From Planctomycetaceae bacterium (lineage in GTDB: Bacteria; Planctomycetota; Planctomycetia; Pirellulales; UBA1268), in the NCBI GenBank assembly GCA_947453375.1, contig CANGGT010000003.1, positions 1 to 55,987 of the forward strand: 55,987 nt of DNA, read 5' to 3'. Below the pieces are notes generated by a model, which worked only from the letters and a program-made list of their open reading frames with translations, did no database searches and was not told the origin of the DNA. This document shows, one piece after another, positions 1 through 55,987 of the stretch. Both the position numbers and the translations under genes were made by a program. Each line of letters begins with the position of its first letter. Within the stretch, counting starts at the first letter, position 1.

Positions 1-135
1 GCCGCGGGCGGGCATTCCTCGGGGCCGGCTCGAGCTCGGGAGCGTCTGGGGTGGACTTCGGCCCAGGAGCGCCTGGCGGCGGCGCCCGCGCCGGTCATGC
101 CCGTCAGCCCCGGCATCGACTCCACCAAGGCCCGG

Positions 136-173
136 AAAAAAAAGGGCCCGACCATCGCGCGATGGCCGGGCCC
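136..173 (-). terminator. Rho-independent terminator downstream of the sialate O-acetylesterase gene
   Basis: Inverted repeat GGGCCCGACCATCGC/GCGATGGCCGGGCCC (144-173) next to A8 (136-143), which is a U8 tail on the minus strand. It lies about 30 nt after the stop at 201. Confidence 0.8.
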
Positions 174-200
174 CCTGGATGTTTCACAGCCAGCCTGCGG

Positions 201-1763
201 TCAGTTGGCGTCGGCCGTGACTCCCTTGAAGTCGTCGGTGCGGAACGGCGTCAGCGGCAGGCCAGCACCGGAGTACATGTTGCACTTCGGGTTGTCGGCC
301 CAGCCGTAGCGGACGGCGACGGGGTCGGCCACGCCCTCGGCCGACACCTCGATCCGGCCGTCGGGGAGGATCGTCCCCTTGGCGTGGACGAACTTCTGAT
401 CGGCGCCGGCGATCGTGAAGCCGACCGGCTCGTTGACATCGAACGGCCGCCAGCCGCCATCGACATGCTCGAAGGCGACGACGATCTTGTTCCCCTGCTT
501 CTCCATCCCCTTGTAGAGCGGGCTGCGGGCCGGGATCCCCGCCACCTTGTAGGTGTCGGCGAGGGCCCAGCGGGCGAGCCGCTTGCCGACATCTTGCTTG
601 TTCTTCGGGTGGATGTCCTTCCCCTCGCCGATGTCGATGATCACCGCCTCGCCGGTGTTCGGCAGGGCCTTCATCGTCATCGTCTGCGCCTCACGCAATT
701 CGGCCCAACTGCTGTCGCCGGGCTGGGGCTGCTCGGCGTTGAAGTCGGCCAGCTGTACCCAATAGAAGGGGAAGTCGCCCACGCCCCACTCCTCGCGCCA
801 CGACTTGATCATGAACGGGAACAGGGCGCGGTACTGGTAGGCGCGGCCGGCGTTCGATTCCCCCTGATACCAGATCGCGCCGCGGATGCCGTAGCCGATC
901 GAGGGGGTGAGGACGCCGGAGTGGATGTTGCCCGGGCGGTGGTTGCCGAACATGTTGCCATCGGGATTGCCCGGCTGGCCCGGGGCCGGCTTCCCTTCGG
1001 CTTTCGCCTTCTCGGCCGCCGCCTTCCATTCGACCATCGCCTTGTCGTAGGCCGCCTTCTGCGCCGGATAGTCGGCCTCGACCTTCTCCCACCGCTCGAG
1101 CAGCGGCTTGAAGCGGGCATCGGCGGCAAGCGAGCTCCGCTTCACCCACGCCTCGGCGGCACTCCCGCCCCAGGCGTTGTTGATCAGCCCCACCGGCACG
1201 TCGAGGGTTTGGTGGAGCTGGCGGCCGAAGAAATAGCCGACCGCCGAAAAGTTGCCGACCGTCTCGGGGGTGCAGGCCTGCCACGAGCCGTTGAAGTTCC
1301 ACTGCGGATCTTGCGTGCCGACCTGCGGCACCGAGATCAGACGGATCTGCGGGAACTTCGCCGCCGCGCGCTCGAGATCGGGATCGGTCGAGGCGTTCAC
1401 GCTCCACTGCATGTTCGACTGCCCGGCACAGACCCACACCTCGCCGATGAGCACGTCGTGGAACGTGACGGTGTTGTTCCCCTTCACGGTCAGTTCGTGC
1501 GGGCCGCCGTATTCCTTGATCGGATCGAGCATCACCTGCCAGGCGCCGTCGGCGCCGGCCTTCGTCTCGTGCTTCTGCCCACCGAGGGTGACGGTGACGG
1601 CTTCGCCCGGCGCGGCCTTCCCCCACACCTTGTTGTGGATCCCCTGTTGGAGAACCATGTGATCGCCGAACATGTTGTTGAGCGACACGTCGGCGTGGGG
1701 CGTGGTGCCCGGCACGACGGCGAGGGCGGCGAGGAGGAGGAGGGTCGACAGCGGACGGCGCAT
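201..1763 (-). CDS. Secreted sialate O-acetylesterase (SASA/SGNH family)
   Basis: Motifs GEVWVCAGQSNM, WGGS, IWYQGESNA and DIHPKNKQDVG. Start moved to ATG 1763, which gives signal peptide MRRPLSTLLLLAALAVV. Confidence 0.9.
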   Translation of the reverse strand: MRRPLSTLLLLAALAVVPGTTPHADVSLNNMFGDHMVLQQGIHNKVWGKAAPGEAVTVTLGGQKHETKAGADGAWQVMLDPIKEYGGPHELTVKGNNTVTFHDVLIGEVWVCAGQSNMQWSVNASTDPDLERAAAKFPQIRLISVPQVGTQDPQWNFNGSWQACTPETVGNFSAVGYFFGRQLHQTLDVPVGLINNAWGGSAAEAWVKRSSLAADARFKPLLERWEKVEADYPAQKAAYDKAMVEWKAAAEKAKAEGKPAPGQPGNPDGNMFGNHRPGNIHSGVLTPSIGYGIRGAIWYQGESNAGRAYQYRALFPFMIKSWREEWGVGDFPFYWVQLADFNAEQPQPGDSSWAELREAQTMTMKALPNTGEAVIIDIGEGKDIHPKNKQDVGKRLARWALADTYKVAGIPARSPLYKGMEKQGNKIVVAFEHVDGGWRPFDVNEPVGFTIAGADQKFVHAKGTILPDGRIEVSAEGVADPVAVRYGWADNPKCNMYSGAGLPLTPFRTDDFKGVTADAN

Positions 1764-1960
1764 CGGAAGACTCCGGCGGTGGAAGGGCGCTTGAGGCGCG
1801 CGAACCGATCGCACGATCCCCCTGCCCAGGCCAGAGAGGATAGCAGGCTCGAGGACGGCCTGTCGTGGCGGCAGGGGCAACGCTTGCCGGTCGCGGGAGC
1901 GGCCGGGATGATGGGCGGCTCTTCGTCCAGTGAAGCGGTCGCCCCCGAGGAGAGATCACG

Positions 1961-2836
1961 ATGACACGGTCGCCCACGAAAGGTTCGTTCCCCACCGGCA
2001 CGGTGGCCCTCCTCGGCCTCGGCCTGGCCGGAATCGGCCTGTGGTACTTCGCGGCGCTTCAGCCGGTGGCCGTCACGGAGATCCCCCCGACCGCTGTCGT
2101 GGAGACAGTCGAGCCGCGCGGCTTCGAGGGAATGCAGCGTTTCGACATGCCGCAGGCTGCCGCGCCTCCGGCGGCGGAAGCAGCCCCGCCCCCGGCGGCA
2201 GTGCCCGATGCAGGGCGCTGGGAAGAAGAGGTGGCTCGCTACGAGGTGGCCGCCCGCGCGACGCCCCCGGCCGCCGGCGCCGTGATCCTCCTCGGGGCCT
2301 CGAACATCCGCATGTGGGAGACGCTTGCCGCCGATTTTCCCGGCTTGGAGGTCGTCAACCGGGGCGTGGGGGGATGCAAGCTCACGGAACTGGCCGGCTT
2401 CGCCCCGCGTCTCCTCGCCGCTGCCAAGCCGGGGGCCGTGGTGATCTCCGCCGGGAGCAACGATGTCCATGGGGGAGCCGACGCCGAGGCCGTGCTGAAG
2501 GCGTGGCGCGACGTCATCGCCACGATCCGACGCGACCATCCCACCGTGCCGATCCTCGTGATGGGCATTCTCCCGGCAAAGTCGCGCTGGGAGGAGCGGG
2601 AGACACAGACGGCCGCCAACGGCCTGATCGAAGACGCGATCGCGGTGGCCGGCGGCTCGATCGATGGAGGGCCGGTGGAATACCTCGATGTCTGGGGGGA
2701 TTTCGTCGGGCCCGACGGCACCCCCGATGCAGAGGCCTTTCTCGACGACGACCTGCATCCGAGCGCCATCGGCAACGCCCGTCGCGCGGCGCGGATGCGC
2801 CCGGTCCTCGATCGGCTGCTGACCGCGAAACCGTGA
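1961..2836 (+). CDS. GDSL/SGNH-family lipase/esterase with N-terminal membrane anchor
   Basis: SGNH blocks LLGASNI, NRGVGG, GSND and DDLHPS; N-terminal hydrophobic helix; GAGGAG upstream. Confidence 0.85.
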   Translation: MTRSPTKGSFPTGTVALLGLGLAGIGLWYFAALQPVAVTEIPPTAVVETVEPRGFEGMQRFDMPQAAAPPAAEAAPPPAAVPDAGRWEEEVARYEVAARATPPAAGAVILLGASNIRMWETLAADFPGLEVVNRGVGGCKLTELAGFAPRLLAAAKPGAVVISAGSNDVHGGADAEAVLKAWRDVIATIRRDHPTVPILVMGILPAKSRWEERETQTAANGLIEDAIAVAGGSIDGGPVEYLDVWGDFVGPDGTPDAEAFLDDDLHPSAIGNARRAARMRPVLDRLLTAKP

Positions 2837-2975
2837 CGGGCTTCGGGATGGCCGTGCCCCGGCGCTTACGCCGCTTGAGCGCCCTCCATGCCGCGTCGGG
2901 GCCGCGCCCCGATAGGATGGCTTCGGGGGGCTCGGCAGGCTGTCGGAGCCCCGTTGGCCACCGGGAGTTTTCTCG

Positions 2976-3938
2976 ATGAGTGCTGAAGAACCATCGCCTG
3001 ATTCCGCCATGGCGAGTCAGGCTCCGGCCGCGGTCGCTGCGGCAACTCCTGCCGCTGTCGCAGATGGCGGCTTCGATTTCTTTGCGGCCCTGTGGAGCGG
3101 CGTTTGGCTGCAGTTCCTGCCTGAGAGCCTCCGTGAGCCGACCGCGCGGCTGGTGGTGTTGGGGGCCTTGGCCCTCGTCTCGATGTTCCTCTTCGCCCCT
3201 GCTGCCGACGAGCGTGGCGAGGCCTACATCGAATCGACCTTCGCCCGGACGCTCGCGGCGCTGGCGGCCACGCGCGGTCTCGACAGCGCGATCTCGCTGG
3301 CTCAGAGTTCCGAGGTGAGCTTCAGCTTCGGGCCCGGCGGGAGCCTCGGCATCGGGCAGGCGCTCGATCCTGTCAACGACCTCGTCGAGCAATATGGCAG
3401 CCTGTTGCTGACGAGCACCACGGCGCTCGGCACGCAGCGCGTGGCGATGCAGATCGGGCGGGCGCTGGGATGGTGGTTGTTCGTCCCGTCGCTGGCGGCG
3501 ATCGCCGGTTCGTCCGTCGTCGGAGGACGATCGCGGCGCTCGCTGATGGGCTGGGGAACGCGGCTGTTCGGGCTCGCGCTGTTTGCCCGCCTGGCGATCC
3601 CGACGACGGCGTGGATCGATTCGGTCGTCGCCGAGCAGTTCCTCGAAAGTGGCTATCAACAGGCGGCCGCGGCGGTCACCGCCACGACGGCGGAGATCGA
3701 GCAGGTCGAACAGGCCGAAGAGATGGCGGCCAAGAACAAGGGCTGGCTCGACCGCTTCAATCCCGTCGACTACGTCGGCGAGCGGGCCCGCCGCCTCTAC
3801 GACACGCTCGCGCAGGTCGGCGAATCGATCGTCAATCTCGCCATCTACTTCACGATCTCCACGATCATTCTCCCCCTCGGCACGCTGTGGGTGCTCTCCA
3901 GGCTCTCCTCGGCGCTGTTCTCCAACCGCAGCCCCTGA
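2976..3938 (+). CDS. Hypothetical integral membrane protein
   Basis: 320-aa ORF with protein-like composition, about 4-5 hydrophobic segments and a conserved-looking core GQALDPVNDLVEQY. Confidence 0.7.
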   Translation: MSAEEPSPDSAMASQAPAAVAAATPAAVADGGFDFFAALWSGVWLQFLPESLREPTARLVVLGALALVSMFLFAPAADERGEAYIESTFARTLAALAATRGLDSAISLAQSSEVSFSFGPGGSLGIGQALDPVNDLVEQYGSLLLTSTTALGTQRVAMQIGRALGWWLFVPSLAAIAGSSVVGGRSRRSLMGWGTRLFGLALFARLAIPTTAWIDSVVAEQFLESGYQQAAAAVTATTAEIEQVEQAEEMAAKNKGWLDRFNPVDYVGERARRLYDTLAQVGESIVNLAIYFTISTIILPLGTLWVLSRLSSALFSNRSP

Positions 3939-4329
3939 TCCGCAGCCCCTGATTGGAGCCAACGACTGGCGGCGGTCGCCGCCGTCCCCGTGACGGGGGG
4001 GCTGATCGCGGTGAGCGGACTGTGGCCCGATTCACGGCTGGCCCACGCCCTGCAGAATCTCCGACTCAACGGCGCCAGGCGTCACTCGCAAGAGCCGCAA
4101 GCCGCTCCGAAGGGGGGGTGTTCTTTCGGGTTTGGGGCCGCTCGGGGCATGAACTGGGACCCGGGATCCGCTGACTCACCGGCCGGCGGGGTGATCCGGC
4201 CGCCGGGACCGTCGTCCCTCGGCCACCCAAGAAAGCCCTGAAACGGCCGGAAAACAGGGTTTTGGAGTCGATCGATCGGGGGATGAGCACCCTCCACGGA
4301 GTCCGGTTTGAAAAATCGTGGCCCGTCCC

Positions 4330-4357
4330 TTGAACGGCGGTCAAGTCAACGTAATCT
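4330..4357 (+). promoter_or_regulatory. Possible sigma70-type promoter for the YTV gene
   Basis: TTGAAC-16 nt-TAATCT in a lower-GC intergenic patch about 135 nt upstream of the start. Confidence 0.35.
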
Positions 4358-4492
4358 ATCCAGCTTATCAGGCGGCCGAGCTGTTTCGGTCGTCAGAAGA
4401 GAGGGGTCTCTTCGACCGACCGCCAGTTCGGGCCGGCTCGAGAAAAATCCTGCTCGGTCCCACTGGTTTCTTGTTCCTTTCCGGAGGTGTCA

Positions 4493-6910
4493 GTGATTCG
4501 TAAATTCGTGTTTCGAATCCTCCCCGCCTTTGCCGTTGTCGTGACGTGTGCGAGCACGTTTGCCGATGACTGTGGCAACTGCGGTGGCGGGTGTGAGGGT
4601 GGCTGCGGCAGCGCCGTGGCTTCCGAAGGTGGCGTTGTCGAAGGTGGCTCGGTCGTGGCCGACGGTGGCTGCGCTCCGGCGACCAAGACGGTGTACCAGC
4701 GTCAGTACGTGACGGAGATGAAGACCGTCACGTCGACCGAGTACACCACGGAGCAGCGCGAGCGGACCTACACGGTCAACAAGCGCGTTCCGCGGACCGA
4801 AGAGAAGTCCCGCACGGTCACCGTGCAGGTCCCCGAGACCCGGAGCCGCACGGTCAACTACACGGTCAACAAGCCCGTGACGGAGACCAAGACGTCCGAG
4901 TACACGGTCCAGGTTCCCTACACCGAGTCGGTCGAGCAGACCTACACGGTGAACGTGCCGGTTCAGGAGGAGAAGACCTCCACCTACACCGTCATGGTTC
5001 CGAAGACCGAAGAGAAGACTTCGACCTACACGGTCCAGGTCCCCTACACGGAGTCGGTTGAGCAGTCCTACACGGTGATGGTCCCCACCACCGAAGAGAA
5101 GACCTCGACCTACACCGAGCAGGTTGCCTACACCGAGCCGGTCGAGCAGTCCTACACGGTCAACGTCCCGGTTTCGGAGGAGAAGGTCTCGACCTACACG
5201 GTCCAGGTCCCCTACACCGAATCCGTCGAGCAGGCCTACACGGTCATGGTGCCGAAGTCCGAGGAGAAGGTTTCGACCTACTCGGTCCAGGTTCCCTACA
5301 CCGAGTCGGTCGAGCAGTCCTACACGGTGAACGTGCCGGTGTCGGAGGAGAAGACCTCCACCTACACCGTCCAGGTTCCCTACACCGAGTCGGTCGAGCA
5401 GTCCTACACGGTCAACGTGCCGGTTCAGGAGGAGAAGACCTCCACCTACACCGTCATGGTGCCCTACACCGAAGAGAAGGTCTCGACCTACACGGTTCAG
5501 GTCCCCTACACCGAGCAGGTCGAGCAGACCTACACGGTGAACGTTCCCTACACCGAGCAGATGACCGGCTCGCGCACCGTGCAGAAGCGGGTCGCGGTCC
5601 AGGGCACGAAGACGGTGCAGGTCCGTGGTGGCCACTGGGAGACCCAGCAGGTCCAGGTCGGTGGCGGCGTTGACGCCAACGGCTGCGAGTGCGCTCCGAA
5701 GATGTGCTGCAAGCGCGTCTGGGTGCCGACTTGCGAGACGAAGGAAGTTCCGACCTGCACCTACCAGTGCACGACGGAAGAGGTTCCCTACACCTACTCG
5801 GTGCAGAAGTGCCGGCAGGAGCAGCGGAGCAAGATGGTGAACGTGACCCGGACCCGCAGCGAAGAGCGGACTCGCACCTACACGGTGACGAACTGCCGCC
5901 CTGAAGAGCGGACCCGTTCCTACACGGTCACCAAGTACGTCCCCGAGACGAAGACCCGTTCGGTCAACGTCACGAAGTATCGTCCGGAAGAGCGGACCCG
6001 CTCCTACACCGTGACGAAGATGGTGCCCGAGACGAAGACCCGTTCGGTCAACGTCACGAAGTACCGTTCGGAAGAGCGGACCCGGACCTACACCGTCACC
6101 ACCCAGGTGGCGGAGCAGCGTACGCGTTCGGTCAACGTGACGAAGTACCGTTCGGAAGAGCGTCAGAAGTCCTACACGGTCACGAAGATGGTCCCCGAGA
6201 CGAAGACCCGCACGGTCAACGTCACGAAGTACCGTCCCGAGGAGCGCACCCGCTCCTACACCGTGACGAAGATGGTGCCCGAGACGAAGACCCGTTCGGT
6301 CAACGTCACGAAGTACCGTTCGGAAGAGCGGACCCGCAACTACACCGTCACGGTCAACGTGCCGGAAGAGCGGACCCGCAGCTACACCGTCACGAAGTAC
6401 GTGCCGGAGCAGAAGTCCCGCAGCGTCAACGTCACCAAGTACCGCACGGAAACCAAGACCCGTGAGTACCAGGTCACGAAGATGGTGCCCGAGACCATGA
6501 GCCGTGAAGAGTCCTACACGGTGATGGTCCCGCAGCAGAAGACCGAGAGCTACTCGGTCACGGTGTACGACTGCGTGCCCGAGACGAAGACGCAGACCTA
6601 CTCGGTCCGCGTTCCTCACACGGTCACGAAGGAAGTCCCCGTCCAGAAGTGTGTCTCCGTCGCCGTCGAGGTGCCGGTTGAGAACGCTTGTGGTGGCTGT
6701 GGTTCGGCTGGTGCCGGCGACGCCGGTTCGGCTGGCTCGGCTGGTGGCTGTGCCTCGGGTGACTGCGGCGGTGCCTCGGCCGGTTCGGCTTCGGCCGGCG
6801 GCTGCGGTGAGTCGGCTGCCTGTGGCAGCTGTGGCTCGGCCGGCAGCTGCGGCAAGGCCTGTGCCAAGAAGGGTTGTGGCCGTCGCCACCGTTGCAGCCG
6901 CTGCGGCTGA
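4493..6910 (+). CDS. Secreted YTV-repeat protein with Cys/Gly-rich termini (planctomycete envelope/structural protein)
   Basis: GGAGGT Shine-Dalgarno at 4483-4488, then GTG 4493. Signal peptide MIRKFVFRILPAFAVVVTCASTFA, many YTV-containing 14-aa repeats, and Cys-rich N-terminus, centre and C-terminus. Confidence 0.9.
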   Translation: MIRKFVFRILPAFAVVVTCASTFADDCGNCGGGCEGGCGSAVASEGGVVEGGSVVADGGCAPATKTVYQRQYVTEMKTVTSTEYTTEQRERTYTVNKRVPRTEEKSRTVTVQVPETRSRTVNYTVNKPVTETKTSEYTVQVPYTESVEQTYTVNVPVQEEKTSTYTVMVPKTEEKTSTYTVQVPYTESVEQSYTVMVPTTEEKTSTYTEQVAYTEPVEQSYTVNVPVSEEKVSTYTVQVPYTESVEQAYTVMVPKSEEKVSTYSVQVPYTESVEQSYTVNVPVSEEKTSTYTVQVPYTESVEQSYTVNVPVQEEKTSTYTVMVPYTEEKVSTYTVQVPYTEQVEQTYTVNVPYTEQMTGSRTVQKRVAVQGTKTVQVRGGHWETQQVQVGGGVDANGCECAPKMCCKRVWVPTCETKEVPTCTYQCTTEEVPYTYSVQKCRQEQRSKMVNVTRTRSEERTRTYTVTNCRPEERTRSYTVTKYVPETKTRSVNVTKYRPEERTRSYTVTKMVPETKTRSVNVTKYRSEERTRTYTVTTQVAEQRTRSVNVTKYRSEERQKSYTVTKMVPETKTRTVNVTKYRPEERTRSYTVTKMVPETKTRSVNVTKYRSEERTRNYTVTVNVPEERTRSYTVTKYVPEQKSRSVNVTKYRTETKTREYQVTKMVPETMSREESYTVMVPQQKTESYSVTVYDCVPETKTQTYSVRVPHTVTKEVPVQKCVSVAVEVPVENACGGCGSAGAGDAGSAGSAGGCASGDCGGASAGSASAGGCGESAACGSCGSAGSCGKACAKKGCGRRHRCSRCG
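4877..5548 (+). repeat. N-arm coding tandem array: 16 x 42 nt (14 aa), acidic
   Basis: Units of type A (YTESVEQSYTVNVP) and type B (xxEEKTSTYTVQVP); exactly 672 nt. Confidence 0.9.
5819..6490 (+). repeat. C-arm coding tandem array: 16 x 42 nt (14 aa), basic
   Basis: Units of type A' (ETKTRSVNVTKYRx) and type B' (EERTRSYTVTKMVP); exactly 672 nt. Confidence 0.9.
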
Positions 6911-6962
6911 ACGGTGACCTCCGGCTCACAAGGCCGGATGTGACCAAACCTGATGTCAACAA

Positions 6963-7001
6963 GAGGGGGCCGGACGCCCATCGTCCGGCCCCCTCCGTTT
7001 T
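6963..7001 (+). terminator. Terminator hairpin after the YTV gene
   Basis: Perfect 14-bp stem GAGGGGGCCGGACG/CGTCCGGCCCCCTC with a 5-nt loop, followed by CGTTTT. Confidence 0.7.
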
Positions 7002-7002
7002 G

Positions 7003-7109
7003 ATCGCGAGCTTTGTCTTCGCGCTCGCTCGGGCGAGCTTTATCGCGAGCTTAGTCTTCGCGCTCGCTCGGGCGGGCTTTATCGCGAGCTTTCTCTTCGC
7101 GCTCGCTCG
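7003..7109. repeat. Intergenic 39-bp tandem repeat (about 2.7 copies) with internal palindromes, REP-like
   Basis: Units start at 7003, 7042 and 7081 with consensus ATCGCGAGCTTxxTCTTCGCGCTCGCTCGGGCGrGCTTT. Confidence 0.85.
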
Positions 7110-7184
7110 AGATTGATCGTCCGTTGAGCGCGGCCGCGGGTTTCTCGCGAGCCTGTCGCTCCCCGCGTATCCCCGTCAGGCCGT

Positions 7185-7610
7185 TCAGCCCCGGGCCTTG
7201 AGGAGATCGCGGATCTCCGTGAGGAGCTTCTCCTCCGTCGAAGGTTCCGGGGCCGCCGGAGCGGCGCCGGCGGCCTTCGATTTCATCAACCAGCCGAGAA
7301 ACTTCACGATGAAGAGGAACAGCGCGGCGGCGAGGATCACGAAGCTGACGACGTCCGCCAGGAAGAGCCCCACCGGCACGCCGTCGCCGATCGGCAACTT
7401 CCAATCCTTGTAGCTCTGGTCGCCCGGCATGACGGCGCCGAGGAGCGGCATGATCACGTTTTCGACGAGACTCGTGACGATCTTGCCGAACTGCGCTCCG
7501 ATGATCACGCCGACGGCGAGATCGACGACGTTGCCCTTGAAGGCAAAGTTCTTGAACTCCTCGAGGAGCGAGAAGGCCTGTTTCGTGGGGATGGAATCGG
7601 GAATCTCCAT
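7185..7610 (-). CDS. mscL: Large-conductance mechanosensitive channel
   Basis: EFKNFAFKGNVVDLAVGVIIG and C-terminal LLTEIRDLL. Confidence 0.97.
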   Translation of the reverse strand: MEIPDSIPTKQAFSLLEEFKNFAFKGNVVDLAVGVIIGAQFGKIVTSLVENVIMPLLGAVMPGDQSYKDWKLPIGDGVPVGLFLADVVSFVILAAALFLFIVKFLGWLMKSKAAGAAPAAPEPSTEEKLLTEIRDLLKARG

Positions 7611-7935
7611 GCGTGGGCTCCTGGGAAAAGCTTGAAAAATAAGGGTTGGGGCGTCGGCGCGGTCGCGTCGTGGGCCCCTCGGGGCCGGCCAGCGGACGAC
7701 CTGTCAGCGGCAGGCTACGCGGAGCCGAGCCGCGGGTGCAATCGAGCCTTGGTGTGGGTGTCTCTGCGGAGGTTGCCGCTTGCCTCGTTGGCGCCCGGGG
7801 CGACCTGCGCCGTCGGAGGCGCAGGATGCTTGCAGAACTGGAGAGAAGATGGTGTGTTATGAGGTGAGAGGGGGCAGTGCCCCCTTGCGACGCACACTTC
7901 CACTTCTCACTCCACGGCATTTTCAGGGGGATCGC

Positions 7936-9267
7936 ATGGACGGTACGGCGGGTCGCCGGTTTGCGGCGGCGGGATCGATGGCGATGTCGGCGGCTTGGGC
8001 GCCGAGTATGGCCTTGGCCTCTGCCCTGGGCTGGACGCTTCTCGGCGGGCCCGCGGTGGCCTGGCAGGGAGCGGCTCCGGCTGTGGCGCCCGCAACTCCC
8101 GCGGCCGCGGCGCCGGCCGCAGGAGGCGCTGCGCCCGCCGAGGGGGCTGTTGTCGAGGTCGATGTCGTCGAAGTGGCTGTCATCGAGGCCCCGCCGGCGC
8201 CGCCGGAGCTCGTCGAGGCGGTGAAGAAGGCGGAGCTTGCCACGATCGAAGCCTTCAACAAAGGGGACGCCGAGGCCCTCGCCGCGCTCTTCGCCGAGAA
8301 GGGGGAGCTCGTCGACGAGAATGGCAACGTCTTTGCCGGCCGCGAGCAAATCACCGGCCTTTTCAAGGCCTTTTTCGAGCGATTCCCCAAGGCCCAGCTC
8401 CAAATGGAGGTGACGGGGGTGCGGACCGTCGGCGAGAGCCTCGCGATCGAGGAGGGGGTGCGGTTGATCACCGTTCCCGACACCGACGTCGCCGCGCAGG
8501 TCCGGTATGCGGCTGTCCGCGACAAGGTGGGGGATTCGTGGCCGATCGCCTCCTACAGCGAGTTTGCCGACGATCCGCCGCCGACGCCGGCCGAGATGCT
8601 CTCCGCCGTGTCGTTCCTCGTCGGCGACTGGATCGACGAGAGCCCCGAGGGGAAGACCACGATCAGCTACCGCTGGGAGGATGAAGGAAATTTCCTCCTC
8701 GGCGACTACACCCTCGCCGTTGCCGGCATGCCCGAATCGCGGAGCCATCAGCGGATCGGCTGGGATCCGCTCGAGGGAGTGATCCGCAGTTGGACGTTCG
8801 ACTCCGACGGCGGCTACAGCACTGGCGAATGGGTACCGACGGAAGCCGGCTGGGTGATCAAGTCGGACGCCACGATGCCCGATGGCACGACCGGCTCGGC
8901 CACCGTGACGGTGACCCCGACCGACGGCGATCACTTCATCGTCCGCTCGAGCGACCGGATCATCGGCGGCGTCGACGAGCCGGAGTTTGAATTGACCGTG
9001 GCCCGCCGGCCGCCGCAGCCCGAAGCAGCGCTTCCGGGCAGCGAAGCGAAGCCAGCGGCTCCCCCGGCCGCTGAAGCGCCGAAGGCAAGTCCGGCGCCGG
9101 CAGTGCCCCCAGCCGCTGCGAAGCCGGCCGCTGGGCCCGCAACCCCGGCTGTCAAGATCGTGCCGGCCGCGCCGGCAGCCCCGGCCGCCGGCGTCAGGCC
9201 CGCGGTTCCCGGTGTGCCCGCCGTGCCGGCGACGCCGGTCGTCCCCGGCAAGCCGCTGGCGAAGTAA
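7936..9267 (+). CDS. Secreted NTF2/SnoaL-like (SgcJ/EcaC, DUF4440-type) protein with Pro/Ala-rich tails
   Basis: AFNKGDAEALAALF...GREQI (NTF2-like); second domain FLVGDW...IGWDP...RSWTFDSDGG, typical of planctomycete members. Start uncertain (7936-7984). Confidence 0.75.
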   Translation: MDGTAGRRFAAAGSMAMSAAWAPSMALASALGWTLLGGPAVAWQGAAPAVAPATPAAAAPAAGGAAPAEGAVVEVDVVEVAVIEAPPAPPELVEAVKKAELATIEAFNKGDAEALAALFAEKGELVDENGNVFAGREQITGLFKAFFERFPKAQLQMEVTGVRTVGESLAIEEGVRLITVPDTDVAAQVRYAAVRDKVGDSWPIASYSEFADDPPPTPAEMLSAVSFLVGDWIDESPEGKTTISYRWEDEGNFLLGDYTLAVAGMPESRSHQRIGWDPLEGVIRSWTFDSDGGYSTGEWVPTEAGWVIKSDATMPDGTTGSATVTVTPTDGDHFIVRSSDRIIGGVDEPEFELTVARRPPQPEAALPGSEAKPAAPPAAEAPKASPAPAVPPAAAKPAAGPATPAVKIVPAAPAAPAAGVRPAVPGVPAVPATPVVPGKPLAK

Positions 9268-9478
9268 GTCGTTGCCCGTGTGGCGTGGCCGGTGACCGTC
9301 GGTCGCCGGCTACGCCACGAGGTCGGCTCGAGGGAAGTGATTCGGCGCGACCGAACCAAATCCCCGCGAGTCACGAAGAGTTTCCCCGCTTGTCGCGTGG
9401 CCCTGCCGAGGGCTCCCGCGGCGCAACTTCCCCCGAATCATCCCGGGATTTCATCCCAACTTCAAAGGTGCCTTTCGA

Positions 9479-12400
9479 ATGCGCGCGATGCTTGCGTGTG
9501 CCTGTGCGGTGCTCCTCGTGGCGGCGATCCCGCTCGTGGTCGAAGGCGGGCCGCCGATGGGGAGAGTGGGGGGGGGCGGTGCCCGTTCGGCCGCTCCCGC
9601 GGGCCGGCCGCAGATGTCGCGGCCTGCTCCGCAGATGCAGCGGCCGCAGATGAACATGCAGCGACCCAACATGGGCCAGCAGATGTCGCGGCCTGCTCCG
9701 CAGATGCAGCGGCCACAGATGAACATGCAGCGGCCCAACATGGGGCAGCAGATGTCGCGGCCTGCTCCGCAGATGCAGCGGCCACAGATGCCGCAGATGT
9801 CGCGGCCGAGCCCGCAGATGAACATGCAGCGGCCGAACATGGGGCAGGCGATGAATCGCCCGGCCCCCGGCGGCATGCAGGGCATGCAAGGGATGCAGCG
9901 CCCCGCCGCGCAGCCCAACTTCCAACGCCCTGGCATGGGGACGAACATGGCCCGCCCCTCGTTTCCGAGCGCCGCCAACCGTCCGGCCCCGCAGATCGGC
10001 CAACTCGGTGGCGGGGTCAGCCGGCCTGGCATGGGCGGCGTCGGCGGCGCCGGCATGACGCGGCCTTCCCCGCAGCCGGGGAATCTCGGCGGCCTCACGC
10101 GCCCCTCGCCCCAGCCTGGGAATCTCGGCGGCGGGAATCGGCCCGGTGGTCTGGGTGGGGGCGCTTCCGGATTGCCGGGCCAGCTCGGTGGGCGCCCGGG
10201 TGGGCTTGGCGGTGCGACGACGCTTCCCGGCCAGCTTGGCGGCGGCTCGGCGAGCCGTCCCGGTGGCGGCTTTGCCAATCGGCCCGCTCCGTCGTTCCGC
10301 CCCGGCCAGATCGGTGGCGCCGGGCAAGGAGCCGGTGGCCTGGGGGGCAATCGACCCGGTGGGCTCGGCGGAGCGACGACGCTGCCTGGGCAGATCGGCC
10401 CTGGGGCCGGTGGGAATCGTCCCGGCGGACTCGGCGGTGGGAATGGCCCCGGCGGCGCGACAACCCTTCCAGGGCAGATCGGTGGCGGCAATCGTCCCGG
10501 TGGGATTGGCGGCGGTGGTCTCGGCGGGGGCAATCGGCCGAGCCTGGGGGGGATCTCGACGAAGCCCTCTTTCCCGCAGCCCGGCGGCGGCGTTGGCCCC
10601 AATCGACCCGGTCCCGGTGGCGCGACGACGCTCCCCGGCCAGATCGGTGGCGGTGGGAATCGCCCTGGCGGAATCGGCGGCGGCAATCGTCCAACCGGCC
10701 CCGGCGGCGCGACGACGCTTCCCGGCCAGATCGGCGGCGGCAATCGACCCGGCGGAATTGGCGGCGGCAATCGTCCGACCGGCCCCGGCGGTGTGACGAC
10801 GCTCCCCGGTCAGGTCGGTGGTGGTGGGAATCGCCCTGGCGGAATCGGCGGCGGCAATCGTCCGGGGATCGGCGGCAATCGTCCCGGTGAAGGAGGCTTG
10901 GGTGGCGGCGGGAATCGCCCCGGCATCGGTGGCGGCAATCGCCCGAACGATCCGAACCAGATTGGCACCACCAAGCCCTGGCCACCCGGTGGCCGGCCCG
11001 GCGAAGGGGGCTGGAATCAGGGGGGGCGTCCCGGCATCGGTGGCAACCGGCCAGGTGGCTGGAATGGCAACCGGCCTGGGGAGTGGAATGGGAATCGGCC
11101 CGGCGAGTGGAACGGCAACCGGCCGAACTGGAACAACCGCCCCGGCTACAACGGCAACAACAACAACATCGGGAACAACGTCAACAACAACAACTTCAAC
11201 AACTACGGCGGTGGTGGTTGGGGGGGCGGCTACGGCGGCGGCTACTACGGTGGTGGCTACAACAACGGTTGGAACAACGGCTGGAGCAACTGGGGCGCGT
11301 TTGGCGTCGGCGCCGGCGTCGGGGCCCTGGCCGGATGGGGCCTTGGCAATTCGTGGGGCTATGGTGGCTACGGCGGATACGGCGGTGGCTACGGCGGCTA
11401 TGCCAACGCCTGGAACACCGGCTACGTCAATCCCTACTACGACAACTGGTACAACGGCTGCTGGGGAAATGGGTGGGCCTCGCCGGTCGCTTTCGGCGCG
11501 GCGACGCTCGGGATGTCGTCGATGGTCAGCTCGTGGGGGCTGGGCTCGAGTTCACTCGGGTATGCCACCACCTACGCCAATCCCTATTACGCCGCCGAGA
11601 CGGCGACGGTGGCGTCGGCCTCCCCCTACGACTACTCCCAGCCGATCGTCGTGAACAACTACATCACGAGCGACGGCGGGAATGCCACGAACTCCGCGCA
11701 AGGGGGCGACGGTCAAGGGGGCGACGGCGGGGCCGGCACGGCCGCGGCCCAGGTCACCCCGGCTCAGGCCGCGGCCAATAAGGCCCTCGACGAGGCGCTT
11801 GGGAAGTTCAAGCAGGGGGATTATCCAGGCTCCCTTGCGAGCATCGATTCTGCGGTGAAGTCATCGCCCAGCGACACCGTGCTCCATGAGGTGCGGGCGC
11901 TTGCGCTCTTTGCGCTCGGGCGCTACACGGAAGCGGCGGCGACGCTCAATGCGATTCTCGCCGTGGCGCCGGGGATGGACTGGACGACGATGAGCGGGCT
12001 CTATGGCTCCGTCGACACCTACACCGGTCAGCTGCGGAAGCTCGAAGACTTCTGCCGCTCGAATCCCGGCAGTGCTGCTGGGCACTTTGTCTTGGCCTAT
12101 CACTACCTCGTCGGCGGCCATGCCGATCTTGCTGCGGAAGCGCTGAAGGTGGTGGTGGCGAAGCAGCCGGGCGACGTCGTCTCCAAGCGATTGCTTGAAT
12201 CGCTCGAGCCGCCGGCGGCGCCGAAGGCGGAGGAGCTTGCCGCTCCGGCGGAGGCTCCCAAGCCGGCCGCCGTGCCGGCTGCGAATCAGCCAGCGGCTCA
12301 ACCGCCTGCCGAGGCACCTGCCGAGGCCGAGCCGGCCGGCCCGGAGACTGATCTCGTCGGCACCTGGAAGGCCACCGAAGGGAAAAACTCCGTCACCCTC

Positions 12401-12628
12401 ACGATCGGCGAGGATTCGTCTTTCACCTGGAAGGCAGAGCCGGAAGGAAAGCCGGCGATCGAGCTGAAGGGAACGCTCGACAGCAACGCCGATCAGATTG
12501 CCCTCCAGACGGAGGCCCAGGGAACGATGGTCGCCAACGTGCAGTCGAAGGGACCGGATGCTTTCAACTTCCTCGTCGAAGGGGCCCCGAAGGACGCCAA
12601 GCCGCTCCAGTTCGCCAGGCAGAAATAA
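9479..12628 (+). CDS. Secreted Gly-rich low-complexity repeat protein with TPR-like and C-terminal beta domain (planctomycete 'mu-protocadherin-like' surface protein)
   Basis: Signal peptide; Q/M/P, G/N/R/P and G/Y/W/N-rich blocks; YANPYY...YDYSQPI motif; TPR-like LHEVRALALFALGRY...HFVLAYHYL; C-terminal LVGTWKA beta domain. Confidence 0.85.
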   Translation: MRAMLACACAVLLVAAIPLVVEGGPPMGRVGGGGARSAAPAGRPQMSRPAPQMQRPQMNMQRPNMGQQMSRPAPQMQRPQMNMQRPNMGQQMSRPAPQMQRPQMPQMSRPSPQMNMQRPNMGQAMNRPAPGGMQGMQGMQRPAAQPNFQRPGMGTNMARPSFPSAANRPAPQIGQLGGGVSRPGMGGVGGAGMTRPSPQPGNLGGLTRPSPQPGNLGGGNRPGGLGGGASGLPGQLGGRPGGLGGATTLPGQLGGGSASRPGGGFANRPAPSFRPGQIGGAGQGAGGLGGNRPGGLGGATTLPGQIGPGAGGNRPGGLGGGNGPGGATTLPGQIGGGNRPGGIGGGGLGGGNRPSLGGISTKPSFPQPGGGVGPNRPGPGGATTLPGQIGGGGNRPGGIGGGNRPTGPGGATTLPGQIGGGNRPGGIGGGNRPTGPGGVTTLPGQVGGGGNRPGGIGGGNRPGIGGNRPGEGGLGGGGNRPGIGGGNRPNDPNQIGTTKPWPPGGRPGEGGWNQGGRPGIGGNRPGGWNGNRPGEWNGNRPGEWNGNRPNWNNRPGYNGNNNNIGNNVNNNNFNNYGGGGWGGGYGGGYYGGGYNNGWNNGWSNWGAFGVGAGVGALAGWGLGNSWGYGGYGGYGGGYGGYANAWNTGYVNPYYDNWYNGCWGNGWASPVAFGAATLGMSSMVSSWGLGSSSLGYATTYANPYYAAETATVASASPYDYSQPIVVNNYITSDGGNATNSAQGGDGQGGDGGAGTAAAQVTPAQAAANKALDEALGKFKQGDYPGSLASIDSAVKSSPSDTVLHEVRALALFALGRYTEAAATLNAILAVAPGMDWTTMSGLYGSVDTYTGQLRKLEDFCRSNPGSAAGHFVLAYHYLVGGHADLAAEALKVVVAKQPGDVVSKRLLESLEPPAAPKAEELAAPAEAPKPAAVPAANQPAAQPPAEAPAEAEPAGPETDLVGTWKATEGKNSVTLTIGEDSSFTWKAEPEGKPAIELKGTLDSNADQIALQTEAQGTMVANVQSKGPDAFNFLVEGAPKDAKPLQFARQK
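9611..9846 (+). repeat. 69-nt (23-aa) coding tandem repeat QMSRPAPQMQRPQMNMQRPNMGQ
   Basis: Units start at 9611, 9680 and 9749 and then degenerate. Confidence 0.85.
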
Positions 12629-12660
12629 ACAGGGGGCACCTCCAGTCCCAACCGGCCCTC

Positions 12661-12708
12661 AAAGCCCCTGCCGGATCACTCTAAATGGGGGTGTCGGCAG
12701 GGGTTTTT
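12661..12708 (+). terminator. Terminator-like hairpin after the Gly-rich protein gene
   Basis: AAAGCCCCTGCCG ... CGGCAGGGGTTTTT stem with T-run. Confidence 0.6.
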
Positions 12709-12792
12709 GGTAGGCCGGGAGGCTTGGGATGTTTGGGTGACCTTGGGCCCCGGGACGGGAAATCAAGATTCTGTGAGTTTAAGGCGAACTGT

Positions 12793-12821
12793 TTGACACG
12801 TCCGGCGATCTCGCATACTTT
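12793..12821 (+). promoter_or_regulatory. Sigma70-type promoter for the PEP-CTERM gene
   Basis: Consensus TTGACA-17 nt-TACTTT in an AT-rich intergenic region. Confidence 0.6.
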
Positions 12822-12906
12822 GCTCCATGTCAGGGCAGGTTTCTGTTGATAGTTTTGATGGAACAAATCTGATTCCAGCGTTTTTTCACCCCAAAAGGGA
12901 TTTTGC

Positions 12907-14205
12907 ATGAAACTCAAGTTCGCTTTTGCACGGAAGGTTGCAGTCGGCCTCATCGCCGTCGGCTCCCTTGCGTGCCTCGCGACTGACACGTTTGCGGCCA
13001 ACCGCACGTGGACGTCGTCGAGCATTTCGGCCTCTTCTTACCGGCAAAAGTGGGGCACCGCCTTCACCAGCAACTGGGCTGGCAACACGGTTCCCACGAC
13101 TGCAGACGTCGCCACCTTTGGCACGAACGCCTTCAATCAGTACGGCGTTCAGGTTCAGGCTGGCACGCAGGTTGGTGGTGTCCGGTTCAACAACACCGGA
13201 ACCAACAGCTACGTCATCAGTGCGTCCACCCTTGGCCTCGGTGCCCAGGGCATCAACAACCAGTCTGGCAGGCAGCAGACGTTTGGTGCGGCTCTCAGCC
13301 TCCTTGCCAACCAGACTTGGTCTGGCGGGTCGGGTGCGAGGATCGTGACCAACAACGTTGAGCTCAATGGAACTCAACTCACGACGTCGACCGACATTGT
13401 CATCAACACGCTTCAGAACACCCCCAGCACCCTCTCGACGGTCACCGTTGCCGGTGGCAATCTTGATGTTGTCGGTGGTGGTCCCAATGAGTACATCAAT
13501 TTCGCCGTGACCTCGGGAAACCTCACGACCTCCGATCCGGGCCAGGGTGCCGGGTTTGATTCGTCGGCGAGCAACCTCGCTGTGAGTGGCTCGGGCACCT
13601 TCAACAATTCCAAGGTTGGTGGCCCCGTCGGGGATACCAACTGGAACTTGGTGACGATGTCCGGCGGTACGATCGACCTGCAGGGTGCCGGTGCCAACCT
13701 GATCACCAACGGCTACACGCAGACCGGTGGTATGATCAAGCAGTACGTCGGTTACGACGCAGGCGGCGGTGGTGCCTTCAGTTCGGCCGTTCAGGCCACG
13801 AACGGTGCTGGCGCTGCGACTGGACCGCTGTCGTACGATGGCACGCTCGATATCGATTTCTCGGGCGCTGGCTCGAACTCCTTCGCCTTCGGCACGACCT
13901 GGAGTCTCTTCCAGGGCGTGAACGCCGGCGGGGCAGCTGCGTCGAACTTCTCGACGGCGCTGCTTGATAACGTCGATCCCTCTAGCCCCTACTACGGGCT
14001 GAGCTTCACTCGTTACGGCACGGAGTGGTTCACCGGCCCTGCCACCGACGGCACGTGGCTCGTGTTCCAGGCCCAGACCGGCAACCTCGTCGTGGTGCCC
14101 GAGCCCTCGACGATCGTCTTCGCCGGCCTCGGCGTTGCGATGTCTGGCTGGACGATGTGGAAGAAGCGTCGCCTCAGCAAGCTCCTTGCTGCCAAGGTTG
14201 GCTGA
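12907..14205 (+). CDS. PEP-CTERM sorting-domain surface protein (beta-rich, G/T/N/S-rich)
   Basis: Signal peptide; C-terminal VVVPEPSTIVFAGLGVAMSGWTMWKKRR (PEP motif, TM helix, basic cluster). Confidence 0.92.
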   Translation: MKLKFAFARKVAVGLIAVGSLACLATDTFAANRTWTSSSISASSYRQKWGTAFTSNWAGNTVPTTADVATFGTNAFNQYGVQVQAGTQVGGVRFNNTGTNSYVISASTLGLGAQGINNQSGRQQTFGAALSLLANQTWSGGSGARIVTNNVELNGTQLTTSTDIVINTLQNTPSTLSTVTVAGGNLDVVGGGPNEYINFAVTSGNLTTSDPGQGAGFDSSASNLAVSGSGTFNNSKVGGPVGDTNWNLVTMSGGTIDLQGAGANLITNGYTQTGGMIKQYVGYDAGGGGAFSSAVQATNGAGAATGPLSYDGTLDIDFSGAGSNSFAFGTTWSLFQGVNAGGAAASNFSTALLDNVDPSSPYYGLSFTRYGTEWFTGPATDGTWLVFQAQTGNLVVVPEPSTIVFAGLGVAMSGWTMWKKRRLSKLLAAKVG

Positions 14206-14257
14206 TTCCATTCCCTTTTGGGTGAATAATCTGGCCTGACACCAGACGAGTGTTTTC

Positions 14258-14301
14258 AAAATCCTGCGGCGGGCGCTTCGGTGCCCGCCGCAGGTTTTTT
14301 T
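14258..14301 (+). terminator. Rho-independent terminator, probably bidirectional
   Basis: 14-bp stem CCTGCGGCGGGCGC-TTCG-GTGCCCGCCGCAGG followed by T7, with an A-run upstream; lies between convergent genes. Confidence 0.92.
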
Positions 14302-14420
14302 ATGCGCGGTTGGCAGCGGCCGCGTGGGAGACGGGTGTGGCGCAGCCACTGGGAGGCAGAGCCAGGCTCTGATTCCTCGACGCTGCATCTCGATCCCGCC
14401 TGCGGGCCTGGAGCAGAGCT

Positions 14421-14864
14421 TCAGGAGGCGGCGTGGCGGTGGAGCAACTCCGCCGGGATGACGTCGAGGGCCGATTCGTGCGTGGCTGCAAGGACCACCG
14501 GCGGGGCATGGCCCGCGCGGGCGGCTTCGAGCCAGCGGAGGGCGCAGAGGCACCAGCGATCGCCGACAACGAGCCCAGGGAAGCCCCACTGCGGCTGCGG
14601 CGTGACGAGATCATTGCCGACCGAGACCGTGAAGGCGAGGAAGTCGGCGGTCATCACGGCGCAGACGGTGTGGGCCCCCGGGTCGGAGGCGACCGATCGG
14701 CAGCAGCCGTCGCGGAGGAAGCCCGTCAGCGGCGCGTGGGAGCAGGCCACGAGCGCCTCCCCGAGAACGTTGCGATCGGGGGAGCGTTCGGCGGCGGCCG
14801 GAGGGCGGTCGAAGGCGATCATCGGTGGCGAGGCCAAAGGGGGCTCGGGCGCGGGGCGTTCCAT
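14421..14864 (-). CDS. DUF2237 family protein
   Basis: NVLGEALVACS..PLTGFLRDGCC...GNDLVTP.P.WGFPGL..GDRWCLCALRW. Start at 14864 or 14822. Confidence 0.9.
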   Translation of the reverse strand: MERPAPEPPLASPPMIAFDRPPAAAERSPDRNVLGEALVACSHAPLTGFLRDGCCRSVASDPGAHTVCAVMTADFLAFTVSVGNDLVTPQPQWGFPGLVVGDRWCLCALRWLEAARAGHAPPVVLAATHESALDVIPAELLHRHAAS

Positions 14865-14977
14865 CGGCGATGGAGCGCCCGTCAGGGCTATGATGCACCC
14901 AAAGCCTGCCGGCGGGCAAGCCGCGGGAGTTGGCGTGGGATCGCAGCGGGATAAATGGCTTCGGCCGGAGGTTAGCG

Positions 14978-15553
14978 ATGCTTTCTTTGGAGGAGCCGAC
15001 ATCGAAACGCTGGCTGGCGCAGGTGGAGGGGCATCTCGGCGAGCTCCTCATCGATCACGCCCACTGCGAGAAGAAGGCAGCTGGCGTGGCGATGAATCTC
15101 CTCTTCTCGTATGTCGATTGCGTGCCTGTGGCGCGGGCGATGACGGAGATCGTCGAGGAGGAGCTGCAACACTTTCGGATGGTGCTCGATCTCCTCGATC
15201 GCCGTGGGATTCCCTTCCGCAAGCTCTCCCCCTCGGGCTACGGCGCCAGGCTCCATGCGCTCGTGCGCCGGGAGGAGCCGGCTCGGGCCGTCGATCGGCT
15301 CCTCGTGGCGGGGCTCATTGAGGCCCGCAGCTGCGAGCGTTTTGCCCTCCTCCGCGACCATGTCGCCGATACCGAGCTCCGCGACTTCTGGGGAGGCTTG
15401 TTTGAGTCGGAGGCCCGCCATCACGCCACCTATGTGCGCTTGGCGAAGGAATTCATGGGGGAAGCGGAGGTGGTGGCCCGGCTGCGGGAGCTTGCCGCCG
15501 CCGAGGCGGCCATCGTGGCCGAGGGAGAATCGCAGCCGCGGATGCACTCCTGA
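14978..15553 (+). CDS. miaE: tRNA-(ms2io6A) hydroxylase
   Basis: DHAHCEKKAA, EELQHF, LIEARSCERF, SEARHH and C-terminal RMHS; GGAGG Shine-Dalgarno before ATG 14978. Confidence 0.95.
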   Translation: MLSLEEPTSKRWLAQVEGHLGELLIDHAHCEKKAAGVAMNLLFSYVDCVPVARAMTEIVEEELQHFRMVLDLLDRRGIPFRKLSPSGYGARLHALVRREEPARAVDRLLVAGLIEARSCERFALLRDHVADTELRDFWGGLFESEARHHATYVRLAKEFMGEAEVVARLRELAAAEAAIVAEGESQPRMHS

Positions 15554-15562
15554 GAAAGTACG

Positions 15563-17647
15563 ATGTCGTCAGGCAAACAAGAAGCGAGCGCTCGCCGGGG
15601 GCAGACGCCCGTTTCAAGTGCCACGTCGACCGAAGAGAGGCCCAAAGCGATGACGAGCGCCTCCCCGAACGCCGCCGTCGCCGGCGCGAAGCCCCCTCCC
15701 GCCAGCGCTGCTGCCGGGCCCTTTCCGATCAACGAGGCGATCGCCATCGGCGTGCTCGGGGCTCTTGCGATCCATGGGCTCCTCCGCTTGTCAGGCGCGG
15801 TCGGAGAGCTGCCGAGCTTGGGGGCGCTGTGGGAACTGCTCCCGGCCTGGCGGCCGCTCCCGCCGACGGTTGCCGATCTCCCTCTCGTGGCGATGCTCCT
15901 GATCGGCGGAGCGATCCTCGTCGCTGGGCTTCTCGGGCAGGTGATGGCGGGGGTTTTCGGGGCCGATCTCCTCGCCGGCGTGGCGATCCTCACGAGTCTC
16001 TTCCTCGGCGAGTGGCTGGCGGGGGTGCTCGTCGTCCTCATGCTCTCCGGGGGGAAGGCGCTCGAGGCCCGGGCGGTGAGCCGGGCGGGAAGCGTGCTTG
16101 CGGCGCTCGCCCGACGGATGCCGACGCTTGCCCATCGCCGCGAAGGAGGGGGAATGGTCGATGTGCCGCTTGCCGAGGTGGCCGTGGGGGATGTCGTCGT
16201 TGTCCTTCCCCACGAGATCTGCCCGGTCGACGGCGAGGTGGTGGCCGGGCACGGGACGATGGACGAGAGCTATCTCACCGGCGAGCCTTGGCAGATGCAG
16301 AAGGCGCCGGGGGTGGCGGTGCTGTCTGGAGCGATCAATGGCCAGGGGGCGCTCGAGGTCCGCGCCGCACACGTGGCGGGCGACAGCCGCTATGCCAGGA
16401 TCGTCGATGTCCTCCGCTCGAGCGAGGAGCACCGCCCCCGCCTCCGCCGGCTCGCCGACTCCCTCGGGGCGATGTACACGCCGCTGGCGCTCGCCGTGGC
16501 CGGCGCAGCGTGGTGGGCCAGCGGCGATGCGACCAGGTTTCTCGCCGTGCTCGTCGTTGCCACCCCCTGCCCGCTCCTGATCGGGATCCCGGTGGCGATC
16601 ATCGGTGCGGTGTCGCTGGCGGCCCGGCGCGGGATCGTCGTTCGCGATCCGGCGATCCTCGAGCGGCTCGCCACCTGCCGGACGGGGATCTTCGACAAGA
16701 CCGGCACGCTCACCTACGGCACGCCCCACCTCACCGAGGTCGTCGCGCTCGGGGGAATCGACCGCGACGAGATCCTCCGGCTCGCCGCGGCCCTCGAGGC
16801 CTATTCAAAGCATCCACTCGCTGCGGCGGTGACGGCGGCCGCGGCCGATCTCGGCGCGGCGCTTCCGGTGGAGGAGGTGTCGGAGCGGCCGGGGCAGGGG
16901 CTCACGGGGCGCGTGGGCCCCGCGGGGGCGACCCGCGAGGTGGCGATCACGAGCCGGATGAAGCTTGCCGCGGTCGCGGGGGGTGCCGACGCGCTGCCGG
17001 CCGCCGCCGGGGGGCTCGAGTGTGTCGTCGTCGTCGACGGCCGGCCGGTCGGCCTGCTCCGCTTCCGCGACCGCCCGCGGAAGGATGGCGCTACGTTCGT
17101 CGAGCATCTCGGGCCGGCTCACGGGCTCAAACGCGTGATGCTCGTGTCGGGCGACCGCGAGAGCGAGGTGAAGTGGCTCGCGGAGCACGTCGGGATCACG
17201 GAGGTCCACGCCGGCATCTCACCGGAGGGGAAGCTACGGATCGTGGAGGAGGCGACCAGGGAAGCGCCGACGCTGTTTGTCGGCGATGGGATCAACGACG
17301 CACCGGCGCTCGCGGCGGCCACCGTCGGGATCGCGATGGGGACAGCCAACGACGTGACCGGTGAGGCCGCCGGCGCCGTCGTCATGGATTCGGCGCTCGA
17401 ACGTGTCGATGAGCTCTTCCACATCGGCAAGCGCCTCCGCTCAATCGCGCTGCAAAGCGCCGTCGGCGGCATGGCCGCGAGCCTCGTGGGGATGGGATTC
17501 GCAGCCGCTGGGCTCCTCTCGCCGGCGGCCGGGGCGCTCGTCCAGGAGGCGATCGATGTCATCGCCGTCCTCAATGCCCTCCGCGTGGCGAGCGACAACG
17601 GAAAGCTCACCGACTACGGCGACGGTCCAGGCCGCCGCGGCGACTGA
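15563..17647 (+). CDS. Heavy-metal P1B-type ATPase (P1B-5-like)
   Basis: [30 protein letters not shown] and QEAID. Start may be 15650. Confidence 0.92.
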
Positions 17648-17656
17648 CGCGCGGCG

Positions 17657-18436
17657 TCAGTCAATCCGCTGCCCGGCCTTGGCATCGCGGAACGGCGTGC
17701 CTGGCCGGAGGGCCCGCTCGGCGACCACCGCCGCCGCCGATCCGCCGAGCCACAGCGCCGCGCCGGCGAGTGCGCCGGTCACGATAGCCGCAGGCCCCGC
17801 GGCGGCGGTGGCCGCGGCACAGACCGCGGCGCTCGTCGCCAGCCCTGCCGATTCGCCCGCCCGGCGGCTCCGTTCGGGGGAGTGGCCTGCCTGATGGGCG
17901 CTCCACTCGGCGACCATCGCTGCCCCCTCGGCGACAAGGGTGGCGGGAAGGAGCGTGCGGAGGCCGAAGCGGACGGTCGTGCCGAGCACCGTGCGGATTG
18001 CCACCCGTTCGGCGGCCCCGGCTGCGGCCCGGGCGGCCACCACGGCCGCCACTCGGGCTGCGGCACTCCCGACCCGCGATGCGAGGAGATCGACCTGCCG
18101 GCTCCCGCGCTCGCCGGTGGCGCACCAGGTGGCGAAGTGCTCGCAGTTCTCCACCACGGGGCAATAGCCGTCGCGGCCCACCAGCGACAGCGCCCGCGTG
18201 GCGATCTCGTCGGGGGAGAAGCGGGGGGGCGGATCGGTGATCACGCGGATCGGGGCGCCGGCGGCAAACTCCGCTGCACTTGTCCGGGCGATCCTGCCGC
18301 CGTCGAAGATCCGCTCCGGATCATCGGGCCGGCCGTGAACGACGGTGCCGTCGCCCAGATCGATGCCGTGGTGGGTGTAGGTGACCGTCGAGCCGGCGAA
18401 CCGGCGTTCTGCTGCGAGTCTGTCGCCCCGTGCCAT
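17657..18436 (-). CDS. LRAT/NC-domain (permuted NlpC/P60) protein
   Basis: YTHHGIDLGDGTVVH and NCEHFATWCATG; Ala/Gly-rich hydrophobic C-terminus. Confidence 0.88.
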   Translation of the reverse strand: MARGDRLAAERRFAGSTVTYTHHGIDLGDGTVVHGRPDDPERIFDGGRIARTSAAEFAAGAPIRVITDPPPRFSPDEIATRALSLVGRDGYCPVVENCEHFATWCATGERGSRQVDLLASRVGSAAARVAAVVAARAAAGAAERVAIRTVLGTTVRFGLRTLLPATLVAEGAAMVAEWSAHQAGHSPERSRRAGESAGLATSAAVCAAATAAAGPAAIVTGALAGAALWLGGSAAAVVAERALRPGTPFRDAKAGQRID

Positions 18437-18596
18437 CCGATCCTCCCGTGAGATTGCCGAAAGGCTGCTGCCGGCCGGAGGGGCGTTTGCGACGCATCTC
18501 GGGCCTGGGAAAGTCTACGGCTCCGGCCTCGGGCCGGTTCGGGGAGAGGCATTTTCCGGCAGTGCGGGCGCCGTTTTACCGGACGGGCAGCCGGTG

Positions 18597-20450
18597 TCAG
18601 TCGGCCCGCATTCGCTGGCGGAAGTACTTCAGCCCCGGGAAGAAGAAGCAGGCGGCGCTCACCAGCCCGAAGACGATGTGAGCATGGACGGGGAACTTGC
18701 ACATCACCAGGGCCGTCGCGAACAGCGCCGCGGCCTGGACATAAAACGCCCCGGAGAGAATCCCGGCCTTCGCGAAGAACGCCAGCCCTGCCACGAGCGC
18801 CAGCACCGGCGAGAGCGTGAGGACCGGAAGATGCATGAGATCCTCGACCCAAAAAAGGAGCACACTGCAGATCACGCTCCCTCCCCAGATGTGGGCGATC
18901 TGCCGCTCGACCGCCGTGACCGGCCCGTTGCGGTGCCGCAGCGCCCAGAAGATCGGCGCCCACAGCGCGAGGCCGCCGGCCCAGAGGACGAGGTAGGGCC
19001 AGCGCGTCGTCACCCCCTGCCAAGCGAGGACGTCGGTGGTCACGGAGAGGGCGAGGAGGACGACCGAATGCCACATCCAGAGGAGGCCCCAGTTCTCGAG
19101 GACGACCGCGTGGTGTGTTTCGCGGAAGAGGCGAGAGACGACGTCGGCGAGCCCGCCACGGCGGGCGGCGACCGGCTCGCCGGCGAGATACGCGCGGAGG
19201 TCGGCGGCGAGGTCGCCGGCCGAGGCGTAGCGGAGGTCGGCCGGCTTCTGGAGAGTCTTCAGGGCGATCAATTCGAGGTCGCGATCGACGCGCCGATCGA
19301 TCGAGCGTGGCACCGGCGGATCGGATTCGAGCACCGCAAGGAGCGTGTCCATCGGGCTCGAGCCCTGGAACGGCGGGCGGCCGGTGAGCATCTGGTAGAG
19401 GATCGCGCCGAGGCTCCAGACGTCGCTTGCCGGGCCGACATCGCCGCGGCTGCCGGCCGCCTGTTCCGGCGACATGTAGCAGGGGGTGCCGAGGATGGCG
19501 CCAGTATGGGTGACCGAGGCGTCGGCCTCGAGCCGCTTGGCGAGCCCGAAGTCGGAGACGCGCGGAAAGCCGTCGAGATCGATGAGGATGTTCGAGGGCT
19601 TGAGGTCGCGGTGGAGGACGCCGCGCGAATGGGCCATCTGGACGGCTTCCGCGACCTGCGCCAGGAGCGTCGCGGTCTCGCGTGCGGGGATCGGCCCGGC
19701 GGCGAGACGGCGGGCGAGCGTCGTCCCCTCGACATATTGCATCGAGTAGAAGGGAAGGCCGTCGTGCTGCCCGACCTCGAACACCGACACGATGCCGGGA
19801 TGGTCGAGACGGGCTGCGGCCTCTGCCTCGCTGCGGAAGCGGGCGAGATCGGCGGCAGAGGCGAGCTCGCGGCGGAGGAGCATCTTCACCGCCACGATCC
19901 GCCCGAGGCTCAGCTGCCGCGCCCGGTAAACGACCCCCATCCCGCCGCGGCCGATCTCCTCGAGAAGCTCGTAATCGCCAAACAGGGCCGGCAGCGCCAT
20001 CGCCCCCGGTGTCACGGCGTCGTCGGAAGCCGGTGGGGTGGGGGCGACGCTCGGAAAGCTCGTGCGGGTGGGGCCGGCGCCGCGATCGATTGGCGGGGTG
20101 AAGATCGCCGACTCCCGGGCTACCGCATCGGTGACCATCATCGCCGCAAACAGCTCACGGAGCTGGGGGGCGAGATCGGGGTGGGAACGGACGAGGGAGT
20201 CGAGCCGGCCGGGATCGTCGCCATGGTCGGCCAGTTCGTCGAGGAGTTCGGCGAGCCGGGTCTCCTGGGCGGCGGTGAGGGGCTCCTCAACGGCGCGGCG
20301 CCGCCCATGAAGGCGATCCTGGCGGATCGCCCCCCCCGCCCTCCCACGTTCCCCGCGTGCCGTCATCGTCGTGTTCCGTCGCTGGTGGTGCGAGTGTGAA
20401 TCTTGGCCCGTGCGGCCCTGCATCGTAGGGGGGCTGGCCGGGCTGGCCAT
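18597..20450 (-). CDS. Hanks-type Ser/Thr protein kinase with C-terminal multi-TM domain
   Basis: IGRGGMGVVY, VAVK, HRDLKPSN, DFGLA, GTPCYMSPEQ and DVWSLG. Start uncertain; 20450 was chosen to avoid overlap with the sigma gene. Confidence 0.93.
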   Translation of the reverse strand: MASPASPPTMQGRTGQDSHSHHQRRNTTMTARGERGRAGGAIRQDRLHGRRRAVEEPLTAAQETRLAELLDELADHGDDPGRLDSLVRSHPDLAPQLRELFAAMMVTDAVARESAIFTPPIDRGAGPTRTSFPSVAPTPPASDDAVTPGAMALPALFGDYELLEEIGRGGMGVVYRARQLSLGRIVAVKMLLRRELASAADLARFRSEAEAAARLDHPGIVSVFEVGQHDGLPFYSMQYVEGTTLARRLAAGPIPARETATLLAQVAEAVQMAHSRGVLHRDLKPSNILIDLDGFPRVSDFGLAKRLEADASVTHTGAILGTPCYMSPEQAAGSRGDVGPASDVWSLGAILYQMLTGRPPFQGSSPMDTLLAVLESDPPVPRSIDRRVDRDLELIALKTLQKPADLRYASAGDLAADLRAYLAGEPVAARRGGLADVVSRLFRETHHAVVLENWGLLWMWHSVVLLALSVTTDVLAWQGVTTRWPYLVLWAGGLALWAPIFWALRHRNGPVTAVERQIAHIWGGSVICSVLLFWVEDLMHLPVLTLSPVLALVAGLAFFAKAGILSGAFYVQAAALFATALVMCKFPVHAHIVFGLVSAACFFFPGLKYFRQRMRAD

Positions 20451-20460
20451 GGCCGCCGGC

Positions 20461-21219
20461 TCAATCCCCGTCAACCGGAGCGTCGTCCCCGCCGTCGAGC
20501 AGCACCCGGAGCCGGCGCATGGCGCGGAGGTAGCGCATCCCGGCTGCGGGCTTGGAGAGCCCCAGCACATCGGCCGCCTCGGCGGTGGAGAGGTGCTCGA
20601 AGTGCCGCAACAGGACGATCCGCCGATCGCCGTCGTCGAGTTGCTCGACGGCAGCGGCGAAACGGCGTTCGAGCTCGTGCCACGTCGCCGCGGCGGCGGG
20701 GGTCAGTTCGCGGTCGGCCAGGCCTGCGACCCCGTCGGGGGAGGAGTGGTCGTTGTCCGGAGGACCGGCAAGCGAGACCTCCCGATCGAGGCTCCGCGAC
20801 GCGGCGACGCGATGGCGGCGGTGGGCGTCGATGAGGCGGTCGCGGGCCATGTGCCGCAGCCAAAGTTGGAACGGCATCGTCGGGTTGGCGAGGTAGTCGC
20901 CCAGCCGGCGGTTGGCCTCGAGCATGACGTCCTGAACGATGTCGCTGGCATCGACGCGCCGCTGCATGACCCGATCCATTCGCCGATCGACCATCCGCCG
21001 GATGGCGTCACGGTGGCGGGCGAGGAGGCCGTTGACGGCGTCGTCGTCGCCATCGCGGACGCGGTCGAGGAGGATCTGGGTGGGGGGGCCATCCCGCCAC
21101 GGCGCGGCGGCGGGTGGAAGGGTCGGCGGCGCCCCGTCATGGACTCCGTCGGCCCCGCGGCCCGCGGCGGCATCCTCGTCGTCCGGCTTTCGGCCGGGAT
21201 TGCCTGACGGCACGTTCAT
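20461..21219 (-). CDS. ECF sigma-70 factor, planctomycete type
   Basis: RRVDASDIVQDV, FQLWLRHMARDRLIDAHRRH and region 4 LRHFEHLSTAEAADVLG...RYLRAMRRL. Confidence 0.93.
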   Translation of the reverse strand: MNVPSGNPGRKPDDEDAAAGRGADGVHDGAPPTLPPAAAPWRDGPPTQILLDRVRDGDDDAVNGLLARHRDAIRRMVDRRMDRVMQRRVDASDIVQDVMLEANRRLGDYLANPTMPFQLWLRHMARDRLIDAHRRHRVAASRSLDREVSLAGPPDNDHSSPDGVAGLADRELTPAAAATWHELERRFAAAVEQLDDGDRRIVLLRHFEHLSTAEAADVLGLSKPAAGMRYLRAMRRLRVLLDGGDDAPVDGD

Positions 21220-21291
21220 GCGGTTCCTCTGGTCCGCTTCATTGTACCCATGTGTCGGGAGGGCGGAGGCTGCGGAACGCTGCGGGTTTTT

Positions 21292-21320
21292 TTGACCGTG
21301 TGGTTTCCGTGATCCATAAT
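21292..21320 (+). promoter_or_regulatory. Sigma70-type promoter for the S41 peptidase gene
   Basis: TTGACC-17 nt-CATAAT. Confidence 0.6.
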
Positions 21321-21391
21321 CGCCGGCGGTTCAAGGACAGACCGCTGCCTGCCGCCACCGGACGCGGCAATCCGTCAACGGACTGTTATTC

Positions 21392-23410
21392 GTGGACGTC
21401 GCCCCGTTCAAGGCATGTTCGACCAGCGCTCCGGAGCCTCGTTGCCCCGGAGCCCGCCCCTCCTCAACGGGGCGTGGTTGGTCGGTGTTTGCCGGTTGCG
21501 GTGACTTTTCCGCGGCGGGCCCCGTTCGCGATCGCACTGGCCGTCGCCCCGGTCGGCTCAGCCTTCTCGCCGCGATGCTCGCCGTGCTGGCGGTTGCTCC
21601 GGCGATGTCGATGGCGCAGGTCGCGCCGGTGATCGTGCCGGTTTACGGTCAGGATGACGCCGAAGCGGCGATCGCGCCCGAGCCCGATCCCTCCATGCTC
21701 CCGGCGGTCGTACCAGCGCCGGTGGCCCCGGCCGGTGTGTCGCCCCGGGGCCGATCTGGCGCGGCGCCGGTGCGGCCGACCGTCGCCCTCCCCACGATCC
21801 CTGCGACACAGGCCGCCCCGGCCTCCCTGCCGGTCGCTCCCGAGGTTGCCCTGCCGAGCAGCGCGGACGAACTCTCCGGCCGGCTGGCGGTGCTCGAGGG
21901 GCAGCAGCGTTGGGGAGACATCGTCGCCGCCTGCGAGCCGCATGTCCGTCAGGGAACCCTGCCGACGGCTGTTGCTGACCGGTACGATCTGGCTCGGATC
22001 CACTGTGATCTCGTCCGGCGGCACTCCGAGGCAGCTTTCCGTCAGCGGCTCACCGGCCTTTCCGAGGCCGAGGGGCGGCGTCTCCACGCCGAGGTGCTCT
22101 CGCGGATCCGCAGCCACCACGTCGACGCCCCCGACTTCCACCGCCTCACGCTCCGGGGCTTGAGGGCGATGGAAGTGGCGATCGACCATCCGGTGTTCAC
22201 GTCGTGGTATGCCCCCCATGCCACCGCGGAACGCCGTGCCGCGTACCGTGAACAGGTGGCTCGCCTCGTCGGGGGGCGGATGGTCAATTCGCAGGCCGAT
22301 GCCGAGACGGTGGTGGCGTGGGTCGCCCGGATCGGTCATTCGACCCTCGGCATCCCCCCGTCAGTCACGCTGCTGGAGATGACGGCCGCGTCGATGGGGG
22401 GCCTCGACGAATATTCCGCCTTTCTCACCAACGGCCAGCTCGACGACCTCTACGCGCAGATCGAGGGCAACTTCGTCGGGCTCGGTGTCGAGCTGAAGAC
22501 GGCCCCCGACGGCCTTCTCCTCGTCCATGTCATCGCCGGAAGTCCGGCCGAGCGGGGCGGCCTTCTCGACGGCGACCACATCGTTGCCATCGACGGTCGG
22601 TCGATCGCAGGGATGTCGGTCGACGAATCGGCCCAACTTCTCCAAGGGCCGGAGGGGTCCGCGGTCAGCCTCGACGTCGTCCGTGGCAAGGCCGCTGCGG
22701 GCCGAGTGTCGTTGCGGCGCGAGCATGTCGAGGTACCGAGCGTCGAGGATGTGCGGATGGTCGATGCGGCAGCGGGCGTCGGCCACCTCAAGATCTCCTC
22801 CTTCCAGAAGACGACGGCTGCCGATCTGGAATCGGCCCTCCGCCGGCTCGATGCCGCGGGGATGCGGTCGCTCGTCATCGATCTTCGTGGCAACCCCGGT
22901 GGCCTCCTCTCCGCCGCCGTCGATGTCGCCGACCTGTTCCTCGAGCGGGGCCTCGTCGTGGCGACCCGGGGGCGCAGCCCGGAGGAAGATTTCAACTACT
23001 CCGCGACCCGGCCCGGCACGTGGCGGATGCCGCTGGTGGTGATCATCGACGGCGACTCGGCCAGCTCCAGCGAGATCTTCGCCGGGGCGATCCGCGATCA
23101 CGGACGTGGCACGATCGTCGGCAGCCGGAGTTTCGGAAAGGGCTCGATCCAGGGGATCTTCCCGCTCGAGATCGGCGGGGTCGGCCTCCGGCTCACCACC
23201 GCCAAGTTCTTCTCCCCCAAGGGGAAGCCGTACAGCCGGGTCGGGGTCGAGCCCGATCTCGCCGTCCACTCCAGCGCCCGCGTCCAGGATGGGGGCGAGG
23301 CTGTTCCGACGACCGGCGATGCCGCGCTCGAGGCGGCCCTCGCCGCGGCACGGCGGGCCACCGTCCGCCAATCGACCCGCCCTGCCCCCCGCTCCCAGGC
23401 CTCGAGGTAG
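21392..23410 (+). CDS. S41 family carboxyl-terminal processing protease (PDZ plus catalytic domain)
   Basis: GNFVGLGVEL (PDZ), IDLRGNPGG, SASSSEIFAGA and SFGKGSIQ. The true start may lie further downstream. Confidence 0.9.
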   Translation: MDVAPFKACSTSAPEPRCPGARPSSTGRGWSVFAGCGDFSAAGPVRDRTGRRPGRLSLLAAMLAVLAVAPAMSMAQVAPVIVPVYGQDDAEAAIAPEPDPSMLPAVVPAPVAPAGVSPRGRSGAAPVRPTVALPTIPATQAAPASLPVAPEVALPSSADELSGRLAVLEGQQRWGDIVAACEPHVRQGTLPTAVADRYDLARIHCDLVRRHSEAAFRQRLTGLSEAEGRRLHAEVLSRIRSHHVDAPDFHRLTLRGLRAMEVAIDHPVFTSWYAPHATAERRAAYREQVARLVGGRMVNSQADAETVVAWVARIGHSTLGIPPSVTLLEMTAASMGGLDEYSAFLTNGQLDDLYAQIEGNFVGLGVELKTAPDGLLLVHVIAGSPAERGGLLDGDHIVAIDGRSIAGMSVDESAQLLQGPEGSAVSLDVVRGKAAAGRVSLRREHVEVPSVEDVRMVDAAAGVGHLKISSFQKTTAADLESALRRLDAAGMRSLVIDLRGNPGGLLSAAVDVADLFLERGLVVATRGRSPEEDFNYSATRPGTWRMPLVVIIDGDSASSSEIFAGAIRDHGRGTIVGSRSFGKGSIQGIFPLEIGGVGLRLTTAKFFSPKGKPYSRVGVEPDLAVHSSARVQDGGEAVPTTGDAALEAALAAARRATVRQSTRPAPRSQASR

Positions 23411-23434
23411 TGTGGTTCGGGGGGGCGGCGCAGC

Positions 23435-23463
23435 TTGAAAGTCACCCTCCCGCGGGCTAGGCT
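23435..23463 (+). promoter_or_regulatory. Sigma70-type promoter upstream of glutamine synthetase
   Basis: TTGAAA-17 nt-TAGGCT, about 390 nt before the ATG. Confidence 0.5.
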
Positions 23464-23852
23464 GCCTCACGCTCGAGTCATGTCCTCCGCAGATTTCTTC
23501 TTCTGACTGCGAGGAGCTGACGGGCGTGTCGGTCGGTCGGTTGGCGGGAGTTCGCGCACGTTGTGCCCAGGCACGACGGTCGGGCATGGCGGTGCCCGGT
23601 CGGAGTGCCGGCGTGTCGATCCCCCACCGGAGTCCGCTCACCGTCTGCCCATGGCCGAGCCCCGTGTTGCCCCGCCACCTCCCTTCCCAAGGGGCCGGTG
23701 ACGGGTCGTTCCTGTCCTGTTTCGGTCCGCCTGCTCCGAGCCCCTTCGCTGTGCCGTGTCGGCTTGTCCGTCGCGGAGCATGGCTGGGAATGCGAGCGTA
23801 TCGTTCACTCCCCTGTCTCCCGTAGCCCGCCATCACGAAGAAGGATCCATTC

Positions 23853-26023
<2,171 letters not shown>

Positions 26024-26027
<4 letters not shown>

Positions 26028-26788
26028 GCAGCACAAACTCAGGCAACCCCGACGGGGAGTCACTCCCCGTCGGGCCCCTCGATCCTTCGGCCCTCGCCCC
26101 GGCCATCCGGGCGGAGTGTGAGCGTCTGTCGCTCGCGCTCCCGCCCGGGGTCGAGGAGGGACTGGCGGCCTACGCAACGCGTCTTTGGGCGTGGAACGAA
26201 CGGCTCAACCTCACCCGCCACACCGATGTCGAGCGCTTCGTGTCGCGCGATGTCGCCGATGCGGTGGCTGTCGCTGGCCATCTCGCCGCCGGGGAGCGGG
26301 TCCTCGATGTTGGCACCGGCGGAGGCGTTCCGGGCGTGCTCCTGGCGATCCTCCGCCCCGATCTCCGCGTCGAACTCTCGGACAGCGTGGCGAAGAAGGC
26401 GAAGGCCGTGCGGGCGATCGTGGCCGAGGCGGGGCTGTCGATCCCCGTTCACGAAGGGGCCGCGCAGGAGCTTGTGAGCCGGCGCGGCGAGAAGGACCGC
26501 TTTGACGCCCTCGTCATCCGCGCGGTGGCCCCGTTGATCAAGCTGCTCACCTGGTTTGAGCCTCTCGCCGACCACTATGGGCGGATGTTGATCATCAAGG
26601 GACCGCGCTGGGAGGAGGAGAAGGGGGAGGCAAGGCACCGCGGCTGGGTCAAGAAAGTGACCGTGCGCCGCGTGGCGGCCTGGCCGATCCGCGGCAGCGA
26701 CAACGAGAGCGTCCTCCTCGAGGTCCGCCGGCGGGAAACCCGCGACGAAGCCCAGCAACCTGCCCCGCCAACTCGCCCGAAACGCTGA
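26024..26788 (+). CDS. rsmG: 16S rRNA m7G527 methyltransferase
   Basis: [23 protein letters not shown] and KG motifs; overlaps the glnA stop (GTGA). Confidence 0.93.
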
Positions 26789-26901
26789 CTCCGCCCGTCT
26801 GGCGTCTTGTTTGGGGCGGGCCTTTTGGCGCTTGGGGGTACCGGGGGGTTCGTGCGGAAGTCGGAAGGGCCCAGGGCTCCGCGGAAGGTTAGAATGGAGG
26901 C

Positions 26902-29247
26902 ATGGCCAGCTCCCCTGCCCGCTTCCTGATCCCCATCCTGGCGTTGGTCGCGCCGACCGTGAACCGATCGGCCGTGGCCGACGATCACCCCGGCGCGGCG
27001 ATCTACCGCGAGCACTGCCTCCGCTGCCATGGCGACAACGGCGTCGGCACGCCGGCGGCCCCGGCGCCGCTCGTCGGCGACCGTTCGGTCGGGCAGTTGG
27101 CCCGGTATGTCGCCGACACCATGCCGGAGGACGATCCGACCGCGGTCACTGGCGACGCGGCCGCGGCGGTGGCCGAATGGATCCACGGTCGCTTTTATTC
27201 GACGCTGGCCCGTGACCGCCATCGACCGGCCCGGGTCGAACTGGCCCGGCTCACCGTCGGCCAGCACCAAAACGCCATCGCCGATCTCGTGGGGGGATTT
27301 CTCGAGCCGCTTCCCCCCGTGAGCCCGGAGCGGGGGCTCCGCGGCGAGTATTTCCAGGGGCGAAATTTCGACCCCGCCCGCCGGGTCTTCAAGCGGCTCG
27401 ATCCGGGAGTCGGCTTCGACTTCGGCGTCGAGGGGCCCGATCCGGAGCGTTTCGAGCCGGGGCGGTTCGCGATCCGTTGGCACGGCTCGATCGTGCCGGT
27501 GGAGTCGGGGGTGCATGAGTTCGTCGTCCGCACCGAACACGCCGTCCGGCTCCTCGTCAATCACCCCGACTGGGATGGCCCGCCGCTCATCGATGCCTGG
27601 GTGAAGTCGGGTCACGACACGGAATACCGCGGCACGATCCATCTTCTCGCCGGTCGGCCCCATCCGCTGCGGCTGGAGTTCTCGAAGGCCAGTCAGGGGG
27701 TCGACAATCCGGTTCACGAGAAGCCGAGGCGTGCCTCGATCGAGCTCCTCTGGCGGCAGCCGCATGGGATTCTCGAGCGGGTGCCCTCGCGGAATCTCAT
27801 CCCGCAACCCTCGCCGGCGACGTTCGTCGTCACGACTCCCTTCCCTCCGGACGATCGCAGCATCGGCTACGAGCGCGGCAGCACCGTCTCGAAGGAGTGG
27901 CTGGAGGCGGTCGAGGCGGCGGCCATCGAGAGCGCCGCGGCAGTCCGTGCCCGCGCCGGGCGACTGGCTGGCGTCAACCTCGATGCCCCGGACCGAGCCG
28001 AACGACTGAAGGCTTTCGCCGTCACCTTCGCCGAACGGGCCTTCTGTCGGCCCCTCGACGCCCCGGCCCGGGCGCTCGTCGAGCATCCCTTCGACGCGGC
28101 GGCCGACGTCGACGCGGCGCTCGAGCGATCGCTCCTCCTGATCCTCTCCTCCCCTCGATTCCTGTTCCGCGAGCCTCCGCTCCCGCCGGATCCCGCTCTT
28201 GCTTCGTGGGACACCGCAGCCCGGCTCTCCTTCGGCCTCTGGGACTCGATCCCCGACGAGGCCCTCCGCACCGCGGCGGCCCGGGGTGAACTCGAGACGC
28301 CCGAACAGGTCGAGGTCGAGGTGCGGCGGATGTCAGGCGATCGGCGGGCGCTTTCCAAGCTCCAGGCGTTTCTCCTGACCTGGCTCCGTGTCGATCGTGC
28401 GCCGGAGATCGTCAAGGATCCCGTCCGCCACCCGGGCTTCGATCCTGCCGTGATCAGCGACCTGCGGACGAGCCTCCGGTTGCTCCTCGACGACATCGTG
28501 GCCCCCGCCGCCGGGCCGGCCGACTACCGGCGTCTGTTCACCGTTGACGAGGTGCCGATCAACGGCCGGCTGGCTCCGTTCTACGGCGTCGAGCTCCCCG
28601 CCCGGGCAGACTTCGTCCCCGTCCGTCTCGACGACGGGCAGCGGGCCGGCGTCCTCACCCATCCCTACCTCCTCAGCGTCCTCGCCTACGCCGGCGAGAG
28701 TTCCCCGATCCACCGCGGGGTGTTCCTGACGCGGGGAGTCCTCGGCAACGTCCTCAAGCCGCCGGCCGAGGCGGTGGCGCCGCTCGCCCCTGACCTCCAT
28801 CCCGGGCTTTCCAACCGCCAGCGCGTCATCCTTCAGACGAGCCCTGCCGCCTGCCAGGGCTGCCACGCCGTCATCAATCCGCTCGGATTCTCCCTCGAGG
28901 GCTTCGACGCCGTCGGCCGTTTTCGGGGGGGGAGCGCGGGCGAGACCGACGGGAGCTACCTGCCGCGGGAGGGCCCTGAGGTCCACTTCGAGGGGGCCGA
29001 CGGCTTGGCGGCCTATCTCGCCACGAGCGCCGACGCCGAGGAGGCCTTCCTCCAGGCGCTCTTCCATGCACTCGTCAAGCAGCCGATCCGGGCCTGGGGG
29101 CCCGACACGCTCCCCCGGCTGCGGCGGTCGTTTGCCGCCAAGGGCTTCGATATCCGCGAAGCCGTGGTCGATATCATGAAGGTGGCGGCGTTTCCGCCCG
29201 TTCCCTCTCCAGCCTCCCCGGAGCCGACTGATGATCACGCGCCGTGA
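26902..29247 (+). CDS. DUF1592/DUF1588/DUF1585-type protein with cytochrome c and PA14 domains
   Basis: CLRCH and CQGCH heme motifs; PA14-like GLRGEYF...FAIRWHG; [18 protein letters not shown] and [16 protein letters not shown]. Confidence 0.88.
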
Positions 29248-30562
29248 ACTGCTGCGGAAACTCGGGGTCGGTGCGGCGGTGGCGCCGTTCCTCGGCAATC
29301 TCCCCAGCTTCGCAAGCGCTGCCGGAGCGCGGCAAAGGCTCGTCATCGTCTTCAGCCCCGACGGCACCGTTCGCGAGAACTTCTGGCCGACGTCCGCCGG
29401 GTCGTTCACCGCGCCGGCCGAAGACGGCACGGCGGCGGTGGAGCTGCGGCCGATCCTCGCCCCTCTGGCCCCCTTCAAGGATCGGCTCCTCACGCTCAAA
29501 GGGGTCGGCAACAAGATTCGCGGCGACGGCGACGGCCACATGCGTGGCATCGGCTGCCTGCTGACCGGCGTCGAACTTTTCCCCGGCAACATTCAGGGGG
29601 GGAGCGACACGCCGGCGGGCTGGTCGAGTGGGCTGTCGATCGATCAGGAGATCGCCGGCTTCCTCCAAGCGCGCCCGGAAACCGCCACCCGGTTCGGCTC
29701 GCTCGAGTTCGGCGTCCTCGTCCCCGACCGGGCCGACACCTGGACGCGGATGGTCTACGCGGGGCCCAACAAGCCGGTGGCACCGATCGACGATCCGTAT
29801 CAGATGTTCTCCCGCCTCTACGGGAGCGTGAAGCACCGCGAGAGCCTGCGGAGCGTGCTCGACGAGCTTCACGAGGATCTCGCCCGCGTCTCGGCGGCGC
29901 TACCGGCCGAGGATCGGAGGCTTCTCGAAGAGCACGCCGACCTCGTCCGCGGCTTCGAGCGGGAATTGGCAGCCGAGCGTAACGTCTCCAGCCATGCCGT
30001 GCCCGTCCTCGAGCCGGGCATCCTCGAGGCCAACGACCGGATGCCGACGATCAGCCGCATGCAGATCGATCTGCTCGTCGCGGCGCTCGCGGCCGATTTC
30101 ACGCGCGTCGTCACGCTCCAGTACACGAACTCCGTCGGCCAGCCCCACATGAAGTGGCTGGGGGTCGACGAGGGCCAGCACGATCTCTCCCACGAGCCCA
30201 ACAGCAACGTCGACGCGCAGGAGAAGCTCACCCGGATCAACACCTGGTATGCCGGCGAAGTGGCCCATCTCGCCGCCCGTCTCGCGGCGACGCCCGAACC
30301 GGGGGGGGATGGGTCGATGCTCGACCACACCACAATCCTGTGGACGAACGAACTCGGCGAGGGCAATTCCCACACGCGCGAGGACATCCCCTGGGTGATG
30401 ATCGGCGGGGGCTTGGGCTTCCGCACCGGTCGGGCTGTCGAGTTCCCGGCGGTGCCCCACAACCGCCTCCTCCTCAGCCTCGCCCACGCCTTTGGCCACA
30501 CCGGCCTCGACCGCTTCGGCAATCCCGACTTCTGCGGCGACGGCCCGCTCGCCCTAGGGTGA
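29231..30562 (+). CDS. DUF1552 family protein (Tat substrate)
   Basis: ITRRELLR Tat motif; SIDQEIA, HDLSH and GNSH; usual partner of DUF1592 genes. Confidence 0.9.
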
Positions 30563-30583
30563 TCGGGGCGGCGCCGCGGGCCT

Positions 30584-31789
30584 TCAGCCGAGCCGCGGAA
30601 ACATCCGCTCCGCCTCGTGGAGGACGACGAGGCTTTCGGCCCGGTGGGCGAGCCGTTCGACCGCTTCCGGGGTTGCGGCATGGCCGAATTCGAGCTCCTC
30701 GACGAGGCCCTGATCGAGATCGGAGAGGAGAACGAGGCGGCGGTCGCCGAGGGCCTGCGCGAAGAACCTCGTTGTCGCGGCGTCGGTGATGAGGCTCTGG
30801 TCGCCCGAGGCGAGGGCCTCCTCGACCAGGGGCTTGAGCGCCACGCCCTGACGCCAGCGATGGAACACCGGGCCGGGCGGGCTGGCCAATCGACTCGCGA
30901 TGCAGATCGTTCCCTCGGGATGGGTCGTCCGAGCTGCGGCCGCGACGGCGCGGACGAGCTCCGCCATCCCCGGCTCGGGTGTCTCAATCGCGGCGATTGT
31001 CAGCCGTGGCGACCCCGGCAGCCGCGGCCGCCAGAGTTCGGCGTGCCGCCGGGCCGCGCGGTCGGCGGTGAGGGGCGTGCCGAACTCGATGGCATGGACC
31101 GCGCCTCCGCGTCCCGGCACGACCCGGAGCGTGGCCATCGTGCCGAGTTGCCAGCCAATGTCACGGGAGCGTTCGCGGAGCGTTGCCACTCCCTTCCGGC
31201 CGCTCCGCGCCAGGCGAGAGCGAACATCGGCCCGGGCCGCGGCTGGTGCGAAGGCGGGCCAGAGGTCGCCGTCGAGCGCGGACCCACCGAGCGCCGCATC
31301 CCAGGTGAAGACGCCGACGGTGACGACGACGTCGGCATCGACGAGGGTCCGGGCGATGTGGAACGGCGTCCCTTCCGCATCGGGACCGAGATAGGCCGAG
31401 CCCGATTCCTGGGAAGGATCGAAGACGTATTCCCCCGCCGGCAGCGCCGGCGCGACGGCGGCGCTGGCCGGTGTCAGCGGCGGGGCATGGAGGATGGCGA
31501 GGTCGTCGGCGGCAATCCCCGCTGACTCCAGCCGGGCACGGATCGTGGCAACGATCGGGCCGGTCGCGGGGATCGGGCCGGCGAGGGCGACGGCAACGCG
31601 GTCCCCGGGCACGACATGGGCCACGAGGGGGGGACCGTTTCCTGGGGCGTCGATGGCCGTCGCCACGAGGGCCGCCGCCGCGTCTCCCTTGACCCCGGCG
31701 GGGCCGCGGGCATCGAAAGCGACGTCGGCGTCGGACGGCTCGAGGACGAGGGGATCAGTGTTGCCGTAGTCGAGGATGATCGGTTTCAC
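30584..31789 (-). CDS. Divergent lactate racemase (LarA/DUF2088)-domain protein
   Basis: LDYG N-terminus, AIDAP..GPPL..HVVPGDRVAVAL, YLG....GTPFHIARTLVDADVVV. GTG start at 31789 is inferred. Confidence 0.6.
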   Translation of the reverse strand: MKPIILDYGNTDPLVLEPSDADVAFDARGPAGVKGDAAAALVATAIDAPGNGPPLVAHVVPGDRVAVALAGPIPATGPIVATIRARLESAGIAADDLAILHAPPLTPASAAVAPALPAGEYVFDPSQESGSAYLGPDAEGTPFHIARTLVDADVVVTVGVFTWDAALGGSALDGDLWPAFAPAAARADVRSRLARSGRKGVATLRERSRDIGWQLGTMATLRVVPGRGGAVHAIEFGTPLTADRAARRHAELWRPRLPGSPRLTIAAIETPEPGMAELVRAVAAAARTTHPEGTICIASRLASPPGPVFHRWRQGVALKPLVEEALASGDQSLITDAATTRFFAQALGDRRLVLLSDLDQGLVEELEFGHAATPEAVERLAHRAESLVVLHEAERMFPRLG

Positions 31790-32059
31790 GGTGCGGGGCG
31801 CTAAAGAGGCAGAGGGGCCAAGGCCCGCCGAGCGGGGGAACGACGATTCTCGCCCACGCCCGGGCTGGCGAACAGCAGCAGGGCTGCCGCTGCGGGAAAC
31901 CCGACCGTCAGGGATTCCCCCGCCGGCATTCCTTCCCGTACCGGCACGTGCATACCTGGGAGGTGCCACGCTCATCTCCGGTATTCGCGGACGACGATGC
32001 ACAACCATCATCACACCACCTCCGGGGGCCCCCCGGACCTGTCAGAGGAGACCGCTGCC

Positions 32060-32569
32060 ATGCCGTCACATCCCGTCAAACCCGTCCATCGCTCCCTCGT
32101 GGCGCTCCTCGTCGCTGCCGCGGTCGGCGCCACGGCCGGGGCCCAGGAGTCCTACGTCGGCGGGGGGCGCGGCGTGCCGGTGATCGGCGCCCCGGCGAGC
32201 TCTGACTGCGAGAGCTGTCGCTCCCAGATGCGCCCGCCGTGGCACGGCAGCGCCGTGTCTGGATACGGACAGCGTCTTCCGACGGGCCACTGCATGAGCG
32301 GCGCTTGTGGCCCGAGCCATGCCGCACCGTGCCGGTCGTGTGGCCCGGCGGCCTGTGGCCCCGCTCCCTGCGGCCCCTGTGCCCCGGGGATCTGCGGCGT
32401 GACCGGCTTCTGCCATGCCCCCGGCGGGGCCTGGGGCGCCCACTATCCGCTTCCCCCCTGCCTGCCGCGGCTCCATGCCTTCCTTCGCGACGGCATGGTC
32501 CTCTCCCCGCAGCCGCTGGTCGTGCCGAAGTGCCACGAGTGCGGAGCGGTGCTGCCGATGGGCTTCTGA
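32060..32569 (+). CDS. Small secreted Cys/Pro-rich hypothetical protein
   Basis: GAGGAG Shine-Dalgarno before ATG 32060; signal peptide ending AGA-QES; CxxC and CGP repeats. Confidence 0.7.
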   Translation: MPSHPVKPVHRSLVALLVAAAVGATAGAQESYVGGGRGVPVIGAPASSDCESCRSQMRPPWHGSAVSGYGQRLPTGHCMSGACGPSHAAPCRSCGPAACGPAPCGPCAPGICGVTGFCHAPGGAWGAHYPLPPCLPRLHAFLRDGMVLSPQPLVVPKCHECGAVLPMGF

Positions 32570-32583
32570 TCGGGTGACGGTCG

Positions 32584-34008
32584 TCAACGCGTCCAGACCC
32601 AGCCCACGACGAGCATGACCAGCGTGATCACCACCGCTCCGGCGACATCGAGGATCGCCCCGCTGCGGATCATGTCGCGGAGGCGGATCTTGCCCGTGCC
32701 ATAGACGATGGCGTTGCAGGGCGTGCTGACCGGCATCATGAAGCCGAGGCTCGCCGCGAACGTGGCGGCCAGGGCCGCGGTGAGCGGATCACCGCCGCCG
32801 GCCGCCGCCAGGGCCATGGCGACTGGCACGACCATGTTGGCGCTCGCGGTGTTGCTCGTGAACTCGCTGGTGACCACCGCCACGAGCGTCGCGGCCGCGA
32901 CGAGCGCCACGCTCCCCCCCGGCCCGGTCGGCAGCCAGCCGGTGAGGCTCTTCCCCAGCGCCTCGGCCAGTCCGGTGGAGAAGGAGAGTTCGCCGAGGGC
33001 CATGCCGCCGCCGTAGAGAAGGATGATTCCCCAGTCGATCCGCACCGCTTCCTCCCACTCGAGCGCCCTCCGCCCCGGGCCACCGGGGAGGATGAAGAGC
33101 AGCACGGCGCCGACGAGCGCCGCGACCCCCTCGGGGACATGGGCCGCAAACCAGGCCGGCAGGGGGTGCTTCGCGCCGAGGAGAAGGCCGAGGACTCCCG
33201 GCACGATCCACAGGGCGACGGTGGTGCCGAAGGCGATCGCCGTGCTGACCTGTCCGCGCGACCAGGATCCCAGGCCCGTCTGCTCCCGGGCGACGAGCTC
33301 TGCCACGCCGGGGAGCCGGTCGACTCCGGCCGGGAACATCCAGTCGAGGAGGAGCACCGCGAAGAGCGTGAGGATCGCCGCCACCGGCACGCCGATCGCG
33401 CACCAGGCGAGAAACGACACCTCGACGCCGAGCTCGTTGCGGATGAAGGCCAGACCGATGAGATTCGGCGGGGTGCCGATCGGGGTCGCCAGGCCGCCGA
33501 TGCTCGCGGCGAAGGCCACGGCGAGCATCAATCCGGTGGCGAAGCGCGGGTCGAGCTTCGGCCCGGCAGGGGAGCCCTCCCGAGATCCGGCCGGGGGACT
33601 GGCATCGTGAATGGCCGCGAGGATCCCGGCCGCGATCGCCGCCATCATCGCCGTCGTGGCCGTGTTGGAGATGAAGGCGCTGATCGTCGCCGAGACGAGC
33701 GCCACCGCGGCGAGAATCCGCCCTGGTCGCTCTCCGACCGCCGGGAGTCCGAGGACGGCGAACGCCAGCCGCCGATCGAGGCCGTGGACCCGGATCGCCT
33801 CGGCGAGCATGAACGAGCCGAGAAAAAGAAAGACGAGCGGCTCCGAGAAGGGACGGAACACCTCCTTCGCCGGCGCCACGCCCGCCACGACGCAGGCCAC
33901 CGCCCCGAGCAGCGCCGTCACCGGCAGCGGCAGGGCCTCGGTCACCCACAGCACCACGACCCCCACGAGGATCACGGCCAGACTCTGGGCCTCGGGGGTG
34001 AGTGGCAT
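32584..34008 (-). CDS. DASS/SLC13 sodium:dicarboxylate/sulfate symporter
   Basis: FISNTAT, TPIGTPPN, EFTSNTAS and PVSTPCNAIV; many TM helices. Confidence 0.93.
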   Translation of the reverse strand: MPLTPEAQSLAVILVGVVVLWVTEALPLPVTALLGAVACVVAGVAPAKEVFRPFSEPLVFLFLGSFMLAEAIRVHGLDRRLAFAVLGLPAVGERPGRILAAVALVSATISAFISNTATTAMMAAIAAGILAAIHDASPPAGSREGSPAGPKLDPRFATGLMLAVAFAASIGGLATPIGTPPNLIGLAFIRNELGVEVSFLAWCAIGVPVAAILTLFAVLLLDWMFPAGVDRLPGVAELVAREQTGLGSWSRGQVSTAIAFGTTVALWIVPGVLGLLLGAKHPLPAWFAAHVPEGVAALVGAVLLFILPGGPGRRALEWEEAVRIDWGIILLYGGGMALGELSFSTGLAEALGKSLTGWLPTGPGGSVALVAAATLVAVVTSEFTSNTASANMVVPVAMALAAAGGGDPLTAALAATFAASLGFMMPVSTPCNAIVYGTGKIRLRDMIRSGAILDVAGAVVITLVMLVVGWVWTR

Positions 34009-34019
34009 GGGCGTGCGAG

Positions 34020-34057
34020 AAAAAATCCCCCGGGGGAGCACTGGCTCCCCCGGGGGA
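34020..34057 (-). terminator. Rho-independent terminator after ppdK
   Basis: Perfect 14-bp stem TCCCCCGGGGGAGC/GCTCCCCCGGGGGA with A6 at 34020-34025, a U-tail on the minus strand. Confidence 0.85.
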
Positions 34058-34088
34058 CATGGTGGTTTCTAAGACCGATCGACCAGTG

Positions 34089-36860
34089 TCACCAGGTCTT
34101 GCCGAGGGCGGCCTGAGCCGCCGCCAGCCGGGCGACCGGCAGGCGGAACGGCGAGCAGCTGACGTAATCCAGACCGAGGTGGTGGCAGAAGAGCACCGAG
34201 TGGGGATCGCCACCATGCTCGCCGCAGATGCCGAGCTTGATGTCGGGCCGCGTCTTCCGCCCCTTCTCGACGGCGGTCTGCATGAGCGAGCCGACGCCGG
34301 TGGTGTCGATCGAGGCGAACGGGTTCGCCTTGAAGATCCCGAGGTCGGTGTACTTCTGCAGGAAGGAGCCCATGTCGTCGCGGCTCATGCCGAGGCAGGT
34401 CTGGGTGAGGTCGTTGGTGCCGAAGCTGAAGAACTCGGCGCTCTCGGCGATCTCGTCGGCCGTGAGGGCGCCGCGCGGGATCTCGATCATCGTGCCGACG
34501 AGATACTTCACCTTGATGCCCGTCTCCTTCGCCACCTGAGCCGCCGTGGCGTGGACGATCTCGAGCTGGTTGTCGAGTTCCTTCTTGAAGCCCACGAGCG
34601 GGATCATGATCTCCGGCTTCACCTTGATGCCGGCCTTCTGAACCTTCGCGGCCGCCTCGAACACGGCCCGGGCCTGCATCTCGGAGATCTCGGGGTAGCT
34701 GACGCCGAGGCGGCAGCCACGGTGGCCGAGCATCGGGTTGAACTCGTGGAGCGCCTCGACGCGGCGGTGGACGACCTCGACGGGAAGCTTGAGCTTCTTC
34801 GCCAGATCGGCCTGGGCCTTCTCGTCGTGCGGCACGAACTCATGGAGCGGCGGGTCGAGGAAGCGGATCGTGGCCGGGCGGCCGTCGAGGGCCCGGAAGA
34901 TCCCCTCGAAATCGTCGCGCTGGTAGGGAAGGAGCTTCGCGAGGGCCGCACGGCGGGCGTCGAGCGACTCGGCGAGGATCATCTCCCGCATCGCGTCGAT
35001 CCGGTTGCCCTCGAAGAACATGTGCTCCGTCCGCGTCAGGCCGATCCCCTCGGCACCGAAGGCGATCGCGTGCCGGACCTGCTCCGGGGTGTCGGCATTC
35101 GTGCGGATGCCGAGCTTCCGGTGCTTGTCGGCAAGCTTCATGATGAAGGCGTAGTACTGGTAGACCTCCGAGTCTTCCGGCTTCATCGTGTTGGTGACGA
35201 GCACCTGCTTGAGCTCGCTGTCGGCGGTCTTGATGGCGCCCGCGAACACCTCGCCGGTGCTCCCGTTGATGGAGATGTCCTCTCCCTCCTTGAGCGTCGT
35301 CGAGCCGCAGACGAGCGTCCCCTTGGCGTAATCGATGGAGATCGCGCCGGCACCGGCCACGCACACCTTGCCCATCTGCCGGGCGACGAGGGCAGCGTGG
35401 CTGGAAACACCACCGCGGCTGGTGAGGATGCCCTCGGCCGCGATCATGCCACGGAGATCCTCTGGGCTCGTCTCGACGCGGGCGAGAACGACCTTCTTCC
35501 CCTTCTCGGCGAGCTCCTCGGCCTTGGCGGCCGAGAAGACGAGCTGCCCGGTGGCTGCACCGGGGCCGGCGGCCAGGCCGGTCGTCAGCACGCGGCCCGA
35601 CTTCTTCGCCTTTTCGTAGTCGGCCCGGTCGAAGATCGGGGCGAGGAGCTGCGAGAGGGCATCCGGATCGGCGCTCTGGATGGCGTGCTCCGGGGTCATG
35701 AGCTTCTGCTTGACCATGTCGTGGGCGATCTTCACGTACGCCAGCGCCGTCCGCTTTCCGTGACGGGTCTGGAGCATGTAGAGCTTCTTCTTCTCCACCG
35801 TGAACTCGAAGTCCTGGACGTCGCCGAACTTCTTCTCGAGCTTCTCGCGGACCTTCTCGAGCTGCTTGTAGGTGGCGGCGAACTCGGTGTCGTGGGCCAT
35901 TTCGACGACCGGCTTCGGCGTGCGGACGCCGGCCACGACGTCTTCGCCCTGGGCGTTGACGAGGTATTCGCCGTAGAAGACGTCCTCGCCGGTGGCCGGG
36001 TCGCGGGTGAAGGCCACGCCGGTGGCGCAGTCATCGCCCATGTTGCCGAACACCATGCTCTGAACGTTGACGGCGGTGCCCCACTCGTCGGGGATCTTGT
36101 ACTTGCGACGGTAGATGATCGCCCGCTCGTTCATCCAGCTGCCGAAGACGGCCGTGATGGCTCCGATGAGCTGCTCGAAGGGATCCTGCGGGAAGGTCTT
36201 CCCGGTGCGCTCCTTGATGAGCTTCTGGAAGCGGCTGATGAGATCCTTGAGGTGATCCTCGGTGAGGGCGGTGTCTTCCTCGACGTGGGCCTGGTGCTTG
36301 ACCTTCTCCATCACCTCTTCGAACGGGTCGTGCTCGTTCTCGTGGCGCTTCTGCACGCCCATGACGACGTCGCCATACATCTGGATGAAGCGGCGGTAGG
36401 AGTCGAAGGCGAAGCGGCCGTTGCCGGTGGCCTTTTTGAGCCCTTCGACGGTCTTGTCGTTGAGGCCGAGGTTGAGGATCGTGTCCATCATGCCCGGCAT
36501 GCTGTCGCGGGCACCGGAGCGTACGCTCACCAGGAGTGCGTTGGCCGGGTCGCCGAACTTCTTCCCGGTCTCCTTCTCGAGCATCTTCACGTAGTGGGCG
36601 ATCTCCTCCTCGAGCCCCTTGGGAAACTTCTTCCCCGAGGTGTAGTAGTCGATGCACATCTGCGTCGTGATCGTGAATCCCGGAGGAACCGGAAGCCCGA
36701 TCTTCGTCATCTGCGCGAGGTTGGCCCCCTTGCCACCGATGATCGCCTTCATGGTGCCGTCGCCGTCGCACCGGTCGGCGCCGAAGTAATAGATCATCCG
36801 CCCTGGCTTGGACGCGGCGGGCTTCTTGGCGGCGGACTTCTTCGCGGACGATTTGGCCAT
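34089..36860 (-). CDS. ppdK: Pyruvate, phosphate dikinase
   Basis: [46 protein letters not shown] and [10 protein letters not shown]; start ATG 36860. Confidence 0.98.
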
Positions 36861-36922
36861 GGGGGCGACGTGACCTTTCGGGGAGGGGGAAACCTGCGGA
36901 AAAAAGGGTCTAAGCCGCGTCG

Positions 36923-36951
36923 AATCTACGTTCACGTTTCCCGGGCGTCAA
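36923..36951 (-). promoter_or_regulatory. Sigma70-type promoter for ppdK
   Basis: Minus-strand TTGACG-17 nt-TAGATT. Confidence 0.55.
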
Positions 36952-37114
36952 CGCGGCGCCCCGGCGGGATGGCGGCCGGCGGGCGGGAGGGCTTCTGCCG
37001 CCGCAAACGGCTCGTTTTCCAGGAGTCGCGGTGGACCCGCGCGAGGGGGGATGGCGGCTTTCCGGGCGGGCGGCCTGCCGGGGCCGTGGCGATTTCCCCG
37101 CCGTCGGAGCACCG

Positions 37115-38239
37115 TCAGCCCCCCTGCCCCGCCGCGTCGGCCCGGCGGATCGCCTCCTCCACCATCCCGGCCGTCACCGGGAACGGCTCGTTGTGCGTCA
37201 CCTCGCCCGGCTGCACCGCGCGCTCCGCGATCCGGCTGAGCATTGCCCCGTCGATGTCACCGAGACCGATTTGACCGAGCGTCACCGGCAAGCCGACCGA
37301 TCGGCAGAAGGCGACGACCTCGTCGATCTCTCCGGCCGGCGCATCCTCGAGGCAGAGCTGGGCGAGCGTTCCGAAGGCGACTTTCTCCCCGTGGAGCGCG
37401 GCGTGGCAACCGGGGGCGACCGTCAAACCATTGTGGATCCCGTGGGCAGCCGCCAGCCCCGCCGATTCGAAGCCGAGCCCTGAAAGAAGCGTGTTGGCCT
37501 CCACGATCCGCGCGAAGGCCCCTCGCGCCTCGGCGTCGAGCGTGCCGGCGCCATCGAGTTGCCCTGCCCGGTGGGCAGCGATCGCCAAAGCGCCATCCGC
37601 CCGCAGCGTCGTCCAGCAGAGCTCGGCAAGGGCGAGCGCGGCGCGGGTCGTCGTTCCGCCACGGCTGTGGGTCGCGCCCGATCGGGCGCAGGCCCGAGCC
37701 TCGAACCAGGTCGACAGCGCATCCCCCATCCCCGCCACGAGGTAGCGGTCGGGCGCGGCAAGGATGACGTCGGTGTCGACGAGGACGAGGGCGGGGTTTT
37801 GCGGATGGAGCCTCACCTCCTCGACAACGCCTGAGTCGCTGTAGACGACGGAGATCGCGCTGGTCGGTGCGTCGGTCGAAGCGATCGTCGGGCAGGAGAC
37901 GATGTCGAGATCGAGCTCTGCGGCCACCGCGCGGGCCGTGTCGATCGCCTTCCCGCCCCCCGCCCCGACGATCGTCCGCGCCGAGAGGCGCCTCGCCACA
38001 TCGGCCACCGCGGCGATCTCGCGCCGGGAACATTCGCCGCCGAAGGGATGGATGACAGGGGCGAAGCCGGCGGTCTCGAGCGACTGCTCCCAGATCGCGC
38101 CGAGCCTCCGGATTGCCGAGGCACCGGCGAGGACGAGCACCGGCCCTCCGAGGCCGAGCCGCGTCATCTCGTCCCCGAGCGTGGCCGCCACCCCCGGCCC
38201 CTGCACGTATCGCGCCGGCGCCGCAAATATCTCGGCCAT
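37115..38239 (-). CDS. gldA: Glycerol dehydrogenase
   Basis: P.RYVQG, GGGKAIDTA, PTIASTDAPTS, GLAAAHGIHNG and HGEKVAFG. Confidence 0.93.
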   Translation of the reverse strand: MAEIFAAPARYVQGPGVAATLGDEMTRLGLGGPVLVLAGASAIRRLGAIWEQSLETAGFAPVIHPFGGECSRREIAAVADVARRLSARTIVGAGGGKAIDTARAVAAELDLDIVSCPTIASTDAPTSAISVVYSDSGVVEEVRLHPQNPALVLVDTDVILAAPDRYLVAGMGDALSTWFEARACARSGATHSRGGTTTRAALALAELCWTTLRADGALAIAAHRAGQLDGAGTLDAEARGAFARIVEANTLLSGLGFESAGLAAAHGIHNGLTVAPGCHAALHGEKVAFGTLAQLCLEDAPAGEIDEVVAFCRSVGLPVTLGQIGLGDIDGAMLSRIAERAVQPGEVTHNEPFPVTAGMVEEAIRRADAAGQGG

Positions 38240-38332
38240 GGTCAGGCTCCTGAAGGATCGGTCTGTGTCACTCGCCGCCAGCGGCCAAGGTCGCGCTTCA
38301 ATGTGCCGGGGCGTTTCCCGTGTTGCCCGACA

Positions 38333-41300
38333 TCATTCCGACGTGCCGAGCCAGCGGTCGATGATCGTGTCGATGGCGCCATCCTCCTTCATCGTCAGGA
38401 TCACAGCGTTGAACCGCTCGCGGAGCGGGCTCCCTGGCGGCACGACGATCCCGAAGTCGAACGACTCAAAGACGGGCCCCACCAGCCGATAGTTCGATCG
38501 ACCAGGCCGCGAGATCGCATGACGCAGGGTTTGGTTCTCGGCGACGATGGCCTCCACCTCCCCGGCGTCGGCCGCTGCGAACACCTCGTCGAAGGTGCGA
38601 TATTCCATCGGGATACCGCTGCGGGCGCGGATCGCCGGCCCCGAGACGCCAGTGGCCTGCGTGCCGATCACCCGGCCGGCCATGTCGCGCGGCCCGTGGA
38701 TCGCTCCCCCGATCCGTTCGGCGGTGAGCGTCGCCGCAAGGCTTCCGGTGAATAGCGCGATGAGCACCGTTCCGACGAGCATCCACGCTGTCGCCAGGAT
38801 CCGCCCTGGCACCGTGTCGACATGCTTGTCGTCGCAGCCACTGGCGATCAGCGTGCTGATCCCCCACCACGTCCCCTCCCACACGCCCCGCCGCCAGTCG
38901 CGGGGAAAACTCTTCTCGTTGACGCCGCGCTCGCACCACCAGAGCACATGCCCCACGAGTACCGTGAGGAGGATGAGCCCGGCAAGCAACTGCAGGGCGT
39001 CACGCGTGAACAGGATCGAAAGCGGAGCGAGATAGGGATCGTCGTCGGTCTTCGGCACCGCGATTCTCAAGCCCGAATGGAACACCGAGTGGGTGAAGTC
39101 GAACTCAGCCTCCCGCTCGCGCGTCATCGCCACCGGCCCGAGGAACAGATCGGCCTCCCCCCGTCGTAAGGCCTCGAGGCCCTCGGCGAGCGAGTCCTTG
39201 ATGATGTACTCGGTGGTCACGCCGAGCCGAAGCGTCATGTCGTCCCACATGTCGACCGATGGCCCTGTCGGCTTGCCGTCGGTGATCCCGAGCGTCACTC
39301 CCACCGGCGCGACGCCGACCCGAAGCGTTTCAGCAGCGGAGACCGAGTCGCCGTCACCACTGGCCAGACACGCCGCAAACAAGAGCGTGGTTACGGCGGC
39401 TCCGCGCCGCCCCCAGGTCGCCGCAGCCACAAGCATTCCTCCGAGAGCGAGCAGTCCAAACGCCGCCGGCAGCACGCCGGCCGGGAGTGTTGTCGAGGCC
39501 CCGGTGGCCAGCGCCTCCATGCCCCCCTCGGCCACGCCCCCGCCGGCAAGCGCCAGGAGAAGCAGCGGCATCGTGTTGTGGACGGAGTGGAGCACGATCG
39601 CCGGGAGGATGCTTCCCGTGGCGACACGCAGCACGCCAGCCACGATCCCGAGGGAAAAGGTCGCCGGCATCCGCTCCGGGAGGAGATGGGCCGCGGCGAA
39701 CAAGGCCGCCTGGACAACGACCGCGACCGCGAGCCGCCTCCGCGTCGGCCGTTCGCCGGAGAGCGCCGAGAGGAGCCAGCCACGGAAGAGCAGCTCCTCG
39801 GCCACCGGAGGCACAAGTGCCATGAGCGTCCACGACACCCACCAGGGATGCTGCTGGATGAGGCCAATGAGCCGCTCGGAAAGGCTGCGGATCGCCGGCG
39901 AGACCTCCGTCCCCTGCAGCGCGAGCATCACCGCAGCGGAGACGATGAACAATCCCGCCCCGAGGCTCGCCGCCCCCAGGGCCGCCGCCACGGCCCGGCC
40001 CGCCGAGCAGGGAACGCCAAGGCCGAGCGTTCGCACGACATCAACCCGCTGCCAGGCGAGCATCGCCAGCAGCGGCAGGACCACGGCCACCCCCTGATGG
40101 ATCGGGATGCCCAAGAGGAGATTTTCCGGCGTGAGGGCTTGGACATACCAAAGGGCCGCCAGCCCCACCACGACCGGAATGATTCCCTGGGGGATGGTCG
40201 GGACGATGCGCGGGGCCGGCCGGCTGAGGACCCCGGCAGCGGCATCGGGCCCGCGGAAGAGGATCTCCTCGTCGGTGAGCAAATGCGCGGTGCCGCGGAG
40301 CAGCAGCGCCGTCAGGACGGCCGATGAGAGGAGCGTGAGGAGGAGAGGGAGGAGTGCCTGAATGATCCCTCCGCCGCTGTTGTCCGGGGTGCCTGTGAGG
40401 ATGTCGCGGGCCACCATCACCTGTCCTGTGAACGGCACGAGCGCCAGGGGGCCGTCGCCGCGGAGCCCCGGCACGAGCGCCGTGCCGGCCAGCGCCGCGA
40501 CGAGGAGGATCACCGGCGTGAGGGTGTTCTGCGCTTCCTTGCCACTCTTCGACGCGGTCGTCACCGCCAGGCAGGTCGCCGCGGCGAGCGCCGCCAGACC
40601 GACGAACGCGATCACGGTCACCACGGCCCCGGCCCCCAGCGAGGGGAGATGAGAGGCAGCGCCGGCCGGGAGGAAGCGGAGGCCAACGGCACTGGTCAGG
40701 GCGATCGAGAGGCAATTGGCCGCGAGCGTCGCGAGGGTCACGGCGTAGACGGCGAGGAACTTCCCGAACACGATGCTGCCGGTGCTGCACGGGGCCATGA
40801 GGAGCGTCTCGATCGTTCCCCGCTCCTTCTCGCCGGCGATCGCGTCGATGGCCGGATAGAAGGCGCCGGTCATCGTCAGAACGGCCAGAAGAACGAGGAT
40901 CGATGCGGTGAGCGCGGGGAGGATCTTCTCGGTGGCCACCGTCGGGGCACCGGATGTCTCCCCGAGGATCCGAAGGCGGATCGGCCGGAGGACGCTCTCC
41001 GGCAACCCGGCCCGGCTCACCCGGCCGGCGCGGATCGTCTCGGCGACGCCGCGGATCACCCCCTCGAACTGCTCCCGCGAGCGCCCGATCGCGCGCCGCG
41101 AGGGGAAACGGACGTCGAGGTCGACCGTCCCTTGGGCGTCGAGGGCCGCGACGATTCCTTCCGGGGCATCGACCCAAACGTCGGCGGCTCCGTCCTCGAC
41201 TGCCGCGATGGCCGTTTCGACGTCGCCGTGGAGGAAGAAGGTGCTCGAAGGCCAGGAAGCGTCTCCGCCACCGGCCGGCTTTCCCCCTTTCACCACTCCA

Positions 41301-41575
41301 TCGATCCTGGCGGCGAGCGCCCCGGCATCCGCGCCGCTCATCGCCACCGTGAGCGGCGTCGGTGCGGCACGGGCCTCGAGATCGGTGACGGCGGTGCGGA
41401 CGCCGAGGGCACTGGAGAGCGCGACCAGCGGATAGGTGACCATCGGGAGGAGGAGCGTGACAAACAGCGTCCTCCGGTCGCGGATGAACTCCAGCAGGTC
41501 GCGCCGGGCGATCGCCACGGCCGCACCGAGCGGGGAGTTCACGGCAGCGTCGGGCATGGAGGAAGGAGCGGTCAT
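38333..41575 (-). CDS. Fusion: NatB-like ABC permease + CPBP (CAAX/Abi) intramembrane metalloprotease + GluR0-like ligand-binding/ion-channel module
   Basis: IRDRRTLF and AIDAIAGEKERGTIETLL (NatB); EELLFRG, FAAAH and HSVHN (CPBP); SBP-M1-pore-M2-SBP at the C-terminus. ATG overlaps the upstream ATPase stop (ATGA). Confidence 0.85.
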   Translation of the reverse strand: MTAPSSMPDAAVNSPLGAAVAIARRDLLEFIRDRRTLFVTLLLPMVTYPLVALSSALGVRTAVTDLEARAAPTPLTVAMSGADAGALAARIDGVVKGGKPAGGGDASWPSSTFFLHGDVETAIAAVEDGAADVWVDAPEGIVAALDAQGTVDLDVRFPSRRAIGRSREQFEGVIRGVAETIRAGRVSRAGLPESVLRPIRLRILGETSGAPTVATEKILPALTASILVLLAVLTMTGAFYPAIDAIAGEKERGTIETLLMAPCSTGSIVFGKFLAVYAVTLATLAANCLSIALTSAVGLRFLPAGAASHLPSLGAGAVVTVIAFVGLAALAAATCLAVTTASKSGKEAQNTLTPVILLVAALAGTALVPGLRGDGPLALVPFTGQVMVARDILTGTPDNSGGGIIQALLPLLLTLLSSAVLTALLLRGTAHLLTDEEILFRGPDAAAGVLSRPAPRIVPTIPQGIIPVVVGLAALWYVQALTPENLLLGIPIHQGVAVVLPLLAMLAWQRVDVVRTLGLGVPCSAGRAVAAALGAASLGAGLFIVSAAVMLALQGTEVSPAIRSLSERLIGLIQQHPWWVSWTLMALVPPVAEELLFRGWLLSALSGERPTRRRLAVAVVVQAALFAAAHLLPERMPATFSLGIVAGVLRVATGSILPAIVLHSVHNTMPLLLLALAGGGVAEGGMEALATGASTTLPAGVLPAAFGLLALGGMLVAAATWGRRGAAVTTLLFAACLASGDGDSVSAAETLRVGVAPVGVTLGITDGKPTGPSVDMWDDMTLRLGVTTEYIIKDSLAEGLEALRRGEADLFLGPVAMTREREAEFDFTHSVFHSGLRIAVPKTDDDPYLAPLSILFTRDALQLLAGLILLTVLVGHVLWWCERGVNEKSFPRDWRRGVWEGTWWGISTLIASGCDDKHVDTVPGRILATAWMLVGTVLIALFTGSLAATLTAERIGGAIHGPRDMAGRVIGTQATGVSGPAIRARSGIPMEYRTFDEVFAAADAGEVEAIVAENQTLRHAISRPGRSNYRLVGPVFESFDFGIVVPPGSPLRERFNAVILTMKEDGAIDTIIDRWLGTSE

Positions 41576-42309
41576 TCGGGGCGGGCCTCCCCGATCGCGG
41601 CGAAGAACGCCTCCTCGAGTCCGCCCGACTGGCCCACGAACGCCTCGCGCGTCCCTGCGGCGACCACCCGGCCACCATGGATGACGACGAACCGATCGCA
41701 GCGGCTTTCGATCTCGTGGAGCCGGTGGCTGGAGAGGAGGATCGCCCGACCGTCGCCGCGGAGATCGGCGAGGAAGGCGAGCAGATCGCGGGCCCCGACG
41801 ACATCGAGCGCGTTGGTCGGTTCGTCGAGGATCAGGGCCGGCGGATCGTGGACGAGTGCCCTGCCGACGCTGACCCGCTGCCGTTGCCCCGACGAGAGCC
41901 GGCCGGCGGGGCGGTCGGCGCACCCGGCGAGGTCGAGGACGTCGATGAGTCGGGCGACCCGGGCCTCGAGGGCTTCACCGCGGAGGCCGTGGAGCGCGCC
42001 GAAGGAATGGAGAATCTCGCGGGCCGAGAGGCGGTCGGGGACGCCGGTGGTGGCCGAGACGTAGCCGAGCCGGCGGCGAGCCCCGACGGGGTCGGTGGCG
42101 ACGTCGCAGCCACCGACACGGGCCGTTCCGGAGGTCGGTGTGAGCAGCGTGGCGAGCATCCGCAGGGTCGTCGTCTTGCCCGCCCCGTTGGCGCCGAGGA
42201 GCCCGACCATCTCGCCGGCGTTCACCGCGAACGACACCCCATCGACCGCCCGCACGATCACTCCCGAGGAGGAGCGGTAGTGCTTGACGAGATCCTGCAC
42301 CTCGATCAT
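41572..42309 (-). CDS. NatA-like ABC transporter ATP-binding protein
   Basis: GANGAGKTT, LSSGQRQRV, ILDEPT and SSH; translationally coupled to the NatB-like gene. Confidence 0.9.
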   Translation of the reverse strand: MIEVQDLVKHYRSSSGVIVRAVDGVSFAVNAGEMVGLLGANGAGKTTTLRMLATLLTPTSGTARVGGCDVATDPVGARRRLGYVSATTGVPDRLSAREILHSFGALHGLRGEALEARVARLIDVLDLAGCADRPAGRLSSGQRQRVSVGRALVHDPPALILDEPTNALDVVGARDLLAFLADLRGDGRAILLSSHRLHEIESRCDRFVVIHGGRVVAAGTREAFVGQSGGLEEAFFAAIGEARPE

Positions 42310-42310
42310 C

Positions 42311-43135
42311 TCAGCTCTCCTCGCTCGGGGGGAACTGCCGCCATTCGAGGATCGCCACGGCGATGGCGAGAAACACGGCCGCGAGGATGAACACAGCGGT
42401 CACTTGGGCCCACGGGGGGCGGTCGTCGATGAGGAGCTGGAGTTCCGGGGTGACCGACCCCCGCCAGCCCATCCAGCGGACAAGGAGCGTGTGGAGGCGG
42501 AGCGAGACGGTGAGCTGGTTGACCACCGCCGGGATCAGGCCGGCAAGGTATTCCACCACGAGGGCTACCCCGACGCTGGCGACGAGCGACCGCTTGGGGA
42601 CGATCACCGCCGGGAGCGAAAAGAGCGCGGCCCGGCCGATGCACGACAGGACAACGAGGATCGCGAACGGGCTGAAGAGGCTCAAGCCTCGGTCGATCGC
42701 GCCGGTCAACAGGGCGAGGAGCAGGCCGGAGAGCGCCACCGCGCCGGTCCAGAGCACGGCAGCCAGCCATGTCCCCAGGAGCAGCGATCGCCGTCCGCCG
42801 GGGCGGACGGCGACATGGACCCAGGTGCCGCGCTCGAGCTCGTCGGCGACCGCCGGGGAGATCGTGACGAGCAGCCCGAGCATGCACACCGCCTCGGGCA
42901 CGAGCGCGTAAAGGAGGATTGCCCCGAGATCGTGCTCGAGCAAGTCGCCCCGGGCCTTCGCCGCCGCCAGGAGCACGGCGGAGGGAAAGATGACGCCGAT
43001 CGCCGCCAGGGCGAGCCGGGGGGGCGTGAGGAGCCGATCGATCTGGAAGCGGGCCACCGCCACGATCGCCGCCAGGGCGGGGAGTGGTGGCGATTCGCCC
43101 GGTTGTCGATCCGTTGAGCGGCGTTGGTCGGTCAT
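42311..43135 (-). CDS. ABC-2 type permease
   Basis: About 6 TM helices, VADELERGTW motif and operon context. Confidence 0.75.
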   Translation of the reverse strand: MTDQRRSTDRQPGESPPLPALAAIVAVARFQIDRLLTPPRLALAAIGVIFPSAVLLAAAKARGDLLEHDLGAILLYALVPEAVCMLGLLVTISPAVADELERGTWVHVAVRPGGRRSLLLGTWLAAVLWTGAVALSGLLLALLTGAIDRGLSLFSPFAILVVLSCIGRAALFSLPAVIVPKRSLVASVGVALVVEYLAGLIPAVVNQLTVSLRLHTLLVRWMGWRGSVTPELQLLIDDRPPWAQVTAVFILAAVFLAIAVAILEWRQFPPSEES

Positions 43136-44061
43136 GGCGTCACCCCACGGTGGAGCTGGACGAGCCGACCGAAGATCCCCTCGAGCGACCGGTCGCCCGG
43201 AACGAGCTCGCGGACGAGGATCCCCTCGCCGATCGCCGCCTGCCCGATCCTCTCCGCCAGGAGTCGCGGGGCCCGCGTGTCGACGACGAAGGTGTCATGG
43301 CCGACGAACCGAACCGCTTCCGCCTCGGGGCATACGCAGGCCAGCTCCGCCAGCCTCCGTGGCGCGGTCGAGACGACGCGCACCTCCGAGGGGAGCGTGT
43401 CGATGAGTTGGCGGATCTCGTGGACGGTGCCGCTGGCGACCAATCTCCCGCCGAGGATCACGGCCAGCCCCGCCTGGAGCGCCTCCACTTCATGGAGGAG
43501 ATGACTGGCCACGAGCAGGCTTCTTGACCGCGCCCAGGTGCGCACGAGCGACACGAGCTCGTGGCGGGCGACCGGATCGAGGCCGTCGAACGGCTCGTCG
43601 AGGACGAGGAGATCGGGGTCGTGGGCGATGGCGCCGGCGAGTTTCGCGCGTTGCCGCATTCCCTTCGACAGGGTCGAAAGCGGCCTTCCGGCCGCCTCGC
43701 CGAGCCCCACCTGCTCGAGGGTCCTGTTGGCCCGCTTCAGCGCCGCGACGGGGGTGAAGCCCGAGAGCTGGACGAGGTAGGTGACCCATTCCCGCGGCGT
43801 GGCGGAGCGTTCCGTGAGGTCGGAGGCAGGGCAGTAGCCGATCCGACGCAGCACCCGGGCGTTGAAGAAGGGGCGCTCCCCGAACACACGGACCTGGCCG
43901 ATCGAGGGACGGAGCTGGCCGGTGACGAGGCCGAGGAACGTCGTCTTCCCGGCGCCGTTGGGGCCGAGGAGCCCATAGGCGCCCGCGCCGAGCTCGACCG
44001 TGACATCGTTGACGCCGATGACGGAGCCGTAAAGCTTGGTGACGTGGGTCAGGGAGATCAT
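43132..44061 (-). CDS. ABC transporter ATP-binding protein
   Basis: GPNGAGKTT, LSKGMRQR, VLDEP and SH. Confidence 0.93.
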   Translation of the reverse strand: MISLTHVTKLYGSVIGVNDVTVELGAGAYGLLGPNGAGKTTFLGLVTGQLRPSIGQVRVFGERPFFNARVLRRIGYCPASDLTERSATPREWVTYLVQLSGFTPVAALKRANRTLEQVGLGEAAGRPLSTLSKGMRQRAKLAGAIAHDPDLLVLDEPFDGLDPVARHELVSLVRTWARSRSLLVASHLLHEVEALQAGLAVILGGRLVASGTVHEIRQLIDTLPSEVRVVSTAPRRLAELACVCPEAEAVRFVGHDTFVVDTRAPRLLAERIGQAAIGEGILVRELVPGDRSLEGIFGRLVQLHRGVTP

Positions 44062-44100
44062 GCTGGCGGGGCTTGGGGGGACGCGCGGGCGGGGAGCGGA

Positions 44101-45345
44101 TCAGACGCGGGCGGGGGCGTCGACACGCCACCAGAGGACGAGGGCCGAGACGATCGACACCAGTCCCAGCGAGAGCAGGGGGGGAAAGATCGCCTGCCAG
44201 CGACGCTCGATGCCGAACACCCAGGCCTGGATCACGCCGAGGGAATGATAGGGGGAGATCCAGGCCCAGCGATCGATCGTGTCGTCGAGCCCGGTGGCCC
44301 GGGAGAGCCAGCGGAACTGCATGACGTTGCGCTGCCGGCCACCTTGCGGCCCGCGCCCCTCGATGAGATCGGCGAGGCTCTCCCCGATCTCCCCCCCCGG
44401 CCCCATCGGTCGGACTTTGCTGCGGCGGGAACGTCTGGGGGCATCCTCAACCGAGAACCCACCGTCAGAAGCACGCGAGGGATCGGCGGTTTGAGCGTTC
44501 GCGCCCGCGCGGATCTCCTCGTGCGCCTGCTGCATCATGTCGGCGGTGGTCAGTGACGCGTGGGCGATCCAACAGGCGGCCCAGGTGGCAAACCAGGCGA
44601 AGCTTGCGATACGGCTCTCGGCGGTGAGCGACGAGTAGGCCAGCGCCATGAAGACCGTGGGAATGGCCAGCGCCAGGCTGGCGACGATGATCCTCACAGG
44701 CAGATCCCACGTCGTTACCGCCACCCAGATGCTCGGGCTCACCGCCACCCCCGCCACCCACAGCGCCAGCGCCGGCAGCATCGTGATCGAGGCAACGAGA
44801 AGGCCGAGAATGAGGAGTTTTCCGGCGACGTACTCGAACTTCCCCACTGGGCGCGTGAAGTAGATCAGCCAGGCCTTCGCCCGCAGATCGCGCGACACCA
44901 GCGCCGGCGCCACCAGCCCTACCACGATCGCCAGGAGGATCGCCTGAGGCGAACGCATGAAGGCGAGCATCAGCCGCGACCAGACGGCCCGGCGCGTCCG
45001 GTCGGCCTCCTCCTCGCGGGTCTCATGCGGATCGGCCGGAGCGGCGTCGGTCTGGCCGAGCGCGTCGGCGATCGCCCGTCCGAGGATCCCCACGCCGTCG
45101 ACGTTGCGGCCGACGCGGGCCCGGTCCTGGATCGACCCCAGCCGTCCCTCGTCGATCGCCTGCTCGAAGACGAAGAAGCTCCCGGCGAACACCAAGGCCG
45201 GGCTCCAGGCGAAGAACACGGCCCGGCGCAGCCAGCGGCTCGTCCACGCCAGCTTGATGCCGGTGGCGGCGATGACGAGGATCGCGGCGAGCGAGCCGGA
45301 ACGCTTCCCCTGCCAGGGGCGGTAGCCGACGTCATGGAGCGGCAT
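44101..45345 (-). CDS. ABC-2 type permease
   Basis: GYRPWQG N-terminus, LVSRDLR...IYFTRPV...YVAGK and TM helices. Confidence 0.8.
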   Translation of the reverse strand: MPLHDVGYRPWQGKRSGSLAAILVIAATGIKLAWTSRWLRRAVFFAWSPALVFAGSFFVFEQAIDEGRLGSIQDRARVGRNVDGVGILGRAIADALGQTDAAPADPHETREEEADRTRRAVWSRLMLAFMRSPQAILLAIVVGLVAPALVSRDLRAKAWLIYFTRPVGKFEYVAGKLLILGLLVASITMLPALALWVAGVAVSPSIWVAVTTWDLPVRIIVASLALAIPTVFMALAYSSLTAESRIASFAWFATWAACWIAHASLTTADMMQQAHEEIRAGANAQTADPSRASDGGFSVEDAPRRSRRSKVRPMGPGGEIGESLADLIEGRGPQGGRQRNVMQFRWLSRATGLDDTIDRWAWISPYHSLGVIQAWVFGIERRWQAIFPPLLSLGLVSIVSALVLWWRVDAPARV

Positions 45346-46390
45346 GGAGAGACTCCGGCGGGGGCGCCTGGGCGGCCTGGAGGGCCTCGAGAAACACCTC
45401 CTCGAAAGGGCGGCAGGAAGCTTTGAGCGAGCTGACCCGGATGCCGAGTTGGTTCACCTCCGACCACATGCCGGCAAGCGCCTCAGGCGCAGCGAGCTGG
45501 AGCAGGACCACCCCCTCGTGCGCCCCGTCCCCCGGCGTCACGGTCTCGACGGTGGCGGAGAATCGGCCGGCCGCTCCGGCCGCGGAGGGGAAGAGATCGA
45601 GCGGCCGGGCACGCCGGGCTGGGATCCCGCGGGCGATGAGGCGGCGGACGAACTCGTCGACCGGCCCGGTGACTTCGAGCCGCTCCTCCGGGATCGCCGG
45701 CTGGGTCAGCTCCCGGATCGAGCCGGTCAACCGCACCCGGCCTCCGGCGAGGACGATCACGCGCTCGCAGATCGATTGCACGTCGGGGAGGACATGGGTG
45801 GAGACGAGGATCGTCTTGCCGTGGTCGCGGGCGAGCGTGGTGAGCCGGCCGAGCATCGCCCGCCGCTCGATCGGATCGAGGCCGTTGGTCGGCTCGTCGA
45901 GGATCACCATCCGCGGGTCGTGGACGATTGCCGCGGCAAACGAGATCTTCTGTTTCATCCCCACCGAGAGCGTCTCCACCGGGCGGTAGCGCTCCTGGCC
46001 GGCGTCGCACCAATCAAGCACCTCGTGCGCTCGACGGAGCGATTCGATCCCGGGGATCCCGGAGAGTTGAGCCGCGTAGCGCACCATCTCCACCCCGGAG
46101 AGCCCCGGCACGGAGCATTCGTCCTCCGGGACGACGCCGACGAACCTGCGCACGGCATGGGGACTGCGGCGCGGATCGAGCCCGAACACGCGCACGCTCC
46201 CTTCGGCGAGGCGCACGAGGCCGAGGATCGCTTTGACCAGCGTGCTCTTGCCGGCCCCGTTGGGCCCGACGAGCCCGGTGATGCCCGGGTGGACGGTGAG
46301 CGACACGCGGTCGAGGACCGTGCGCTTCCCGTACCGCTTGACGATCCCCGTGGCCTGCACCGGCTCTTCCACGGACGACGATCGGCTCAT
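45332..46390 (-). CDS. ABC transporter ATP-binding protein
   Basis: GPNGAGKST, LSVGMKQK, ILDEPTNGLDP and STH. Confidence 0.93.
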   Translation of the reverse strand: MSRSSSVEEPVQATGIVKRYGKRTVLDRVSLTVHPGITGLVGPNGAGKSTLVKAILGLVRLAEGSVRVFGLDPRRSPHAVRRFVGVVPEDECSVPGLSGVEMVRYAAQLSGIPGIESLRRAHEVLDWCDAGQERYRPVETLSVGMKQKISFAAAIVHDPRMVILDEPTNGLDPIERRAMLGRLTTLARDHGKTILVSTHVLPDVQSICERVIVLAGGRVRLTGSIRELTQPAIPEERLEVTGPVDEFVRRLIARGIPARRARPLDLFPSAAGAAGRFSATVETVTPGDGAHEGVVLLQLAAPEALAGMWSEVNQLGIRVSSLKASCRPFEEVFLEALQAAQAPPPESLHAAP

Positions 46391-46452
46391 GCGTGCTGGG
46401 TACCCGGGCGAGGTCGACTCGATCCGTCTTTTGAAATCGTCCTGAGCGGGGC

Positions 46453-47013
46453 TCAGCCGTCCATCACTTCCGCTTCCTTGGTGCGGGCCAGATCCGCCAC
46501 CTTGGCCTCGTAGGTCTTGGTGAGCTCCTGCACTTCCTCCTTGGTGGAGTCGCAGTCGTCCTCGGTGAGGGTGCCGTCGGTCTTCTCGGTGTCGGCCGCC
46601 TTGTTGGCGTCGCGGCGGACGTTGCGGATCGCCACCTTCGCCTCCTCGGCGAGCTCCTTGATCCGCGACGACATCTTTTTGCGGACATCGGTCGACAGGG
46701 CGGGGATCGTGATCCGGATCACACGGCCGTCGCTCTGGGGGTTGAAGCCGAGGTCAGAGGCTTGGATAGCCTTCTCGATGTCCTTGATCGTGCCGGGATC
46801 GAAGGGGCGGACGACGATCTGGTTCGGTTCGGGGGCGCCGACGCTCGCAAGGGCTTTGATCGGCGTCGGCGATCCGTAGACCTCCACGCGGAGCGAATCG
46901 ACCAGGCCGGGATTGGCCCGTCCCGTGCGGATGCCGGTGAGTTGGTGGCGGAACACATCGACCGCCTTCTCCATCCGCTCCTCGGCGTCCAAGAGGATCT
47001 CGTCGACCGGCAT
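46453..47013 (-). CDS. frr: Ribosome recycling factor
   Basis: IRTGRANP, VYGSPTP, LGFNPQSDG and KVAIRNVRRDAN; 186 aa. Confidence 0.98.
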   Translation of the reverse strand: MPVDEILLDAEERMEKAVDVFRHQLTGIRTGRANPGLVDSLRVEVYGSPTPIKALASVGAPEPNQIVVRPFDPGTIKDIEKAIQASDLGFNPQSDGRVIRITIPALSTDVRKKMSSRIKELAEEAKVAIRNVRRDANKAADTEKTDGTLTEDDCDSTKEEVQELTKTYEAKVADLARTKEAEVMDG

Positions 47014-47255
47014 TCGGGCACACTCCTTCGTGGGTCTGTCGTCGGGCTGGCGTCGTGTCGTCGGGCCGGCCGCTGCGGCCTCGTGGGGCGGAATTGTCCC
47101 TCTCCCAGACCGACGTCACAATTCTCGCGGGGGTGGAGTTGGCACGCAAGCGGCCGGCGGCTCGCGGCCCCACGGTCCCCGACTTTGATTCCCCGGCGTG
47201 ACGTCGATCCCCCGGAGTGGGATTCCCGCCCTCCATTTCCCTCACCGAGGTTCAC

Positions 47256-49307
47256 GTGCCCATCCATCGCCCCCGCACTCTCTTCCCCCGCCGCTGGCTG
47301 GGCCTGCTCGTCCTCGTCGTTCTTGCCACGGCTGCTGCCACGGAGGCCGGGGCGATCGAGCGGCGGCTCCCCCCAAAGGCGCCTCCGCTCGCGGACCTCG
47401 TCGCCAAGCTCGATGACGCGCAGCGCCTCGCCTGGGAACGGGTGCCCGAGCGGCTCGAAGCGGTGCAGCAGCGGATCGAGCGGACTCCCTTCGCCGACGA
47501 CGGGGTGCGGGCCGAGATCGAAGTCTTCCCCAAGGCGGTGGCCTACGGAATCGAGTGTGGCGAGTGGTGGGAGCCGCAGCACCTCGAGCGGGCGACCTGG
47601 GCGCTCGACGAGGCGGAGCGCCGGCTCGACGAGCTCGCAGCGGGGCGGAAGGGCTGGCGCGAGGGGGGATTCGTGCCACTGGCCTACCGCTCCCGGATCG
47701 ACGGCTCAACGCAGCCCTACGGGATCGTCGTGCCGGAAGGACTCGACCGCTCCAAGCCGGTGCCGGTGTGGATCTGGCTCCATGGCCGGGGCGAGCGTGA
47801 CACCGATCTCCACTTCCTCTGGCAAAAGGCCCGCAAGACCGGCGAGTTTTTCCCCGACGACGCCGTCGTTCTCCATCCCTTCGGCCGCTACTGCAACGGC
47901 TGGAAGGGGCCCGGGGCGGTCGATGTCTTCGAGGCCCTCGACGCCCTCGATCGGATCATCCCGGTCGACCGGGATCGGGTGGTGCTCGCCGGCTTCTCGA
48001 TGGGGGGAGCCGGGGCGTGGGAGATCGGTGCCCGCCGCACCGACCGATTCTGCGCCGTCCATGGCGGCGCGGGCTTCGTCGACACCTCGCGCTTCATCGG
48101 CATCAAGCCGGGCGACGTGCCCCCGTGGGAGTCGCGGCTCTGGCTCCTCACCGACGTCCCTCCAGTGGCCCGCAATCTCCTCAACCTTCCGGTGATCGCC
48201 TACTCCGGCGAGAAGGACGGCCAGCGCGCTGCCAGCGAGATCATGGTGGCGACACTCGCCGCCGAGGGCCGCGAGATCCCGCACCAAATTGGCGCCGGGA
48301 TGGAGCACCGCTACGACGATCCCTCGCGCGCGGCAATCGCCGCCTTCCTCAGGCCGGCGGTCGCCGCCGGCCGGCCGCGCTCCCCCGACACCGTCCACTG
48401 GGCCGGCACGACGCTCGCCGATGGCGGGGCTTGGTGGGTCGAGCCGCTCGGCCTCGGCGAGCACTGTGCGCCCGCGCGGATCGACGCGGTCCGCGACTGG
48501 AAAAGGGCGAGCGTTTGGGTCGAGACGGCCAACGTCACCGTCGTGCATCTCCGCGACATCCCCGCGCCCTGCCGGATCGAGATCGACGGCACCCCGATCG
48601 GGTACCCCGCAAGCCCCGACCCGGAGGGCGACACCGGGGCCGTGGTCCTGGCCCGCGCGGGGCTCGCTCCCGACGGCGCGTGGGGCATCGTCGACTCTGC
48701 CACGCTTCCGCTCCATCGCAAGCGGCCCGGGCTCACCGGCCCGATCGACGAGGCCTTCGACGCCCCGTTTGTCGTCGTGCCGCCGGCTGGGCCCGGCCTC
48801 TCCCCTGCGGTCGACCGGTTCGTGGCGGAGGAGTTTGCCCACCTGAAGCGCCGCTGGCACGACCTCTACCGGGGCGAATTGCCGGTCGTGGAGGCGAAGG
48901 ATGTCACCGACGAGATCCTCCGCACGAAGCACCTCGTCCTCTTCGGCGACGAGGCATCCAATCCGCTCATCGCCCGCGCCATGCCGGGATTGCCGTTGCG
49001 CTGGACGCCTGAGGGGATCGTGCTCGGTCCGGGCACCGCTGGCGAACGGCGCTTTCCCGGGGCCGGCCACGTGCCGGTCCTCATCCACCCCAATCCGCTT
49101 TCGCCTGCCGCCGCGCCGCGGTATGTCGTCCTCAACTCCGGCTTCACCTTCCGCGAGGAGCACGACGTCAACAACGCCCTCCAGAACCGGCGCCTCCCCG
49201 ACTGGGCGGTGATCGATCTGGCCGTGCCCCCCGACGGCCGCGATCCAGGTCGGATCGTCGCCGCCGATTTCTTCGACGAGGCCTGGGGGGTGAAGCGGCC
49301 GGAGTGA
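47256..49307 (+). CDS. Secreted alpha/beta-hydrolase (esterase/peptidase-like)
   Basis: Signal peptide; YRSRIDGSTQPY, WLHGRG and GFSMGG nucleophile elbow; GAGG Shine-Dalgarno before GTG 47256. Confidence 0.85.
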   Translation: MPIHRPRTLFPRRWLGLLVLVVLATAAATEAGAIERRLPPKAPPLADLVAKLDDAQRLAWERVPERLEAVQQRIERTPFADDGVRAEIEVFPKAVAYGIECGEWWEPQHLERATWALDEAERRLDELAAGRKGWREGGFVPLAYRSRIDGSTQPYGIVVPEGLDRSKPVPVWIWLHGRGERDTDLHFLWQKARKTGEFFPDDAVVLHPFGRYCNGWKGPGAVDVFEALDALDRIIPVDRDRVVLAGFSMGGAGAWEIGARRTDRFCAVHGGAGFVDTSRFIGIKPGDVPPWESRLWLLTDVPPVARNLLNLPVIAYSGEKDGQRAASEIMVATLAAEGREIPHQIGAGMEHRYDDPSRAAIAAFLRPAVAAGRPRSPDTVHWAGTTLADGGAWWVEPLGLGEHCAPARIDAVRDWKRASVWVETANVTVVHLRDIPAPCRIEIDGTPIGYPASPDPEGDTGAVVLARAGLAPDGAWGIVDSATLPLHRKRPGLTGPIDEAFDAPFVVVPPAGPGLSPAVDRFVAEEFAHLKRRWHDLYRGELPVVEAKDVTDEILRTKHLVLFGDEASNPLIARAMPGLPLRWTPEGIVLGPGTAGERRFPGAGHVPVLIHPNPLSPAAAPRYVVLNSGFTFREEHDVNNALQNRRLPDWAVIDLAVPPDGRDPGRIVAADFFDEAWGVKRPE

Positions 49308-49331
49308 ACGGGGGCCGCTCAACCCACCGGC

Positions 49332-51305
49332 TCATCCCACCAGGACCGTCGGCCGCCGCGCCTGGTCGGGGACGGCCTTCTCGACGAGGTCGTAGACGAC
49401 GTTCGGCACGTCCCCCTGGCCGAAGAGGAGGAACTCGAGCGCGAGCTTGAGGCTGCTCCCCTGGCTCCAGCCGAAGACGACATCGAGCGGCGTCCCCGAC
49501 TTCGACATCTCGATGGCGATCTGCGCGATCGTGTGGGAGACGCTGACAACGTCGCGGGCGACGATCACGAACCGCTCCCCCTCCTGCTTGGCGGAGAGGA
49601 TCGGGGCGTTGTGAAACTCGCTCGTGTCGCCGTAATGAACCTCGAGGAACACGATCGGCACCTCGGCGGGGATCCGGTGGCGCTGGCGGATCTCCGCCTC
49701 CTTCTCGTCGAGCGAGCGGTGGCCAGGACGGTGCGGCACGAGGACACGGAAGGCCCCCTCCGCGCAGATGTCGGTCCAGAGCATGCGGGCAGAGTCGTCG
49801 GCGAAGCGAAACTCCTTGTGACGCAGTTCCTGGCTCCGCCACACGCGCGACACGATCGAAATCACGAGCACCGACGCGATGAACATCGAGGCGATGATGA
49901 TCCCGTCGGGGCGCTCGGAGATGTTCGTAATGGTCGTGTAGATGAACACCAGCGTGATCAGGGCGAAGGCGATCCGCTTGAGCGGGTGGTGATCGGCGCC
50001 TGCCGAAGCCTCGTGTTGCATGTGCACCAGCGACGCGATGCAGGCGCTGGTCATGAGCACGAGCACGCCGGTGGCATAGGCACCTCCCTGGGCCGTGACG
50101 TCTGCCTTGAAGGCCCACGTCACGAGGAGGTTGATGACGGTGAACGCGATCACGAGGGGGCGGTAGGCCGACGCCCATTCCGGTGCCATGCCGTAGCGAG
50201 GCAGGTAGCGAGGCACCATGTTGAGGAGGCCGGCCATCGCCGAGGCCCCGGCAAACCAGAGGATGAGGATCGTGGAGATGTCGTAGATCGTCCCGAAGAT
50301 CGGGCCGAACAGCGGGCTGACGGCCAGGGGGCTCTCGCCATGGGCAACGTAAGCCAGGGCGCGATCGAGGGCCTTTCCCTTGAAGAGGATCTCGCCGGCG
50401 TCGTCCTTCTCCATCCGCAGTTCGTCGGCCGGGATGATCGTGTTGGTCCCGGTGACGAGCGAAGAACCGATGAGAAAGAACGACATGATCAGGGCGGCCG
50501 TCAGCATGAGGCGACGCGTGTTGGTGATCCGCGCCTGCTCGTCGTCGGGATTCTCATCACTGCCGCGGACGAGGTGGATCAGCAGGACGCCGGTCTCGAA
50601 GCCGGAGAGGCCGAGTGCCAGTTTCGGGAAGATCAACAGCGAGATTCCCAGGGCCACCCACAGGCCGTGCCCCTCGAGCGGCGCCTCGTGAAGGTGGTAG
50701 GAACCGGAGGCGATCTCCGCAAACCACTGCTGGAGGAGCGCGGGGTGGGTGACGAGGTGCCACAGCCCGCTGGCGATGATCAGGAACGAGAGCCCGAGAA
50801 AGGCGATGACGAGGACCGTGGCAATGCCCACGACCTCGGAGTAACCCTTGAGGAACATCGCCCCCAGGAGCAGCAGGAGCACCACCGCCATGACGACCTG
50901 GTTGTGGGCCCACGGGGGGGCGTTCCCTGCGAAGATCGAGTTGCTGATGAGATGGGCCGCAGCGTCGGCGGCGGAGAGCGTCTTCGTGATCACGAAGTCG
51001 GTGGCGGCAAAGCCGATCAGCACGAGGACGCCGATCTTCCCCTTCCAGCCGCTCACGAGCCGCTCGATCATCCCGATCGAGCCGACGCCGTCGGGGGTCT
51101 GGCCGGCGACGTAGCTGTAGACCGGATAGGCCCCGAAGAGCGTCACGAGGACGAGGACCAGCGTCGCCAGGGGGGCGAGTGTGCCGGCCCCTTCGAAGGC
51201 GATCGACGGTTGGTAGCCGAGCGTGCTGAAGTAGTCGACGCCACACAGACACATGATCAGCCACCACGCGTAGTGGTGGTGCTGACCGTGGGAAGACTCA
51301 CTCAC
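49332..51305 (-). CDS. APC-superfamily amino acid transporter-like membrane protein
   Basis: MCLCGVDYFSTLGYQP, LALGLSGFETGV and GGAYATGVL; about 12 TM helices plus a cytoplasmic C-terminal domain. Confidence 0.85.
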   Translation of the reverse strand: MSESSHGQHHHYAWWLIMCLCGVDYFSTLGYQPSIAFEGAGTLAPLATLVLVLVTLFGAYPVYSYVAGQTPDGVGSIGMIERLVSGWKGKIGVLVLIGFAATDFVITKTLSAADAAAHLISNSIFAGNAPPWAHNQVVMAVVLLLLLGAMFLKGYSEVVGIATVLVIAFLGLSFLIIASGLWHLVTHPALLQQWFAEIASGSYHLHEAPLEGHGLWVALGISLLIFPKLALGLSGFETGVLLIHLVRGSDENPDDEQARITNTRRLMLTAALIMSFFLIGSSLVTGTNTIIPADELRMEKDDAGEILFKGKALDRALAYVAHGESPLAVSPLFGPIFGTIYDISTILILWFAGASAMAGLLNMVPRYLPRYGMAPEWASAYRPLVIAFTVINLLVTWAFKADVTAQGGAYATGVLVLMTSACIASLVHMQHEASAGADHHPLKRIAFALITLVFIYTTITNISERPDGIIIASMFIASVLVISIVSRVWRSQELRHKEFRFADDSARMLWTDICAEGAFRVLVPHRPGHRSLDEKEAEIRQRHRIPAEVPIVFLEVHYGDTSEFHNAPILSAKQEGERFVIVARDVVSVSHTIAQIAIEMSKSGTPLDVVFGWSQGSSLKLALEFLLFGQGDVPNVVYDLVEKAVPDQARRPTVLVG

Positions 51306-51387
51306 GGGGGCGCATCGCTCCTGGAGGGGGATCGGACGACGCTCCGCAGTCTACCTGTCACGGCGGGCGTCGTGGCGGCGGCCCCAC

Positions 51388-52080
51388 TCACTGCCATTCC
51401 GGGAGATCGACGCCCCGTTTCTTCGACTGGGCCTCGAGGGCCTCGGCGTAGCGGTCGAAGAGTTTGCGGCGGTCGGCGTCCTTCGGGGGCTTCTGGCGGC
51501 GGCCTTTCTCTTCTTGCGCCTGCGGCGAGAGGCCGAAGCGGAGCTTCCGGTAGGCGATCGTCCGGTCGATCCCTTCGTCGGCCAGCCGCGGCCGGTCCGA
51601 CTCCGGGGCGGCCACGAAGGCATCGATCGCCTCGTCACGGCACCGCTTCCATTCCTCGTCGAGGGCCTTGCGGGCGGCCTCGAGTTCGTCTTTCGTCATC
51701 TGGTCGGCGTTGCGGATCACTTCGGCGACCGCCTTCTTCCCTTCCGCACCGCGCATTTCGCCGCTGAGCAGCCCCTTTTGGATCGTGGCGGTCGAACCGA
51801 CGAGATCGGGCCGCCGGCCGAGGGTCATCCAGGCGCCGCCGGCGATCGTTCCCATCCCGATGACGCCGAGGAGGGCGACGATCACGATGCCGCTCCCCTT
51901 CGATCCGGGCGTGGGGGACGCCTCCGCAGCCGGCCTGGCCCCTGCGGCCGATCCCTGGCGCGGAGCCGTCTGGGCCTTCTGGCCCGGGGCGGCGGTGGGG
52001 GTTGGGAGCGGTTTGCCCTGGGCGACCGCCCGGGCCGCCGCGAGGCGGGCCTGGGCTTCGGGGCTCAACTGACGGGCCAT
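51388..52080 (-). CDS. Hypothetical single-pass membrane protein
   Basis: GGAGGAG Shine-Dalgarno; Pro/Ala-rich N-terminus, one TM helix and a charged helical C-terminus. Confidence 0.7.
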   Translation of the reverse strand: MARQLSPEAQARLAAARAVAQGKPLPTPTAAPGQKAQTAPRQGSAAGARPAAEASPTPGSKGSGIVIVALLGVIGMGTIAGGAWMTLGRRPDLVGSTATIQKGLLSGEMRGAEGKKAVAEVIRNADQMTKDELEAARKALDEEWKRCRDEAIDAFVAAPESDRPRLADEGIDRTIAYRKLRFGLSPQAQEEKGRRQKPPKDADRRKLFDRYAEALEAQSKKRGVDLPEWQ

Positions 52081-52154
52081 GGTGATCTCCTCCGGGGGCG
52101 GATAGGCAGTGGAAACAGCCCTCCTTGGCGGTGTTCCACGGCATGAATCATGGA

Positions 52155-52189
52155 GACGCCCCCGCCATCACGCGGGTGGCGGGGGCGTC
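52155..52189. other. Strong intergenic hairpin without U-tail
   Basis: GACGCCCCCGCCATC / GGTGGCGGGGGCGTC, a 15-bp stem with one non-Watson-Crick position. Confidence 0.6.
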
Positions 52190-52251
52190 CACGGTCGGAG
52201 CCTCGCGTCGAGCGAGGAACCGGGACTCCGGGGCTCGAGGGGGTTGCTGCG

Positions 52252-53244
52252 TCAGGTTCCCGTGCCCGAAGCGCCGTCGGCCGGCTTGGTCGGGTCGTTG
52301 CCGTCGCTGATCGTCGAGTACCACCGGAGGACGTCGAGATCGACGTCGGGGCCGAGGCCCTCGACATGGCCGTCGAGGAACACGAAGTTCACGATGCCAC
52401 CCGCGTGCTGGCTGCCGAACTTCCGGCTATTCGTGTCCTTTGGCCCGCTGGCCAGCCCCCGGGCCGTGTCGCGAAACAGGCAGTGGGGGGTGTCGGCGGC
52501 AAACATCGACGTGTCCCCCTGCCAGTACTGAACCATGTTCTGCGGCCAGGCCGGGTCGACCGGGATCAGATGCCGCTCGCCGATGGCGATCGTCTGGCTC
52601 AGCCCGTCGAGGACCCACGACGCTTTGACCGCCGAGAAGGTGAAGATCGGACCAGCCTGTCGACCGTCGACACCAGCACCATTCTCGCTGCTGTAGTTGA
52701 AGTAGGTGCCAGCGTTGGCGGAGTAGTCGCCGCCGGCGGCGGCCGCCATAACGACCGGAACGTCGTTGTTGTTGTCGAAGTTCCGGGTGTTGTTCGGGGC
52801 CCGGCGACTGGGGCAGAAGAAGGCCGAGACGGCCGTCCGCATCGACTGCGAATTGAGGGTGTCATCGGCACGGGCGGTCGGCACGTAGGCGTTGGCGATC
52901 GCCGTCTCCTCCATGTAGGGGAGCATGCGGAAGGCCCAGGAAGTCCCGATCTGTTCGCGGGTGTTTCGGCCGGAAGGGAACGTCTTCTTGGCGTCGTGGT
53001 GGAGCGTAACGGCCAAGCCCTGCTGCTTGAGGTTGTTGTTGCAGGCCATCCGATTGGCTGCCTCGCGGGCCGCCTGGACCGCCGGGAGGAGAAGGCCGAC
53101 GAGGGTGCCGATGATGGCGATCACGACGAGGAGCTCGACGAGCGTGAATCCGCTTCGACGGCTCCCGACGATCGCCCCCGGGACGGCCCCGAGGCGACGA
53201 CTCTTCCAACTGTTGTCCAGACGACTCTTGAGCGTGCCAACCAT
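52252..53244 (-). CDS. DUF1559 prepilin-type N-terminal cleavage/methylation protein
   Basis: GFTLVELLVVIAIIGTLVGLLLPAVQAAREAA, CNNNLKQ, FFCPSR and H-x-DG C-terminal motif (HAGGIVNFVFLDGHV). Confidence 0.95.
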   Translation of the reverse strand: MVGTLKSRLDNSWKSRRLGAVPGAIVGSRRSGFTLVELLVVIAIIGTLVGLLLPAVQAAREAANRMACNNNLKQQGLAVTLHHDAKKTFPSGRNTREQIGTSWAFRMLPYMEETAIANAYVPTARADDTLNSQSMRTAVSAFFCPSRRAPNNTRNFDNNNDVPVVMAAAAGGDYSANAGTYFNYSSENGAGVDGRQAGPIFTFSAVKASWVLDGLSQTIAIGERHLIPVDPAWPQNMVQYWQGDTSMFAADTPHCLFRDTARGLASGPKDTNSRKFGSQHAGGIVNFVFLDGHVEGLGPDVDLDVLRWYSTISDGNDPTKPADGASGTGT

Positions 53245-53545
53245 GGTGAACTCTCCCGGCCGCAACCCACCCAGAGCCGACGAGGCAGGAGGAAGGAGGT
53301 GACCGCCAAAACGGCCATTCTCGAACGGTGGGGAGGGTCAGTCAAGGAAGACTGGGGGCTCAACGTCAGCCCAAAACCCGCAAATCACCGGGCCGTCCCA
53401 GCCCCTGGGGGAATCGGTAGCCTGCGTTGGAAAGGGGGGCTGAAGACGAACGGACCGAGAGGTTTTTCTCCGCCAGATGCGGCCTTGAATCTTCCGGTGA
53501 GGGCTCTTTAGCGGCCGTGAACCCCCTCACGGGAGTGAGGTTTCG

Positions 53546-54355
53546 TCAGGAAACGCGGGACACCCGGCTCCCGATCCGCTCCCCTGCGATCGCCCGGACG
53601 ATGTTCCCCTCCCGGCGGTAGTTGAACACCAGGATCGGCATGTCGTGCTCCATGCACTGGGAGATCGCCGTGGCGTCCATGACGCGGAGATTCTGGTCGC
53701 GGACCTGCTGGTAGGAGAGGTCGCGGTAGAGGATCGCGTGGGGGTTCTTCTCCGGGTCGTCGGAATAGACGCCGTCGACCCGAGTCGCCTTCATGAGAAC
53801 ATCCGCCTCGAGTTCCAGGGCCCGCTGGGCGGCGGCGGTGTCGGTGGTCACAAACGGGCTTCCGGTGCCCGCTGCGAGAATCACGATCCGCCCCTTCTCG
53901 AGATGGCGGCGGGCGCGACGGCGGATGTAGGGCTCGGCCACACCATCCATGCGGATCGCCGTCATCAGCCGCGTCTGGGCCCCGAGGCTCTCGAGGGCAT
54001 CCTGGAGGGCCAGGCCGTTGATCACGGTGGCGAGCATCCCCATCGAATGCGCCGTCGCCTCATGGACCCCGGAGTTTCCTGCGGTGAACGATGCCCCGCG
54101 GAGGATGTTGCCACCGCCGATCACGATCGCCAGTTCGACCCCGCGAGAGGCGGCGAGGACAACCTGCCGGGCGACGAGCATCACCTCGTCCATCGAGATG
54201 CCACGCTCGCCGGGACGCACGAAGCTCTCTCCCGAGAGCTTGAGGAGGACGCGGCGGTAGACCACCGCAGCCCCATCGACAGAGGGGGGTGCGTGGCCCG
54301 AGGCTCCCGACGGCCCGCCGTCCGGTCCCTTCACGCCACTCTGCCTGGCCTCCAT
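53546..54355 (-). CDS. pyrH: Uridylate kinase
   Basis: [28 protein letters not shown] and DGVYSDDP. Start uncertain. Confidence 0.96.
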
Positions 54356-54381
54356 CGGCGAATCTCCCGCACGAGCGGATA

Positions 54382-55224
54382 TCAGCCGCCGAGCTTCCAG
54401 TTCTCGACGCGCTTCACCTCGAGGCCGGCCGACTTGGCCAGTTGGCCGACGGTCTGCTTGTCGTCTTTGACGAACGGCTGCTCGAGAAGGACGCACTGGC
54501 TGAAGAAGTTGCGCAGCCGCCCCTCGATCATCTTCGCGATGATGTTCTCGGGCTTCCCTTCGCCGCGGGCCGCCTCGGTGAGGATCTCGCGTTCCTTGGC
54601 CACGGCCTCGGGATCGAGATCTTCCTTCGTGATCGCCTGCGGTGCGAGGGCGACGACGTGCATCGAGATGTCCTTGGCGACGGTTGCCGCGTCTGGGCCG
54701 GCCGTCTTCCCTGCGATCTCGACGATCGCTGCCTTCGAGCCGTCGTGGTGGGCGTAGCCACCACACGGCGCGTCGATCCGGCAGATGCGGGCGAGGTCGA
54801 ACACTTCGCGCATCCGGTTGAAGAGATCGTCCTTGATCTCCGCGAGCGTCTTGTCGGGGTGGGCGTGGCTCTTCTGAGCGAGGAGATCGGCAGGGGTCTT
54901 CGCGCCAGGGCCGAGGGCGAGGGTCGTGGCGATGTCTTCCGCGAGTGCCTTGAAGTCGGGGCTGTTGGCCACCGGTGCGCTCTCGCACTTCAGCTCAATG
55001 ATCGTGCCGACGTTCTTCGAGGGATCGGCGTAAACCGCCAGACGCCCGGTCGAGGTTTCACGGTCAGCCCGCATGGCCTGCGTCTTCACGCCCTGCTTGC
55101 GGAGCCACTCCACCGCCTGCTCGGTGTTGCCGCCGCACTCCTGGAGGGCCTTCTTGCATTCCATCATTGGCAGTCCGGTCTTGTCCCGGAGTGCCATGAC
55201 CGCTGCTGCCGTGATCTCTGCCAT
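54382..55224 (-). CDS. tsf: Elongation factor Ts
   Basis: [22 protein letters not shown] and [15 protein letters not shown]. Confidence 0.98.
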
Positions 55225-55425
55225 GGAAAAAGCTCCTTCCAGAAATGGACGTGGAAAAGGGTGCGATTCCGGACCGGTTCATGAGCCATTCGCTCCGACC
55301 CGAACCGGAACGGGACGACCGGCGAAGCGCCCTGATCGCGGGGCGCTCCAGCCGGCCGTCGGAGAACACGAAGACTGAGAAGACCTGGCTCCCCGGACAT
55401 GCCGAGGGAGCCGGCCCGCGGCCGA

Positions 55426-55987
55426 TCAGGTCTTCGGCGGACGGGGAGCGGCCCGCTTGGCGACATTCGAACGGGCCTTCGGCGCCGACTTGCCGTCGAC
55501 GTCAGCGCCCTCCGCGGCAGCCTGAGCGTCGGCGGAAGTGTTGACCTTCCCCTCGAGGATCGCGTCGGCAAGCCGAGCGGCAACCAGTTCGATCGAGCGG
55601 ATCGAGTCGTCGTTGCCGGGGATCGGCAGATCGACCAGATCGGGATCGCAGTCGGTGTCGATCAGAGCCACCGTCGTGATGCCCATCTTGCGGGCTTCGC
55701 TGACGGCGTTCTTTTCCTTCTTCGGATCGAACACGACGAGGCACTCGGGGAGCCGCGACAGAGTGCGGATGCCACCAAGATTGCGCTCCATCTTGCGGAA
55801 CTCGCGCCGCAGCGACGACTGCATCTTCTTGGAATAGGCACCGAACTCGTCCGACGGCATGAGCTTCTCGAGTTGCTCCAGACGCGCCAGCCGGTTGCGG
55901 ATCGTGCGGAAGTTGGTGAGCGTCCCGCCGAGCCAGCGGTCGGAAACGTAAGGCATGCCGCAGCGGGCCGCCTCACGAGCGACAGCC
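55426..55987 (-). CDS. rpsB: 30S ribosomal protein S2 (5' truncated by the window edge)
   Basis: [17 protein letters not shown] and [11 protein letters not shown]. Confidence 0.98.

Follow-up and report, generated by a model that had tools for sequence, protein, structure and literature searches.

The stretch of DNA analysed here (the window; 55,987 nt of a Planctomycetaceae contig) carries at 4487..6910 on the forward strand an ORF of 807 aa, which starts with GTG and ends with the stop codon at 6908-6910. Its product matches the YTV family (Pfam PF07639) over 18 stretches with an E-value of 4.2e-63 and 209.6 bits against a cut-off of 21, in agreement with the family assignment made in a first-pass annotation from the letters alone. 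The mscL gene lies downstream on the other strand, and the three ORFs upstream gave no Pfam matches. A search for PF07639 gave matches in 19 of 301 genomes sampled from the phylum and in none of 14 controls; named homologues come from Pirellulaceae, Mariniblastus, Neorhodopirellula and Thalassoroseus.

All features of the protein are encoded on the forward strand. A putative Sec signal peptide (hydrophobic leader, aa 1-26, 4487..4564; cleavage after TFA, judged by eye) is followed by a Cys/Gly-rich tail with 5 Cys (aa 27-65, 4565..4681; pLDDT <50); in the AlphaFold2 model of the homologue P0016 the N-terminal leader region holds a helix at aa 4-16. An outer N strand of degenerate basic YTV units, used as the ‘pre’ anchor (aa 66-130, 4682..4876; pLDDT 74-85), leads into the N arm, 16 acidic units of 14 aa with a net charge of -22 (aa 131-354, 4877..5548). 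A core of 90 aa with a net charge of +3 (aa 355-444, 5549..5818) separates it from the C arm, 16 basic units of 14 aa with a net charge of +28 (aa 445-668, 5819..6490). An outer C strand of degenerate YTV units, the ‘post’ anchor (aa 669-735, 6491..6691; pLDDT 74-84), and a C-terminal Cys/Gly-rich tail with 11 Cys (aa 736-807, 6692..6907) complete the protein. The motif DANG (aa 396-399, 5672..5683) sits at the core midpoint and forms the predicted hairpin tip. Two arrays of 16 x 14 aa around a 90-aa core, with DANG at the midpoint, had been noted in the first-pass annotation, and cutting the sequence into units returned the same coordinates; the arm boundaries are a choice, as degenerate YTV units extend beyond both arms (aa 66-130 and 669-735). 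The 29 Cys of the protein cluster in both tails and in the core, of which the C-side half holds 8. In the inner core strands W384 (nt 5636-5638) is paired with W412 (nt 5720-5722), the loop being aa 392-404. Both the aromatic pair G-x-W ... W-x-P at the tip and the outer anchors on both sides are present, and among homologues W412 and P414 are invariant and W384 nearly so.

The units of the N arm follow the order BABBABABABABABBA, and those of the C arm the complementary mirror order. In the N arm, A units have a charge of -2 and B units of -1 (0 in two K variants, -2 in unit 6); in the C arm, YTV-type units have +1 (0 where K is lost) and VNV-type units +3. When N unit i is set opposite C unit 17-i, complementary types meet in 16/16 pairs, and other antiparallel slips reach at most 10/14. 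A parallel register of N unit i with C unit i-1 is likewise complementary in 15/15, so that unit order alone leaves the orientation unfixed; the first-pass annotation had described the mirror order and had itself called it weak evidence. The point variants that it named in support are present in the sequence and in the correct register. The K-starting B units K173 and K257 are opposite V623 and T539 of YTV-type C units without the usual K, the Y-start unit (Y327) faces N469, the two VQ units are opposite both units ending KYVP, and ETKTxEY is common to both outermost units. At position 1 of the B units, which is set against position 11 of the YTV-type C units, V/T is opposite K in 6/9 pairs, the other three being K173-V623, K257-T539 and Y327-N469; K and non-K variants thus face each other exactly in the register i+j=796. 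Both arms have higher-order periods of 84 nt and 252 nt (6 units) according to TRF. Because of these periods the facing variants are not independent events and therefore carry little statistical weight within one protein; the weight comes from the homologues.

AlphaFold2 places strands in the 807-aa protein at aa 66-158, 323-391, 405-473 and 638-730, with ends that sum to 796 (pLDDT 74-87) and the tip at DANG; aa 66-130 is the partner of aa 666-730. Four of the six strand segments have this sum. The other pair, aa 271-307 and 573-609 in the arm middles, sums to 880, a six-unit slip. Confidence is confined to aa 66-150, 330-470 and 645-730, the arm middles have a pLDDT below 50, and the pTM of the model is 0.25. 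The homologue P0016 (460 aa) is modelled as a single hairpin with roughly 174 residues in each strand; the ends of its strands at aa 69-230, 233-242, 255-264 and 267-428 all sum to 497 (mean pLDDT 62, pTM 0.37). Strand pairing was read in each case from the symmetry of strand ends in the models (DSSP) and not from a contact map. When the two arms were submitted as separate chains (aa 131-354 and 445-668), complex prediction without controls gave a score of 0.02, the mark being 0.34, which counts neither for nor against the pairing. Foldseek returned 0 matches at E <= 0.001 (best E 0.011, TM at most 0.10), and no sequence match to PDB chains was found at E <= 0.01.

The models bear on an alternative in which each arm folds separately, as a beta-solenoid or a series of short local hairpins, and the equality of the arms stems from a shared duplication history. 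A 14-aa repeat ending in Pro could conceivably form a strand and a turn, and the low confidence in the arm middles of the 807-aa model leaves room for such a fold. However, the strands assigned by DSSP run for 69-162 residues without a break, and the prolines do not mark turns. The structure prediction proposed in the first-pass annotation as a check has thus yielded long uninterrupted strands rather than solenoids or short hairpins, with arm middles of low confidence (pLDDT <50). In addition, the N and C arms differ in DNA sequence, and therefore no copy-number mechanism would hold some 12 length classes equal.

That equality is evident across homologues. Iterated anchor profiles, combined with an outermost-anchor rule set in advance, gave arm lengths for 177 of 261 sequences; the 84 unscored homologues include many fragments. 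The C side exceeds the N side by 1-5 residues in 167/177 sequences, and by exactly 2 in 146 (r = 0.97). Equality spans about 12 classes of arm length (14 to 238 aa), the N-side classes being 79, 93, 107, 121, 123, 133, 135, 148/149, 187, 248, 289 and 303. With single-sequence anchors the arms are equal in all 27 fully core-aligned homologues (25 exactly, two at 83/84), in classes of 28, 42, 68, 70, 84, 122 and 224 aa, the 807-aa protein itself having 224/224. Differences of two residues are matched as well (56/56 versus 58/58, 68/68 versus 70/70). Ten of the 177 homologues fall outside the length rule; among three of these checked by eye, P0084 and P0025 look like misplaced anchors, and P0098 is only roughly equal (about 141 versus 152-170). 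A best-scoring-anchor rule (167 exact of 196 usable) was replaced by the outermost-anchor rule, because the anchor profiles from iteration matched internal repeats as well, which led to false mismatches by multiples of 14.

Close relatives give the same picture. A separate, independent genome from this genus (G007) likewise has 16/16 units, orthologues in relatives have 16/16, 16/16, 14/14, 7/7, 5/5 and 5/5, and the arms are equal in 24 of 25 complete frames. The prediction in the first-pass annotation that repeat counts would stay equal among homologues therefore holds in 167/177 sequences of the family and in 24/25 from relatives. The exception among complete orthologues, G021 with 12 versus 14 units, could plausibly be an assembly collapse of 84-nt repeats, which are 91% alike. 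A paralogue lineage is mostly 98/98, and a paralogue in the same genome carries four repeats of a 16-aa period in each arm. At rung 7, K is opposite T or another non-K residue in the 807-aa protein and in G007, and Q is opposite K in G009. Contigs from two DNA and two metatranscriptome runs (four studies) cover most of 4700-6700 at >=95% identity with no joints; all of them end inside the repeats, so the unit count is left unconfirmed by them, and presence in an RNA library is not proof of transcription.

Covariation between the two halves was measured as mutual information with APC in 167 tip-anchored sequences. Its mean is 0.139 at mirror offset 0, 0.097 at -2 and 0.092 at +2, compared with 0.001 and 0.020 at -1 and +1 and a mean of -0.001 at all other offsets (sd 0.012, maximum 0.031). 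Peaks at offsets 0 and +-2 are the signature of a beta-ladder. A within-class shuffle gave 0.008 +- 0.006. The pattern persists when the 68/68 class is taken by itself (150 rungs) and also in the other sequences, and charge swaps and Met-Pro pairs are among the covarying positions. The register is the antiparallel register of the AlphaFold2 models, although both methods use homologous sequences and are not fully independent. Parallel pairing, which the unit order would allow (15/15 at a shift of -1), is unsupported, as the best parallel-type line reaches only 0.031-0.036. At +-14 and +-28 the values are 0.001-0.019; arms folded separately would not be expected to covary at mirror 0 and +-2 with nothing at these repeat offsets, and that alternative now appears extremely improbable.

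A single antiparallel two-stranded ribbon, as proposed in the first-pass annotation, is thus supported by arm lengths, AlphaFold2 strands and covariation, and also by the parity of the prolines. With the W-W pair as the origin of the count, even positions hold 3545 of the 3585 prolines in the strands, and both strands show a proline at intervals of 14 residues. The even face also holds 1017 of 1348 strand Cys. Cross-strand disulfides can be ruled out, as a Cys lies directly opposite another Cys for only 4 of 457 N-strand Cys in the homologue set. The opposite charges described in the first-pass annotation are real in this protein, in its units and in its arms (-22 / +28), but opposite arm charge is particular to its clade and no family rule: an acidic N strand is combined with a basic C strand in only 11/167 homologues. 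Directly facing residues in the 807-aa protein almost never have opposite charges (one pair is E211/E585). The scarcity of opposed arm charges and of oppositely charged facing residues rules out an electrostatic zipper as a general pairing principle. The 807-aa member is distinguished from other YTV proteins in being among the longest (16+16 units) and in its unusually polarised arms.

We consider it very probable that the N and C halves pair by folding back into one antiparallel hairpin. After secretion as a YTV envelope protein, the mature chain would run out as one beta-strand (about aa 66-391), turn at the DANG loop and return as an antiparallel strand (about aa 405-730), with residue i opposite residue 796-i. 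A beta-strand rises about 0.33 nm per residue. The single two-stranded ladder of about 326 rungs would accordingly measure roughly 100-110 nm. Its two ribbon faces would differ, one being rich in Thr, Pro and Cys and the other in Val, Arg, Glu, Lys and Tyr. The prolines, by their shared parity, may occupy non-hydrogen-bonded positions, where they would leave the ladder intact and block the addition of a third strand. The Cys-rich loop would lie at the tip, and the two Cys/Gly-rich tails would adjoin each other at the base of the hairpin. Strand Cys that have no Cys opposite may form intermolecular disulfides, tying rods into an SDS-resistant wall layer in which each rod would act as a strut of set length.

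The same antiparallel pairing could instead form between molecules, giving swapped dimers or an open-ended polymeric fibre or mesh. Such pairing satisfies length matching, covariation and proline parity equally, and a wall polymer would suit the SDS-resistant wall fraction described in PMC5287468. Insertions at the DANG position range from 4 to about 220 aa among homologues, so the turn of a hairpin need not be tight. A local turn is favoured nonetheless, because covariation is already present at rungs 3-10 beside the tip and some homologues have only 4-8 tip-loop residues between the core anchors. An intramolecular partner would also be at a far higher effective concentration, and the hairpin is closed in the AlphaFold2 models, though modelling a single chain cannot reveal swapping. 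Pairing between molecules is thus judged quite improbable, and the fold-back within one chain is retained as the preferred reading.

Planctomycete walls are rich in protein, survive boiling SDS and have been a puzzle for decades; among their known components, YTV proteins are the principal ones. YTV proteins are major constituents of Gemmata walls that survive boiling in 10% SDS (PMC5287468), were also detected in Rhodopirellula and Tuwongella wall preparations (PMC8567305, PMC12673574) and include one whose gene is essential in Planctopirus limnophila (PMC10632474); further accounts of YTV wall proteins (Hieu 2008, Sagulenko 2017, Mahajan 2020) are cited in PMC8567305 and PMC12673574. A wall-strut function for the folded-back rod has about an even chance of being right. 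With the same fold the protein may have another job, as an extracellular fibre, an adhesin, a stalk or holdfast element or a distance-setting spacer in the enlarged planctomycete periplasm rather than an in-plane strut. Rods of 36-110 nm exceed the width of an ordinary periplasm, several lengths occur within one genome, the discrete length classes are conserved by lineage in a ruler-like manner, as with the 98/98 paralogues, and the Thr-rich face could bind polysaccharide or water. On the other side, proteomics puts YTV proteins in boiled-SDS wall preparations (PMC5287468 and PMC8567305), Cys clusters at both ends suit cross-linking, and no adhesin, anchor or sorting domain was found in the 807-aa protein with Pfam and NCBIfam. 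Another job is therefore unlikely, if less so than pairing between molecules.

The top Foldseek matches, none of them significant, were pore-forming toxin stems (aerolysin, lysenin, anthrax protective antigen) and the phage phi29 tail. The likeness to the toxin stems lies in unusually long two-stranded antiparallel hairpins. In the toxin stems each strand is tens of residues long, and the hairpins occur solely as staves in the barrel of an oligomer, whereas the strands of YTV proteins would have 110-330 residues each, with edge prolines that argue against a barrel. The arms of SMC, Rad50 and MukB are alpha-helical coiled coils with ATPase heads and a central tip, and their halves run antiparallel over tens of nanometres. 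As in these proteins, the YTV chain would fold back at a tip so that its termini meet at the base, with halves matched in length; unlike them, its arms are beta-strands (DSSP) and it has no ATPase domain, which makes this an analogy of architecture and not homology. OspA and the G5-E rods of SasG are strings of small short-stranded domains in elongated single-layer sheets. The YTV ribbon resembles them as a rod-forming thin sheet with both faces solvent-exposed and no conventional hydrophobic core; neither was among the Foldseek matches of the YTV model. The chlamydial OmcA and OmcB form a Cys-rich, disulfide-linked envelope layer in a related phylum, and by analogy the role proposed for YTV proteins may be that of a Cys-cross-linked shell that stiffens the envelope; kinship with them in sequence or fold is not expected.

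In those parts of the known YTV literature that were available, the subjects covered are motif, cysteine content, wall fraction and essentiality; the literature searched gives no structure or mechanism for these proteins, and its available parts describe neither a chain folding back into a hairpin nor arms of matched length nor a register of pairing. A ribbon that folds back with residue-exact register would provide a concrete and testable model for YTV proteins, as struts of defined length with ends that can be cross-linked. Knowledge of protein structure would be widened too, as no beta-hairpin in the PDB has more than about a tenth of the length predicted here, and the readable register and natural length variants make it attractive for the design of rigid nanoscale spacers. 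The mode of evolution seen in the family is unusual, in that repeats have to be gained and lost together in two distant parts of a gene. Whether all YTV proteins form an unrecognised class of such rods we regard as an evenly balanced question: each would be a ladder of 110-330 rungs (~36-110 nm), both strands of which have changed together in steps of 14 residues (~4.7 nm), with edge prolines guarding against aggregation and Cys clusters at the ends and on one face welding the rods into a load-bearing wall mesh. The most likely fold of the 807-aa protein, together with the residue-exact matching of the two halves across its family, points to a type of protein rod that is new to description.

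The YTV protein encoded by ORF 4487–6910 (+; 807 aa, GTG start) was assigned to the YTV family by Pfam (PF07639, E 4.2e-63, 18 repeat stretches) and had no match in NCBIfam. Partitioned into 14-residue units, it exactly reproduced the anatomy proposed in the first-pass annotation. An N arm of 16 units (aa 131–354, nt 4877–5548, net charge −22) and a C arm of 16 units (aa 445–668, nt 5819–6490, net charge +28) enclose a 90 aa core (aa 355–444, nt 5549–5818), with a DANG motif at the core midpoint (aa 396–399, nt 5672–5683), all on the + strand. Degenerate YTV units flank the arms (aa 66–130 and 669–735, +), and beyond the outer units lie a leader peptide and two tails rich in Cys and Gly. Tandem Repeats Finder reported periods of 42, 84, 126 and 252 nt in both arms.

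An antisense open frame of 799 aa (4490–6889, −), rich in Arg, Gly and Leu, covers the entire YTV gene; it appears to be a shadow cast by the GC-rich, repetitive sense strand and not a gene. Downstream, the gene is convergent with a gene for the large-conductance mechanosensitive channel MscL (7185–7610, −; Pfam E 9e-35), and the spacer between them carries a 39 nt tandem repeat (7003–7109, 2.7 copies, 94 % matches). The YTV gene was detected in freshwater and lake metagenomes from 14 studies, and also on contigs from metatranscriptome libraries, where library presence is no proof of transcription.

The N-arm unit order is BABBABABABABABBA, and the complementary types are mirror-ordered in the C arm. 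Mirror pairing of the ith N unit with the (17−i)th C unit brings complementary types together in 16/16 pairs, and the remaining antiparallel slips in at most 10/14. Unit order does not by itself fix the orientation, as the first-pass annotation had conceded, since 15/15 pairs are also complementary in a parallel register with a one-unit shift. Every point variant listed there is present, and K and K-less variants face each other exactly (K173–V623, K257–T539) in a register, i + j = 796, that was obtained independently of them. In this register, position 1 of each B unit lies opposite position 11 of the YTV-type unit paired with it. Six of these pairs set V or T against K; the other three are K173–V623, K257–T539 and Y327–N469. 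The ETKTxEY motif noted in both outermost units is likewise present and self-pairs as a palindrome (K135–Y661, Y139–K657). Paired variants within the query may stem from very few events because both arms contain six-unit higher-order repeats, and the window alone would make a suggestive, not a strong, case for mirror pairing. One unit per arm has its closing Pro replaced by Ala and ends in QVA (A214, 5126–5128; A542, 6110–6112). These residues are not mutually opposite in the hairpin register, A214 facing Y582 and A542 facing M254; both units are kept in the relative G007.

A core-only search of 41 genomes (the own genome and 40 relatives) found matches in 24, with orthologue cores 71–100 % identical. 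Orthologue arms contain 16/16 units in the own genome and in G007, 14/14 in G009, 7/7 in G024 and 5/5 in both G017 and G019. Arms were equal in 24 of the 28 scored frames, 23 exactly and one at 83/84; the others comprise one frame without an N side, two running beyond the locus end, and G021 (locus L019, contig C188), whose arms, alone among the complete orthologues, are unequal (12 versus 14 units). The G021 N arm consists of exact 28 aa repeats encoded by 84 nt units that are 91 % alike, and adding two units would bring a K-start unit opposite a K-less one. For both reasons an assembly collapse is likely but unproven, the alternative being a genuine bulge. In every orthologue, unit types counted from the tip are complementary rung by rung, and K-start units invariably lie opposite K-less ones. 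Rung 7 pairs Q with K in G009, and K with a non-K residue in the query and in G007, a compensatory difference between species.

Arm matching extends to paralogues in the own genome. A second copy (L009/L040, contig C1, about 45240–46210) has 7/7 units and 98/98 aa, and its lineage is mostly 98/98 across scored relatives. A third, divergent YTV-like locus (L001, contig C37:17487–20615) has a 16-residue repeat instead of 14, with four copies in each half (KPV-x-ET... on the N side, VPVQT... on the C side), so that period and count are both matched. Repeats of the CKPVYET type mark another YTV gene (L002–L005, contig C9, about 44330–44719), which extends past the contig end; the genome thus carries at least four YTV genes of differing length.

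Across the family, a word-indexed search at E <= 0.001 returned 210 relatives (the best 120 were taken), and a profile search against 1.84 billion representatives returned 798 (150 were taken). The homologues listed share a common plan of leader, often a Cys-rich tail, outer units, N arm, core, C arm, outer units and tail, and two conserved aromatic residues occur in the core (G-x-W and W-x-P). Outer and core anchors were placed separately on either side of each homologue. With plain phmmer anchors, arms were equal in 27/27 homologues with a fully aligned core (25 exact, two 83/84), in length classes of 28, 42, 68, 70, 84, 122 and 224 aa. Iterated anchor profiles, with the outermost-anchor rule set in advance, were applied to 261 sequences; 84 were dropped (41 without the core pair, 24 without an N anchor, 17 without a C anchor, 2 truncated), leaving 177. 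Repeat counts had been expected to stay equal in homologues, and the C side exceeded the N side by exactly 2 residues in 146/177 and by 1–5 in 167/177 (r = 0.97), over N-side classes of 79, 93, 107, 121, 123, 133, 135, 148/149, 187, 248, 289 (the query) and 303. Even two-residue differences are mirrored on both sides (56/56 and 58/58; 68/68 and 70/70). Ten of the 177 violate the rule. Among three inspected by eye, P0084 and P0025 were nearly equal and look like cases of misplaced anchors, and P0098 was only roughly equal (about 141 versus 152–170); four others have a weaker outer match that would restore equality. Tip-loop length ranges from 4 to about 220 residues, as expected because the tip is the sole place with free length.

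Several family members are unusual in other respects. P0030, P0045, P0056 and their kin (about 950–1200 aa) form a distant 'giant' subfamily with 238/238 aa arms; its members are extended at the N terminus by a long stretch rich in Pro, Gln and Ser, and they lack Cys/Gly tails. Six members (P0043, P0051, P0060, P0071, P0096 and P0109) are labelled 'ferredoxin' in NCBI records, a name that looks unfounded and is probably due to the Cys/Gly-rich tails and tip loops. P0018 (744 aa), in which Fpg/Nei glycosylase domains precede a short 28/28 YTV protein, is probably two genes fused by gene calling.

Covariation between the halves was scored by mutual information with average-product correction in 167 homologues (about 135 effective sequences), residues being numbered outward from the conserved aromatic pair, with k counting along the N side and k′ along the C side. 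The mean score was 0.139 at k′−k = 0, 0.097 at −2 and 0.092 at +2, with 0.001 at −1 and 0.020 at +1. All other antiparallel offsets averaged −0.001 (sd 0.012, maximum 0.031), the top parallel-type line reached 0.031, and shuffling C sides within length classes gave 0.008 ± 0.006. The 68/68 class alone (150 rungs) gave 0.091, 0.067 and 0.067 against 0.003 ± 0.009, with signal in each 15-rung block, and the other 98 sequences repeated the pattern (0.127). An antiparallel β-ladder predicts just this pattern, with signal at offsets 0 and ±2 and none at odd offsets. Charge swaps and Met–Pro pairs are among the covarying pairs. The main rival is that the same pairing occurs between molecules instead of within one chain.

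Pairing within one chain is the arrangement modelled by AlphaFold2, whose register (384 + 412 = 796) coincides with covariation offset 0. For the query (25 aligned sequences; mean pLDDT 53, pTM 0.25), DSSP gave unbroken strands E66–158, E323–391, E405–473 and E638–730 (pLDDT 74–87), the ends of which satisfy i + j = 796 throughout, centred at DANG. The mid-regions of both arms fall below pLDDT 50, and for one strand pair there (E271–307/E573–609) the sum is 880, which corresponds to a slip of exactly six units; homologues are empty at those columns, and the repetitive arms leave the register ambiguous to the program. Homologue P0016, modelled from 69 sequences of identical arm length (mean pLDDT 62), has a signal helix followed by E69–230, E233–242, a loop, E255–264 and E267–428, with all ends summing to 497, and is predicted to be a single hairpin with strands of about 174 residues. 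Pairing in both models was deduced from the symmetry of strand ends. Solenoids or short hairpins, which would have spoken against the proposal, appear in neither model.

The two faces of the ladder differ in composition. Of the strand prolines, 3545/3585 across the 167 homologues and 37/37 in the query occupy even k, implying that odd-length indels are essentially absent from both strands in all lineages. Even positions are 25–27 % Thr and 13 % Pro; odd positions are 30 % Val, 15 % Arg, 13–15 % Glu, 8–10 % Lys and 7–8 % Tyr. Even sites would be non-hydrogen-bonded pairs, where proline would spare the ladder and, as a cap, keep a third strand from joining at either free edge. The opposite arm charges reported earlier hold for the query (whole strands, N −12, C +25) and are a clade feature; as a family rule they fail, a negative N strand with a positive C strand occurring in only 11/167 homologues. 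Directly facing residues almost never have opposite charges. Strand cysteines favour the even face (1017/1348) and have Cys opposite in 4/457 cases; being unpaired across the ladder, they are free for links to other molecules.

The initial observation is upheld, and arm matching, models and covariation together support fold-back antiparallel pairing, a structural claim held with high confidence. No PDB chain matched the query by sequence or, significantly, by fold; the nearest, non-significant fold matches came from pore-forming toxins, with their long hairpins, and from a phage tail. SMC proteins have fold-back arms, a similar architecture and an analogy only, the arms here being β-strands. 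The gene belongs to a known family; the fold-back ladder, residue-exact arm matching, register and proline parity appear to be new, none being found in the papers that the literature search covered.

YTV proteins are described as Cys-rich, limited to Planctomycetia and major constituents of walls resisting boiling 10 % SDS, with one of them essential in P. limnophila (PMC5287468, PMC8567305, PMC12673574, PMC10632474). The rod, with Cys clusters at its base, its tip and along one face, would fit a disulfide-linked strut in the SDS-resistant wall layer, a putative function to which we give even chances; less probably, it may serve as a fibre, adhesin or ruler.

Follow-up and report, generated by a model that had tools for sequence, protein, structure and literature searches.

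A planctomycete protein that joins an ABC-2 permease, a CPBP intramembrane protease and a glutamate-receptor-type channel in one conserved reading frame

An ABC-2 permease, a CPBP intramembrane protease and a channel module of the ionotropic glutamate receptor (iGluR)/GluR0 superfamily are joined in a single gene of a freshwater planctomycete, and this fusion is genuine and conserved. The gene lies at 38333..41575 on the minus strand of the window (the whole stretch of DNA analysed, 55,987 nucleotides) and consists of one open frame of 1080 amino acids plus a stop. It closes a dense array of genes for ABC ATPases and permeases, and its start codon (ATG at 41575) shares an ATGA overlap with the stop codon of the preceding ABC ATPase gene. 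The preliminary description of this DNA had reported both the uninterrupted frame of about 1080 residues and the coupling to an ATPase gene, leaving the strand unstated, and both observations hold. Homologues also start at the position of this ATG; a longer frame opening with GTG (38333..41923) was rejected, as its upstream portion overlaps the ATPase gene in a different frame.

The ABC-2 permease part (aa 1-440; 40256..41575, on the minus strand like all gene parts and neighbouring genes given below) was defined by Pfam, NF041647, AlphaFold helices and hydropathy, and comprises TM1, a periplasmic alpha/beta domain (aa 59-204) and then five transmembrane helices, with Pfam matches to ABC2_membrane_2 (aa 21-361, 1e-17) and ABC2_membrane_3 (aa 225-426). 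It is followed by a CPBP (Rce1-like) glutamic-type intramembrane protease part with eight transmembrane helices (aa 441-722; 39410..40255) and a PF02517 match of 2.8e-20 at aa 578-669, in which EExxxR (EELLFR, 39799-39782), FxxxH (FAAAH, 39700-39686) and HxxxN (HSVHN, 39589-39575) lie on consecutive membrane helices. These motifs had earlier been called intact; they were located at 39575-39799, and among the 32 fused homologues over which conservation was counted (identity down to 43%) the residues E593, E594, R598, F626, H630, H663 and N667 are invariant. The two parts together align with NF041647 (ABC permease subunit/CPBP intramembrane protease) from aa 20 to 674, against model positions 6-634 of 636 (E 1e-113), with a score of 381.4 bits that is under the curated 435-bit cut-off although the domain order and full model coverage are present; the window protein has 400 residues more. 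A PDB sequence search with aa 1-722 returned nothing useful, and a Foldseek search with the full-length model gave only AMPA-receptor chains among the matches listed, with no structural relative of the ABC-2/CPBP part.

A joint of 26 residues (aa 723-748; 39332..39409) leads into the channel module, whose S1 lobe begins where it had been placed before, at about 39331. The S1 lobe of the ligand-binding domain (aa 749-848; 39032..39331) contains P814, T818 and R821, the last encoded at 39113-39115 within the motif MTRERE (39127-39110). The membrane domain, with M1, a pore helix and loop, and M2 (aa 849-955; 38711..39031), carries the pore motif SGCDD (38828-38842) and a gate-like FTGSLAATLT, and the S2 lobe (aa 956-1080; 38336..38710) carries E1013 (38537-38539). 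The protein terminates four residues past the last S2 helix, without M4, and the channel part has no amino-terminal domain (ATD). The Pfam match to SBP_bac_3 (aa 764-1077, 6e-19) is split by one to Lig_chan (aa 867-966, 4.6e-12), which exceeds the gathering score, while the match to Ion_trans_2 is just 1.5e-3, under the cut-off.

This layout, an SBP-type domain split into S1 and S2 by M1, a re-entrant pore loop and M2, is that of the iGluR/GluR0 superfamily. The best match of the channel module is the bacterial iGluR ligand-binding domain 2pyy (2.4e-22), and a Foldseek search with a model of aa 701-1080 (pLDDT 90.3, pTM 0.75) placed AMPA-receptor LBD-TMD chains at the top (E 6e-24, TMq 0.57-0.61). 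The pore and ligand-binding region aligns in one stretch with GluA1-4 (E about 1e-14), continuously through S1, M1, pore loop, M3 and S2, at an identity of about 19-20%. In AMPA-receptor structures the ligand is anchored by its alpha-carboxylate and alpha-amino groups to Pro, Thr and Arg in S1 and to Glu in S2. The window has these residues too, aligned to GluA 'apltitlvRE' and 'llEst'. The carboxylate-binding arginine that had been recognised in S1 is R821, kept in 29 of 32 fused homologues, next to P814 in 31, T818 in 30, and G913, C914, K917 and E1013 in all 32.

The pore differs from that of GluR0. The K+ signature T-x-x-T-V-G-Y-G is absent from the window pore loop, which reads S-T-L-I-A-S-G-C-D-D-K; 'asgCDdk' pairs with GluA 'qqGCDis', and 'ialfTgsLAAtLTaeR' with 'issYTAnLAAfLTveR'. 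As judged from these residues, the pore is of the GCD type found in AMPA receptors and not the K+ filter of GluR0. Among 68 aligned relatives GYG or GFG occurs in 33, and GC[D/E] in the window and 15 others; 12 of these 16 are standalone proteins, three read in their genome context and the other nine being library proteins. Compared with AMPA receptors, the window protein resides in a bacterial inner membrane and lacks the ATD, M4 and the cytoplasmic tail, small residues (Ala/Thr, then Ser/Gly) stand in it and its homologues in place of the two Gln before GCD, and the SYTANLAAF gate is partly kept as FTGSLAATL, so that the module falls outside the eukaryotic type.

The preliminary designation as GluR0-like thus stands for the S1-M1-P-M2-S2 layout and fails for the filter. 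According to PMC6385376, the Synechocystis channel GluR0 shares this layout, without ATD, M4 or C-terminal domain, and is K+-selective with a TXXTVGYG-type filter, where the window has SGCDDK; common to both is a periplasmic SBP-type clamshell with amino-acid-binding Arg and Glu. GluR0 stands alone and has its own signal peptide, whereas in the window S1 comes after 748 residues of permease, protease and joint. That channels of this type are normally standalone, as had been assumed, is mostly true, but we also found OpuAC-GluR0 fusions, iGluR-type bacterial channels with an N-terminal addition; there the added part is another periplasmic binding domain, of the glycine-betaine type, with no membrane enzyme or transporter, and the channel is of the K+ type in four of five. 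In the scheme of Ger et al. 2010 (PMC2950845), K+-selective receptors like GluR0 make up Group 1, and 'Group 2' comprises prokaryotic S1-2TM-S2 proteins with a non-K+-like P region, nearest to eukaryotic iGluRs; standalone GGC[D/E] relatives were found in our analysis too. Our literature search gave no paper on the triple fusion or on ABC-2/CPBP proteins of planctomycetes, and no experimental work on the NF041647 family.

Since the source genome is a fragmented, metagenome-type assembly of 334 contigs, an assembly chimera, a sequencing frameshift masking a stop or a decaying pseudogene was considered; a congener (G015) does show a frame change at the joint, and two genomes of genus g3 (G100, G127) carry several in-frame stops. 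Against such an artefact, which we regard as extremely improbable, the joint is bridged by contigs of independent runs and other studies without insertions or deletions, one covering 38333-39583 with no differences from the window (X3, record 1) and another covering 39074-39778 with 15 substitutions and no gaps (X8, record 26). Moreover, the same uninterrupted frame is found in at least 53 of 151 family genomes, from five genera, all four domain types occur in 41 of the 42 database proteins that a search with the C-terminal module retrieved, and the ligand-binding, catalytic and pore residues are all kept. The architecture is accordingly conserved in other genomes, as had been suggested for further checking; the stop or frameshift at the joint against which the preliminary description had cautioned was not seen, and its other caveat, that relatives might always encode the channel separately, is untrue for these five genera.

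The two halves are adjacent separate genes in 37 of the 151 genomes (four genera), and no channel was detected at E <= 1e-40 in 38, including two that are 97% complete (G019, G063). The whole-protein query matched 148 of the 151 genomes, among them 35 of the 38 without a channel, so the ABC-2/CPBP unit evidently works without it; the channel in turn is unlinked in six genomes (G017, G020, G072, G051, G077 and G041) and thus can work alone too. Two-part ABC-2/CPBP proteins of about 730-830 aa were present in 15 of 16 other families of the order that were sampled, and the channel-linked ABC-2/CPBP proteins group in a separate clade on a long branch (SH-aLRT 100).

The split gene pairs indicate where the joint comes from. 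In the split relatives, a stop and then an ATG with the channel's own signal peptide stand precisely at the position of the joint, and the joint itself consists of a basic cluster (RR), about 15 uncharged residues and a linker of small and acidic residues. This comparison, made at the level of sequence, identifies the 26-residue joint as what was once the channel's Sec signal peptide. In four of the five split junctions that were read in sequence, the ATG of the channel overlaps the stop of the permease-protease gene as ATGA; because the split pairs overlap in this way, the fusion would have arisen by a frame change within a translationally coupled gene pair. Fused rows and channel-only rows were aligned separately, as one alignment of both with the permease-only rows misplaced the channel-only rows. 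Trees of the permease-protease half and of the channel half show the same subclades, a tree test rejected a single clade of all fused rows, and the trees force at least three changes between fused and split state in the family. Topology speaks here to the number of changes and is compatible with either fusion or fission as the ancestral state; we somewhat favour repeated fusion, given that the ATGA overlap is common to three split genera.

An internal start at V714 (GGAGG-N7-GTG), which would yield a channel with its own signal peptide, was considered and rejected: within genus g1 it was seen in only eight of 13 loci, which are closely related to one another, G006, G002, G012, G009 and G015 lack it, and the other fused genera have only weaker look-alikes.

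In the topology predicted for the fused protein, the N-terminus would be inside, followed by 14 helices, with the basic cluster inside; the joint would then have to cross the membrane from inside to outside, placing the ligand-binding clamshell in the periplasm. Because the joint keeps signal-peptide-like features, it might be cut, and physical coupling of the parts in the mature protein may therefore not hold. Once the protein had inserted into the membrane, signal peptidase would in that case cleave behind the joint, so that the channel subunit would become free and the ABC-2/CPBP protein would be left with an additional hairpin at its C-terminus, and the fusion would fix just 1:1 synthesis and co-insertion rather than build a covalent machine, an outcome compatible with channel function that we consider possible, though on balance unlikely. 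In every fused lineage read (genus g1 with 13 loci, and four other genera with one locus each) the joint has the three-part layout of a signal peptide, with a basic cluster, about 15-22 uncharged residues, an Ala/Gly/Ser-rich end and then an acidic or Pro-rich linker; this persists although joint identity to the window drifts to 4-35% in 28 of 31 other fused proteins, as opposed to 34-100% in the modules. Cleavage is also suggested by the homologous segment being a real signal peptide in the split relatives, and by the hydrophobic core of the window joint (about 15 residues), which is short for a stable membrane helix and which the full-length AlphaFold model does not build as one (pLDDT 35-46). 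A precedent exists in the cytochrome b-c1 precursor FbcH of Bradyrhizobium, which is cut at an internal signal sequence. On the other hand, the (-3,-1) rule is too permissive for judging the joint by eye, a model from a deeper alignment builds the joint as a helix continuous with TM14 (pLDDT 58-72), and, if cleavage made the fusion neutral, some other cause would be needed for its recurrence and for its having been kept so long in five genera.

The reading that we favour, as reasonably probable, is that the channel module is an amino-acid-gated cation channel that shares a pathway, and probably also a membrane assembly, with the ABC-2/CPBP unit and its ATPase. Four channel halves would form one pore, and binding of an alpha-amino acid, the ligand class suggested by the conserved S1 Pro/Thr/Arg and S2 Glu, would close the clamshell and open a cation-permeable pore; this pore would not be K+-selective, GCD-D/N-K replacing T-V-G-Y-G. 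Several observations count against this proposal. The iGluR pore is tetrameric and the ABC-2 permease presumably dimeric, and four chains of about 18 helices each would have to fit; the full-length AlphaFold model has no confident packing between modules (pTM 0.44); R821 is replaced in three of 32 fused homologues; and there are the 38 family genomes without a channel and the six with an unlinked one. A predicted complex of the CPBP part (aa 441-722) with the channel module (aa 749-1080) scored 0.00, with a mark of 0.32, and is evidence neither way.

The same mismatch of symmetry, and the covalent tie to a 14-helix enzyme and transporter, would suit a module that does not conduct here and whose clamshell signals through M1 and M2 to the CPBP and ABC-2 helices, regulating proteolysis or transport in response to a periplasmic amino acid or to a product of the protease or exporter. 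We think such a sensor improbable, since the 32 fused homologues show little or no variation in the pore helix and the G-C-D/E-D/N-K loop and, among the 20 rows whose permease part has 70-86% identity to the window, 17 have the membrane domain as their most conserved region (82-96% identity, vs 73-97% for S1, in those 20). Additionally, standalone relatives share this pore type, and for them only function as a channel is sensible.

What the ABC-2/CPBP unit itself handles would bear on a further possibility, raised in outline in the preliminary description, in which amino-acid-gated cation influx is paired with an ATP-driven Na+ exporter of the NatAB type as an ion-homeostasis device. The gene is coupled to an ABC ATPase, the pore is acidic and lacks the K+ filter, and JGI calls one homologue (P0039) an 'ABC-type Na+ efflux pump permease subunit', a label that we take to be annotation transfer from B. 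subtilis NatB. However, the Pfam matches are to general ABC-2 families, the coupled ATPase is nearest to the DrrA subfamily (below that cut-off), and the CPBP protease is given no role despite its invariant catalytic motifs, so that we judge this pump-leak arrangement distinctly improbable. In the NCBIfam profile search no NatB-specific model matched the fused protein; the name 'NatB cation exporter' is purely a matter of annotation, namely the COG-style name of one homologue and the general ABC-2 Pfam families.

The ATPase in question, of 245 aa (41572..42309; ABC_tran 3e-30), is translationally coupled to the fused gene and adjoins a 274-aa membrane protein (42311..43135) without a Pfam or NCBIfam match. 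The latter is probably an ABC-2 permease: its look-alikes in the Atlas reach 0.97, PF12679 being present in 35-54% of the members of their clusters, and its orthologue in G021 has a weak ABC2_membrane_2 match. A second ABC ATPase of 309 aa (43132..44061; ABC_tran 5e-23) and a third pair (44101..46390) follow, the pair comprising an ABC-2-like permease (44101..45345; ABC2_membrane_2 6e-5, below cut-off) and an ABC ATPase (45332..46390; ABC_tran 5e-28). The upstream ATPase-permease-ATPase genes are also found in G021, which has the fusion, and in G019, which lacks the channel; G024, with split genes, has the coupled ATPase, and the ORF scanned upstream of it had no Pfam match. A defence system is unsupported, as PADLOC gave no match for the fused protein and just generic ATPase similarity for its neighbours.

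A more specific form of the favoured proposal, which taken with all its details we hold to be rather unlikely, has a bacterial iGluR-type channel depend obligately on the ABC-2/CPBP unit, which would serve it much like an auxiliary subunit. Four fused chains with about 70 membrane helices would surround one amino-acid-gated, non-K+-selective pore with two ATP-driven ABC-2 dimers and four intramembrane proteases, the ligand, bound in the periplasm, would gate ion flux together with ATP-driven export or proteolysis, or else the transport cycle would gate the pore, and this complex would have left its trace in the repeated independent fusion of an ATGA-coupled pair.

Bacterial relatives of glutamate receptors are the reference for the origin of synaptic receptors, and their cellular roles are almost unknown. 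The present analysis adds a whole clade of bacterial iGluRs with the eukaryotic GCD-type pore rather than a K+ filter, and gives it a fixed genetic partner, an ABC-2 permease/CPBP protease and its ATPase, fused in five genera and encoded by touching genes in four more. With partner, operon and ligand-binding domain in hand, the role of such a channel becomes directly testable. The joint, in addition, offers a clean natural case of a signal peptide converted to an internal segment, and raises the testable question of whether cutting by signal peptidase lets bacteria obtain two membrane proteins from a single frame. We know of no other ligand-gated channel coupled to an ABC transporter or an intramembrane protease, and the literature search gave none; should the parts indeed form one machine, this would be the first.

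The fused gene (38333..41575, minus strand) encodes a protein of 1080 aa (P0001), since its ATG at 41575 overlaps the stop of the upstream ATPase gene (ATGA) and the homologues begin at the same place; a longer GTG-initiated ORF (38333..41923) shares the DNA of its first 116 codons with this ATPase gene, in another frame. The preliminary description had read a triple fusion in a single ORF, which was confirmed: Pfam places ABC2_membrane_2 (aa 21-361), ABC2_membrane_3 (aa 225-426), an Rce1-like/CPBP domain (aa 578-669, 2.8e-20) and SBP_bac_3 (aa 764-1077, 6e-19), the last split by Lig_chan (aa 867-966, 4.6e-12), in one minus-strand frame, and the CPBP motifs and the S1 arginine motif lie where they had been reported. 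Ion_trans_2 (1.5e-3) fell under its Pfam cut-off; the NCBIfam model NF041647 (ABC transporter permease subunit/CPBP intramembrane protease) aligned to aa 20-674 at 1e-113, likewise under its own cut-off (381 bits against 435). The joint between the permease-protease and channel halves (aa 723-748) was checked for a stop or frameshift in contigs from other studies, which list no insertions or deletions there: one contig (X3 record 1) bridges it over 38333-39583 with 0 differences and another (X8 record 26) over 39074-39778 with 15 substitutions and 0 gaps. Parts of the stretch also occur in runs of 10 metagenome studies (freshwater, lake, estuary and related); this count leaves out the best-matching run, which may be the source sample itself. 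Moreover, ABC-2, CPBP, SBP_bac_3 and Lig_chan occur together in 41 of the 42 database proteins (594-1890 aa) matching the C-terminal module, the remaining one being a 602-aa piece that lacks the ABC-2 part. The single frame across the joint is real, and an artefactual fusion is scarcely credible.

Close relatives do not always encode the channel separately, as would have spoken against the fusion. In a sample of 151 genomes from 12 genera of the family, whose states were read by hand from search matches (the whole-protein query matched 148), the halves are fused in one frame in at least 53 genomes, including 15/17 of the window's genus (g1), 1/1 of g6, 18/20 of g8, 17/21 of g3 and 2/6 of g7. 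They are adjacent separate genes in 37 (22/43 of g4, 11/16 of g28, 2/12 of g9 and 2/4 of g5), adjacent meaning the same contig and strand, different frames and a channel match beginning 100-270 nt past the permease-protease match; five cases were confirmed at sequence level. The channel is unlinked in six genomes (G017, G020, G072, G051, G077 and G041), and 38 have no channel at E <= 1e-40. These 38 include G019 and G063 (97% complete), where the permease-protease operon is present. In G007, a congener 94% complete, neither the fused gene nor a channel-linked permease-protease was found with this query, which gave only weak matches to the CPBP stretch (best E 1.7e-10). Two g3 genomes outside the 17 carry the fused gene with in-frame stops (G100:C302:5738-8506, six; G127:C210:3554-5062, three), possibly as pseudogenes or through poor assembly. 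The pairing is thus frequent yet dispensable. Among 16 other families of the order, 15 yielded only the two-part permease-protease (~730-830 aa) with this query and the sixteenth no match; one K+-type channel was located elsewhere. The best 150 of 1.84 billion 50%-identity representatives held only two further full-length fused proteins (P0044, P0045) and three pieces spanning the joint (P0048 and P0055, Pfam-checked; P0061, by match alone), the rest being permease-protease alone, channel alone or shorter pieces of either.

The split relatives show how the joint arose. In G024 the permease-protease finishes in a basic tail right behind its last helix, and the separate channel gene starts at an ATG that shares ATGA with the permease-protease stop, lies 5-7 nt downstream of AAGGAGG and opens a typical signal peptide. 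In the four others read, the channel also has its own signal peptide, with an ATGA overlap in G124 (g4), G052 (g28) and G075 (g9) and a gap of 30-42 nt in G055 (g5). The same layout is seen in the window, where the last helix is followed by Arg-Arg, about 15 uncharged residues, a small/acidic linker and S1. The joint is the channel's former signal peptide, captured when the frame changed between two translationally coupled genes; that it is still cleaved by signal peptidase is a tentative possibility, compatible with the remaining picture. In the congener G015 the frame shifts within a C-run at the joint without stop-start logic, owing either to faulty assembly or to a break that happened recently. 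Directly before the former signal peptide lies an in-frame GGAGG-N7-GTG (39425-39445, minus strand, aa 710-716), and a start at V714 would give a channel equipped with a signal peptide of its own. This signal occurs in only 8/13 loci of the genus, all close kin, and in no other fused genus, which favours chance as its probable explanation.

Ahead of the joint, the full-length predicted model (pLDDT 74.8, pTM 0.44) has 14 membrane helices. The ABC-2 part contributes six of them, which flank a periplasmic alpha/beta domain (aa 59-204), and the CPBP part contributes the other eight. According to hydropathy and the model, Lys and Arg are concentrated in loops that face the cytoplasm if the N-terminus is inside. 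In that arrangement helix 14 would end inside, which fits the basic tail at the C-terminus of the split permease-protease, and the joint would have to cross the membrane outward, because S1 has to lie in the periplasm. AlphaFold modelled the joint poorly (pLDDT 35-46 in the full-length model; 58-72, as a helix, in that of aa 701-1080).

Quick IQ-TREE analyses were run on subsets that we chose: 44 rows for the channel (17 locus translations, 13/44 fused database proteins and 14/63 channel-only representatives) and 38 for the permease-protease (15 locus translations, the same 13 fused proteins and 10/53 permease-only representatives). Channel-linked sequences formed one clade in both trees (SH-aLRT 100), comprising 25 fused, one split and four lone channels among 30 rows in the former, and 25 fused, one split and five without a channel among 31 in the latter. 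The same subclades recur in both trees, and therefore the two halves travelled together. At least three changes between fused and split states are forced by the starred branches, and a single clade of the 25 fused rows, a group named after the tree had been seen, was rejected (delta lnL 332, p-AU 3e-140). We favour an ancestral coupled pair with repeated fusion, because the ATGA overlap is common to three split genera.

The last 380 aa matched best, among PDB sequences, a bacterial iGluR ligand-binding domain (2pyy, 2.4e-22), and next GluA1-4 (~1e-14) in one unbroken alignment from S1 through M1, the pore loop and M3 to S2, pairing "gpvamtreRE" with "apltitlvRE" in S1, "asgCDdk" with "qqGCDis" in the pore, "ialfTgsLAAtLTaeR" with "issYTAnLAAfLTveR" at the gate and "vaEnq" with "llEst" in S2. 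A predicted model of aa 701-1080, built with 67 standalone relatives as input (pLDDT 90.3, pTM 0.75), retrieved AMPA-receptor LBD-TMD chains in Foldseek (E 6e-24, TMq 0.57-0.61), and the full-length model retrieved identical targets. The chain stops directly after S2, so the protein has no M4, and it lacks an amino-terminal domain as well; both are likewise missing from GluR0 (PMC6385376). The designation GluR0-like does not extend to the pore: among 68 aligned rows, 33 carry the GYG/GFG K+ signature, 19 other loops and 16 GC[D/E], the last set consisting of the window protein, four loci from relatives in the family and 11 proteins from the library. This pore type agrees with the "Group 2" prokaryotic iGluRs of Ger et al. 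(2010), described in that paper (PMC2950845) as nearest to eukaryotic receptors and, according to the same paper, with an ABC-transporter domain in none of its members. Other bacterial iGluR-type channels (P0102, P0129, P0132, P0179 and the piece P0154) bear an OpuAC (glycine-betaine-type) domain N-terminal to S1, a second periplasmic binding domain in the place of the eukaryotic amino-terminal domain; four of these five (P0102, P0129, P0132 and P0154) have a K+-type pore by Ion_trans_2 match.

Conservation was assessed in 32 full-length fused proteins (the window protein, 29 of the 42 C-terminal-module matches and two full-length representatives), the lowest identity to the window being 43%. 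E593, E594, R598, F626, H630, H663, N667, G913, C914, K917 and E1013 are invariant, T818 is kept in 30 and R821 in 29. Of the 20 proteins whose permease part is 70-86% identical to the window's, 17 have the membrane domain as their best-conserved part (82-96%, against 73-97% for S1). The joint is 4-35% identical to the window's in 28 of the 31 other proteins and 81-96% in the three closest. Taken together, these patterns argue that all three modules are under selection and that the joint is merely a linker. That the iGluR module is a non-conducting sensor appears unlikely.

The fused gene closes a cluster of three ATPase/permease pairs, six minus-strand genes with spacings from overlaps of 4 and 14 nt up to 39 nt: an ATPase (45332..46390) with an ABC-2-like permease (44101..45345), an ATPase (43132..44061) with a 274-aa ABC-2-like membrane protein (42311..43135), and an ATPase (41572..42309) with the fused gene. 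Two of the permeases have no Pfam match or only sub-threshold ones. G021 (fused) and G019 (no channel) also have the last four genes of this cluster, and in the split G024 the coupled ATPase lies directly upstream; the ORF scanned upstream of that ATPase had no Pfam match. Downstream in the window (34089-38239, minus strand) are genes for an Fe-ADH-type dehydrogenase (374 aa) and a pyruvate phosphate dikinase (948 aa), with no obvious connection to the ABC cluster. In G017 (L017, G017:C17, 1108-6052), MCP-cheR-cheB are followed after 87 nt, on the same strand, by a standalone channel gene of the GGCDNK type that belongs to the same clade, a hint of a sensory or chemosensory role for this channel type.

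Homologues sit in public databases under generic names such as "transporter substrate-binding domain-containing protein", and our literature search found no paper on this architecture or on any function of planctomycete ABC-2/CPBP proteins. The individual modules are already known; what is new is that they are joined in a conserved way, that a signal peptide was captured as the joint, and that a pore of the GCD type occurs in a bacterial clade whose partner is fixed. A Na+ pump-leak working, along the lines of the ion-homeostasis idea in the preliminary description, seems improbable. The working that we propose builds on what is established: the architecture, the conservation of catalytic, ligand-binding and pore residues, the genetic linkage, and where the joint came from. 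The channel halves would assemble as a tetramer around a pore in the inner membrane, in which a periplasmic alpha-amino acid may close the clamshell and open a cation path without K+ selectivity. The channel would thereby act in one pathway with the ABC-2/CPBP unit and its ATPase, and probably in one assembly with them.
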